A DNA stretch of 37,149 nucleotides, taken from IMG/VR virus record IMGVR_UViG_3300025673_000107, positions 1-37,149 of that record. One strand, 5' to 3'. The DNA is from a virus (lineage: Duplodnaviria > Caudoviricetes). This document shows positions 1-37,149 of the stretch, in pieces. Every line of letters begins with the position of its first letter. Position 1 is the stretch's first letter. The position numbers were made by a program, and so were the translations under genes. A model generated the notes under the pieces. It was not told the DNA's origin, made no database searches, and worked only from the letters and a program-made list of their open reading frames with translations.

Positions 1-1450
1 TAACTTTATCTTTACCGTAAATTAATTCTTCTGCAATACGACCTCCATATAATGATTGAAGTTGTGATTCTAATTTTTCTTTTGATGCGGAATAAGAATC
101 CTTTTCTGGTAGGAACATAGTAACCCCGAGAGCTCTACCTCTCGGCATAATAGATACCTTATAAACTGGATCATGAGTTTCGGTCAATCTACCTACAATG
201 GCATGACCAGCCTCATGATATGCTGTCATTCTCTTCTCATCCTCCCCCATTATCATGGTTTTCTTTTCCACCCCCATAATGAGTTTATCTTTTGCCCTTT
301 CTAAGTCTGCCATACAGACGTTTTCTTTATTCTCTTTTGCGGCAAAAAGAGCAGCTTCATTAATGAGATTTGCCAGTTCAGCACCACTGAATCCAGTAGT
401 ACCCTGTGCAATGTATTCAAGTTTAATATCATCGGATATTGGCACCCTTCGCATATGTACTTGAAGTATTTGACCACGACCCTTGACATCAGGGAGTCCA
501 ACATTAATTTCTCTGTCAAATCTTCCGGGTCTTAATAATGCCTTATCTAGAACATCTGCTCTATTGGTTGCACCGAGTACAATGATTCCATCCGAATCAT
601 CGAACCCATCCATTTCAACTAATAATTGGTTTAGGGTTTGTTCTCTCTCATCATTACCCCCACCATGACCCGCTCCACGCTGTCTTCCTACTGCATCAAT
701 TTCATCAATGAATATAATACATGGACTAGATTTTCTTGCTTCAGAGAACATATCTCGAACTCTAGAAGCACCAACACCCACAAACATTTCTACAAAATCA
801 GAACCGCTTATTGAAAAGAACGGAACATCTGCTTCACCGGCAATAGCACGAGCAAGTAAGGTTTTACCTGTGCCTGGTGGACCAACCATCAATGCACCCT
901 TCGGTATTTTTGCACCAAGTCTTACATATTTTGGTGGGTTTCTAAGAAAATCTACCATCTCAGAAACCTCATCAAGAGCTTCTTCTACCCCTGCGACATC
1001 AGAGAAAGTAACTTTCCCACTTGATTGTTCGAGTTTCTTAGCTTTATTCTTTCCTACAAATTTACCAGCACCACCGCCACCTTGTCGTTTCATCCACCAT
1101 ATCCATACCCCTATCAATAATAAAATAGGAAACCACGAAATGAATATGCTGAGGAAAAGAGAACCTTCCTTTGGTGGATTTGCAATGACATCCACACCAT
1201 TCTTGAGGAGATCATCTACCATGTGAGGATCATTGGGAGCATATGTTATAAATTTTCCACCGTCATAATATTCCCCAACAACGGTTTTATCATCTACTAC
1301 AACTTTTTTTACAACCTTATCATTGACTAAATCTATAAATTTAGCATATGATACTTCCGATCCTATCTGCCCCTTTTTAGAATTCCCAAGGAAAGAGATA
1401 ATAACTAATCCCATAATTAGCCAAATTATTAGTCTTTTCATAAATTGCAT
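1..1450 (-). CDS. ftsH: ATP-dependent zinc metalloprotease FtsH (3' end runs off the window; missing from the ORF track)
   Basis: Hand translation from ATG 1450 (alternative ATG 1441): [22 protein letters not shown] (TM1), [20 protein letters not shown] (TM2), Walker A GPPGTGKT, pore loop [15 protein letters not shown], Walker [32 protein letters not shown], zinc motif [17 protein letters not shown]. Confidence 0.97.
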
Positions 1451-1451
1451 C

Positions 1452-3842
1452 CTATAATTCTAATATTTCTGATTCTACGGAATGAACAACGTTGTTCATT
1501 GTCAAAATAGAATCGTAGTTAAGTGATAGCGAATCAATCCCCTGATTAACCAACCATGATGTTATTTCTGGGAAATCTGATGGTGCTTGCCCACAGATCC
1601 CAATATATTTACCATGCCTCTTGCATGATGTTATTGCCATTTCCATTAATTTGAGCACTGCTCCGTTCCTCTCGTCACATCCGTTAATATTAGACGAATC
1701 TCTATCAACCCCAAGAGTTAATTGAGTTAAGTCATTAGATCCTATAGAAAATCCATCACAGTATTCTAAGAATTCATCCGCCAATAATGCATTACTTGGA
1801 ACTTCGCACATGAATATAATTTTAATACCATGTTGACCAGATTTTATTCCGTTCTCCCCTAATAATTGTATTACATTTTTTGCTTCATTTACAGTTCTAA
1901 TAAAAGGAACCATAACTTGTATATTATTTAATCCATACTCTAGGATAACTTTTCTTATTGCAGAGCATTCCAACTCAAATGCAAGTTTAAATTCTGGGGA
2001 ATTGTATCTATATGCACCTCTAAATCCGAGCATAGGATTTTCTTCCTCTGGTTCATAGAGATCCCCGCCATAGAGGTGAGCATATTCATTAGTTTTAAAA
2101 TCGGATAATCTGAATATAACTGGTTTGGGATATACCGAAGCCGCAATGGTAGCAATACCATCTGCCAGTCTACTTCTATAAAATTCTGTTGGTCGTGAAT
2201 ACCCAATTGTTTTTTCCGTTATGTGATCATGCATCTCCTCAGATAATAGTGCATGATCTAGTATGGCGTTAGGGTGTATACCAATCCGAGAATTAATAAT
2301 AAATTCAAGTCTTGCAAGTCCAACACCATCATTAGGATACTTAGCTATTTTAAATGCCATATCTGGATTACCAAGATTAAGCATTAATTTTGTTTTTGTT
2401 TTCTGGTATGAAGAAAAGTCTATTTTCTCTGTGGTGTATGGTAGGAGTCCATCGTAAACATATCCTATTTCACCTTCAGCACAAGATATTGTTATCTCCT
2501 CATCATTTCCTATAACTGAGGTAGCATCATCACATCCCACCACGGCTGGTATACCAAGTTCTCTTGCTATAATTGCTGCGTGGCAAGTCCTACCTCCTCG
2601 ATTGGTAATAATACCAGAGGATTTTTTCATTATTGGTTCCCAATCAGGATCGGTTATATCAGTTACGAGTATATCCCCCTCATTGAATTGATTCATATCA
2701 GACACATCATTAATTATAGATGATTTTCCTGAACCAATTTTAGATCCAATGGGTTTACCTGTAGTAATTACAGAGGATGTTCGTTCTAATTTAAACACCT
2801 CATCAGAACAAGGAGAATCCACAGAATGAACAGTTTCTGGTCTAGATTGAACTATAAAGATTTCATTGGTAATACCGTCAATTGCCCACTCTATATCCAT
2901 GTGAGTCTTTTTACCATATTTCTTAGAATAATGGTCTTCAATGATTACTGCAGATTTAGCTAATGATATAACTTCCTCATCACTTAAACAAAATTCTTGC
3001 TGCAGGGATTTATCAACTTCAATATTATTCGTCCTATTAGACTCAGAATAAATCATTTTGACTAATTTGGTACCAAGCTGTCTTTGTATAATAGATTTAT
3101 ATCCATCCTTGAGAGTTGGTTTGAATACATAAAATTCATCTGGATTGACATTACCAGATACCACGTTCTCACCAAGTCCGTATGCACCGGTGATAAATAC
3201 CACATCATCAAATCCTGATTCGGTATCGAGAGTAAACATAACACCTGCGGTACCCCTATCAGATCGAACCATTTTCTGAATACCAATTGAAACTTTTACA
3301 TCCCTATGGGAATATCCATTACATATTCTATATGATATAATCCTGTCTGTAAATAATGAAGCGAATACGAGTTTACATGCATGTATAACATCAACCGCAC
3401 CAAATACATTGAGATATGTATCCAGTTGACCAGCAAATGAATTTGATAATGAATCTTCTGTAGTTGCGGAAGATCTGATAGCTACAGACCCACCAAGTTC
3501 ATGATATGCTTGAAGGATCTCGAATTCTAAACGCGGTGGCATCTCTCCATTAATAAACCATGACCTAATGGTTTTACCTATTTCTGATAATGAGTCTATA
3601 TCATCAATATCAACATTCTCTAATATATCTTCAATTTTATGTTCTAGTTGATTATGTTCAATAAAATCAGTATAACCATCTACCTTTATGGCAAATCCAT
3701 TCGGTACATTAATACCCGATTCAGTGAGTTCAGAATACATTTCCCCCAGTGAAGCATTTTTACCACCAACTATAGAAACATCTGATATACTTAATTCAGA
3801 ATATTCTCGAATATAAGATAAATTACAATCAAATGCAGGCAT
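1452..3842 (-). CDS. ppsA: Phosphoenolpyruvate synthase (pyruvate, water dikinase)
   Basis: [22 protein letters not shown], phospho-His motif [55 protein letters not shown]; full length at 796 aa. Confidence 0.97.
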
Positions 3843-3857
3843 TATATTCTCCGATTA

Positions 3858-4316
3858 TTACATACGAATTTCGAAATGTGGTGCGTCAATGAAAGGTCTT
3901 CGACCCTGATTTCTACGAAGATCTATATATGATGTCATTAGGGATTCCATTGGAGCATTCCATGCTCTGATATCGTTGAGGTGCCATGCTGCACCCCATC
4001 TAAGTGGTATACCGACTTCAATTGCAGATTCTTTCATAGCCTCTGCAATATCATCATAGACCTTTAGTTCCCAAGAAACCTGTGACCCAATATAAGCTAC
4101 AAGATCAACTGCTTTCCCCGTAAGGTGATTTGATTTCATAGTTTTTGATGCACCTTTATTAAAAAGTTCTTCTTGCCTAGCAAGAGACCGAACCCCCTCA
4201 GATACACCAAAATCAATTTTAGTTAATGTGATAGCTCTATGAACACACGATGCCAGCTGTTCATCAACGCCTTCTAATCTACCTAAACTTCTTGACGATA
4301 ATCTAAAATTTGACAT
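3858..4316 (-). CDS. M15-family (L-Ala-D-Glu type) peptidoglycan peptidase / endolysin
   Basis: FRLSSRSLGRLEGVD, EGVRSLARQ, zinc motif SNHLTGKAVD, RWGAAW and C-terminal FIDAPHFE, typical of T5-like phage endolysins. Confidence 0.88.
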   Translation of the reverse strand: MSNFRLSSRSLGRLEGVDEQLASCVHRAITLTKIDFGVSEGVRSLARQEELFNKGASKTMKSNHLTGKAVDLVAYIGSQVSWELKVYDDIAEAMKESAIEVGIPLRWGAAWHLNDIRAWNAPMESLMTSYIDLRRNQGRRPFIDAPHFEIRM

Positions 4317-4325
4317 AATATTCCT

Positions 4326-5603
4326 CTAAAATTGTTCCTCTTCGGTTGAGCCATCCATAGCAGTAGTAGATGATTTCCCACCTTGTATAGTATTGGTAAT
4401 TAAATCAAAATATCCAGCACCAACTTCCTCTTGATGTCTTGCAAATGTATATCCATCTTTAAGAGATGCGAATTCTGGTTCTTGAACTCCCTCAACATAA
4501 GCAGTCATACCCCTCTCAACATAATCCTTCGATAACTCAAACATAGAATGCCACATATCATGAATACCAGCAAGGGTAATGAATTGCCATTTAAATCCCA
4601 TCTCACCTAGGCGTTTCTGATAATGTGCTATGGTTTCATCATCTAAATTCTTTTTCCAATTGAATGATGGTGAACAGTTGTAAGCAAGCAACTTGCCAGG
4701 ATATTGCTGATGTATTGCAGTTGCAAATTTCTGTGCTTCGTCAAGATTAGGTACAGCAGTTTCACACCAGAGCATATCAGCATACTGTGCATATGCCAAT
4801 CCTCTTGAAATGGCTTGATCGATTCCAGATTTAACTCTATAGAATCCTTCCTCAGTACGCTCACCTGTAACAAATTCCTTATCACGAACATCTATATCGG
4901 AGGTTAATAGGGTTGCTGCATTAGCATCGGTTCTAGCTACGATAATAGTTGGTACACCCATAACATCTGATGCTAATCTTGCGGATACCAGTTTTTGGAT
5001 TGCTTCCTGAGTTGGAACCAACACTTTACCACCCATGTGACCACATTTTTTGGCAGATGATAATTGATCTTCGAGATGTATACCACTTACACCATTCTCG
5101 ATCATTGATTTGGTAAGTTCATAGGAATTAAGAACTCCACCAAACCCAGCCTCGGCATCAGCAATAATAGGAGCAAAATAATCTACTTCCTTCGATCCCT
5201 TTGCCCATTGAATTTCATCTGCTCGACGAAACGTATTATTGATACGCTTAACCATCTGTGGTACTGAATTATATGCGTAGAGCGATTGGTCTGGATACAT
5301 AGTTTCGCTGGAATTACCATCCGCTGCTACTTGCCATCCTGATAAATATATAACTTTAATTCCAGCCTTGACCTGTTGCATTGCCTGACCGGCAGTTATA
5401 GCCCCCATAGAATTAACATATCCATCTTCGTTAATTAAATCCCAAAGTTTTTCAGATCCCAGAGAAGCCATAGTATACTCTTCATCCATCGAACCTCTCA
5501 ATCTAATAACATCTTCAGCCGAATAGGGTCTGGAGATACCATTCCATCGTTCATTCTCTCTCCAATCCTTTTCTAAAGTTCTCACTCTACCCAAATTTTC
5601 CAT
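4326..5603 (-). CDS. aceA: Isocitrate lyase (short-type ICL)
   Basis: [30 protein letters not shown], catalytic loop [60 protein letters not shown]-terminal STEEEQF. Confidence 0.98.
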
Positions 5604-5630
5604 ATGTATTTTTTGACCTCGTAATTGTAA

Positions 5631-5735
5631 TTAATTTGCTAAATTTAATATTAACCATACTCCAACGAATATGATTAGTGGTATTGTCATTGTCATAACC
5701 CCCGCAATAAGGGATTTTTTAATCGCACTCTTCAT
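5631..5735 (-). CDS. Small single-pass membrane protein (34 aa)
   Basis: Hand translation MKSAIKKSLIAGVMTMTIPLIIFVGVWLILNLAN*; basic N-terminus then a hydrophobic helix; fills the gap upstream of aceA. Confidence 0.55.
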   Translation of the reverse strand: MKSAIKKSLIAGVMTMTIPLIIFVGVWLILNLAN

Positions 5736-5874
5736 TCTTTTTATTTTTCCTCTTTTCTATCTGTTCTTCTTTATTTTTCATTGAAAAGAAGATATTATCC
5801 CAATTATCTCTAAATTTTTTATTTGTTATTTTTGACTGAAGCTTATCCCCAGTTATATCATTCTTTGCCGTCAT
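5719..5874 (-). CDS. Small conserved phage hypothetical protein
   Basis: MTAKNDITGDKLQSK...FRDNWDNIF resembles a small protein family I recall from T4-like phages. ATG 5874 is preferred over 5910. Confidence 0.6.
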   Translation of the reverse strand: MTAKNDITGDKLQSKITNKKFRDNWDNIFFSMKNKEEQIEKRKNKKNEECD

Positions 5875-5938
5875 ACCCTTCCCGTTTATAATTCCATCAT
5901 GCAAATGCATTTCCCAATCTCATAATTATATATGTCAC

Positions 5939-6133
5939 CTATAAAACTCCCTTTAATATTGTAGCATTTCCTTCGATAACCTCAACGGTATTATCTTGAA
6001 TGAAGGTGTATTTCTCGTCCATTTTATAACCGCATTTCTTGTAATCACTCCAAGAAATACACTCGATTTTACCAGAAAGTTTACCATCCTCATTCATTAA
6101 AGGAACTGATAACATTCCAGATTTAGGGATCAT
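5939..6133 (-). CDS. Hypothetical protein
   Basis: 64-aa ORF with ATGA overlap to the upstream gene and a GAGGA ribosome-binding site. Confidence 0.6.
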   Translation of the reverse strand: MIPKSGMLSVPLMNEDGKLSGKIECISWSDYKKCGYKMDEKYTFIQDNTVEVIEGNATILKGVL

Positions 6134-6372
6134 ATTTCCTCAACCTTTCTTTTCAATTTATCACGCTTTCTTTTAAGAGATTTAATTTCCTGTTTTAATT
6201 TTTTCACTTCATCCAAATAATTATTACGATCCGATATGTCCCCGCACTTGGCCTCCATACGATTACCAATGCTCTGTAGTTCCTCTAGTAATCCCATAAC
6301 AATTGAAAAGTTTCGTGTTTTATAACAAGCTCGCATTTCATCTATCACGGTACAAAAATATCTATTTGTCAT
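6130..6372 (-). CDS. Hypothetical protein with C-terminal coiled coil
   Basis: 80 aa, strong AAGGAGG RBS, heptad-like Lys/Glu-rich C-terminus. Confidence 0.7.
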   Translation of the reverse strand: MTNRYFCTVIDEMRACYKTRNFSIVMGLLEELQSIGNRMEAKCGDISDRNNYLDEVKKLKQEIKSLKRKRDKLKRKVEEI

Positions 6373-6390
6373 GTAAATCCTCCTTTATAA

Positions 6391-8520
6391 TTAGGCTACC
6401 AATCTAGCAAACTCTTGAGCAATTAGCTTGTTCATTTTCTTATTCTTTTGGAACTTTTTGAAATCCCGTTTAATTGTTGTAAGTCTTTTTTTATCAATAA
6501 CATCACCCTTTGCTTCAGTTGAAAATTCTTCCTCCTCTGCATTGAGTCTCTTATCGTGAACTACGATATAATGATCATAACCAGCATTGTTGCTTGAGAC
6601 TGAATAACCACTTTTATCAACATCAATTCTTTTTGAAGTTAAGAAGAATCCAATCAAATTATATTTCTGACGAATTCTTTCGAATATTTTATTATTAATG
6701 ATCTTTGGCATGTAACTATAATAATCAGGATAAGGAATTTCTATATTGGGATGACCCTCAACAGAAACGATAAAGGTTTTAGCTTTAGCTGATCCAAATC
6801 TAGAAGTATTATCAGAGGAAGTAACTCTCACATCTTGTGCATCACCATCAGTTAAAAAGATAACATTGAGTTTATCAACTCTATTTTTTTTGAGAAAATC
6901 ATCAATCATAAGAAGAGAAACTGCCGAGGTTTCAACGAGCGGTGTACCTCCAAGTCTAAATGCAGGCTCTATCGCCCATCTATGACGGGACCATTTATTA
7001 TCATTATGATCATATGGTTTATGAGGAGCAGAAGTAATAACAGATGAAAACATAACTCTCTCAAACATTTTATTTAATTTGGGGGTTGACCATTTAGAGT
7101 CTCCGATCTTAACCAAATTAACTGCCCAATTGTGAGTATCATATTTAGATTTATTATCTTCTCCTCTCCAGGATCTATATTTTTCACTGTTAGTTGTAAA
7201 AGAATATAGTTCAAAAGGAATATTAATTCTTTTAGCAAACATCGATAATATAATCGATTGTTTAACAGTTTCGTGGAGTCTGATAGCCATAGAAGCTGAA
7301 AAATCAATGTACATAATGAGACCGTGATTTTTAGAATCTGGCATATTTAGAACGGTTTTAAAAATACGATCGTCTAATTTATATTTCCAGAGTTTATTAA
7401 CGTCAATTGAACCTGAAGTGGATTCTTTAATTTTTCTAGATTCCATTGCAGATTTACGAAGTTCAAATTGTTGAACCATCGCATTAACTGCTGGTTTAAT
7501 ATCCGAAATAAATTCTTTATATTCTGAGGAATATTCATTTCGAAGTCCTGTATATTCTTCGGAATAATCTTTCATAACATATTCTAAAGATTTTTCAAAA
7601 TCCTTCTCTGAATATAACCATTCTTCCTTTAATTGTTTTTTAGTAAATTTAATTTGGGTTATTTCGGAGTCAGAATGGGTTAATTTGCTTTCATTGTTTC
7701 TGAAATTTTGATCGGTAACAGAATCATAGAGATTGTTATCTCCGGTGAGAGCTTCATCTTCCGCTTCATAGTCATCGGGTGGGATATCATCATCTCTCTG
7801 TTGAACCATTTGATTTTCTTCAGAATCTTCTCCTTCTTCACTTTCTTCTGAATCCGAATCTTCTCCTTCTTCACTTTCTTCTGAATCCCCTTCTTCTGAA
7901 CCAGAATCTTCTCCTTCTTCATTTTCAGATTCTGAATCCTCTGAGTATTCCTCTTTTTTAGATTCCTCATCTTCTTTTGAGATGAAGTCCATTAACTCTC
8001 GAGAAACTGAAATAGTATCATCAAAAGTTTGAATTTCAAAAACCTTTGCCATCATAACAGATTCAGCGAAAGAAAATTCAAGGTCAATTGAATTATTCAA
8101 TTTAGCTTTAAGATTAAGTCTATCAAGGAAACTGAGTTTATTTGGATCGACATCTTTAATTCCGAAGAAGTTATCCGCCATAAGACGTTTGTAACCTCTA
8201 ACGAAATCATTAATTAATCCCGGATAAAATTCTCGAATCATTCGTTCAATACGAACATCTTCGACAATATTCAAAATAGAATGAGGAATATCAACAATTT
8301 TGGGAAATGCCTCTGAATCGTGAGAGAAAATATCGGGGGTATAAAGAGCATGACCAACCTCATGCCCAATAAAGAGGGGATAAGCGTCAGAATATTCTTC
8401 CTTCAATATAGGTAATCTAAGTATTCGGTTCGCTGGATCAAAGGAGGCGGTTTTGAAGTTTCCCTCAATTACCTCCAAATCCTCCCGAGCCATTAACTTA
8501 GAAAGTAACGATTTATTCAT
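6391..8520 (-). CDS. CobT-like protein: N-terminal HExxH metallopeptidase-like domain, acidic linker, C-terminal VWA domain
   Basis: TASFD...RILRLP, GHEVGHALYT, NIVEDVRIE, Glu/Asp/Ser-rich linker, MIDAS-like IDFSAS, LGGTPL, IFLTDG. This architecture is common in marine T4-like phages. Confidence 0.85.
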   Translation of the reverse strand: MNKSLLSKLMAREDLEVIEGNFKTASFDPANRILRLPILKEEYSDAYPLFIGHEVGHALYTPDIFSHDSEAFPKIVDIPHSILNIVEDVRIERMIREFYPGLINDFVRGYKRLMADNFFGIKDVDPNKLSFLDRLNLKAKLNNSIDLEFSFAESVMMAKVFEIQTFDDTISVSRELMDFISKEDEESKKEEYSEDSESENEEGEDSGSEEGDSEESEEGEDSDSEESEEGEDSEENQMVQQRDDDIPPDDYEAEDEALTGDNNLYDSVTDQNFRNNESKLTHSDSEITQIKFTKKQLKEEWLYSEKDFEKSLEYVMKDYSEEYTGLRNEYSSEYKEFISDIKPAVNAMVQQFELRKSAMESRKIKESTSGSIDVNKLWKYKLDDRIFKTVLNMPDSKNHGLIMYIDFSASMAIRLHETVKQSIILSMFAKRINIPFELYSFTTNSEKYRSWRGEDNKSKYDTHNWAVNLVKIGDSKWSTPKLNKMFERVMFSSVITSAPHKPYDHNDNKWSRHRWAIEPAFRLGGTPLVETSAVSLLMIDDFLKKNRVDKLNVIFLTDGDAQDVRVTSSDNTSRFGSAKAKTFIVSVEGHPNIEIPYPDYYSYMPKIINNKIFERIRQKYNLIGFFLTSKRIDVDKSGYSVSSNNAGYDHYIVVHDKRLNAEEEEFSTEAKGDVIDKKRLTTIKRDFKKFQKNKKMNKLIAQEFARLVA
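7823..7888. repeat. 33-bp perfect tandem duplication in the acidic linker of the CobT-like gene
   Basis: GAATCTTCTCCTTCTTCACTTTCTTCTGAATCC at 7823-7855 and 7856-7888, with a partial third copy near 7904. It encodes DSEESEEGEDS units. Confidence 0.9.
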
Positions 8521-8554
8521 AATATATATACACCTTTTATCAATTTATACACAT

Positions 8555-8584
8555 ATTATACCACAATAGTACAGAGAAGTAAAC
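8555..8584 (-). promoter_or_regulatory. T4-like early (sigma70) promoter upstream of the CobT-like gene
   Basis: Minus strand reads GTTTAC-ttctctgtactattgtgg-TATAAT with an extended TGTGG -10 and A-tracts upstream, matching the T4 early promoter consensus. Confidence 0.8.
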
Positions 8585-8611
8585 AATTATTTCAATTTAT
8601 TTTCATTTATT

Positions 8612-8767
8612 TCACCTTTGATGCTGTATTTTTGTCATACCCACTAATTTAAACCATCTTAGACAATGCGGACATCTAATTTTAGAGAGGGAATAAAATC
8701 TAACAAAAGATCCGGGTTTACCCTCATCACACGGACATTTAAACTCTGCTATATCAATTTCTTTCAT
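8612..8767 (-). CDS. Small zinc-ribbon-like protein (51 aa)
   Basis: Hand translation MKEIDIAEFKCPCDEGKPGSFVRFYSLSKIRCPHCLRWFKLVGMTKIQHQR*; CPC and CPHC motifs. Confidence 0.55.
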   Translation of the reverse strand: MKEIDIAEFKCPCDEGKPGSFVRFYSLSKIRCPHCLRWFKLVGMTKIQHQR

Positions 8768-9170
8768 TGCCAAGAGCTAACACTAGGTAATGAATAGCCT
8801 TGAGAAGATCCTTTTTATTTTTACCATCTTTTCTCCCGTATCGCATGAGATATTTAATAGTGGTATCAATACAAGAATCTGTCATAGACCCACGTGCCTT
8901 CCATACATCTAGGGTTTGAACCTCATTATTTTGGTTGGTGTAATGCTCAGAATATGTCGATTCAATATATTCTTTGATTTCTGTTAGTGTTGACAGCTCA
9001 GAATAATTATACTTAAACTTAGGGTCAGATCCATACATTCTCACGTATTCAGAATCTGTTTTAAAGTCTATTTCTGGTTTATACAGTTCATTCTCGACCC
9101 AATCATCTCTAACCCCTTTCCAATCAATCACTGTATCATCTGGGATGTTTAATTTATGATCTGAAGCCAT
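8754..9170 (-). CDS. DUF3310-like phage protein (family often annotated as nucleotide kinase)
   Basis: YIESTYSEHY...QTLD...IKYLMRYGRKDGKNKKDLLKAIHY pattern. ATG 9170 overlaps the upstream TAA (TAATG) and is preferred over 9194. Confidence 0.72.
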   Translation of the reverse strand: MASDHKLNIPDDTVIDWKGVRDDWVENELYKPEIDFKTDSEYVRMYGSDPKFKYNYSELSTLTEIKEYIESTYSEHYTNQNNEVQTLDVWKARGSMTDSCIDTTIKYLMRYGRKDGKNKKDLLKAIHYLVLALGNERN

Positions 9171-9307
9171 TATAATACCACATTCCTCACCCATTTAGCT
9201 GTGGGATGTCGTTTTTTAGTATAGGTTCCATGCCCAGTTTGTTTTGCTAGAGGTTTACCCCTAGCAGTCATTGCATTACTCTTGAATGGTTTATATCGTT
9301 TACTCAT
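9170..9307 (-). CDS. Small basic protein (45 aa)
   Basis: Hand translation MSKRYKPFKSNAMTARGKPLAKQTGHGTYTKKRHPTAKWVRNVVL*; GAGGTG RBS; exactly fills the gap between mcl and the DUF3310-like gene. Confidence 0.65.
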   Translation of the reverse strand: MSKRYKPFKSNAMTARGKPLAKQTGHGTYTKKRHPTAKWVRNVVL

Positions 9308-9315
9308 AATTCACC

Positions 9316-10278
9316 TCACTCTTCGTATTTGTTTGCTCTAGAATTAATAATATTAATTGTTTCTAATATATTCTTTGCCATTTTCTCTGATGCAACATCT
9401 ATCATTTTACCGTCAAGAGATGCAGCACCTTGCCCTGCTTTAGATGCTTTATATAATGCATCAAGTATTCTTTCTGCTGTGGTAACTTCTTCTTTCGATG
9501 GTGTAAATACTTCATTTGCAAGTGGTATTTGTGATGGATGAATTGCCCACTTACCAGTACATCCTAGAGCTGCGGCACGTTTAGCGGCAAGTACATATCC
9601 CTCTGTATCCTTAATATCACCGTATGGACCATCTACGGGTCTGAGACCGTATGCCCTACATGCAACCACCATTCTAGATAATGCGGAATGCCATTGATCG
9701 CCGGGATAATTCTCATTGAGTCCACCGATATTGGTGGTCCTTGCTCGAGTAGATGCAGCATAATCAGCAACACCAAAATGCATGGATTCTAATCTAGAAT
9801 TAACACTCTTCCTTGCAATCTCATCAACATTAGACATACCAAGAGCGGTTTCTATTAAGCACTCTAACTGAATGTGCTGATAGAGATCGTGTTTTATTTC
9901 GAGGGTATTAATAATACATTCAACCATGTATATATCATCAAATACACCTACCTTTGGTATTAATATAGTATCTAATTTTTCCCCGCAATGTTCAACCAAC
10001 TGTATTACATCATCTAACCAATAACCAGTTTCGAGTCCGTTGATACGAACACATATAGTTTTGTTTGCACCTTTCCAATCTAGATTATTAACACCATCGA
10101 TCACATTTAGACGAGCCTGTATCTTATCTGGTGTTGCAACAGAATCTTCCAAATCTAGGAATACAAAATCTGCATCGGAATTTAATGCTTTCTCAAACAT
10201 CTTAGGGTTAGATCCGGGTACTGTTAAATCACATCGCTGAAGTCTTGATATTGTTGGTTCGTATACTGTATAACTCAT
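9316..10278 (-). CDS. mcl: Malyl-CoA lyase (CitE/HpcH superfamily, serine-cycle MclA type)
   Basis: RLQRCDLTVPGSNPKMFEKA, FLDLEDSVA, VRINGLET, ILIPKVG, LIETALGM, HFGVADYAASTRARTTNIGG, PGDQWH, VACRAYGLRPVDGPYGD, GKWAIHPSQI, LDGKMID. Confidence 0.88.
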   Translation of the reverse strand: MSYTVYEPTISRLQRCDLTVPGSNPKMFEKALNSDADFVFLDLEDSVATPDKIQARLNVIDGVNNLDWKGANKTICVRINGLETGYWLDDVIQLVEHCGEKLDTILIPKVGVFDDIYMVECIINTLEIKHDLYQHIQLECLIETALGMSNVDEIARKSVNSRLESMHFGVADYAASTRARTTNIGGLNENYPGDQWHSALSRMVVACRAYGLRPVDGPYGDIKDTEGYVLAAKRAAALGCTGKWAIHPSQIPLANEVFTPSKEEVTTAERILDALYKASKAGQGAASLDGKMIDVASEKMAKNILETINIINSRANKYEE

Positions 10279-10286
10279 AATTTTCC

Positions 10287-10391
10287 TTATTCAATTATAT
10301 TAATAATAATGTGGATTAATTCTATAACTCCAAGAGATAATATGTATATTATCATTGCCGAAGCTATTAATACTGTTATAATATCCCTCAA
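10287..10391 (-). CDS. Possible small membrane peptide (34 aa)
   Basis: TTG start overlapping the prs stop (TTGA); MRDIITVLIASAMIIYILSLGVIELIHIIINIIE*; fills the prs-mcl gap. Confidence 0.4.
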   Translation of the reverse strand: MRDIITVLIASAMIIYILSLGVIELIHIIINIIE

Positions 10392-11335
10392 GATACTAAT
10401 GCCTTCAGCGATTCCCCATTATAAAATCTTCTTATAGTTTCAGATAATAAATCTTCGATACTAATAACTTCAATTTTATCTGGGAGATCTTTTACTTGCT
10501 CAATGGAATCAGATATATATACCTTCCCTATATTGGAATCCTTAATTCGCTGTATTGCCTTTCCCGAAAATACACCATGAATAGATATAGCATCAACAGA
10601 TTTAGATCCAGATTTTTCTAATGCCTCTACAGCACCGACCAGTGTACCCCCTCCGTCAATCATATCATCTACTATAACACATTTTTTGTCGGTAACATTC
10701 CCTATAACATTCATGACTTTTGATATACCAGGCTCTGGTCTTCTCTTATCAATAATAGCTATAGGAAGATCTAATAAATTGGAAAAATATCGAGCCCTAG
10801 AAGTACCACCCACATCCGATGAAACTACAACATCCCAGGTAGAAGGAGCAATGGCATCAACAATAGAATCCCTCATAGTTTTCAGAGCAGATATATGTTC
10901 ACATACCACATTGTTGTTAAAGAATCCCTGTGTCTGAAGTGAATGAAGATCCATGCAAATGACAGAATTTATACCAGTATGACAAAGCATATTAGCAATC
11001 ACTTTACCTGATATGGGACTTCGATTAGTTCTTCTATCCTGACGAGCGTAAGGATAATAAGGGAATATGACATTTATTTTGGAGGGGTTTGATCGACGAA
11101 CGGCATCAATAATTAACATAAGTTCAAGTATGTCATTATTCTTATTTGAGTCTGTAGAAAACCCAGCGATAAGGAAAATTTCTTCCCTTCGTATATTTTC
11201 TTTTATTTCAACGTATATTTCGGAATCAGGAAAATCCCGAATATGCATTTTAGCTAATCTTGCATTAAGTTTCTTTGCTACCTTTTCTGCTAGGATTCTA
11301 TTAGATCTGGTAGAAATCAATTTAAAGTTTTGCAT
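10388..11335 (-). CDS. prs: Ribose-phosphate pyrophosphokinase (PRPP synthase)
   Basis: PYYPYARQDR, MDLHSLQTQGFF, SSDVGG, IDKRR, PRPP-binding loop IVDDMIDGGGTL, HGVFSG. ATG 11335 is preferred to TTG 11362, which lies at the predicted transcription start. Confidence 0.95.
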   Translation of the reverse strand: MQNFKLISTRSNRILAEKVAKKLNARLAKMHIRDFPDSEIYVEIKENIRREEIFLIAGFSTDSNKNNDILELMLIIDAVRRSNPSKINVIFPYYPYARQDRRTNRSPISGKVIANMLCHTGINSVICMDLHSLQTQGFFNNNVVCEHISALKTMRDSIVDAIAPSTWDVVVSSDVGGTSRARYFSNLLDLPIAIIDKRRPEPGISKVMNVIGNVTDKKCVIVDDMIDGGGTLVGAVEALEKSGSKSVDAISIHGVFSGKAIQRIKDSNIGKVYISDSIEQVKDLPDKIEVISIEDLLSETIRRFYNGESLKALVS

Positions 11336-11369
11336 ATAGTCACATACCCTTGTCAGATTCAATAATTAC

Positions 11370-11400
11370 ATTATACTACATTTCCCCCAATATTGTAAAC
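11370..11400 (-). promoter_or_regulatory. T4-like early promoter upstream of prs-mcl
   Basis: Minus strand GTTTAC-aatattgggggaaatgtag-TATAAT immediately after the lipase stop codon. Confidence 0.7.
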
Positions 11401-12182
11401 TATTCTTGGGAATTAAATTTCTTACAGAGTTTGTGATATTTAACAGACGAGTGATCCCAGAATGAATCAATCTCGAAGTTTTTAAGTCCTACCAGCATAC
11501 CAATGAGATATTGTTTAAACATGTACCATCTACTGAAACCGTGTACATGATTGCCCTTTCTATCAAAATAATTTAGATGACCAATATGAGTATACCCAAT
11601 GAATTCGGGTGGCTGCCGAGTTACGATATCGTTGTTATTTCTAAATCTGTAGAATTTTGGACGAAACGCTTCACGAAATTCCGAATTACCTACTCTCGGT
11701 GATCCGTATGTATATCCAATTACATTTTCGTCACCGAGTCTTCCAGCTGCAATGGTTGCTAGGGCAGCACCAAGGGAATGACCAGTGAGAAATATATTTT
11801 TATTCTTTTCTAATTTACGATGAAACATACCTTCCATGGAAGAATAGCTTTCAAAATGATCAAGAAAATCATCCCAAATTAAATCAAGACCATCTTTAAA
11901 TCCTCGGTGAACTCTACCAGAAGATTCATCGGAGGCTTCTGTTTTACGAAATCTGATATCAGTTTTAATATCAGATAATTTTTTTGGTTCGGTGCCTCGA
12001 AATGCATAGATTAAATCGTTATCATCCCATAGGGCATAACATTGTGTAGATCCAGAATTAAAAAACTTAATGTCGAAATTATCAGAATATATATCAGAAA
12101 ATTCAGAAACTCCAAGATAAGCATTCATTGACAATTCGGAAAAGAATTCTGCATTCGATTTAGAAAACCCTGAATCTAGCAT
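11400..12182 (-). CDS. Class 3 lipase (alpha/beta hydrolase)
   Basis: AFRGTE, VHRGF, nucleophile motif LTGHSLGAALA, YTYGSPRVGN, NNNDIV, C-terminal DHS. Confidence 0.9.
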   Translation of the reverse strand: MLDSGFSKSNAEFFSELSMNAYLGVSEFSDIYSDNFDIKFFNSGSTQCYALWDDNDLIYAFRGTEPKKLSDIKTDIRFRKTEASDESSGRVHRGFKDGLDLIWDDFLDHFESYSSMEGMFHRKLEKNKNIFLTGHSLGAALATIAAGRLGDENVIGYTYGSPRVGNSEFREAFRPKFYRFRNNNDIVTRQPPEFIGYTHIGHLNYFDRKGNHVHGFSRWYMFKQYLIGMLVGLKNFEIDSFWDHSSVKYHKLCKKFNSQE

Positions 12183-12183
12183 A

Positions 12184-12375
12184 TTATTCCCCGCAGGTTA
12201 CTTTAATAGAATGCGGTGCAAGAGATTCATTTAGTCCTCTTCTAAGTGCATTTCTACCAGCTTCAGGAACAGAACAATATTTGTTCACAGCATGAGATGC
12301 GGTCAACTTAATTGTATCTATTGTAGAACATCCCGATATAAACATAATCGAACATATTATTATTACTTTTTTCAT
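12184..12375 (-). CDS. Small lipoprotein
   Basis: MKKVIIICSIMFISG|C signal peptide with lipobox; GGAG RBS; two further Cys residues. Confidence 0.75.
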   Translation of the reverse strand: MKKVIIICSIMFISGCSTIDTIKLTASHAVNKYCSVPEAGRNALRRGLNESLAPHSIKVTCGE

Positions 12376-12397
12376 AATTTACTCCAGTTGATAGTAA

Positions 12398-12419
12398 ATT
12401 GGGGTTTTCACACCCCAAT
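12398..12419 (-). terminator. Intergenic stem-loop, possible terminator or processing hairpin
   Basis: Minus strand ATTGGGGT-GTGAAA-ACCCCAAT (8-bp stem) followed by only a short T run. Confidence 0.5.
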
Positions 12420-12435
12420 CAAGAGATATAGTTTC

Positions 12436-12762
12436 CTATTTAAAATTATATCTATACTCTACAGCTACATTTTCAATATGTTGATCAGTGCCTTGAAATA
12501 CGTCCCAAGGACCAGACATATTGAAACGGTTATACATTACTCCAACCTCATGAACTTTTGCAGTGCCAATATAGGCATTGGTAAATAGTCTTAGGGAATT
12601 GGAATTTTGAGAACCAGACCAAAAATCATTCATTGCATCCGCATCTTGTGTCCACCGAAACCCAGCATCCTTCATCTGAATGTCGAAAGCATCACCAGAC
12701 ATTACTGCGCTGGATGTAGTTAAAGCAAACATTGCTAAAATCAAAACTAATATATTTTTCAT
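12436..12762 (-). CDS. Exported protein with beta-strand pattern and aromatic C-terminus (possible small outer-membrane protein)
   Basis: Signal peptide MKNILVLILAMFALTTSSA; alternating strands LRLFTNAYIG, EVGVMYNRF, VAVEYRYNFK. Confidence 0.65.
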   Translation of the reverse strand: MKNILVLILAMFALTTSSAVMSGDAFDIQMKDAGFRWTQDADAMNDFWSGSQNSNSLRLFTNAYIGTAKVHEVGVMYNRFNMSGPWDVFQGTDQHIENVAVEYRYNFK

Positions 12763-12789
12763 TTTCTACCTTTATTATTAAACAACAAA

Positions 12790-13016
12790 ATTGATCCGTT
12801 CTGTTGCCAAGTGGATCAGACTCCGCGTTTTAACCTAGAGGCTAAGCAGCAAGTGCAAAATTATCTTCTGCGTTTATATTTTCGATTTTTACATCTTTCT
12901 TGATGGACAGTCAATATATCGTTAACACATTGTCGAAACTGTTCTCTCCCATTGGTGGAAGAGGCGGGAATCGCACCCGCGTCCAACATATCTCAAATAT
13001 ACATCATACTGTCATA
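12790..13016 (-). ncRNA. ssrA: Circularly permuted (two-piece) tmRNA; tag peptide (A)AEDNFALAA
   Basis: Minus strand: acceptor piece GACAGT...GGAC-GCGGG-TGCGATT-CCCGC-CTCTTCC-ACCA (ends 12953), then AT, then 5' end GGGAGAG-AACAGTTTCGAC (G1 = 12950). The 7-bp acceptor stem has G3.U70. ACTGTC/GACAGT pairs the two pieces. Resume context ATAAAC-GCA; tag ORF 12871-12842 ends LAA-TAG. A 3' hairpin TGATCC-ACTTGGCAACAGAAC-GGATCA follows. Confidence 0.93.
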
Positions 13017-13022
13017 TTCTCT

Positions 13023-13052
13023 ATTATATATAAAAATTTCTCAATTGTAAAC
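13023..13052 (-). promoter_or_regulatory. T4-like early promoter for the tmRNA
   Basis: Minus strand GTTTAC-aattgagaaatttttata-TATAAT. It predicts a start near 13016, just before the GACAGT that opens the acceptor piece. Confidence 0.75.
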
Positions 13053-13217
13053 TTTATCCCATTTATTTATAGGACATGTAGATGATTTTAATCTGATTTT
13101 ACCTTCTATGATACACCCGCATTTAGAACACAGATCAACTCCAACGTTCTTTTTAAACTCACAGATCGAACACATCTCTCTTCTCAATGAGACAAATTCC
13201 GATTTTTCTGTATTCAT
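13041..13217 (-). CDS. Small Cys-rich protein (DUF6171-like, 58 aa)
   Basis: Hand translation MNTEKSEFVSLRREMCSICEFKKNVGVDLCSKCGCIIEGKIRLKSSTCPINKWDKVYN*; R..CxxC...CxxCGC...K...CPxxKW pattern; ATGA overlap with the upstream gene. Confidence 0.8.
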   Translation of the reverse strand: MNTEKSEFVSLRREMCSICEFKKNVGVDLCSKCGCIIEGKIRLKSSTCPINKWDKVYN

Positions 13218-13735
13218 GATGATGAATTTGATGCTTGTCGTTCCTTCTCTGCTATTTCTGCCGCTTCCGCTGCTTTTTCTAGATTTTCCGGATCAATATT
13301 CTCTGTAGAATGTTCTGCATTACCAATCGATTGTTCTGGTTCTTCCTGAATGTTTGGTGGCTCTTCTCTTCTAGGGGGTTTTTGTTCCGGTGGAAAAGAC
13401 CGATTGAGTTTAAGTCCGGTTTTTTGTGGCGAAGATCCCTGTATAGGGATATCTAGATATGACCATGCAGCGTTAACACACCCTACTCCGGAAAATGTCG
13501 CCTCGACCTTTAAATCCTTTATATCTATTATTTTAATTTCCGGGGTCGTCATCGGTCTAAATAGTTCAACCCACATAGAATGCTCCACATCGAGAATATT
13601 TACTATAATGAATCTATTTTCTTCTTTTGGGAACGCCCGAAGTTTTTTAAATTTGGCTAAATTCCGAAGTTCTTTTTCACATGGGTCACATTTGTGGGAT
13701 GTGAATAGTATTATGTATCGTTCAATCATTGTCAT
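13214..13735 (-). CDS. Thioredoxin-like fold protein with CxxC and a disordered Pro/Glu-rich tail
   Basis: IILFTSHKCDPC followed by a helix, IIVNI strand, cis-Pro-like TTPEIKII, ATFSG. Confidence 0.65.
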   Translation of the reverse strand: MTMIERYIILFTSHKCDPCEKELRNLAKFKKLRAFPKEENRFIIVNILDVEHSMWVELFRPMTTPEIKIIDIKDLKVEATFSGVGCVNAAWSYLDIPIQGSSPQKTGLKLNRSFPPEQKPPRREEPPNIQEEPEQSIGNAEHSTENIDPENLEKAAEAAEIAEKERQASNSSS

Positions 13736-13751
13736 TTCACCTTATTTTGAG

Positions 13752-16700
13752 TTAAGCATTGGCGCAGTCAGAATTATTAGAATAATAAGCCGATATAGCT
13801 GATATAGAAACCGTATTAGTCTTAACGTATTTATTACCATCGGTACCTCTTGCAAAGGAATTGAGATCCACATTACTGAGATGTAACGGTAATAAGTCTG
13901 CGTAAAGATTTGTCACATAACTAGTATTAAGCCTATTGGTAAATAAATCGGTAGCTTCTGGAACTAGATTTGGGAAATTATAAGTAGGTATAGATCTTAA
14001 TGTTGCCATTCCCGGATCTGAAGCATTAAGATGTGTAAGTGTATTAATTGTGATATTAGTTTCTTTAGCGCTTAGAGTACTAGAAGGTGTAGTACAGATC
14101 TGATTAGTGGTACCACTCATGAAGGCAATGTATATATTTTTCACCGCAATAATACCTGTACTAACTTCTCCTACTTTGCAAGCTAAATTATAAGAGGAGT
14201 GTGTATTACCAGCTTGATAGTCATATACCGAAAGCGAACAATTTGAATTGTTAAAGTGATCGGTAATTGGTGTCTGCAAATACTTTAAAGAATAATTATT
14301 TGCTATGCCATACACTCTTAATGCTTGCTGAGAAGTATCAACCCAATCTTTATATATACTTGGAGTTGATGAAGATGGTAATTGCATACTAGAAATGGTC
14401 TCTGTCGTAAGACATGGCGGCGCGCCTGTGGTTAAGAAACCCTCTTGTATATAACCATTATGCGACCATAGCTCAATAGGATCTAAACCAAAGGAACTAT
14501 CGATGCAAGAAGCAGCAGTACAGTGTTCGGTACCAAGCGAAATACCGTTAAGACCATAAGCACGATCTATACCAGAGACACACGCCCAAGGCGCGCCACC
14601 CTGCCTACAAGATGAAACACTCGCAGAACATAAAGGGGTGGTTAGGCTAGTAGGGCAGGGTACAGTACATGATGTACAATTGGAACCCGCTAAATTACAA
14701 TAATTCTGTACGTACAAAGCCCCATTTCCGTCAACGGCATTCCAATCATAGCAATAATTAAATGCCGTTCCTATCGCAGTTACACCTGTAGTGGTAGGGT
14801 TAACATAATTTTTTACTGTATTATTTGTATATCCAGTAGGACCGAAGCCACACCAATCTCTATTACTTCCATATGATAGGTCGTATGGGGTCGAACTGAA
14901 CCCTATAGAAGTTGGATTGGACCCAGCCATAAAACCACAAATATCAATATCAGTTCCTGTATTATACTGACGATATCCATAGTTAAACCAGACATTGAAT
15001 TTATATCCATTTGCATCCCAATAACCCCATTCTATTTGGGTATAGGATATATCATATGCATATTTACATGCATAAAAAGATATTAAATAATCCGATTGAA
15101 TCATAGAACCAGTAGCGAAATCTTCAATATCAATTCTTATCTTATTCGTATTCCCAATATCCCCTGTAGTCCAGTCATAAACAAATGTTTTAGTCCAAGT
15201 TGGAGAATTGAGGTAACTATATAGTGACTCCTGTATAGGTGCAGAAATAGCAGTACCATTCTGTAATAAAGAAAATTTAAATTTCGGTAGAGTACCGCAG
15301 GGGTTTGATATATTATGATTAAAATTTATTGACATATCAACATTCTCGAATATCGATGTGCCATTAAGTGGGGGAAGAGGGAAAACCAAAGGATCCATTG
15401 TGATAGATGTAGCCTCGAGTGAGGTGAATACAGGATTAACATAAGCGCTATCAGAAGGATCAGCAAACTCTTTTAATTTTTTAGAATTAGCTAACGTAAG
15501 AGTATCTGTATTTTTATTAACGGATGGTAAACTTGCTGAGCCGAGAGTGTAATCAGAAAATTTAATTACACTCGGGGATGTATCCCAATTACCGAGATGC
15601 GCATCGAGACCCGATAATGAAATTCCTGGAGCAGCCGGCGGAGTACCACCTCCACCGATATTAACAGTTAATGTAGAAATTGCTGATACTGGGAGAATAT
15701 TATAATCGGAGTGCGTTTGCGGATTACTTGCCCAATTATCGGGCACAGTACCAATCATATATGTGAAAACTTCTGTCCCCGAAAAAGTTGTATCTGTTCC
15801 TGTATAAGTATACGCAAACATCCCGCTCTGATACACTTGTAATGTTCCATAAGATCCATTAATTGTGGTGGGATTGCTGGCCGAAACAGCAATGGCCGTT
15901 GCGTAATCATCCATGTGGATATGAGCGTCCTCATCTGATAATGCCGCCGAAAGAATGCCATTGTATACCGATACCACTAATATTGGATCTGTAATTCCTG
16001 CCTGACTGTCATTGTTATCAAGCGAACCGCTTACGTTTAACGATGAGGATAAATTTAAGGATACTGTGTCTGGAACAGCTGTTATGGTAGGCTCTGTCCA
16101 TGACGGATTGGCCCCGAAAATATATTGCGCACCAGCAATATCACCCCATCCTAATTTCTTTGTAACCCCAGATGGAAGGGTGTTTTGTTGGGGAATTGGC
16201 CGACCCCAGATATATGTATACATAATCTGATCTATAAATCCATCTCCAGACCCAGTGTCAACATGACCCAATCCAATGGAGTGCCCAATTTCATGTGCTA
16301 CTACTGTTCTAAAATCTACAATAGAAGAGCTTAGTATATTATTATCCTGAAGAGCTCCATTATATCCGGAGAATGTCGGTGTTCCATAATCTGAGAATGT
16401 CGGTGTTGATAATCCCAATTTTTGCGAATACCACCTGAAGTGATTATGTACATGTACATCACCATGGTAGTTATACGATGGACTGCCAGCACCCCCAAAC
16501 GCGTGTTGGGTAGTACCTGAACCCGCCGAACTCGGTTCACCACACCATAAAACAATGTCAGCTTGATTGGTATGGTTGAATGGTATGTAATTAAAGGTGA
16601 TATTAGCAACCTCAGACCATAGTGCAAAAGCTGCTGCTATATCATCTTGGATTAGTCCCATTATCTGACTTTCTGAATAATTGTGCCCAGCGTAACCTTC

Positions 16701-16943
16701 CGGGGATGTTCCAGTTTTTGGCCACATAGATGACCAATCCCTTGTATTAGCCCAAGGAACACTGCCTACTATCGAATAAAAATAAGAATATATGTCCTCT
16801 AGATTCTTATTAGGATCATCCAAGACATGGGATCTGAATCCGGAATAACCCCCCGGTCCCATTGTCCACGTAACAGGAGAACTCCAAGGAAAAGCAGCAG
16901 TAGATAGTAAGTGGTACGGTGCGTCATATTTAGAATGTGACAT
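13752..16943 (-). CDS. Large putative virion protein: N-terminal matrixin (M10) metalloprotease, VCBS/Ig-like segment, Cys-rich C-terminal region
   Basis: W...VTW, AFALWSEVANITF, ADIVL, HAF, GDVH, VVAHEIGHSIGLGH, Met-turn IMY, GDIAGAQYIFG; GSYGTLQVYQSGMFAYTY...EVFTY; many Cys after about aa 540. Confidence 0.8.
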   Translation of the reverse strand: MSHSKYDAPYHLLSTAAFPWSSPVTWTMGPGGYSGFRSHVLDDPNKNLEDIYSYFYSIVGSVPWANTRDWSSMWPKTGTSPEGYAGHNYSESQIMGLIQDDIAAAFALWSEVANITFNYIPFNHTNQADIVLWCGEPSSAGSGTTQHAFGGAGSPSYNYHGDVHVHNHFRWYSQKLGLSTPTFSDYGTPTFSGYNGALQDNNILSSSIVDFRTVVAHEIGHSIGLGHVDTGSGDGFIDQIMYTYIWGRPIPQQNTLPSGVTKKLGWGDIAGAQYIFGANPSWTEPTITAVPDTVSLNLSSSLNVSGSLDNNDSQAGITDPILVVSVYNGILSAALSDEDAHIHMDDYATAIAVSASNPTTINGSYGTLQVYQSGMFAYTYTGTDTTFSGTEVFTYMIGTVPDNWASNPQTHSDYNILPVSAISTLTVNIGGGGTPPAAPGISLSGLDAHLGNWDTSPSVIKFSDYTLGSASLPSVNKNTDTLTLANSKKLKEFADPSDSAYVNPVFTSLEATSITMDPLVFPLPPLNGTSIFENVDMSINFNHNISNPCGTLPKFKFSLLQNGTAISAPIQESLYSYLNSPTWTKTFVYDWTTGDIGNTNKIRIDIEDFATGSMIQSDYLISFYACKYAYDISYTQIEWGYWDANGYKFNVWFNYGYRQYNTGTDIDICGFMAGSNPTSIGFSSTPYDLSYGSNRDWCGFGPTGYTNNTVKNYVNPTTTGVTAIGTAFNYCYDWNAVDGNGALYVQNYCNLAGSNCTSCTVPCPTSLTTPLCSASVSSCRQGGAPWACVSGIDRAYGLNGISLGTEHCTAASCIDSSFGLDPIELWSHNGYIQEGFLTTGAPPCLTTETISSMQLPSSSTPSIYKDWVDTSQQALRVYGIANNYSLKYLQTPITDHFNNSNCSLSVYDYQAGNTHSSYNLACKVGEVSTGIIAVKNIYIAFMSGTTNQICTTPSSTLSAKETNITINTLTHLNASDPGMATLRSIPTYNFPNLVPEATDLFTNRLNTSYVTNLYADLLPLHLSNVDLNSFARGTDGNKYVKTNTVSISAISAYYSNNSDCANA

Positions 16944-18037
16944 TATCTATTCTCGAGGACTTCGATTCTTTTCAATAATTCCTGATTCTGTTTCCATAGC
17001 AGTGCTGTGATTTTGGAATATTTTAATGCTAGGTAACCATCATCTCCAGAGGAAACTAATTCTGGTACACGCTCTTCAAAATCCTGTGCAATAAACCCTA
17101 TATCACCATCATTAAATGTTACTGGATTAATCTCAGAAAGAAGATGAAGTACCCCCATTTCAAGATTCTTTATATTCGACTTCAACCTACGGTCAGAAGC
17201 TATTATAAAATCATTAGCTGTTAGTGTTCCTGTAATAGTAGAACTTGTATCGCTTGGTACAAAATTTCCGGTTGCAGTTACAGCCGCCCAAGTTGCTACT
17301 CCGTTAGAGGAATATTTTAGATATTGATTAGGCGAACCACCCGAAGGGATATGTTTATTACCAGAAGTTGTAGGATGAATATAAAAATTAGCATTGGTTG
17401 CTCCTGTGTAACCAAGATTCGCCAGCGTTAGAGTTCTAGTTACAACCGAACCATTAGCATCGGTTACATGGCCCAATGTATCGGTTGTAACATTGATATC
17501 TATATCACTGACTACGGTAGCACCAGTTAAAGCACCAGTATCTACACTGAAGTCATCACCAGAATGATTAGGATGAATATAATTATTAGCAGTAGTACTT
17601 ATTACATTACTGCCATTAATAGATATTAACCCTGTTCCTGAATATGTTGTACCAGTACTGACCTTAATATAACCCATTGCTGCTATGTCAGCATCAGATA
17701 ATTGGGTATCAGTGTCGGTGGAACTTAATACCCCATTCGATATAGTTAAATTAGTACCTACCTTAATTCCACCTAGGACCGATGATGATGCTGTAGGGAG
17801 AATATATGTTGATGCTGGGGTTGTCCAAGATAATGATCCGGCAGTTGTCCCTGCGGTTAATACTTTACCGTTATTGCTTGTAGAAGTTGCGGGTACGTGA
17901 AGATTACCGTCACCGGCAGGATGAACATATCCAGAGCTATTTTGGATTGCTTCAGCGAAATATCTAAAGTTGTCATCCAACTCCTCATACGTTAAAGCAC
18001 TTTCTTTATCTGATCGGTAAGTTAGATTATATGGCAT
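16943..18037 (-). CDS. Tail fibre with C-terminal peptidase S74 intramolecular chaperone
   Basis: N-terminal anchor-like YRSDKESALTYEELDDNF, YVHP/YIHP repeats, LPTASSSVLGGIKVG, SDRRLKSNI...GFIAQD...KY...coiled coil. Confidence 0.85.
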   Translation of the reverse strand: MPYNLTYRSDKESALTYEELDDNFRYFAEAIQNSSGYVHPAGDGNLHVPATSTSNNGKVLTAGTTAGSLSWTTPASTYILPTASSSVLGGIKVGTNLTISNGVLSSTDTDTQLSDADIAAMGYIKVSTGTTYSGTGLISINGSNVISTTANNYIHPNHSGDDFSVDTGALTGATVVSDIDINVTTDTLGHVTDANGSVVTRTLTLANLGYTGATNANFYIHPTTSGNKHIPSGGSPNQYLKYSSNGVATWAAVTATGNFVPSDTSSTITGTLTANDFIIASDRRLKSNIKNLEMGVLHLLSEINPVTFNDGDIGFIAQDFEERVPELVSSGDDGYLALKYSKITALLWKQNQELLKRIEVLENR

Positions 18038-18285
18038 TATGAATGCTCTCCTGAATCTGAAATATGATCCCCAACATAAGAAGACCAGTTGCTATTAATA
18101 TCAATGCCCGGATTTGGTTCAACGTATCCAGTATTACAATATTCAAAGAGTTCTTTTTCACCTGCAGATAATACTACATCGAAGGTGAATATTTGGGCTC
18201 TTATTAGATTATGAGCCGTAATGTCATTAGGGGTATTAAGTTTAGTAGCTCTAAGTGTCTCGAATAGTTCAATTTTAGATGCCAT
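18037..18285 (-). CDS. Hypothetical protein, probably virion structural
   Basis: 82 aa between PAAR and the tail fibre, with TAATG coupling downstream. Confidence 0.6.
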   Translation of the reverse strand: MASKIELFETLRATKLNTPNDITAHNLIRAQIFTFDVVLSAGEKELFEYCNTGYVEPNPGIDINSNWSSYVGDHISDSGEHS

Positions 18286-18287
18286 GA

Positions 18288-18587
18288 TTAAGCCTCATTT
18301 GCAAATACATTGGGCGAACCAGTAGCTGCTGCATTGGGTGGCCATGAAGCATGACCGGAGGTTGAATCGTTTTTTCTATGAACTGCAATGCCATTAATAA
18401 AAACATTGGGGGACCCAGCGGTTGCTTTATCAGAGCATTCGGTTTCGTCACCTATTCTTACAGTTTTTTTGGCATTAGTAAAGACATCAGGACTTCCCGT
18501 TTTATACGGAGTCGCGTGAAATGGATTGGGGGTAGGTGATGCATGCCCAATATGTTTATCGAGTTGAATTCGTACTATAGCTGCCAT
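18288..18587 (-). CDS. PAAR-domain baseplate spike tip (T4 gp5.4-like)
   Basis: DKHIGH, three repeats TGSPDVFTN / AGSPNVFING / TGSPNVFAN, VRIGD..C, HRKND...H. Confidence 0.92.
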   Translation of the reverse strand: MAAIVRIQLDKHIGHASPTPNPFHATPYKTGSPDVFTNAKKTVRIGDETECSDKATAGSPNVFINGIAVHRKNDSTSGHASWPPNAAATGSPNVFANEA

Positions 18588-18592
18588 AATAT

Positions 18593-18600
18593 TATTTATA
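18593..18600 (-). promoter_or_regulatory. T4-type late promoter TATAAATA
   Basis: Plus strand TATTTATA at 18593-18600, directly upstream of the PAAR gene. Confidence 0.75.
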
Positions 18601-18626
18601 ACAACTATAGTATGAAATAAAAACTA

Positions 18627-20396
18627 TTAGTTCTTAATATGAATTAATTTTTTATATTCAGGCATATATAGATATTCAATATCAGATTCAACTAATGTTT
18701 TAATAGCATCCTCTAAGGTTTCTACTAGCGGTTCACCCGCTAAATTAAAAGAAGTATTAAAGAGTACTGGTATACCAGTTTCTTTATAATACTCATTAAT
18801 TAATTCATAAAAATGATTGTTTTGTTCTTTAGATACAGTTTGAATTCTGCAAGTACCATCGACATGAATAATACTCGGGATTTTCTCGCCCATACCTTCT
18901 TGACAATTTACAGCATACATCATATGAGGAGATTCTTCCATACCCCTCAAATCAAACCATTCATGAGCATGCTCTTTTAAAACTGAACCAGCAAATGGTC
19001 TAAAATATTCTCGGTGTTTAACAGAATTAACAAAATCTTTACCATCTTCGAATGTAGGATCAAATAGAATTGAACGATTACCTAATGCTCTTGGACCATT
19101 CTCACTTCTGCCCTGAAATATTGATACAATATTTTTATCTCTTAATAATTTAACAATATCTTTAGTATTAGTATCTGTCAATTCGATATTATCAGATTCA
19201 CAAATAGTAGAAATTGTATTAGTATAATCATATATAGGACCTAGATATAGTCCGTTATTATCACTATCAACACTAAACATATCGGTTATTATAGCATGAT
19301 GATATAGAGCAGCACCCATTGCTGTTCCTGCATCATTTGATATCGGTTCAACATAGATATTAATTCCCTCTTTCTTTGCTTCTTCCAGATAATAATAATT
19401 GGCAACACAATTTAAACCGTATCCACCAGAAATAACTATATTATTTTGTCCAGACATTTCTACTGCTTTTCTTATTAAGCTAAATACTTCCTTTTGGGTT
19501 TCTTCTTGTAGAGCATATGCTAGATCCCTTCTATTTTCTAATAATGATAATTCAACATCCTCCTGCTCATAATCCAAATATTCATATAGGCTACTATTAA
19601 CAATTGCTGAAGCAGGATACATAGGGGTAATAAGATTTCTAGAAACCAATGGATTCGTGGATGTTCTATCAAAAATTTCTGGAATCTTATCGTTCGGTTT
19701 TCCATATGAAGATAACCCCATAGTTTTTCCAGCTTCAATACCTTGGAATCCACAATATTCTGTTACAGCTTCATATGCTTTAACTATTCCGGGTCTTTCT
19801 GTTGCTATGTATTCTGTTGAGTCATTAATGAATGCTCCACTGATGATATTTCCCCTAAACCCAATATGTTTATATAATGTACTAAAATTGTTAGGATAAC
19901 TACAATTTAAAATAGATTCAACTTCCCATCCAAATTCTTCTTGTCCATTTATAGTTAATGGTTTTATAGATCCTGCACCATCTACTATTAATGCGGCCGC
20001 AGATGAAAACCCTGATCTATAAAAAGCAGTTGCTGCATGTAGTTTATGGTGAATATTACCATAATCAATAACTTGAGGATGTTGTCCCGGTACTAAATGT
20101 TTATATGTTTTAATTAACCCTAGTTTCCTTGCAAGACCTTCATAAACATTATCACCAATAAATTCTATTTGTGGACCATTACTAACTGGGTCTGTACCAG
20201 ATATAGCAATATAATCTAAAGTATCTGTATATTCTAATACTTTAGACATTGTTGCAAATGGTGAACCATCATATTTTAATCTAGAAAGTCTTTCCTCTTC
20301 AAGAGAGAAAATAATCTTACCATCCTTCAATAAACACACACCCGCATTGTGCCCTCTAGTAATACCCAATATCCATAATGATTTCTTTTTCATCAA
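18627..20396 (-). CDS. Carbamoyltransferase (NodU/CmcH/TobZ family)
   Basis: GHNAG, EEERLSRLK, HHKLHA, IVDGAG, EAGKTMGLSSYG, GGYGLNC, NDAGTAMG, GPRALGNRS, REYFRPFA, HVDGTCRIQTV, NTSFN. Confidence 0.93.
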   Translation of the reverse strand: MMKKKSLWILGITRGHNAGVCLLKDGKIIFSLEEERLSRLKYDGSPFATMSKVLEYTDTLDYIAISGTDPVSNGPQIEFIGDNVYEGLARKLGLIKTYKHLVPGQHPQVIDYGNIHHKLHAATAFYRSGFSSAAALIVDGAGSIKPLTINGQEEFGWEVESILNCSYPNNFSTLYKHIGFRGNIISGAFINDSTEYIATERPGIVKAYEAVTEYCGFQGIEAGKTMGLSSYGKPNDKIPEIFDRTSTNPLVSRNLITPMYPASAIVNSSLYEYLDYEQEDVELSLLENRRDLAYALQEETQKEVFSLIRKAVEMSGQNNIVISGGYGLNCVANYYYLEEAKKEGINIYVEPISNDAGTAMGAALYHHAIITDMFSVDSDNNGLYLGPIYDYTNTISTICESDNIELTDTNTKDIVKLLRDKNIVSIFQGRSENGPRALGNRSILFDPTFEDGKDFVNSVKHREYFRPFAGSVLKEHAHEWFDLRGMEESPHMMYAVNCQEGMGEKIPSIIHVDGTCRIQTVSKEQNNHFYELINEYYKETGIPVLFNTSFNLAGEPLVETLEDAIKTLVESDIEYLYMPEYKKLIHIKN

Positions 20397-21343
20397 CCCA
20401 CCTGTTTATTAATAGTTTTTGTAATGTTACTAATATGTATATCCGTTAAATTTAATAGATTTTCATTTAACCTTTCGGATACTTCATCCAAACAAAGTCT
20501 GATTGGGGCGTAAAGCTTATTACCTTCATTAAAGTCGAAAATATTAAAATCTTTATTATTCGGATATGTTACATTTTCTTTGAATGTTGATCCTAATATC
20601 ACTATAGCCTTTTTATTAAAAGCATTTGCTGCATGTTGTCCTACAGAATCACATCCTATGAATAAATCACAATTATTAATTAAAGAAAGCCATTGTCTCA
20701 AAGATAGGTTTGGAACTTGTGCTGTGTCCTTACATTCTTCAATATTAGATAAATCTATATTGAATTCTGACATAATGAGAACAGAGCATTTGCTGGAAAT
20801 ACCTTTTATAATTTCAGTTAGATTGCTAACACTTAGCGATCTAGACATAGGATCATTATAAGTACCACAACCAACCTCTGAGTTGGTCCTACCAAATGGT
20901 TGGATAATAACTAATTTAGATTTAGATGCATCATTTTTCATTGAAGAGATGAGCTCATTTGCACCAAACATTTCTTCGTGGTTTAGGTATATATTAGGTT
21001 TATGTATGGGTCTAATACCCATATTATTAATTGCTATATCAAAAGCTCCTATAATATCGGTTTTTTGGTTATAGTACTCATATATAGCATAAGGTTCGGG
21101 GATGATATAATCACGCTCTTTAAGTTTATCTCTAAATAAATTCTTTGACTTGAAATCATAAACTTTGTCATATAAAGTAGGATGTCCTATAAACATCTCC
21201 GGATTTTCAGTGATAATGATAAAATCATCTTGCGGATTACTTTTTTGATATAGTTCTAATGCAGGAATAGCACACATAACTCTACCCGCACCACCATTTA
21301 TCTGAAATGCTGTGGATCTTGATCTTTTAATTGTTTCTCTCAT
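20393..21343 (-). CDS. GT9/heptosyltransferase-like glycosyltransferase
   Basis: GGAGRVMCAIPAL, IIQPFG, LRQWLSLINNCDLFIGCDSVGQHAANAF..AIVILGST. Confidence 0.8.
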   Translation of the reverse strand: MRETIKRSRSTAFQINGGAGRVMCAIPALELYQKSNPQDDFIIITENPEMFIGHPTLYDKVYDFKSKNLFRDKLKERDYIIPEPYAIYEYYNQKTDIIGAFDIAINNMGIRPIHKPNIYLNHEEMFGANELISSMKNDASKSKLVIIQPFGRTNSEVGCGTYNDPMSRSLSVSNLTEIIKGISSKCSVLIMSEFNIDLSNIEECKDTAQVPNLSLRQWLSLINNCDLFIGCDSVGQHAANAFNKKAIVILGSTFKENVTYPNNKDFNIFDFNEGNKLYAPIRLCLDEVSERLNENLLNLTDIHISNITKTINKQVG

Positions 21344-21951
21344 AATTTTAACTCAGTTAAGTTTATTTGGCTTCCAAGTGTACCAGAAATAAAAACGTTA
21401 AATGATAGACTAATTCTAGTACTATCAAATTGATTTTCATCGACGGAATGTGTTGTTGATGATGGAAATAGTACTATAGTATTATCTTCTACGGGTAAAT
21501 TCCATGACTGTGAATTCCATAGATTGAACTCGGTGGGTTCACCAATATCGAGAATACCCCCAGACAAATGATGATTAGGAGCATGAAATCTTATACAAGA
21601 TTCTACAGCTTTTATATAATACACACCACTGAATATAGAATTATTATGATGATGTGAATGATGCCCTACACCTTTCTTATTTGTATTAATCCAAGACTGT
21701 GTTATATAGAAATTCTGTGTCGTTAAACATAAGATATCCTTAGAATATTCTTTTATAGCATCTTCTATTCGTTCTTTTAAAACGTTAAATTCTGGTAAAT
21801 CTAAGATATAGTTATTTGTTGATGTTAAATTACCATGATTATTTAACATAAAATCTTGGGATAGTGCCAATTCACTAAAATCATCATTTGTATCTTTATA
21901 CCTATCTATTGTATAGATTGGAACTGAAAATAAAGGTAAAACTTCATTCAT
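21340..21951 (-). CDS. 2OG-Fe(II) oxygenase superfamily protein (TIGR02466-like)
   Basis: LFSVPI, QSWIN, HHHNNSIFSGVYY, LFPS..HSV, RISLSFN. Confidence 0.88.
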   Translation of the reverse strand: MNEVLPLFSVPIYTIDRYKDTNDDFSELALSQDFMLNNHGNLTSTNNYILDLPEFNVLKERIEDAIKEYSKDILCLTTQNFYITQSWINTNKKGVGHHSHHHNNSIFSGVYYIKAVESCIRFHAPNHHLSGGILDIGEPTEFNLWNSQSWNLPVEDNTIVLFPSSTTHSVDENQFDSTRISLSFNVFISGTLGSQINLTELKL

Positions 21952-21966
21952 ATTATATAATTTCCT

Positions 21967-23523
21967 TTAATTGTAAATATTTTGTTTAAGATACTGACTT
22001 AATAATGGAGAATTACTAGCAGCCCTATTCCACTTTTCAATTAGTAGTTTTCTTGATTGAATAAACTCCTTGTTCATTTTTAAGATATCCAATTTTTCTT
22101 TGTTGGCCAATTCAACTATATCACCTTTATCCATCATTAAATAATCCATACCGATAGAAATACATTGTATTCCATCTTGACCTTCGTGCCGGTTGATTCT
22201 ATATTTTTTGTACCGAAGATTATATAATCCTTTGTTATCTTTATTCATGGATTTAGATGTGACAGATTTCCAATATTCAGTATCATCTCTTATACTGAGT
22301 TTATAGTGGAGAGCTACAAAATCGAAAAATCCATCAAAGAAGTCTTTAGTAGCCATATTATAACAATCTTTATCGAGTTGAGTTATTTTAGGTCTGTCAA
22401 TAGATTTCATTAACATTAATAAGAATTCGTGTACAGATAATAATCCATTACTCTCTAATGGTTCTATAAATCCGGCGGATAAGCCTATAGCAACCACATT
22501 CTTAACCCATGTTCTATTATGTATACCTATTCTCATATGTATATCTTTAAATACTAATTCGGGATTATCCCCTCTGGAAGAATCGGGAATTGTCATTTTA
22601 TTTGAATTTAGATGCGCTTTAAATTCCTCTAAAGCTTTTTCTGGTGTGACAAAGTTATCAGAATACACATAACCAGTACCTATTCTATTCCATAGAGGTA
22701 TATTCCATACCCAACCATTTTCAATGGCAGTACAATTTGTATATGATTCAAGTTCTTTATCTTTGTCTGTGTAGGGGATTTGGGTTGCCCAAGCCCTATT
22801 ATTCGGTAACATATCCGAATAAGAGTCAAAAGGTTCTTTTAAAGTTTCTTTTAAAAGTAAGCTTTTAAATCCTGTACAATCAATAAAAAGATCTGCTGTA
22901 ATTTCTGTACCATTCGATAATAGTAATTTCTCAATACCATCTTCATTAGTTTCGATAGTCTCTACAGTTTCTTGTATAACATTAACACCTCGTGGAATAC
23001 AATACTTCTCTTTTAACCAAGAACCAAATAATCCAGAATCAAAATGATAAGCAACATCTCTTGAAAAATCAAAACCATCAAACTCTCCAGATTTATTTGT
23101 ACTAATTTTATTATTTTCAATTAAAGGCATTGCTGGAAAATATGTCCGACAATAATCCTCGATCTCTGTTTCTGGGTTTAGGACTTTTTTGATTTGCCAT
23201 TCAGTCCCCGAATCATCATGTTGATGTGGTTGACCAAATGGATAGTGGAATGATCCGCGATCCTTTTCATAAAAATCTGTAAATTTAATACTCAATTTAT
23301 ATGAAGCATTAGTATACTTCATAAAATCTTGTTCATCTATCTCTAGTATAGATGTCCATTTTCTGATAAATCCGAGTGTACTCTCACCAACACTGACGGT
23401 TGGATGATCCTTACTCTCTATTACGGTTATTTCCTTATTAGGGAAATATTTTATAAAAGTCGCAGCTGACATCCATCCAGCAGAACCACCACCAACAATA
23501 ACAACAGAATTAATTTTTCCCAT
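21967..23523 (-). CDS. Flavin-dependent (tryptophan halogenase family) halogenase
   Basis: IVGGGSAGW, VGEST, catalytic Lys in ASYKLSIKF, AYHFD, ADLFIDCTGF, WVWNIP (WxWxIP), FIEPLESNG. Confidence 0.92.
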   Translation of the reverse strand: MGKINSVVIVGGGSAGWMSAATFIKYFPNKEITVIESKDHPTVSVGESTLGFIRKWTSILEIDEQDFMKYTNASYKLSIKFTDFYEKDRGSFHYPFGQPHQHDDSGTEWQIKKVLNPETEIEDYCRTYFPAMPLIENNKISTNKSGEFDGFDFSRDVAYHFDSGLFGSWLKEKYCIPRGVNVIQETVETIETNEDGIEKLLLSNGTEITADLFIDCTGFKSLLLKETLKEPFDSYSDMLPNNRAWATQIPYTDKDKELESYTNCTAIENGWVWNIPLWNRIGTGYVYSDNFVTPEKALEEFKAHLNSNKMTIPDSSRGDNPELVFKDIHMRIGIHNRTWVKNVVAIGLSAGFIEPLESNGLLSVHEFLLMLMKSIDRPKITQLDKDCYNMATKDFFDGFFDFVALHYKLSIRDDTEYWKSVTSKSMNKDNKGLYNLRYKKYRINRHEGQDGIQCISIGMDYLMMDKGDIVELANKEKLDILKMNKEFIQSRKLLIEKWNRAASNSPLLSQYLKQNIYN

Positions 23524-23551
23524 TTTATATTCACCTTATATTAAAAAGATT

Positions 23552-23578
23552 AATACCCCATATAATATATGGGGTATT
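23552..23578 (-). terminator. Probable intrinsic terminator between the tail-fibre genes and the halogenase cassette
   Basis: 12-bp inverted repeat AATACCCCATAT / ATATGGGGTATT followed on the minus strand by AATCTTTTT. Confidence 0.6.
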
Positions 23579-23611
23579 GTTTCATACTATTATATAGAAA
23601 GTTTACATCTA

Positions 23612-24100
23612 TTATTCCGGAGCAGGTGCCTCCGGAGTTCCTGGCACAACAGGCCAGGCAATATCATCGGATGATTTAACAAGATTGAAATCTGTTACAT
23701 TTGGAACATCTCTCAGGGCTTGTCGATAAATTTTCCAAGATTCTTTATCCGCGGCACTTAATGGAGAATCCGGGGATTGAGTCCAATCACATAAATACAG
23801 TAAATTGTGTCGTTTTCCTTCAACCCACCGATTTCTTTTCTCGGCATTATCAATTTCTTCTTCATTCCAAAGTTGTTCAATTGATCCATCGGCATTTTTA
23901 ACTATACTACCACGGGTAATATCAGCTAAGCCGTGACCATTAATGGCGTGAGAATTCTCACCATTAACAAGCACAGCGAACCCTTTTTCTAATGCCTCTT
24001 GTTCTGTAAAATCGAAAGTGTTTCCCATAATATGATACATATTATTATCATCTATAGGAAAATCTACTGGATCACCATTTTTATCTATTGTTATATACAT
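23612..24100 (-). CDS. Tail fibre assembly/chaperone protein
   Basis: C-terminal RHNLLYLCDWTQSPDSPL...WKIYRQALRDVP...WP motif. Confidence 0.82.
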   Translation of the reverse strand: MYITIDKNGDPVDFPIDDNNMYHIMGNTFDFTEQEALEKGFAVLVNGENSHAINGHGLADITRGSIVKNADGSIEQLWNEEEIDNAEKRNRWVEGKRHNLLYLCDWTQSPDSPLSAADKESWKIYRQALRDVPNVTDFNLVKSSDDIAWPVVPGTPEAPAPE

Positions 24101-24120
24101 TTTAATATTATCCTATATTA

Positions 24121-26430
24121 TTATAAGTTTCCTGCATTATGGGGGTAACTTCTATTACCACCCCACATAATTCTAACAGCGCCTGGACCACCCCAACCAC
24201 CACCATGACTTGTGCCGCCACCGCCACCGCCACCGCCATAGCATCCACCGCAAGCGAACCCATTACCCTGACCATTAGACCAAGGTTCACCTGGTTTACC
24301 ACACTGACCGCCAGATCCGCCTTGACCACCTGAACCGCTTGAATGACTATAACCAGCATTACCACAAGCACCAGGTGAACCTTGTCCACACATACCAGTA
24401 CCACCACCACCACCTGTTCCATAGGTTGATGATGCATAACTCGTAGCAGAACCACCACCACCAGAACAACCGGAATACCCAGATGTTGCAGTGTTACAAC
24501 ATCCATTACAATATCCGGCGGCACCACCACCACCACCGGCAGTGGATGGATAAGCTACCATACCGTAACCACCACATTTAGTTCCTATAGCGGTGCTGCT
24601 CATTGTGAATCGACCCGACTGGCAACCACAACATCCACCACATGCTATCATTCCCGGAAAGCAAGAGAAGCCACCGGTATGGCCATTCCAACAACCGCCG
24701 TTCCCGTAGACGATAGTCATATTATTCCCTGGAGTCACGGGAATCTTATTTGCCCAAGTTGAACCAGCACCAGCACCACCACAGCTAGCCCACTGATAAC
24801 AACCGCCTCCGCCTCCGCCCATGACGAATACGTCTACCTCAGTAATTCCTGGGGGAACAGTCCAAGTAGTGGTTTGTTGTGTACAACTTGCGTTTCCATA
24901 AGAACCTTGGTACATTTGCTGGCCAGGCGGTATAATTACATTGATGGTCCAAGTATATTCGTAAAAAGATATATATCCATTACATTCCGCTTTTACTGTA
25001 AATGTATAAACATAAGTTCCAATTTCCTCTCTAATGTAACCTGTTATCTTACCCTCATCACTCATAGTCATTTTATTGGGCAGTGATCCCTCACTTATTG
25101 TGTGAGTAACCAGGTTGCCGGATGATGTAGATGTTACCGCAAAACTTTGTTCATTAATAGAGGAGTCTGGAGAATCAGTGATTGATGAAGGTGTGCTTCC
25201 ACTAAAGATTGGAACATCAGCATGACTTGTTATAACAACATCAAGTGACGTATTAGCATTACCGCCGTCACTCACATTAACAGTATATGAAACATCACTT
25301 GCACTTAGAGAAGAAGATGCTGTTACCATACCAGAACTATCTATTGATAGTTGAGCAGGTGCAGCACTTAAACTCCATTGTTTGTTAGCATATGCTTCAT
25401 CTTCAATATTAAGAGTATACTGAGTTGGTAGGAAATTATAATTTCCAGAAGATATATATACCTGTCTTAATCCTTTAATCGTTACTAATTTACCCCAATA
25501 CGCTATAGACCCATTAGTACGCAAGTAGTATCCCTCATTTGAGGTTTGATCTGGGAGTGCATCAACGTCAACCCAAGAAGTAGATGTACCATCTGTACCT
25601 AATACTTTACCTGATTGTCCTGTCTGATCAGCAATATCACCCCCGCTAGCATATAACACCCATCCGGCATTACCTGCTGCTTCTGGTTGTGTACCTGTAT
25701 GGTCAGAAATTGCAATAAAGGCAGAACCATTTAAGGTTACAACATCGTTAGTTTGATATGCTGTAGATGTATTCCATGCACCTTCGAAATTAAACCCACC
25801 TGCAAATACCCCCCAATCTGTCTGTCCTGTTGCGGTTGGTTGTGTACCAGAATGAACGGTTAACGATATATATGTAGATCCATTGAAGGTTACAATATCA
25901 TTTAAATGATATGATGTAGATGTATCCCATACACCTTCAAATTGAAATCCACCTGCAAATACAGCCCATGAAGCGTTGCCACCAATTATTGGTTGAACTC
26001 CCGTATGATCTACGAGTGCTATGTAAGTAGAACCCGAAAAAGTTGCTATATCATTAGTCTGATATGCCGTTGATACATCCCATGCACCTTCAAATTTAAA
26101 CCCTTCTACAATTATACCCCAACTTGTTTGTCCTGTTGCGGTTGGTTGTGTACCAGTATGGGCTACAATTGCGATGTATGTAGAACCATTAAAGGTTACT
26201 ATCTGATCGACTTTATAGGTTACCGAGGTATCCCATGCACCTACAAATTCTATACCAGCTGCGGATTTTATCCAAAAAGCGGTGTCTGTCGGGTCATTAC
26301 CCGATGCCGCAACAGCAATACAAGTATAGGCTGATCCGGCATACAATACCACATCATCCACTTCGTAGGCATTTGCTGCCCATTCTCCTTTGAATACTGT
26401 GCGTATCCTACCTAAATTTACTCTAGCCAT
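24121..26430 (-). CDS. Virion fibre protein: about five Trp/Tyr carbohydrate-binding-like repeats, Ig-like domains, Gly/Cys-rich C-terminal domain
   Basis: MARVNLGRIR..FKGEW; about 51-aa repeats F.GAWD.S..Y...D.VTFNGSTYI; LPNKMTMSDEGKITG (Ig-like); WTVPPGITEV...GGGGG...GAVRIMW. Confidence 0.78.
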   Translation of the reverse strand: MARVNLGRIRTVFKGEWAANAYEVDDVVLYAGSAYTCIAVAASGNDPTDTAFWIKSAAGIEFVGAWDTSVTYKVDQIVTFNGSTYIAIVAHTGTQPTATGQTSWGIIVEGFKFEGAWDVSTAYQTNDIATFSGSTYIALVDHTGVQPIIGGNASWAVFAGGFQFEGVWDTSTSYHLNDIVTFNGSTYISLTVHSGTQPTATGQTDWGVFAGGFNFEGAWNTSTAYQTNDVVTLNGSAFIAISDHTGTQPEAAGNAGWVLYASGGDIADQTGQSGKVLGTDGTSTSWVDVDALPDQTSNEGYYLRTNGSIAYWGKLVTIKGLRQVYISSGNYNFLPTQYTLNIEDEAYANKQWSLSAAPAQLSIDSSGMVTASSSLSASDVSYTVNVSDGGNANTSLDVVITSHADVPIFSGSTPSSITDSPDSSINEQSFAVTSTSSGNLVTHTISEGSLPNKMTMSDEGKITGYIREEIGTYVYTFTVKAECNGYISFYEYTWTINVIIPPGQQMYQGSYGNASCTQQTTTWTVPPGITEVDVFVMGGGGGGCYQWASCGGAGAGSTWANKIPVTPGNNMTIVYGNGGCWNGHTGGFSCFPGMIACGGCCGCQSGRFTMSSTAIGTKCGGYGMVAYPSTAGGGGGAAGYCNGCCNTATSGYSGCSGGGGSATSYASSTYGTGGGGGTGMCGQGSPGACGNAGYSHSSGSGGQGGSGGQCGKPGEPWSNGQGNGFACGGCYGGGGGGGGTSHGGGWGGPGAVRIMWGGNRSYPHNAGNL

Positions 26431-26468
26431 TTTATATTATCTCCTAATATTGCTGTTGTATATTTTAA

Positions 26469-28937
26469 TTAAATTTCTATTGATAAAATTCCAGTATCTC
26501 TATCAATACTGTAGACATTTCCATCATTTACTTCCATCTCAAGTTGTCCTGTCGTATGGTTTATATTTATATATTCTGAAATGTCCGACATTGGACCAGA
26601 ATAATCTGCTATCAATTCGTGCGTATCTTCGGCCGTTTCCATAGTATGAAGAGTGAATAATGATTCCCATACTATATCAGCATTAGGACCTTTTGTTGTA
26701 AGTGAATATCCATTCTTACCAGTATCTAATGCAGCAAGAGCAGATGTTCCATCATTAAATAATATCTGACCCTGAGTATTAATTATTGTTGCAGCATTCG
26801 TTCCTGCTGCAGCAAATATATCCCAATAAGCAGCATCACTTGTAATATCTGTAGAAATGTGATCAGTATTACAACGATACACACCTCCAGAGGATTCCAT
26901 AATATCATCAATTCTATACTCAACTGTAGCTGCCCAATGACCCCTCCATTCCATACCAGATGAGAATTTTTCCCATAATGGATCAACTGAAATGTCACGA
27001 TCCGTAGCAAATAAAGTAGCCGAAGTGTGAACTAATAAACATCTAAATGTATTACCATTATAAGTTACAACATCATCGGGATAATATATAACGGCAGGAA
27101 CCCATGCTGCCCTTGCTGCGATACCACCAGCAAATAAATCCCACGTTGCAGCATCAGTAGGAAGATTACCTACAGTATCAAGTTTAGCGATATATGTGTT
27201 AGAACCATATTTAACTACATCATGCTTTTGATATGATGATGTGTTATCATATAAGTTTTCCCAAAACATACCCTCTGACATTGGGTCGAATTTAGTCGCA
27301 TCTGTTGGGAGGTTGCCTACGGTATCAAGTTTAGCAATGTATAAATTGGTTCCATATCGTACGACATCATGTTTCTGATATTCGGTTGCAATATCAAATA
27401 CATTTTCCCAGGATAAGCCTTCGGACATTAAATCAAATTTAGTAACATCCGTAGGGAGATTACCAACTGTATCTAACTTAGCAATATAAACATTAGTACC
27501 GTATTTAACTACATCATGTTTTTGATATGGAGTAGTAACATCAAATACATTTTCCCAAGATAACCCTTCTGACATTAAATCAAATTTAGTCGCATCTGTT
27601 GGGAGGTTACCCACTGTGTCCAGTTTGGCAATATAAACATTAGTACCATACTTGACTACATCATGTTTCTGATATTCAGTTGCAATGTTAAATACATTTT
27701 CCCAAAACATACCCTCAGACATCGGATCCCAATTAGTAGCATCCGTAGGGGTATTACCAACTGTGTCTTGCGTTGCGATATATAAGTTGGTTCCGTATCT
27801 AACAACATCATGTTTTTGATAAACACCCGTAGCAGAATATACATTTTCCCAAGATAAGCCTTCGGACATTAAATCGAATTTGGTAACATCTGTCGGGAGG
27901 TTGCCTACTGTATCTAACTTAGCAATGTATACGTTAGTACCATACTTGACTACGTCGTGCTTTTGATATTCAGTTGCAATGTTAAATACATTTTCCCAGG
28001 ATAAACCTTCGGACATTAAATCGAATTTGGTAACATCTGTCGGGAGGTTGCCTATCGTGTCCAGTTTGGCAATGTATACGTTAGTACCATACTTAACAAC
28101 ATCGTGTTTATAATATAGAGTTGTTATATCGAATACATTTTCCCAGGACAAACCTTCGGACATTGGATCCCAATTAGCAGCATCAGTGGGTAGATTACCT
28201 ACTGTATCATGTTTAGCAATGTATACGTTAGTACCATACTTGACTATATCATTTTTCTGATATGGAGTAGTAATATCAAACAGATTTTCCCAATCCAATC
28301 CTTCAGTAAGTCTATCAAAATGACTTGCATCTGTGGGTAAGGTTCCCGCCACATCATGTTTAGCAACATAAGCATTAATACCATAGGTTAATATATCATC
28401 TTTACGGTATGTTACTGCAGCATCATATACACCTACCCATCGCATACCATGAGAAAAGATAGCCCAATATGCTGTATCTTCTGGATCCTTAGTTCCAGTA
28501 GTATTCTGTATACATATAAACGTGTTAGCGCCGTAATATACAATATCATCTACTTGGTAAGTTGTGGAGTCGTTATATAAACCCTCAAACTTAAAACCAG
28601 TAACTAATAGTTGCCAATATGTTGAATTTGGTGGTTCGGTTGCACCAGCTACTGGCTCTTCAAGAATACAAATATACGAGTTATTCGCATGATGTACAAC
28701 CTGATGAGGAAGATAAGCTACAGTAGCATCATATTCCCCTTGCCACGCCATACCTTCTTGAACTAATGCCCAATATAATGTATTTGTTGTTAAATTCCCA
28801 GTTGTTTTGACACCGTATATATAAACGAATACATCACCACCGTGCTTAACAAGGTCGTTTATTTCGTATTCAGTCGCTGCTTCCCATGTGCCAACCCAAT
28901 TAAATCGTAGTTTCCCTAAATCTATCGTAGTACTCAT
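26469..28937 (-). CDS. Virion structural protein with about 14 Trp/Tyr carbohydrate-binding-like repeats
   Basis: MSTTIDLGKLRFNWVGTW; 49-aa units GLSWENVF...YQKHDVVKYGTNVYIAKLDTVGNLPTD. Confidence 0.78.
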   Translation of the reverse strand: MSTTIDLGKLRFNWVGTWEAATEYEINDLVKHGGDVFVYIYGVKTTGNLTTNTLYWALVQEGMAWQGEYDATVAYLPHQVVHHANNSYICILEEPVAGATEPPNSTYWQLLVTGFKFEGLYNDSTTYQVDDIVYYGANTFICIQNTTGTKDPEDTAYWAIFSHGMRWVGVYDAAVTYRKDDILTYGINAYVAKHDVAGTLPTDASHFDRLTEGLDWENLFDITTPYQKNDIVKYGTNVYIAKHDTVGNLPTDAANWDPMSEGLSWENVFDITTLYYKHDVVKYGTNVYIAKLDTIGNLPTDVTKFDLMSEGLSWENVFNIATEYQKHDVVKYGTNVYIAKLDTVGNLPTDVTKFDLMSEGLSWENVYSATGVYQKHDVVRYGTNLYIATQDTVGNTPTDATNWDPMSEGMFWENVFNIATEYQKHDVVKYGTNVYIAKLDTVGNLPTDATKFDLMSEGLSWENVFDVTTPYQKHDVVKYGTNVYIAKLDTVGNLPTDVTKFDLMSEGLSWENVFDIATEYQKHDVVRYGTNLYIAKLDTVGNLPTDATKFDPMSEGMFWENLYDNTSSYQKHDVVKYGSNTYIAKLDTVGNLPTDAATWDLFAGGIAARAAWVPAVIYYPDDVVTYNGNTFRCLLVHTSATLFATDRDISVDPLWEKFSSGMEWRGHWAATVEYRIDDIMESSGGVYRCNTDHISTDITSDAAYWDIFAAAGTNAATIINTQGQILFNDGTSALAALDTGKNGYSLTTKGPNADIVWESLFTLHTMETAEDTHELIADYSGPMSDISEYININHTTGQLEMEVNDGNVYSIDRDTGILSIEI
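27150..28470. repeat. Coding tandem array with exact 147-bp period (at least 9 units)
   Basis: The equivalent ACATCATG-like position recurs at 27217, 27364, 27511, 27658, 27805, 27952, 28099, 28246 and 28393. Confidence 0.9.
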
Positions 28938-29176
28938 TTATAATTTACCTCTAAATGTCCGTTTGATCCCCATTGATATTTCACATTAGCATCTGACCAA
29001 AAATATTCTCTGTAATCCCCTACCCCAAAACTATAATCTGTATCGGGTAATTGAATTGTCATTGTATCATCATCGATGATATCAAATGTTAAATTTCCTG
29101 TTGCCACATCAAGTTTTAATCCATAAAAGGTGGACGAAACATAATCAGAGGATGTTTGTATTCCCATACTTGCCAT
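28934..29176 (-). CDS. Hypothetical virion-associated protein
   Basis: 80 aa, translationally coupled on both sides; FYGLKLD..TG.L motif. Confidence 0.65.
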   Translation of the reverse strand: MASMGIQTSSDYVSSTFYGLKLDVATGNLTFDIIDDDTMTIQLPDTDYSFGVGDYREYFWSDANVKYQWGSNGHLEVNYK

Positions 29177-29490
29177 TATTGTATCTCCAATATAGACGCG
29201 AAAACTGAAAGTGAATCAACATCAGAAGCCATCACTTTTATTGAATCCCCCACTTCTAAATTAATAGGTTTGTCGAATACCAATGTCGAACCTGGTAATA
29301 TAGGGGAATTAAATAATATAGGATGATCTGTATTACTCGATGAATCGTGAAATATTACTGTCCCTGTAACTTGAGTACCTATTATATTCGCTAAGAATAT
29401 TCCGTGAAGCACTGCTTCCCCTGAGGAGGTGTATATTGATACAGTACTTGTTGACACAAGACTTGCAGCATTTTTAAATATGTTAGCCAA
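29176..29490 (-). CDS. Small beta-sandwich-like virion structural protein
   Basis: TTG start; MANIFKN...YTS...LANI...PILPGSTL...NLEVGDSIKV.AS...SILE pattern, which I recall from marine phage structural genes; late promoter upstream. Confidence 0.72.
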   Translation of the reverse strand: MANIFKNAASLVSTSTVSIYTSSGEAVLHGIFLANIIGTQVTGTVIFHDSSSNTDHPILFNSPILPGSTLVFDKPINLEVGDSIKVMASDVDSLSVFASILEIQ

Positions 29491-29512
29491 TGTATATTCT
29501 CTTATTTATTAT

Positions 29513-29520
29513 TATTTATA
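29513..29520 (-). promoter_or_regulatory. T4-type late promoter TATAAATA
   Basis: Plus strand TATTTATA in the intergenic gap upstream of the 29490 start. Confidence 0.72.
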
Positions 29521-29525
29521 TAAAT

Positions 29526-31229
29526 TTATTTTTTCTCTAATATAGTTATTCTATTGAGGAGTTCTTTATTCTGATCACTTAATTGTTGAACTGCTTTAAC
29601 TAAAGGTGTTATTAAACTACCTAAAGCGAATTCTAATTTGTCAGGATTGCTTTCTGATACCATCCCAGACTCTTTAATATATTTATAATCATTTAATATT
29701 TCTAATACATCTTGAGCAATAAATCCCATTCTTTGACCAGAATTAGGGGTTTCGGTAGAATGTACTTTATTCATCTTAGAACCGTCTGAAGTATTATCTG
29801 AATACCATTCTCGTCTATCCCAATAAAATGTAACCGGTCTTAGTTTGTCAATAAACTGAAGACCTGCATCTTCTGGTATATTAGTGATTTCTGCCTTATC
29901 TCTCGAATCTGAAAGACTTGAAAAACTGGTAGTATTACATCTTATATTATTAATATTAGAATTGCCCAATGTAATCTCATTACCAACACTAGCGCTTGAT
30001 GCCTGAGCATCATGTCCTATAATAGTATTATTCCAACCACCGGTCGAGTCTTCACCTGCTAACGCACCAAGAAAGGTATTCCCCCATTGGGCGACAAGAT
30101 ATCCTGCTTTATATCCTAAAGCTGTATTATAATTTTTATCTGGGTTAGTATATAAAGCTTGATATCCTACAGCTGTATTTACAACTCCCGTTGTATTATA
30201 ATATGAAGAATAGGGGCCGATACCTATGTTTCCCCAGCCTGTAGTATTCCTGTTTCCTGCAGCTGTGCCGACAGCAACATTTGAAGCCCCTGTTGTGTTA
30301 TAAGCACTAGCATAAACGCCGATTGAGGTGTTTTTGGTCCCTATTGTGTTATTTCTTAATGTGTAAGCCCCTACGGATACATTTCGATTACCGTAGTTCC
30401 ATGGATTAGCAGGATCTGTCCCATCATGAGAATCAGCATCATATATTGAATTTTCTTGTGAATATAAACCTATTGCTACTGTGTTAATAGGTTTTGTATG
30501 AGAACTAAGTGATAGTGTACCTAGAGCTATATTATCCGTGTAGAGGTAAGTATCATTATTCACATCATAATTGGGGTCATTCCAAGAAGGATCGCCCGCC
30601 ACTCGAGGTGTTATTGAGGAGAGTGCTGAATCACCAATCTCAATATTCTCATCCCATTCTAGATCTGCGATTCTTTCGTCCAAACCGGTAGATACAGAAT
30701 ATAATTGGTCACGTTCATTTTGTGATTGGAGGGCCTTAGCCGTAACTTGGTCAGCAATGGCATCTCTATCTAATAGTGCAGCTGCTTCGGCTGCTAATCT
30801 TGCTGCGGTTTCAGCTGCAGCAGCAGTTTCCCGTGCTAATTTTTCTGCTGCTATTTCGGCTTCTCTTTCGGCTTTCTCGAGTGCTATTTGAGCTTCTCTT
30901 GCTGCGGTTTCAGCTGCAGCAGCAGTTTCCCGTGCTAATTTTTCTGCTGCTATTTCAGCTTCTCTTGTTGCTTTCTCAAGTGCTATTTCAGCTTCTCTTG
31001 CTGCTATTTCAGCTTCCATTTCAGCTTTCTCAAGAGCAGCATCGATGATACGTTGTTCTAGTTTTGCCTTTTCGGCGGCCGCATCTTCAGCACCTTTTCT
31101 TATTGCTTCTTCGCCGTATTTGTCTCTATATTTGCCACCACCCCGAGCTCGTCCCGCGTAATGAGAATACTTAGATTTTTTCTCATTTTTATCTTTTTGG
31201 ACGTGTATAAAATCTCTTTTAAATCTCAT
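29526..31229 (-). CDS. Tail fibre/adhesin: basic N-terminus, Glu/Ala coiled coil, NTAVG-type beta-roll repeats, peptidase S74 chaperone
   Basis: EAEIAAEKLARETAAAAE repeats; N.A.G..A...NTTG repeats resembling trimeric adhesin heads; LSDSRDKAEI...LRPVTF.W...GFIAQD...LVKAVQQL. Confidence 0.8.
   Translation of the reverse strand: MRFKRDFIHVQKDKNEKKSKYSHYAGRARGGGKYRDKYGEEAIRKGAEDAAAEKAKLEQRIIDAALEKAEMEAEIAAREAEIALEKATREAEIAAEKLARETAAAAETAAREAQIALEKAEREAEIAAEKLARETAAAAETAARLAAEAAALLDRDAIADQVTAKALQSQNERDQLYSVSTGLDERIADLEWDENIEIGDSALSSITPRVAGDPSWNDPNYDVNNDTYLYTDNIALGTLSLSSHTKPINTVAIGLYSQENSIYDADSHDGTDPANPWNYGNRNVSVGAYTLRNNTIGTKNTSIGVYASAYNTTGASNVAVGTAAGNRNTTGWGNIGIGPYSSYYNTTGVVNTAVGYQALYTNPDKNYNTALGYKAGYLVAQWGNTFLGALAGEDSTGGWNNTIIGHDAQASSASVGNEITLGNSNINNIRCNTTSFSSLSDSRDKAEITNIPEDAGLQFIDKLRPVTFYWDRREWYSDNTSDGSKMNKVHSTETPNSGQRMGFIAQDVLEILNDYKYIKESGMVSESNPDKLEFALGSLITPLVKAVQQLSDQNKELLNRITILEKK
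30801..30957. repeat. 99-bp-period direct repeat encoding the Glu/Ala coiled coil
   Basis: TGCTGCGGTTTCAGCTGCAGCAGCAGTTTCCCGTGCTAATTTTTCTGCTGCTATTTC at 30801 and 30900. Confidence 0.85.
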
Positions 31230-31230
31230 T

Positions 31231-31461
31231 TTATTCTCGGATTGCGTCTTTTAATGGGGAAAGATCTTCGAAAGTCCAAAAATCCTTTTCAATCATTATT
31301 TTAAGATGGAGTTTATTTTGAGATATACATTCAGCCCATTCTGCATTGGTCATTAGTTCTGATTTGTCACCGTTAATAAGATTAACGGAATCCATTGCTG
31401 CTGAATAATGAGAAGCTATATCATCGGGTGTTAATGGTCTCTTCATAGTATTAACCGCCAA
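31231..31461 (-). CDS. Conserved phage hypothetical protein (tail-fibre associated)
   Basis: HYSAAMDSVNLIN...NK.HLKIM..KDFWT.EDLSPL pattern. Confidence 0.68.
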   Translation of the reverse strand: MAVNTMKRPLTPDDIASHYSAAMDSVNLINGDKSELMTNAEWAECISQNKLHLKIMIEKDFWTFEDLSPLKDAIRE

Positions 31462-31678
31462 ATACTATAGACATAGCAGTAGCATTTGCCGCGGCTTCCG
31501 TTGCATCGAAATCTAATTTACCCGTTGTATCATTATAGGATACCGACAGAGGACCAGTCACAGTATTATCAGTCATCATATGTCCGAGTACATCTTCTAG
31601 ATTTTCAGTCAATTCTGTTGGTACACCTGCTACACCGGGAGTTGATAATAACTTTGAAAATGTTCTAGCTTTTGACAT
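31451..31678 (-). CDS. Small virion-associated protein
   Basis: MSKART start, SVSYNDTTGKLDF, C-terminal ATAMSIVFGG; late promoter upstream. Confidence 0.65.
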   Translation of the reverse strand: MSKARTFSKLLSTPGVAGVPTELTENLEDVLGHMMTDNTVTGPLSVSYNDTTGKLDFDATEAAANATAMSIVFGG

Positions 31679-31708
31679 TGATATCCTCGTTCGGTTTGAT
31701 AATATTAC

Positions 31709-31716
31709 TATTTATA
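31709..31716 (-). promoter_or_regulatory. T4-type late promoter TATAAATA
   Basis: Plus strand TATTTATA overlapping the stop of the upstream gene, about 30 nt before the 31678 start with a GAGGA RBS. Confidence 0.65.
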
Positions 31717-32161
31717 TAATTGGTTTGTCTGGAAATACTGGATTATCAATATCTACTGTTTCTGGTAAATCCCGAAGTGCTTGTCTGTATGTTGCCATCT
31801 CTGCTGACATGGCTACATCTGAATTAGCTGTCCAATCGGTTTCCGATAACAGTCTGTTGCGTTGTGCTCTAATTTCAATTTTAAATAATATTAATTTTTC
31901 CCTTAACTGTTCTTCGGGGAGTGGAATAATAGAAAATAAAGGTAACCCCTTTTCATCTTTCAGTGTATTCAATGTATGGGTATATTTATTGTAAGAAGGA
32001 GCAGTATATTCCTTCACCTCTTTACCTGTATAGTACCAACCAATGTTTACTTTGTTAGATTGATAAACTGTATAATCAGGAGATAAAGATACAGCTTCTT
32101 CTAATGTATCGGCTTCAATTACATTAACTACTTCATTATTCTTAATTTGTGCGTATCTCAT
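31712..32161 (-). CDS. Tail fibre assembly/chaperone protein
   Basis: MRYAQIKNNEVVNVI (ATG 32161 coupled TAATG); C-terminal RAQRNRLLSETDW...YRQALRDLP...FPDKP. Confidence 0.82.
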   Translation of the reverse strand: MRYAQIKNNEVVNVIEADTLEEAVSLSPDYTVYQSNKVNIGWYYTGKEVKEYTAPSYNKYTHTLNTLKDEKGLPLFSIIPLPEEQLREKLILFKIEIRAQRNRLLSETDWTANSDVAMSAEMATYRQALRDLPETVDIDNPVFPDKPII

Positions 32162-34653
32162 TATTCTGTCCACCATTTAATTATACAAATACCGGAGCCT
32201 CCATTACCACCAGTGTGTTGGACTGAGGCGTTTGTTGCAGTACCACCGCCACCGCCACCCGTATTATCAGCTGCGCTGCGTCCATTAGCATTAAAATGTC
32301 CGTTCGCGCCACCATCGGCCCCGAACCCAACTAAGTTTCCATTGAATCCACCAAGCGCACCGCCACCGCCACCGCCACCATAACCTTTTACCCCTTTACC
32401 TGCAAAAGATCTTGGTCCGGTGGAATTGGTACCACTTATTGAATATGACCCTGCACTTTTTAGATTATTAGAGGCACCTTCATCAAATTTATAAGTGGAG
32501 TAGCTAGCACCTGGATTCCAGGCTTGTAAGGCATGACCACCAGCACCACCACCAGAACCAGCTTCGGCCATAGTACTAGAGTTGGATATTTGCATACCAT
32601 TACCACCAGTTATCCCCGATAAAGATGGTGCGGAATCTAGACTACCACCGCCACCGCCATAGACAGTAAGAGAAAGACCCCCACTTAATGATGATGTTCC
32701 TCCTGTTCCTCCTGTCGACCCCGATCCGGTACCTCCACCACCACCCGATCCGACCGTAACATTTATATCAGCGGTAACTATGTAATGTCCGTAAACAACA
32801 TCACCGCCACCGCCACCACCTGAACAATTATAAGTTACATCATATCTCGTTGATGCGCCTCCACCACCTCCAGCTACTAATATAACTTCAACATTATTAA
32901 CACCCGCAGGCTTAGTCCAAGTTCCGCTAGAAGTAAATGTCTGTATATTTAATGTACCATTACCATCACCACCACCTGGTAGATTGGCTAATTGACTACC
33001 ATCTCCTTCAAAACTAGTAGCACGAACAGTACCAACAATATCAACTTCGTGCTGTGGGAAAATAGTATTAACACCCATCTTACCTTTAACTAGGAGTTGT
33101 GTATCATCATATGTTGTACCAATGGATACAAAATCATGTTCTACTATCATAGTATCTTTAGCAACATTATCTTTAGTTGTTCTAAATACTGTTGATTGTG
33201 TACCTGTTAATGGTAATCCATAGATAGTTTGAATACCTTTAACATCACCATCTGCCAAACCGTTAATAGTTTCCCCAGACTGTGCGAATGGATACATAGA
33301 AGTTCCAGTATCATTCGTATGAGCCATACCAAATGAATGCCCTAGTTCGTGAAGAACAACACTTCTGAAATTATATACTGTACCACTATATGAATTAGCA
33401 TGACTGTTTGAGTACCAACTGAATGCTGTAGCTATAGCAATATCACCAGAATCAATAGTTCTTTTGTGCATTGAAACAGCCAAATTGTCATCAGTAACCG
33501 ATCCCGGAAAACTTGTTACATGACCGAGTGTTCCTCCTCCTAAATCTGTACAAAAGAAATTGATATGTGCGAAATCTAAATCATTAGTACCAGTTCTTCT
33601 TGCATCTGTCCACGGAACTTCATAGAAACTCAGTCCAGAGATATTACCCCATTCTTGAAGACACCAGCGAATATCCTCGGTAGGATCAAATCCGATATCT
33701 GCAGTCCAATCACTTGAAGTTAATGAGTATGGGGAATCTTCACCGTACTCCCATTCTCCAACTTCGATATTATTAGGGATAACAGACCAAGTGATCTTAC
33801 ACCCCGTTCCCATTTCCTGTTTACCCCATTTCTTACCTTGACCTCCTGTATATCCAGGAACATCAAATGCTGAAAATGTAGTTCTACCATTAGTAGAAGT
33901 GAAATATGCGGGGAATGCATGGGGTTGAGGACTTTCGTGATTCCCTTCATTATATTGTGCTGTAGGGAAAGAGAAGAAATACTGTGTACCTGTGGCAACA
34001 GGAGATACTCCGGTAGCATAATCGGTTACTCCAGGCATACCTTCTGTTCCGTTTGTAATTTCAGCTGCAGTATTAGAAGTAACAATGTTATCAACAACAA
34101 ATCTATTCTGACCTGTATCTGCAGATATTTCTTCTAGGAGTTGACCTCTGGAAAGATTATCTCCATCTACATCAATTAAGAAATTATTAGATCCTATTGT
34201 ATCAGTGAATACAGCATTCAGTGGTACATCTGTTAATACCTGAGCGTCATCTACTTTAGAATCAAGGGCTGTTGTGAGTCCTGTAATATAACTAATAGGT
34301 TCAGCACTAGGCTTGCTGTAAACTGTATCCGTAAACAACGCACTTGATGGCACATTTGTTAGTACCTGAGCATCATCAACCTTGTCATTTAACGCTGTCT
34401 GCAACCCACTAATATAACTAATAGGTTCGGTAGACGGTTTAGAATAAACTGTATCTGAGAACAATGCAGACACCGGCACATCTGTTAATACCTGAGTGTC
34501 ATCTACTTTAGCATCCAATGCAGTTTGAAGACCCGAGATGTAGGTAATCGGCTCAGAACTTGGTTTCGTGTACTCAGGCGTATTATCTAAATTTTCTAAT
34601 TGAACATCCCCACCAGAATCTAGGAGGTCTGCTAATGTTCTTGCGCTACTCAT
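32161..34653 (-). CDS. Tail fibre with three 42-aa repeats, an internal matrixin (M10) metalloprotease domain and a Gly-rich C-terminal domain
   Basis: KITWS, LQEWGNISGLSFYEV, HINF, GGGTLGH..FP, GDIAI, SVVLHELGHSFGMAH, Met-turn SMYP, GDVKGIQTIYG; QTFTSSGTWTKPAGV...GGNGGSGICIIKW. Confidence 0.82.
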   Translation of the reverse strand: MSSARTLADLLDSGGDVQLENLDNTPEYTKPSSEPITYISGLQTALDAKVDDTQVLTDVPVSALFSDTVYSKPSTEPISYISGLQTALNDKVDDAQVLTNVPSSALFTDTVYSKPSAEPISYITGLTTALDSKVDDAQVLTDVPLNAVFTDTIGSNNFLIDVDGDNLSRGQLLEEISADTGQNRFVVDNIVTSNTAAEITNGTEGMPGVTDYATGVSPVATGTQYFFSFPTAQYNEGNHESPQPHAFPAYFTSTNGRTTFSAFDVPGYTGGQGKKWGKQEMGTGCKITWSVIPNNIEVGEWEYGEDSPYSLTSSDWTADIGFDPTEDIRWCLQEWGNISGLSFYEVPWTDARRTGTNDLDFAHINFFCTDLGGGTLGHVTSFPGSVTDDNLAVSMHKRTIDSGDIAIATAFSWYSNSHANSYSGTVYNFRSVVLHELGHSFGMAHTNDTGTSMYPFAQSGETINGLADGDVKGIQTIYGLPLTGTQSTVFRTTKDNVAKDTMIVEHDFVSIGTTYDDTQLLVKGKMGVNTIFPQHEVDIVGTVRATSFEGDGSQLANLPGGGDGNGTLNIQTFTSSGTWTKPAGVNNVEVILVAGGGGGASTRYDVTYNCSGGGGGGDVVYGHYIVTADINVTVGSGGGGGTGSGSTGGTGGTSSLSGGLSLTVYGGGGGSLDSAPSLSGITGGNGMQISNSSTMAEAGSGGGAGGHALQAWNPGASYSTYKFDEGASNNLKSAGSYSISGTNSTGPRSFAGKGVKGYGGGGGGGALGGFNGNLVGFGADGGANGHFNANGRSAADNTGGGGGGTATNASVQHTGGNGGSGICIIKWWTE
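34198..34572. repeat. Three 126-bp coding repeats
   Basis: Y.KPS.EPI.YI.GL.TAL..KVDD.QVLT.VP..A.F.DT occurs three times. Confidence 0.85.
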
Positions 34654-34663
34654 TGTTTATCCT

Positions 34664-36052
34664 TTAACTATAAGCGATTCTTACGAAACCTGCGCCACCA
34701 TTTCCGGCTATTATTGCTCCTCCTGCGTGACCTGCGCCACCGCCACCGCCACCATGTGCGCCACCGCCACCGCCACCGGCGGCCTGACCTGAACCTACTC
34801 CTGCGTTTCCACCGTATGTACCTCCACCGTAACCACCATAAGCATCAAACTGCGCTTGTCCATTAGTCCCCTCTGGATAACCCCCTCTCCCTCCGAACTT
34901 TCCACTCGAGAAATTTGTACCGTCAGTTCCGCCGCCGCCGCCGCCAAAACCACCAAGCGAACCACAATAACCTCCATCTCCACCTGAGCCATTATCAGAA
35001 CCACCACCACCACCACCGCCGCCGTAACCGTTTCCATTACCTCCGGGCATAGAACTACCGTTGTCTGAGCCACCAGACCCACCCCCACCTGCATTGTTTG
35101 TACCGTTCCCTCCGAACGTAAAAGGGGCGTTATCATAGGCTTTACCTTCCCCTCCAACACCTATAGAAATATTACCCCCACTACCTGTGCCACCAGCCAC
35201 ATCTGTTTGAGAGGCGTTGTTTCCTCCAGCACCTCCTGAAGCGGAATGAAGTCCACTAATACTTGAAGTTCCTCCCGAATTAGTGGCAGTTCCACCAAGA
35301 CCAACTGACACGGTGTATGTGGTGCCGGGTACTACAGTGAAATTTCCTTCTGAAGCACCACCGCCACCACCGCCACTATATGAAGCACCACCGCCACCAC
35401 CGCCAATAACTACCGAATGAATAGTGGTGACCCCTGATGGGCAAACCCAAGAAACTTGTCCAGGATCACTAAAGGTCTCTACGGTTTCACCACCACCACC
35501 AGCAGCAGCAATATTAGCATCTACTTCTGTTTTGGTATAAGTTGTGGATTGATCTGCTTTAGTACCAACGAGTGTGGTCATCGTGGTAACGTGATTAGCA
35601 TCATCACCAAGAGCCGCTGCAAGTTCATTGAGTGTATCTAGGGTCGCAGGAGCAGAATCAACTATACCAGCAATATTAGCATCTACTTCTGTTTTGGTAT
35701 AAGTTGTAGCTTGGTCAGCCTTCAATGCATCTGCAGTATCTACTTCTGTTTTGGTATAGGTTGTAGCTTTATCAGCCTTCAATGCATCTGCTGCATAAAA
35801 TGCCGTATCAACTTCAGTCTTGTTATAGGTTGTAGCTTGGTCAGCCTTCAGTGCATCTGCAGCAGTTCTATTAGTTGTTTCCACTCCTACAGCTGTCGTC
35901 ACATTAGCATTGGTAGCTACGTCTATTGTCTGAAAATCTAGCTGTGCTGATCCGTCTGTTACTAAAAATGCACCATTCGCTCCATCTGCATTGGGTAATG
36001 TAAGTGCTACACCTCCACTTGCCTGAATCTGGTTAACAATTAATTTGCTCAT
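34664..36052 (-). CDS. Tail fibre with KADQATTYTKTEVD repeats and a Gly-rich C-terminal domain
   Basis: APATLDTLNELAAALGDD tail-fibre motif; SWVCPSGVTTI...GGGGG...GGAGFVRIAY. Confidence 0.82.
   Translation of the reverse strand: MSKLIVNQIQASGGVALTLPNADGANGAFLVTDGSAQLDFQTIDVATNANVTTAVGVETTNRTAADALKADQATTYNKTEVDTAFYAADALKADKATTYTKTEVDTADALKADQATTYTKTEVDANIAGIVDSAPATLDTLNELAAALGDDANHVTTMTTLVGTKADQSTTYTKTEVDANIAAAGGGGETVETFSDPGQVSWVCPSGVTTIHSVVIGGGGGGASYSGGGGGGASEGNFTVVPGTTYTVSVGLGGTATNSGGTSSISGLHSASGGAGGNNASQTDVAGGTGSGGNISIGVGGEGKAYDNAPFTFGGNGTNNAGGGGSGGSDNGSSMPGGNGNGYGGGGGGGGSDNGSGGDGGYCGSLGGFGGGGGGTDGTNFSSGKFGGRGGYPEGTNGQAQFDAYGGYGGGTYGGNAGVGSGQAAGGGGGGAHGGGGGGAGHAGGAIIAGNGGAGFVRIAYS
35506..35863. 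repeat. Imperfect coding repeats of ADALKADQATTYTKTEVD
   Basis: Four copies of KAD(Q/K)(A/S)TTY(T/N)KTEVD in the translation, with matching nucleotide repeats such as TCTACTTCTGTTTTGGTATA. Confidence 0.8.
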
Positions 36053-36083
36053 ATACGTTTCCTACGTTTGTTAGTTAATATTA

Positions 36084-36464
36084 TTATGTGTTAATTAGAG
36101 CCACATCAGCTGGATCGAATTCTATACCATGAAGTATTCCATTCACAGTAACGGTAATATCTGGAACGATTTCAAGTGAACCATAAAATATATCTTCTGA
36201 TTCTATTGTTTTGTTAGCAGCAATATAACTATTGGGCTCAAACGCCATTGTCGGGGTTGCCGTCTCTGCAATCATCAACGTACCGTGCTCTAGTATATAA
36301 GTAGTGCCCGTAACTTCCTCATCATTTGGAGATATAACAAATTTATTTATTATTTCTGGTATATCAGTAGTTATAATTGTCTCTGATGGCGATACCGACA
36401 ATGCAGTAATTTCGGTTAAATCGAAAACCGAAACTGGATTTGATAGACCTACATAACCTGCCAT
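36084..36464 (-). CDS. Hypothetical virion-associated protein
   Basis: MAGYVG start typical of phage fibre-associated proteins; beta-rich sequence. Confidence 0.62.
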   Translation of the reverse strand: MAGYVGLSNPVSVFDLTEITALSVSPSETIITTDIPEIINKFVISPNDEEVTGTTYILEHGTLMIAETATPTMAFEPNSYIAANKTIESEDIFYGSLEIVPDITVTVNGILHGIEFDPADVALINT

Positions 36465-36467
36465 TTA

Positions 36468-36962
36468 TTATTCCTCGGGTTTTTCTGGATATATAATGTT
36501 ATTTATATCAACAGTGCTTGGAAGATCCCTTAGAGCTTGCCGATAGGTTGTCATTTCCGGAGTTATTGTTACATCAGTCAGGGCACGAAAATCTGTTTCA
36601 ACTAGAAGACGGTTTCTCTCCGATCTTAATGAGGAAAATACTCTATCTTCTTCAGCTTTAAGAAATGCTTTTTCTTGTTGAGCTTTAGTATGAACAGTCC
36701 CATCTTCTTCTGTATACTTTTTAAACTTATTTACAACTTTAAATTTATATACCCAATTACCTAGAGAGTCTTGTTCAACTCCATCTGATAATACCATTTG
36801 TAGGTTTGTAGCATCTGGTTTCGGTGATTCTAATATTGGGTCAATTCCAATAAATTCACAAGTCCCTGTATTCCATACTCTGGGAAATGATGTATTTGGA
36901 TGAAGTCTTCGGATTTCTCCTTGATTTTTAACTTCTCCTGTTTCTCTGATTCTATATTGCAT
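36468..36962 (-). CDS. Tail fibre assembly/chaperone protein
   Basis: RRLHPNTSFP; C-terminal RSERNRLLVETDF...YRQALRDLP...YPEKP. Confidence 0.82.
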   Translation of the reverse strand: MQYRIRETGEVKNQGEIRRLHPNTSFPRVWNTGTCEFIGIDPILESPKPDATNLQMVLSDGVEQDSLGNWVYKFKVVNKFKKYTEEDGTVHTKAQQEKAFLKAEEDRVFSSLRSERNRLLVETDFRALTDVTITPEMTTYRQALRDLPSTVDINNIIYPEKPEE

Positions 36963-36987
36963 AATTGATTTCTCCTGTCATGTTATG

Positions 36988-37149
36988 TTATGCTATCGCT
37001 AAAAAGACATAATTTATGCCACTATTATTAACGTTCGTGTTGGACGTTTGATTGACTATGAATCCAGAAGATAATGGATCAATTGAATCGTCGGATTGTT
37101 CTGAATTAGTACTATCTAGTCTAAGGTATGGTTCAGTACCTGCAACGAT
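36988..37149 (-). CDS. C-terminal end of a phage fibre/structural protein (5' part outside the window)
   Basis: Hand translation IVAGTEPYLRLDSTNSEQSDDSIDPLSSGFIVNQTSNTNVNNSGINYVFLAIA*; GF...N...Y.FLAIA ending is common in marine phage fibre domains. Confidence 0.72.
   Translation of the reverse strand: MVAGTEPYLRLDSTNSEQSDDSIDPLSSGFIVNQTSNTNVNNSGINYVFLAIA

Follow-up and report, generated by a model that had tools for sequence, protein, structure and literature searches.

A lineage of marine T4-like phages appears to carry a gene set that would turn host lipid into C4 acids, phosphoenolpyruvate (PEP) and PRPP for phage DNA, a reading of the sequences to which we give a probability of roughly 55%. 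The lineage is represented here by the window, that is, the whole 37,149-nucleotide stretch of viral DNA analysed (IMG/VR record IMGVR_UViG_3300025673_000107), in which ppsA, aceA, mcl and prs all lie on the minus strand, full-length and with their catalytic residues kept. The preliminary description had placed four such enzymes here, interleaved with viral genes and without a malate synthase; profiles, residues and coordinates agree with it, the endolysin, vWA and DUF3310 genes are indeed viral, and neither the 31 ORFs of the window nor tblastn with malate synthase G gave a malate synthase. The features are as follows.

2..1450, minus strand: ftsH, membrane-bound AAA+ protease, truncated at the contig end (TIGR01241, 696 bits, cut-off 600)
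1452..3842, minus strand: ppsA, PEP synthase (pyruvate, water dikinase), 796 aa, phospho-His421 (NF005057, TIGR01418, PDB 2OLS)
3858..4316, minus strand: M15-type endolysin, viral gene within the block (phrog_465, E 2e-51; PF13539)
4326..5603, minus strand: aceA, isocitrate lyase (ICL), 425 aa, KKCGH at 185-189 (NF011645, PDB 1IGW)
6391..8520, minus strand: T4-like vWA/peptidase, viral gene within the block (phrog_459, E 3.8e-140)
8555..8583, minus strand: sigma-70-like promoter 5′ of the vWA gene (10 of 12 consensus positions, extended -10 TG)
8754..9194, minus strand: DUF3310 phage protein (PF11753, phrog_480)
9316..10278, minus strand: mcl, predicted malyl-CoA lyase of the serine-cycle (M. 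extorquens) type, 320 aa (PDB 5UGR and 4L9Y; residues)
10388..11335 from ATG, minus strand: prs, ribose-phosphate pyrophosphokinase (NF002320, phrog_619, PDB 7XMU)
11370..11399, minus strand: sigma-70-like promoter directly 5′ of prs-mcl (11 of 12 consensus positions, among the two best in 1-13500)
11400..12182, minus strand: class 3 lipase (PF01764, E 1.3e-23)
12751..13045, minus strand: permuted (two-piece) tmRNA gene, heading the block (ARAGORN; RF04321, 105 bits against 47)

For prs, an in-frame TTG lies at 11362, and the relative L308 begins at the equivalent of the ATG. The promoter at 8555..8583 would drive the run from the vWA gene through aceA, the endolysin gene and ppsA to ftsH, the overall number of sigma-70-like sites being no higher than chance. 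The lipase, which accompanies prs in most lineage records, is the likely entry point for lipid carbon, and the permuted tmRNA is also present in L308, L297, L170 and L211.

All four enzyme genes are genuine phage genes under purifying selection, with dN/dS between 0.041 and 0.109 in 16 of 16 pairwise comparisons (ppsA, 0.055-0.109; aceA, 0.041-0.096; mcl, 0.073-0.079; prs, 0.067-0.089). PpsA reaches 1107 bits with NF005057 (cut-off 598) and 1072 with TIGR01418 (cut-off 740) and 130 with the PPDK profile (cut-off 843), which makes it a PEP synthase and not PPDK; it has the three-domain layout (PF01326, PF00391 and PF02896), and its H421 aligns with PDB 2OLS (E 6.3e-271); PTS enzyme I was likewise set aside. 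AceA scores 755 bits with NF011645 (cut-off 562; PDB 1IGW, E 2.5e-194) and 101 with the PrpB profile (cut-off 354), as expected of an isocitrate lyase and not of PrpB, while Prs scores 338 bits with NF002320 (cut-off 297) and has both domains (PF13793 and PF14572) and the PRPP-binding loop, in alignment with 7XMU (E 9.8e-65). The CitE-family protein rises above no NCBIfam cut-off. Its best solved relatives are the malyl-CoA lyases 5UGR (E 1.7e-102, 346 bits) and 4L9Y (E 9.7e-85, 288 bits), against at most 114 bits (E 1e-31 or weaker) for CitE-like proteins and 38.5 bits for HaloMS, so that its grouping with characterised MCLs over CitE, RipC and HaloMS is one of pairwise scores and not of a tree with those outgroups. 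Residues E44, D45, R78, E143, D172 and D294 align with the functional residues of 4L9Y; PMC3832036 gives those of MCLR as E44, D45, R76, E141, D168 and D299, and places a Glu in the Mcl2 thioesterase where the lid Asp of the lyase stands. With Asp294 at that position, an Mcl2-type malyl-CoA thioesterase was rejected, and the protein is, as the preliminary description had read it, a predicted malyl-CoA lyase (EC 4.1.3.24).

Relatives of the window extend this set. L308, about 93% identical to the window (aceA and endolysin, 99%), has the order fadA-fadB...lipase-prs-mcl-DUF3310-vWA-aceA-endolysin-ppsA-ftsH-thioesterase within 21 kb. Its last gene, a hotdog acyl-CoA thioesterase directly after ftsH and the next one past the left end of the window, is of the kind that the preliminary description had suggested could act with Mcl; it is of the general YciA/hotdog type, and it follows ftsH wherever seen, never adjoining mcl. 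L292, 97% identical to L297 across their overlap, adds a fadE fragment, and the 115-kb relative G001 carries a lipase, a FadB/J-like gene, a thioesterase (PF03061), aceA, mcl, ppsA, prs, pyrD and a purN-like gene, together with fadE (NF007000, 911 bits, cut-off 600), a thiolase (NF006030, 606, cut-off 593), mdh (NF003916, 418, cut-off 271) and the alanine dehydrogenase gene ald (TIGR00518, 393, cut-off 392). Genes for NrdAB and ThyX also co-occur in relatives. The genes fadE, fadA and fadB are absent from the window and seen in its relatives, and the same is true of the T4-like myovirus core (gp23, gp20 portal, terminase, sheath, baseplate and gp43/gp41/gp61), which was found in G001 and G002, where genes for gp43, gp41, gp61, gp32, gp23, the terminase and the baseplate surround the enzyme genes; the T4-like genes of the window itself are limited to accessory and tail-fibre ones. 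In a third phage type, aceA, mcl and fadE are consecutive (5 of 29 tabulated records, not all independent), and 10 of the 29, covering all three gene orders, have aceA and mcl on one contig. Since gene order differs among the three phage types, we regard this as a lineage-wide gene set rather than a fixed module. The earlier proposal that the phage installs a pathway therefore holds for the content of the set, which looks like a pathway, but not for a physical module, the four genes being scattered across about 70 kb in G001.

We searched 50 viral records, 10 from the lineage (all fragments, CheckV 64% at best) and 40 from among the 65 remaining aceA loci, for which longer contigs were picked. 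Both mcl and fadB were found in 4 of the 10 lineage records each and in none of the 40 others, and malate synthase exceeded the PF01274 cut-off in 0 of 50, the 10 lineage fragments included. Nor did a malate synthase G query match in 100 lineage loci, again fragments. As for the serine cycle, sga, mtkA, mtkB, hprA, ppc and mtdA had no match in 55 lineage loci (fragments; glyA was not among the queries), MtkA and Sga had none in 100, in which the controls worked, and pmoC was absent from the same 100. Thus, of the genes proposed earlier as possible companions, mtkAB, sga, ppc, aceB and pmoC were all missing from the lineage loci searched, and the idea of C1 units as input gave way to beta-oxidation, for which the relatives have lipases, fadE, fadB and fadA. 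Both a classical glyoxylate shunt (aceA plus aceB or glcB) and a serine-cycle module with mcl went unsupported, the lineage fragments having yielded neither malate synthase nor the partner genes.

In E. coli, growth on fatty acids uses FadE, FadB/FadA or FadJ/FadI, the glyoxylate shunt and PpsA-dependent gluconeogenesis; the phages would run this route, from fatty acid to PEP and sugar, with genes of their own scattered among T4 genes. Phage lipases would release fatty acids, which host acyl-CoA synthetase and ETF, with phage FadE, FadB and FadA, would convert to acetyl-CoA; FadD, ETF and TCA steps were not found among the phage ORFs scanned. Host citrate synthase and aconitase would supply the phage ICL, giving succinate and glyoxylate with no loss of CO2, and the phage Mcl, working in the condensing direction, would join glyoxylate to a second acetyl-CoA. 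Condensation and cleavage cannot be told apart from the sequence of Mcl, but a rise in acetyl-CoA from beta-oxidation should favour the former. Malate could then be released by the malate thiokinase of the host, a reversible enzyme that would give ATP as well (mtkA adjoins mcl in candidate hosts), or by the lineage's hotdog thioesterase, a candidate for acting on malyl-CoA. Host enzymes would take malate to pyruvate, to which amino acids could add through Ald, PpsA would make PEP, and gluconeogenesis with Prs would lead to PRPP. There are partial precedents: PMC3832036 describes an Mcl that is reversible and forms malyl-CoA in R. sphaeroides, and in evolved Methylomonas (PMC11533326) Mcl plus Mtk has been proposed, not shown, to replace a broken malate synthase. 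A bolder version, which we put forward only tentatively, is that the phage digests host membranes while infecting: FtsH and amino-acid lyases and dehydrogenases would strip membrane protein to pyruvate, lipases and a full set of beta-oxidation enzymes would turn membrane lipid into acetyl-CoA, and ICL-Mcl, PpsA and Prs would rebuild nucleotides, with Mcl in the place of malate synthase. A single phage genome would then span everything from catabolism to biosynthesis.

A C1-oxidising gammaproteobacterium within the Methylococcales is the probable host. In the order of G010, 8 of 121 genomes have the closest cellular AceA found (74-75%), the same eight are all among the best FadB matches (55-57%), and the lineage AceA groups with these candidate hosts (SH-aLRT 93, in a quick tree in which the grouping is unstarred). 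AmoC/PmoC-family genes and mcl (61-63%) are present in 5 of 5 candidate hosts tested and ppsA in 4 of 5; malate synthase G is also found in four of the five, which thus have no need of Mcl to replace it. By identity, Mcls of Methylococcales from beyond the candidate clade are nearer (65-67%), the branch of the phage Mcl is long (0.78 changes per column) with no donor shown, and host GC is far above phage GC. Related phages carry Fae. The nearest cellular Mcls adjoin mtkAB, often within sga-mcl-mtkAB-hprA serine-cycle clusters, where Mcl runs in the cleavage direction.

This last association raises a possibility that we consider rather unlikely but worth weighing, namely, that ICL and Mcl both yield glyoxylate, Mcl by cleaving malyl-CoA made by host Mtk, and that host Sga leads it to glycine and serine, which would serve purine rings and C1 units, with beta-oxidation mainly giving ATP and NADH. 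The serine-cycle type of the phage Mcl, the malate synthase G already in most candidate hosts and the prs, purN-like and thyX genes of the lineage fit it, as does the finding that, in 4 of 7 related-phage loci, Fae lies between prs and DUF3310, the slot of mcl in the window. The failed searches for serine-cycle genes speak against it, as do the consecutive aceA-mcl-fadE and the expected push of acetyl-CoA towards condensation. The same slot, which holds mcl, fae or neither depending on the phage, also suits independent auxiliary genes in insertion hot spots, each easing its own bottleneck with no joint pathway. We find this unlikely. Three gene orders would agree with it, as would the 40 of 40 other records with aceA and without mcl, fadB or malate synthase (two of them at least 90% complete) and the 76 of 98 ICL-bearing huge phages that lack malate synthase (bioRxiv 10.1101/2025.02.27.640493); nevertheless, mcl and fadB are confined to the lineage among the 50 records, aceA and mcl share contigs in every gene order, and the enzymes join as one route with few gaps.

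It is very unlikely that the CitE-family protein performs another lyase reaction, such as forming beta-methylmalyl-CoA from propionyl-CoA (from odd or branched fatty acids) or cleaving citramalyl-CoA. MCLs are promiscuous (PMC3832036), and the low profile scores and long branch leave some room for this, but the M. extorquens enzyme is its best structural relative, and no family of the mesaconyl-CoA or ethylmalonyl-CoA pathway was seen among the part of the lineage ORF clusters scanned. Least credible of all is a host-phage chimera or host contamination, which the preliminary description had named among the things that would overturn it, and which the metagenomic origin of the window and the binning of the lineage fragment L083 in a gammaproteobacterial MAG might suggest. 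Contigs of X2 and X4, runs from other studies (X4 being a 90-95% strain), span ftsH-ppsA, ppsA-endolysin, ppsA-endolysin-aceA, vWA-DUF3310-mcl and mcl-prs-lipase(-tmRNA); L308 is 92-94% identical to positions 1-13018 with gene order unchanged, and L298 has the same order. GC3 is 0.23-0.28 in the four enzyme genes and 0.24-0.25 in the endolysin and tail-fibre genes, unlike the 0.46-0.60 of candidate-host aceA and mcl. Bridging contigs, conserved order and phage-like GC3 thus argue against a chimera, as do the separate cellular aceA (69%) of the MAG with L083 and the T4 neighbourhoods in G001 and G002.

ICL and Mcl occur in one cell in the icl+ variant of the serine cycle. The methylotroph sga-mcl-mtkAB-hprA-ppc cluster has an Mcl of the same subfamily as the phage (M. 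extorquens MCL, PDB 5UGR), but the phage acquired only mcl from it, none of mtkAB, sga, hprA and ppc having been found in lineage loci. The two-enzyme malate synthase of R. sphaeroides, Mcl1 plus Mcl2 (PMC3832036 and Erb et al. 2010 via PMC11533326), shares the Mcl condensation and separate malate release, but operates without ICL, in a bacterium that uses the ethylmalonyl-CoA pathway, with a CitE-family paralogue as thioesterase, where the phage candidate has a hotdog fold. In phages, aceBA has been described in TARA_ERS478052_N000008 (Nishimura et al. 2017; PMC5332604), aceAB has been reported in viromes (PMC4053976), and huge phages have 98 ICL and 22 malate synthase genes (bioRxiv 10.1101/2025.02.27.640493). 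Like the window, the aceBA systems come from T4-like or large phages with an ICL proposed to save acetyl-CoA carbon; here, however, the partner is Mcl, malate synthase was not found, beta-oxidation, PpsA and Prs occur in the same genomes, and aceA stands apart from other phage aceAs in the tree. The pmoC-phages (PMC7674155) and the phages with viral fae and other genes (PMC10904782) are also large phages of probable methanotrophs, and fae occurs in related phages here, but pmoC does not. Searching both main texts by word gave no malyl-CoA lyase, nor, in PMC7674155, isocitrate lyase or fatty acid, and we found no report of a phage mcl or of a single-genome lipid-to-nucleotide pathway in the literature searched. 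The preliminary description had thought the combination undescribed; phage aceA and/or prs are already known (PMC5332604; bioRxiv 10.1101/2025.02.27.640493; PMC11360552; phrog_619), as is aceB, and the unusual features are mcl and the set in its entirety.

Metabolic genes in phages mostly come as single enzymes, whereas this lineage has an almost complete route leading from lipid to nucleotide precursors, in which the second half of the glyoxylate shunt is non-standard. The phage set would be a natural, directly testable case of Mcl contributing to malate synthase activity alongside ICL. If this reading is correct, host lipid would be recycled into virions on infection rather than released, and, given that the host likely oxidises methane, this would bear on the flow of methane-derived carbon in marine water and sediment.

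Four full-length central-carbon enzyme genes lie in the window, which is an entire virus record of 37,149 bases and in which all called genes are on the minus strand, and both their positions and their interleaving with viral genes agree with the preliminary description:

1452-3842, minus strand: ppsA, full length, above the curated NCBIfam cut-off
4326-5603, minus strand: aceA, full length, above the curated NCBIfam cut-off
9316-10278, minus strand: mcl, full length, CitE family
10388-11335, minus strand: prs, full length, above the curated NCBIfam cut-off

An endolysin, a T4-like vWA/peptidase gene and DUF3310 lie between the enzymes, the block is flanked by ftsH, a class 3 lipase gene and a permuted tmRNA, and tail-fibre genes occupy the window from 13.2 to 37 kb. 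The CitE-family protein has malyl-CoA lyases as its nearest solved structures (5UGR, 4L9Y), and it retains E44, D45, R78, E143 and D172 together with the lid residue Asp294. Since thioesterases of the Mcl2 group carry Glu at this lid position, according to PMC3832036, the protein reads as a lyase and not as an Mcl2-type thioesterase. The phage FtsH (2-1450, minus strand; also 7224-9035 in locus L221) is 63-68% identical to five gammaproteobacterial FtsHs, and its gene is followed by a hotdog thioesterase wherever the locus extends far enough, including amid head genes (L289, L290). The 24-kb tail-fibre/surface-modification region (13214-37149, minus strand) contains M10 peptidase fusions, CBM5/12 repeats, PAAR, a carbamoyltransferase, a GT9-like protein, a 2OG oxygenase and a halogenase; it is missing in sequencing run X4, and about 4 kb stands in its place in L308, a relative of the window.

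The four genes are genuine phage DNA. Their GC3 (0.23-0.28) is like that of viral genes, as against 0.46-0.60 in the candidate host; the gene junctions are bridged by contigs of runs X2 and X4, which come from studies other than that of the possible source run X1 (X1 to X3 are labelled sediment metagenomes and X4 a marine metagenome); and positions 1-13018 recur in L308 in the same order at 92-94% identity. These three observations contradict a host/phage chimera, a possibility raised at the outset. In addition, dN/dS was 0.041-0.109 in all 16 pairwise comparisons of the four genes. One phage fragment with the order hydrolase-aceA-mcl-fadE (L083, G006:C92) has been binned in a gammaproteobacterial MAG, and such a placement could mislead metabolic reconstructions.

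In IMG/VR, we found 78 loci with aceA (13 of them 86-90% identical), 47 with ppsA (8 at 85-91%), 10 with prs and 4 with mcl, every one 88-92% identical; PpsA is also present in other viral contigs, many labelled giant viruses. Of 29 tabulated records, all of them fragments and some not independent of one another, 10 have aceA and mcl on one contig and 4 have all four genes. A larger set is found in G001, a 115-kb relative in which the metabolic genes stand among T4 core genes. On the lipid side, it carries a lipase, an alpha/beta hydrolase, an acyltransferase-hydrolase fusion, FadE, a thiolase, a hotdog acyl-CoA thioesterase and a FadB/J-like protein that falls under the equivalog cut-offs with all four Pfam domains present. 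AceA, Mcl, Mdh, PpsA, alanine dehydrogenase and a TPP decarboxylase represent central carbon, and Prs, PyrD, a PurN-like protein, PanD, Ppa, NrdAB, ThyX, Dut and DnaK/J represent nucleotide and other functions. Together with the records G002 and G161, each of the three being incomplete, G001 spans head, replication, baseplate and tail regions.

Three gene orders occur across the lineage. In L308, which is of the window's type, fadA-fadB are found some 7-10 kb upstream of mcl, and a hotdog acyl-CoA thioesterase, an enzyme the preliminary description had proposed looking for, directly follows ftsH, just past the window's left end; in a third type, aceA, mcl and fadE are consecutive (L082, L083, L307, L327, L330). 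L292, 97% identical to L297, contributes a fadE fragment, and no link of fadAB to the window's right end was found. Given these orders and the co-occurrence counts, the block is a lineage-wide gene set rather than a fixed cassette. The proposal of a phage-installed pathway gains from the larger set including beta-oxidation, but the varying gene order does not allow it to be a fixed unit. Other genes accompany the set. For instance, L223 (4367-12063; 61-69 kb in G001) clusters panD with a C-terminal extension, pyrD, an inorganic pyrophosphatase, an FTR1 iron permease, prs and a TPP-dependent decarboxylase. A 760-aa acyltransferase and alpha/beta-hydrolase fusion (L224, 13062-15344), found in about 8 lineage loci, is possibly a lipid remodelling enzyme. 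Some strains have a beta-eliminating lyase (PF01212; L227 4697-6055, L235 9992-11350, L216 15765-17123), which we take to be tryptophanase/tyrosine phenol-lyase-like and which might be an additional pyruvate source alongside alanine dehydrogenase.

Malate synthase did not score above its cut-off in any of 50 viral records, namely 10 of the lineage and 40 picked for their longer contigs from the remaining 65 aceA loci; mcl did so in 4 of the 10 and none of the 40, and fadB showed the same distribution. There was no match to sga, mtkAB, hprA, ppc, mtdA, icd or aceK in 55 lineage loci, nor to pmoC, pmoA, malate synthase G, MtkA, Sga or Icd in 100 overlapping loci searched with positive controls included, so that the scan for mtkAB, sga, ppc, pmoC and malate synthase suggested earlier came back empty in the lineage loci searched. 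Acyl-CoA synthetase, ETF, citrate synthase, aconitase, malic enzyme and PckA were likewise absent among the lineage ORFs scanned (overlapping sets of 54, 44 and 80 proteins, drawn from the 178 clusters with a length of 100 aa or more). Three phages of 236-337 kb (G166, G167 and G168; L015, L016, L026) have aceA without malate synthase, mcl or fadB.

The genes, their residues, the selection on them and their co-occurrence are what we observe, and the mechanism that we consider most likely, with a probability of roughly 55%, is one in which lipid would be degraded to acetyl-CoA, ICL would skip the CO2-losing steps, and Mcl would join glyoxylate and acetyl-CoA. Malate would then be freed by the host malate thiokinase (Mtk) or the phage thioesterase, and PpsA and Prs would take carbon to PEP and PRPP. 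Here we infer the direction in which Mcl runs, the enzyme that frees malate, where the lipid comes from, the host and the expression. The main rival, which we regard as unlikely, has glyoxylate coming from both ICL and Mcl and destined for glycine and purines; it is favoured by the host itself encoding malate synthase G and by the serine-cycle origin of Mcl. That the genes are individually useful and only loosely assembled seems slightly less probable still, and the variable gene order and the other phages having aceA alone speak for it.

A methanotroph or methylotroph host is likely, judging from the nearest relatives of AceA, FadB and Mcl, the AceA tree and Fae in related phages. Among named cellular proteins, the closest relatives of Mcl and FadB come mostly from Methylococcales. 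In that order, aceA is present in 12 of 121 sampled genomes, 8 of which have both the top cellular AceA identity found (74-75%) and the best FadB matches. All five candidate-host genomes tested carry genes of the AmoC/PmoC family, arranged C-A-B in three loci, and all carry mcl, which adjoins mtkA in all four loci with readable ORFs; ppsA and malate synthase G are each present in four. In genomes of this order (G267, G275, G288, G298, G303; L408-L415, L420-L456), pmoCAB, with up to 5 AmoC-family matches, is combined with aceA, malate synthase G, mcl-mtk and beta-oxidation, and these genomes might represent facultative or alkane-using methanotrophs. In a quick AceA tree of 58 rows, the 9 lineage rows group together (SH-aLRT 100) and join candidate-host genomes (SH-aLRT 93, unstarred), apart from 29 other phage AceAs; at least two more phage aceA clades are seen. 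A quick Mcl tree of 109 rows, made with 27 of 120 database matches and with most Pelagibacter rows left out, has its 21 phage rows in one clade on a long branch, from which no donor emerges. Related phages with the formaldehyde-activating enzyme Fae (L211 491-1090; L217 8894-9490; L396-L401) share lipase-prs-DUF3310, and in 4 of 7 loci Fae occupies the slot between prs and DUF3310 that mcl has in the window.

The family of G009, streamlined low-GC gammaproteobacteria, is a weaker candidate: of its 17 genomes, 15 have aceA and none has malate synthase, and a serine-cycle cluster is present, but fadB is missing from all 17, none of 3 members tested has ppsA or fadE, and AceA identity is just 68-70%. 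These marine genomes of about 1.1 Mb (L153, L156-L158, L161, L238, L375-L383), with aceA, the serine-cycle cluster and Fae, would themselves be a natural icl-type serine-cycle lineage. The order of G007 was rejected: 35 of its 41 genomes have fadB and none of the 41 has malate synthase, yet FadB identity reaches 49% at most. INPHARED yielded no close phage mcl or ppsA; its matches were mostly host-like contigs that carry phage names, and one 156-kb phage has an aceA at 53%.

The permuted two-piece tmRNA gene (12751-13045, minus strand; RF04321, 105 bits; beta_tmRNA, 86.7 vs 84) has a standard-looking tag peptide and is also found in L308 (7110-7404), L297, L170 and L211, and ARAGORN detected no permuted tmRNA in the corresponding G001 and G002 stretches. 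As a host marker it was uninformative, being above the cut-off in 1 of 151 class-sample genomes and 0 of 8 candidate hosts. The top-scoring predicted sigma-70-like promoters precede the tmRNA, the vWA gene and prs, and the 7 late-type octamers are all found on the coding strand from position 13064 onward. This placement would agree with the block being expressed in an early or middle phase and is suggestive, but both counts are at chance level (65 promoters vs 59.3; 7 octamers vs 7.6). Transcription was not evident from RNA-library contigs: X23 and X24, both of the same sample, give the block thin and even coverage that includes intergenic parts, and X10 is probably DNA.

Several components are already known. 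Phage aceBA has been described (PMC5332604; PMC4053976), and 98 ICL and 22 malate synthase genes are counted in a study of huge phages (bioRxiv 10.1101/2025.02.27.640493), the main text of which does not contain "malyl". PRPP synthesis is a known AMG target (PMC11360552), and the phage prs family is catalogued as phrog_619. Two further papers describe viral fae (PMC10904782, with neither mcl nor malyl in the main text or in five supplement files) and pmoC-phages (PMC7674155, where malyl-CoA lyase, isocitrate lyase and fatty acid are not mentioned in the main text). In the open papers searched for phage malyl-CoA lyase, phage ppsA and phage beta-oxidation with glyoxylate metabolism, we found no description of this set, although individual genes of it may appear in AMG tables. 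What is unusual would be mcl and the whole set, and not phage ICL or PRPP synthesis. The gene set is real and wider than was initially stated, and it is a variation on the known theme of the phage glyoxylate shunt, in which Mcl stands in the place of malate synthase and beta-oxidation lies upstream.
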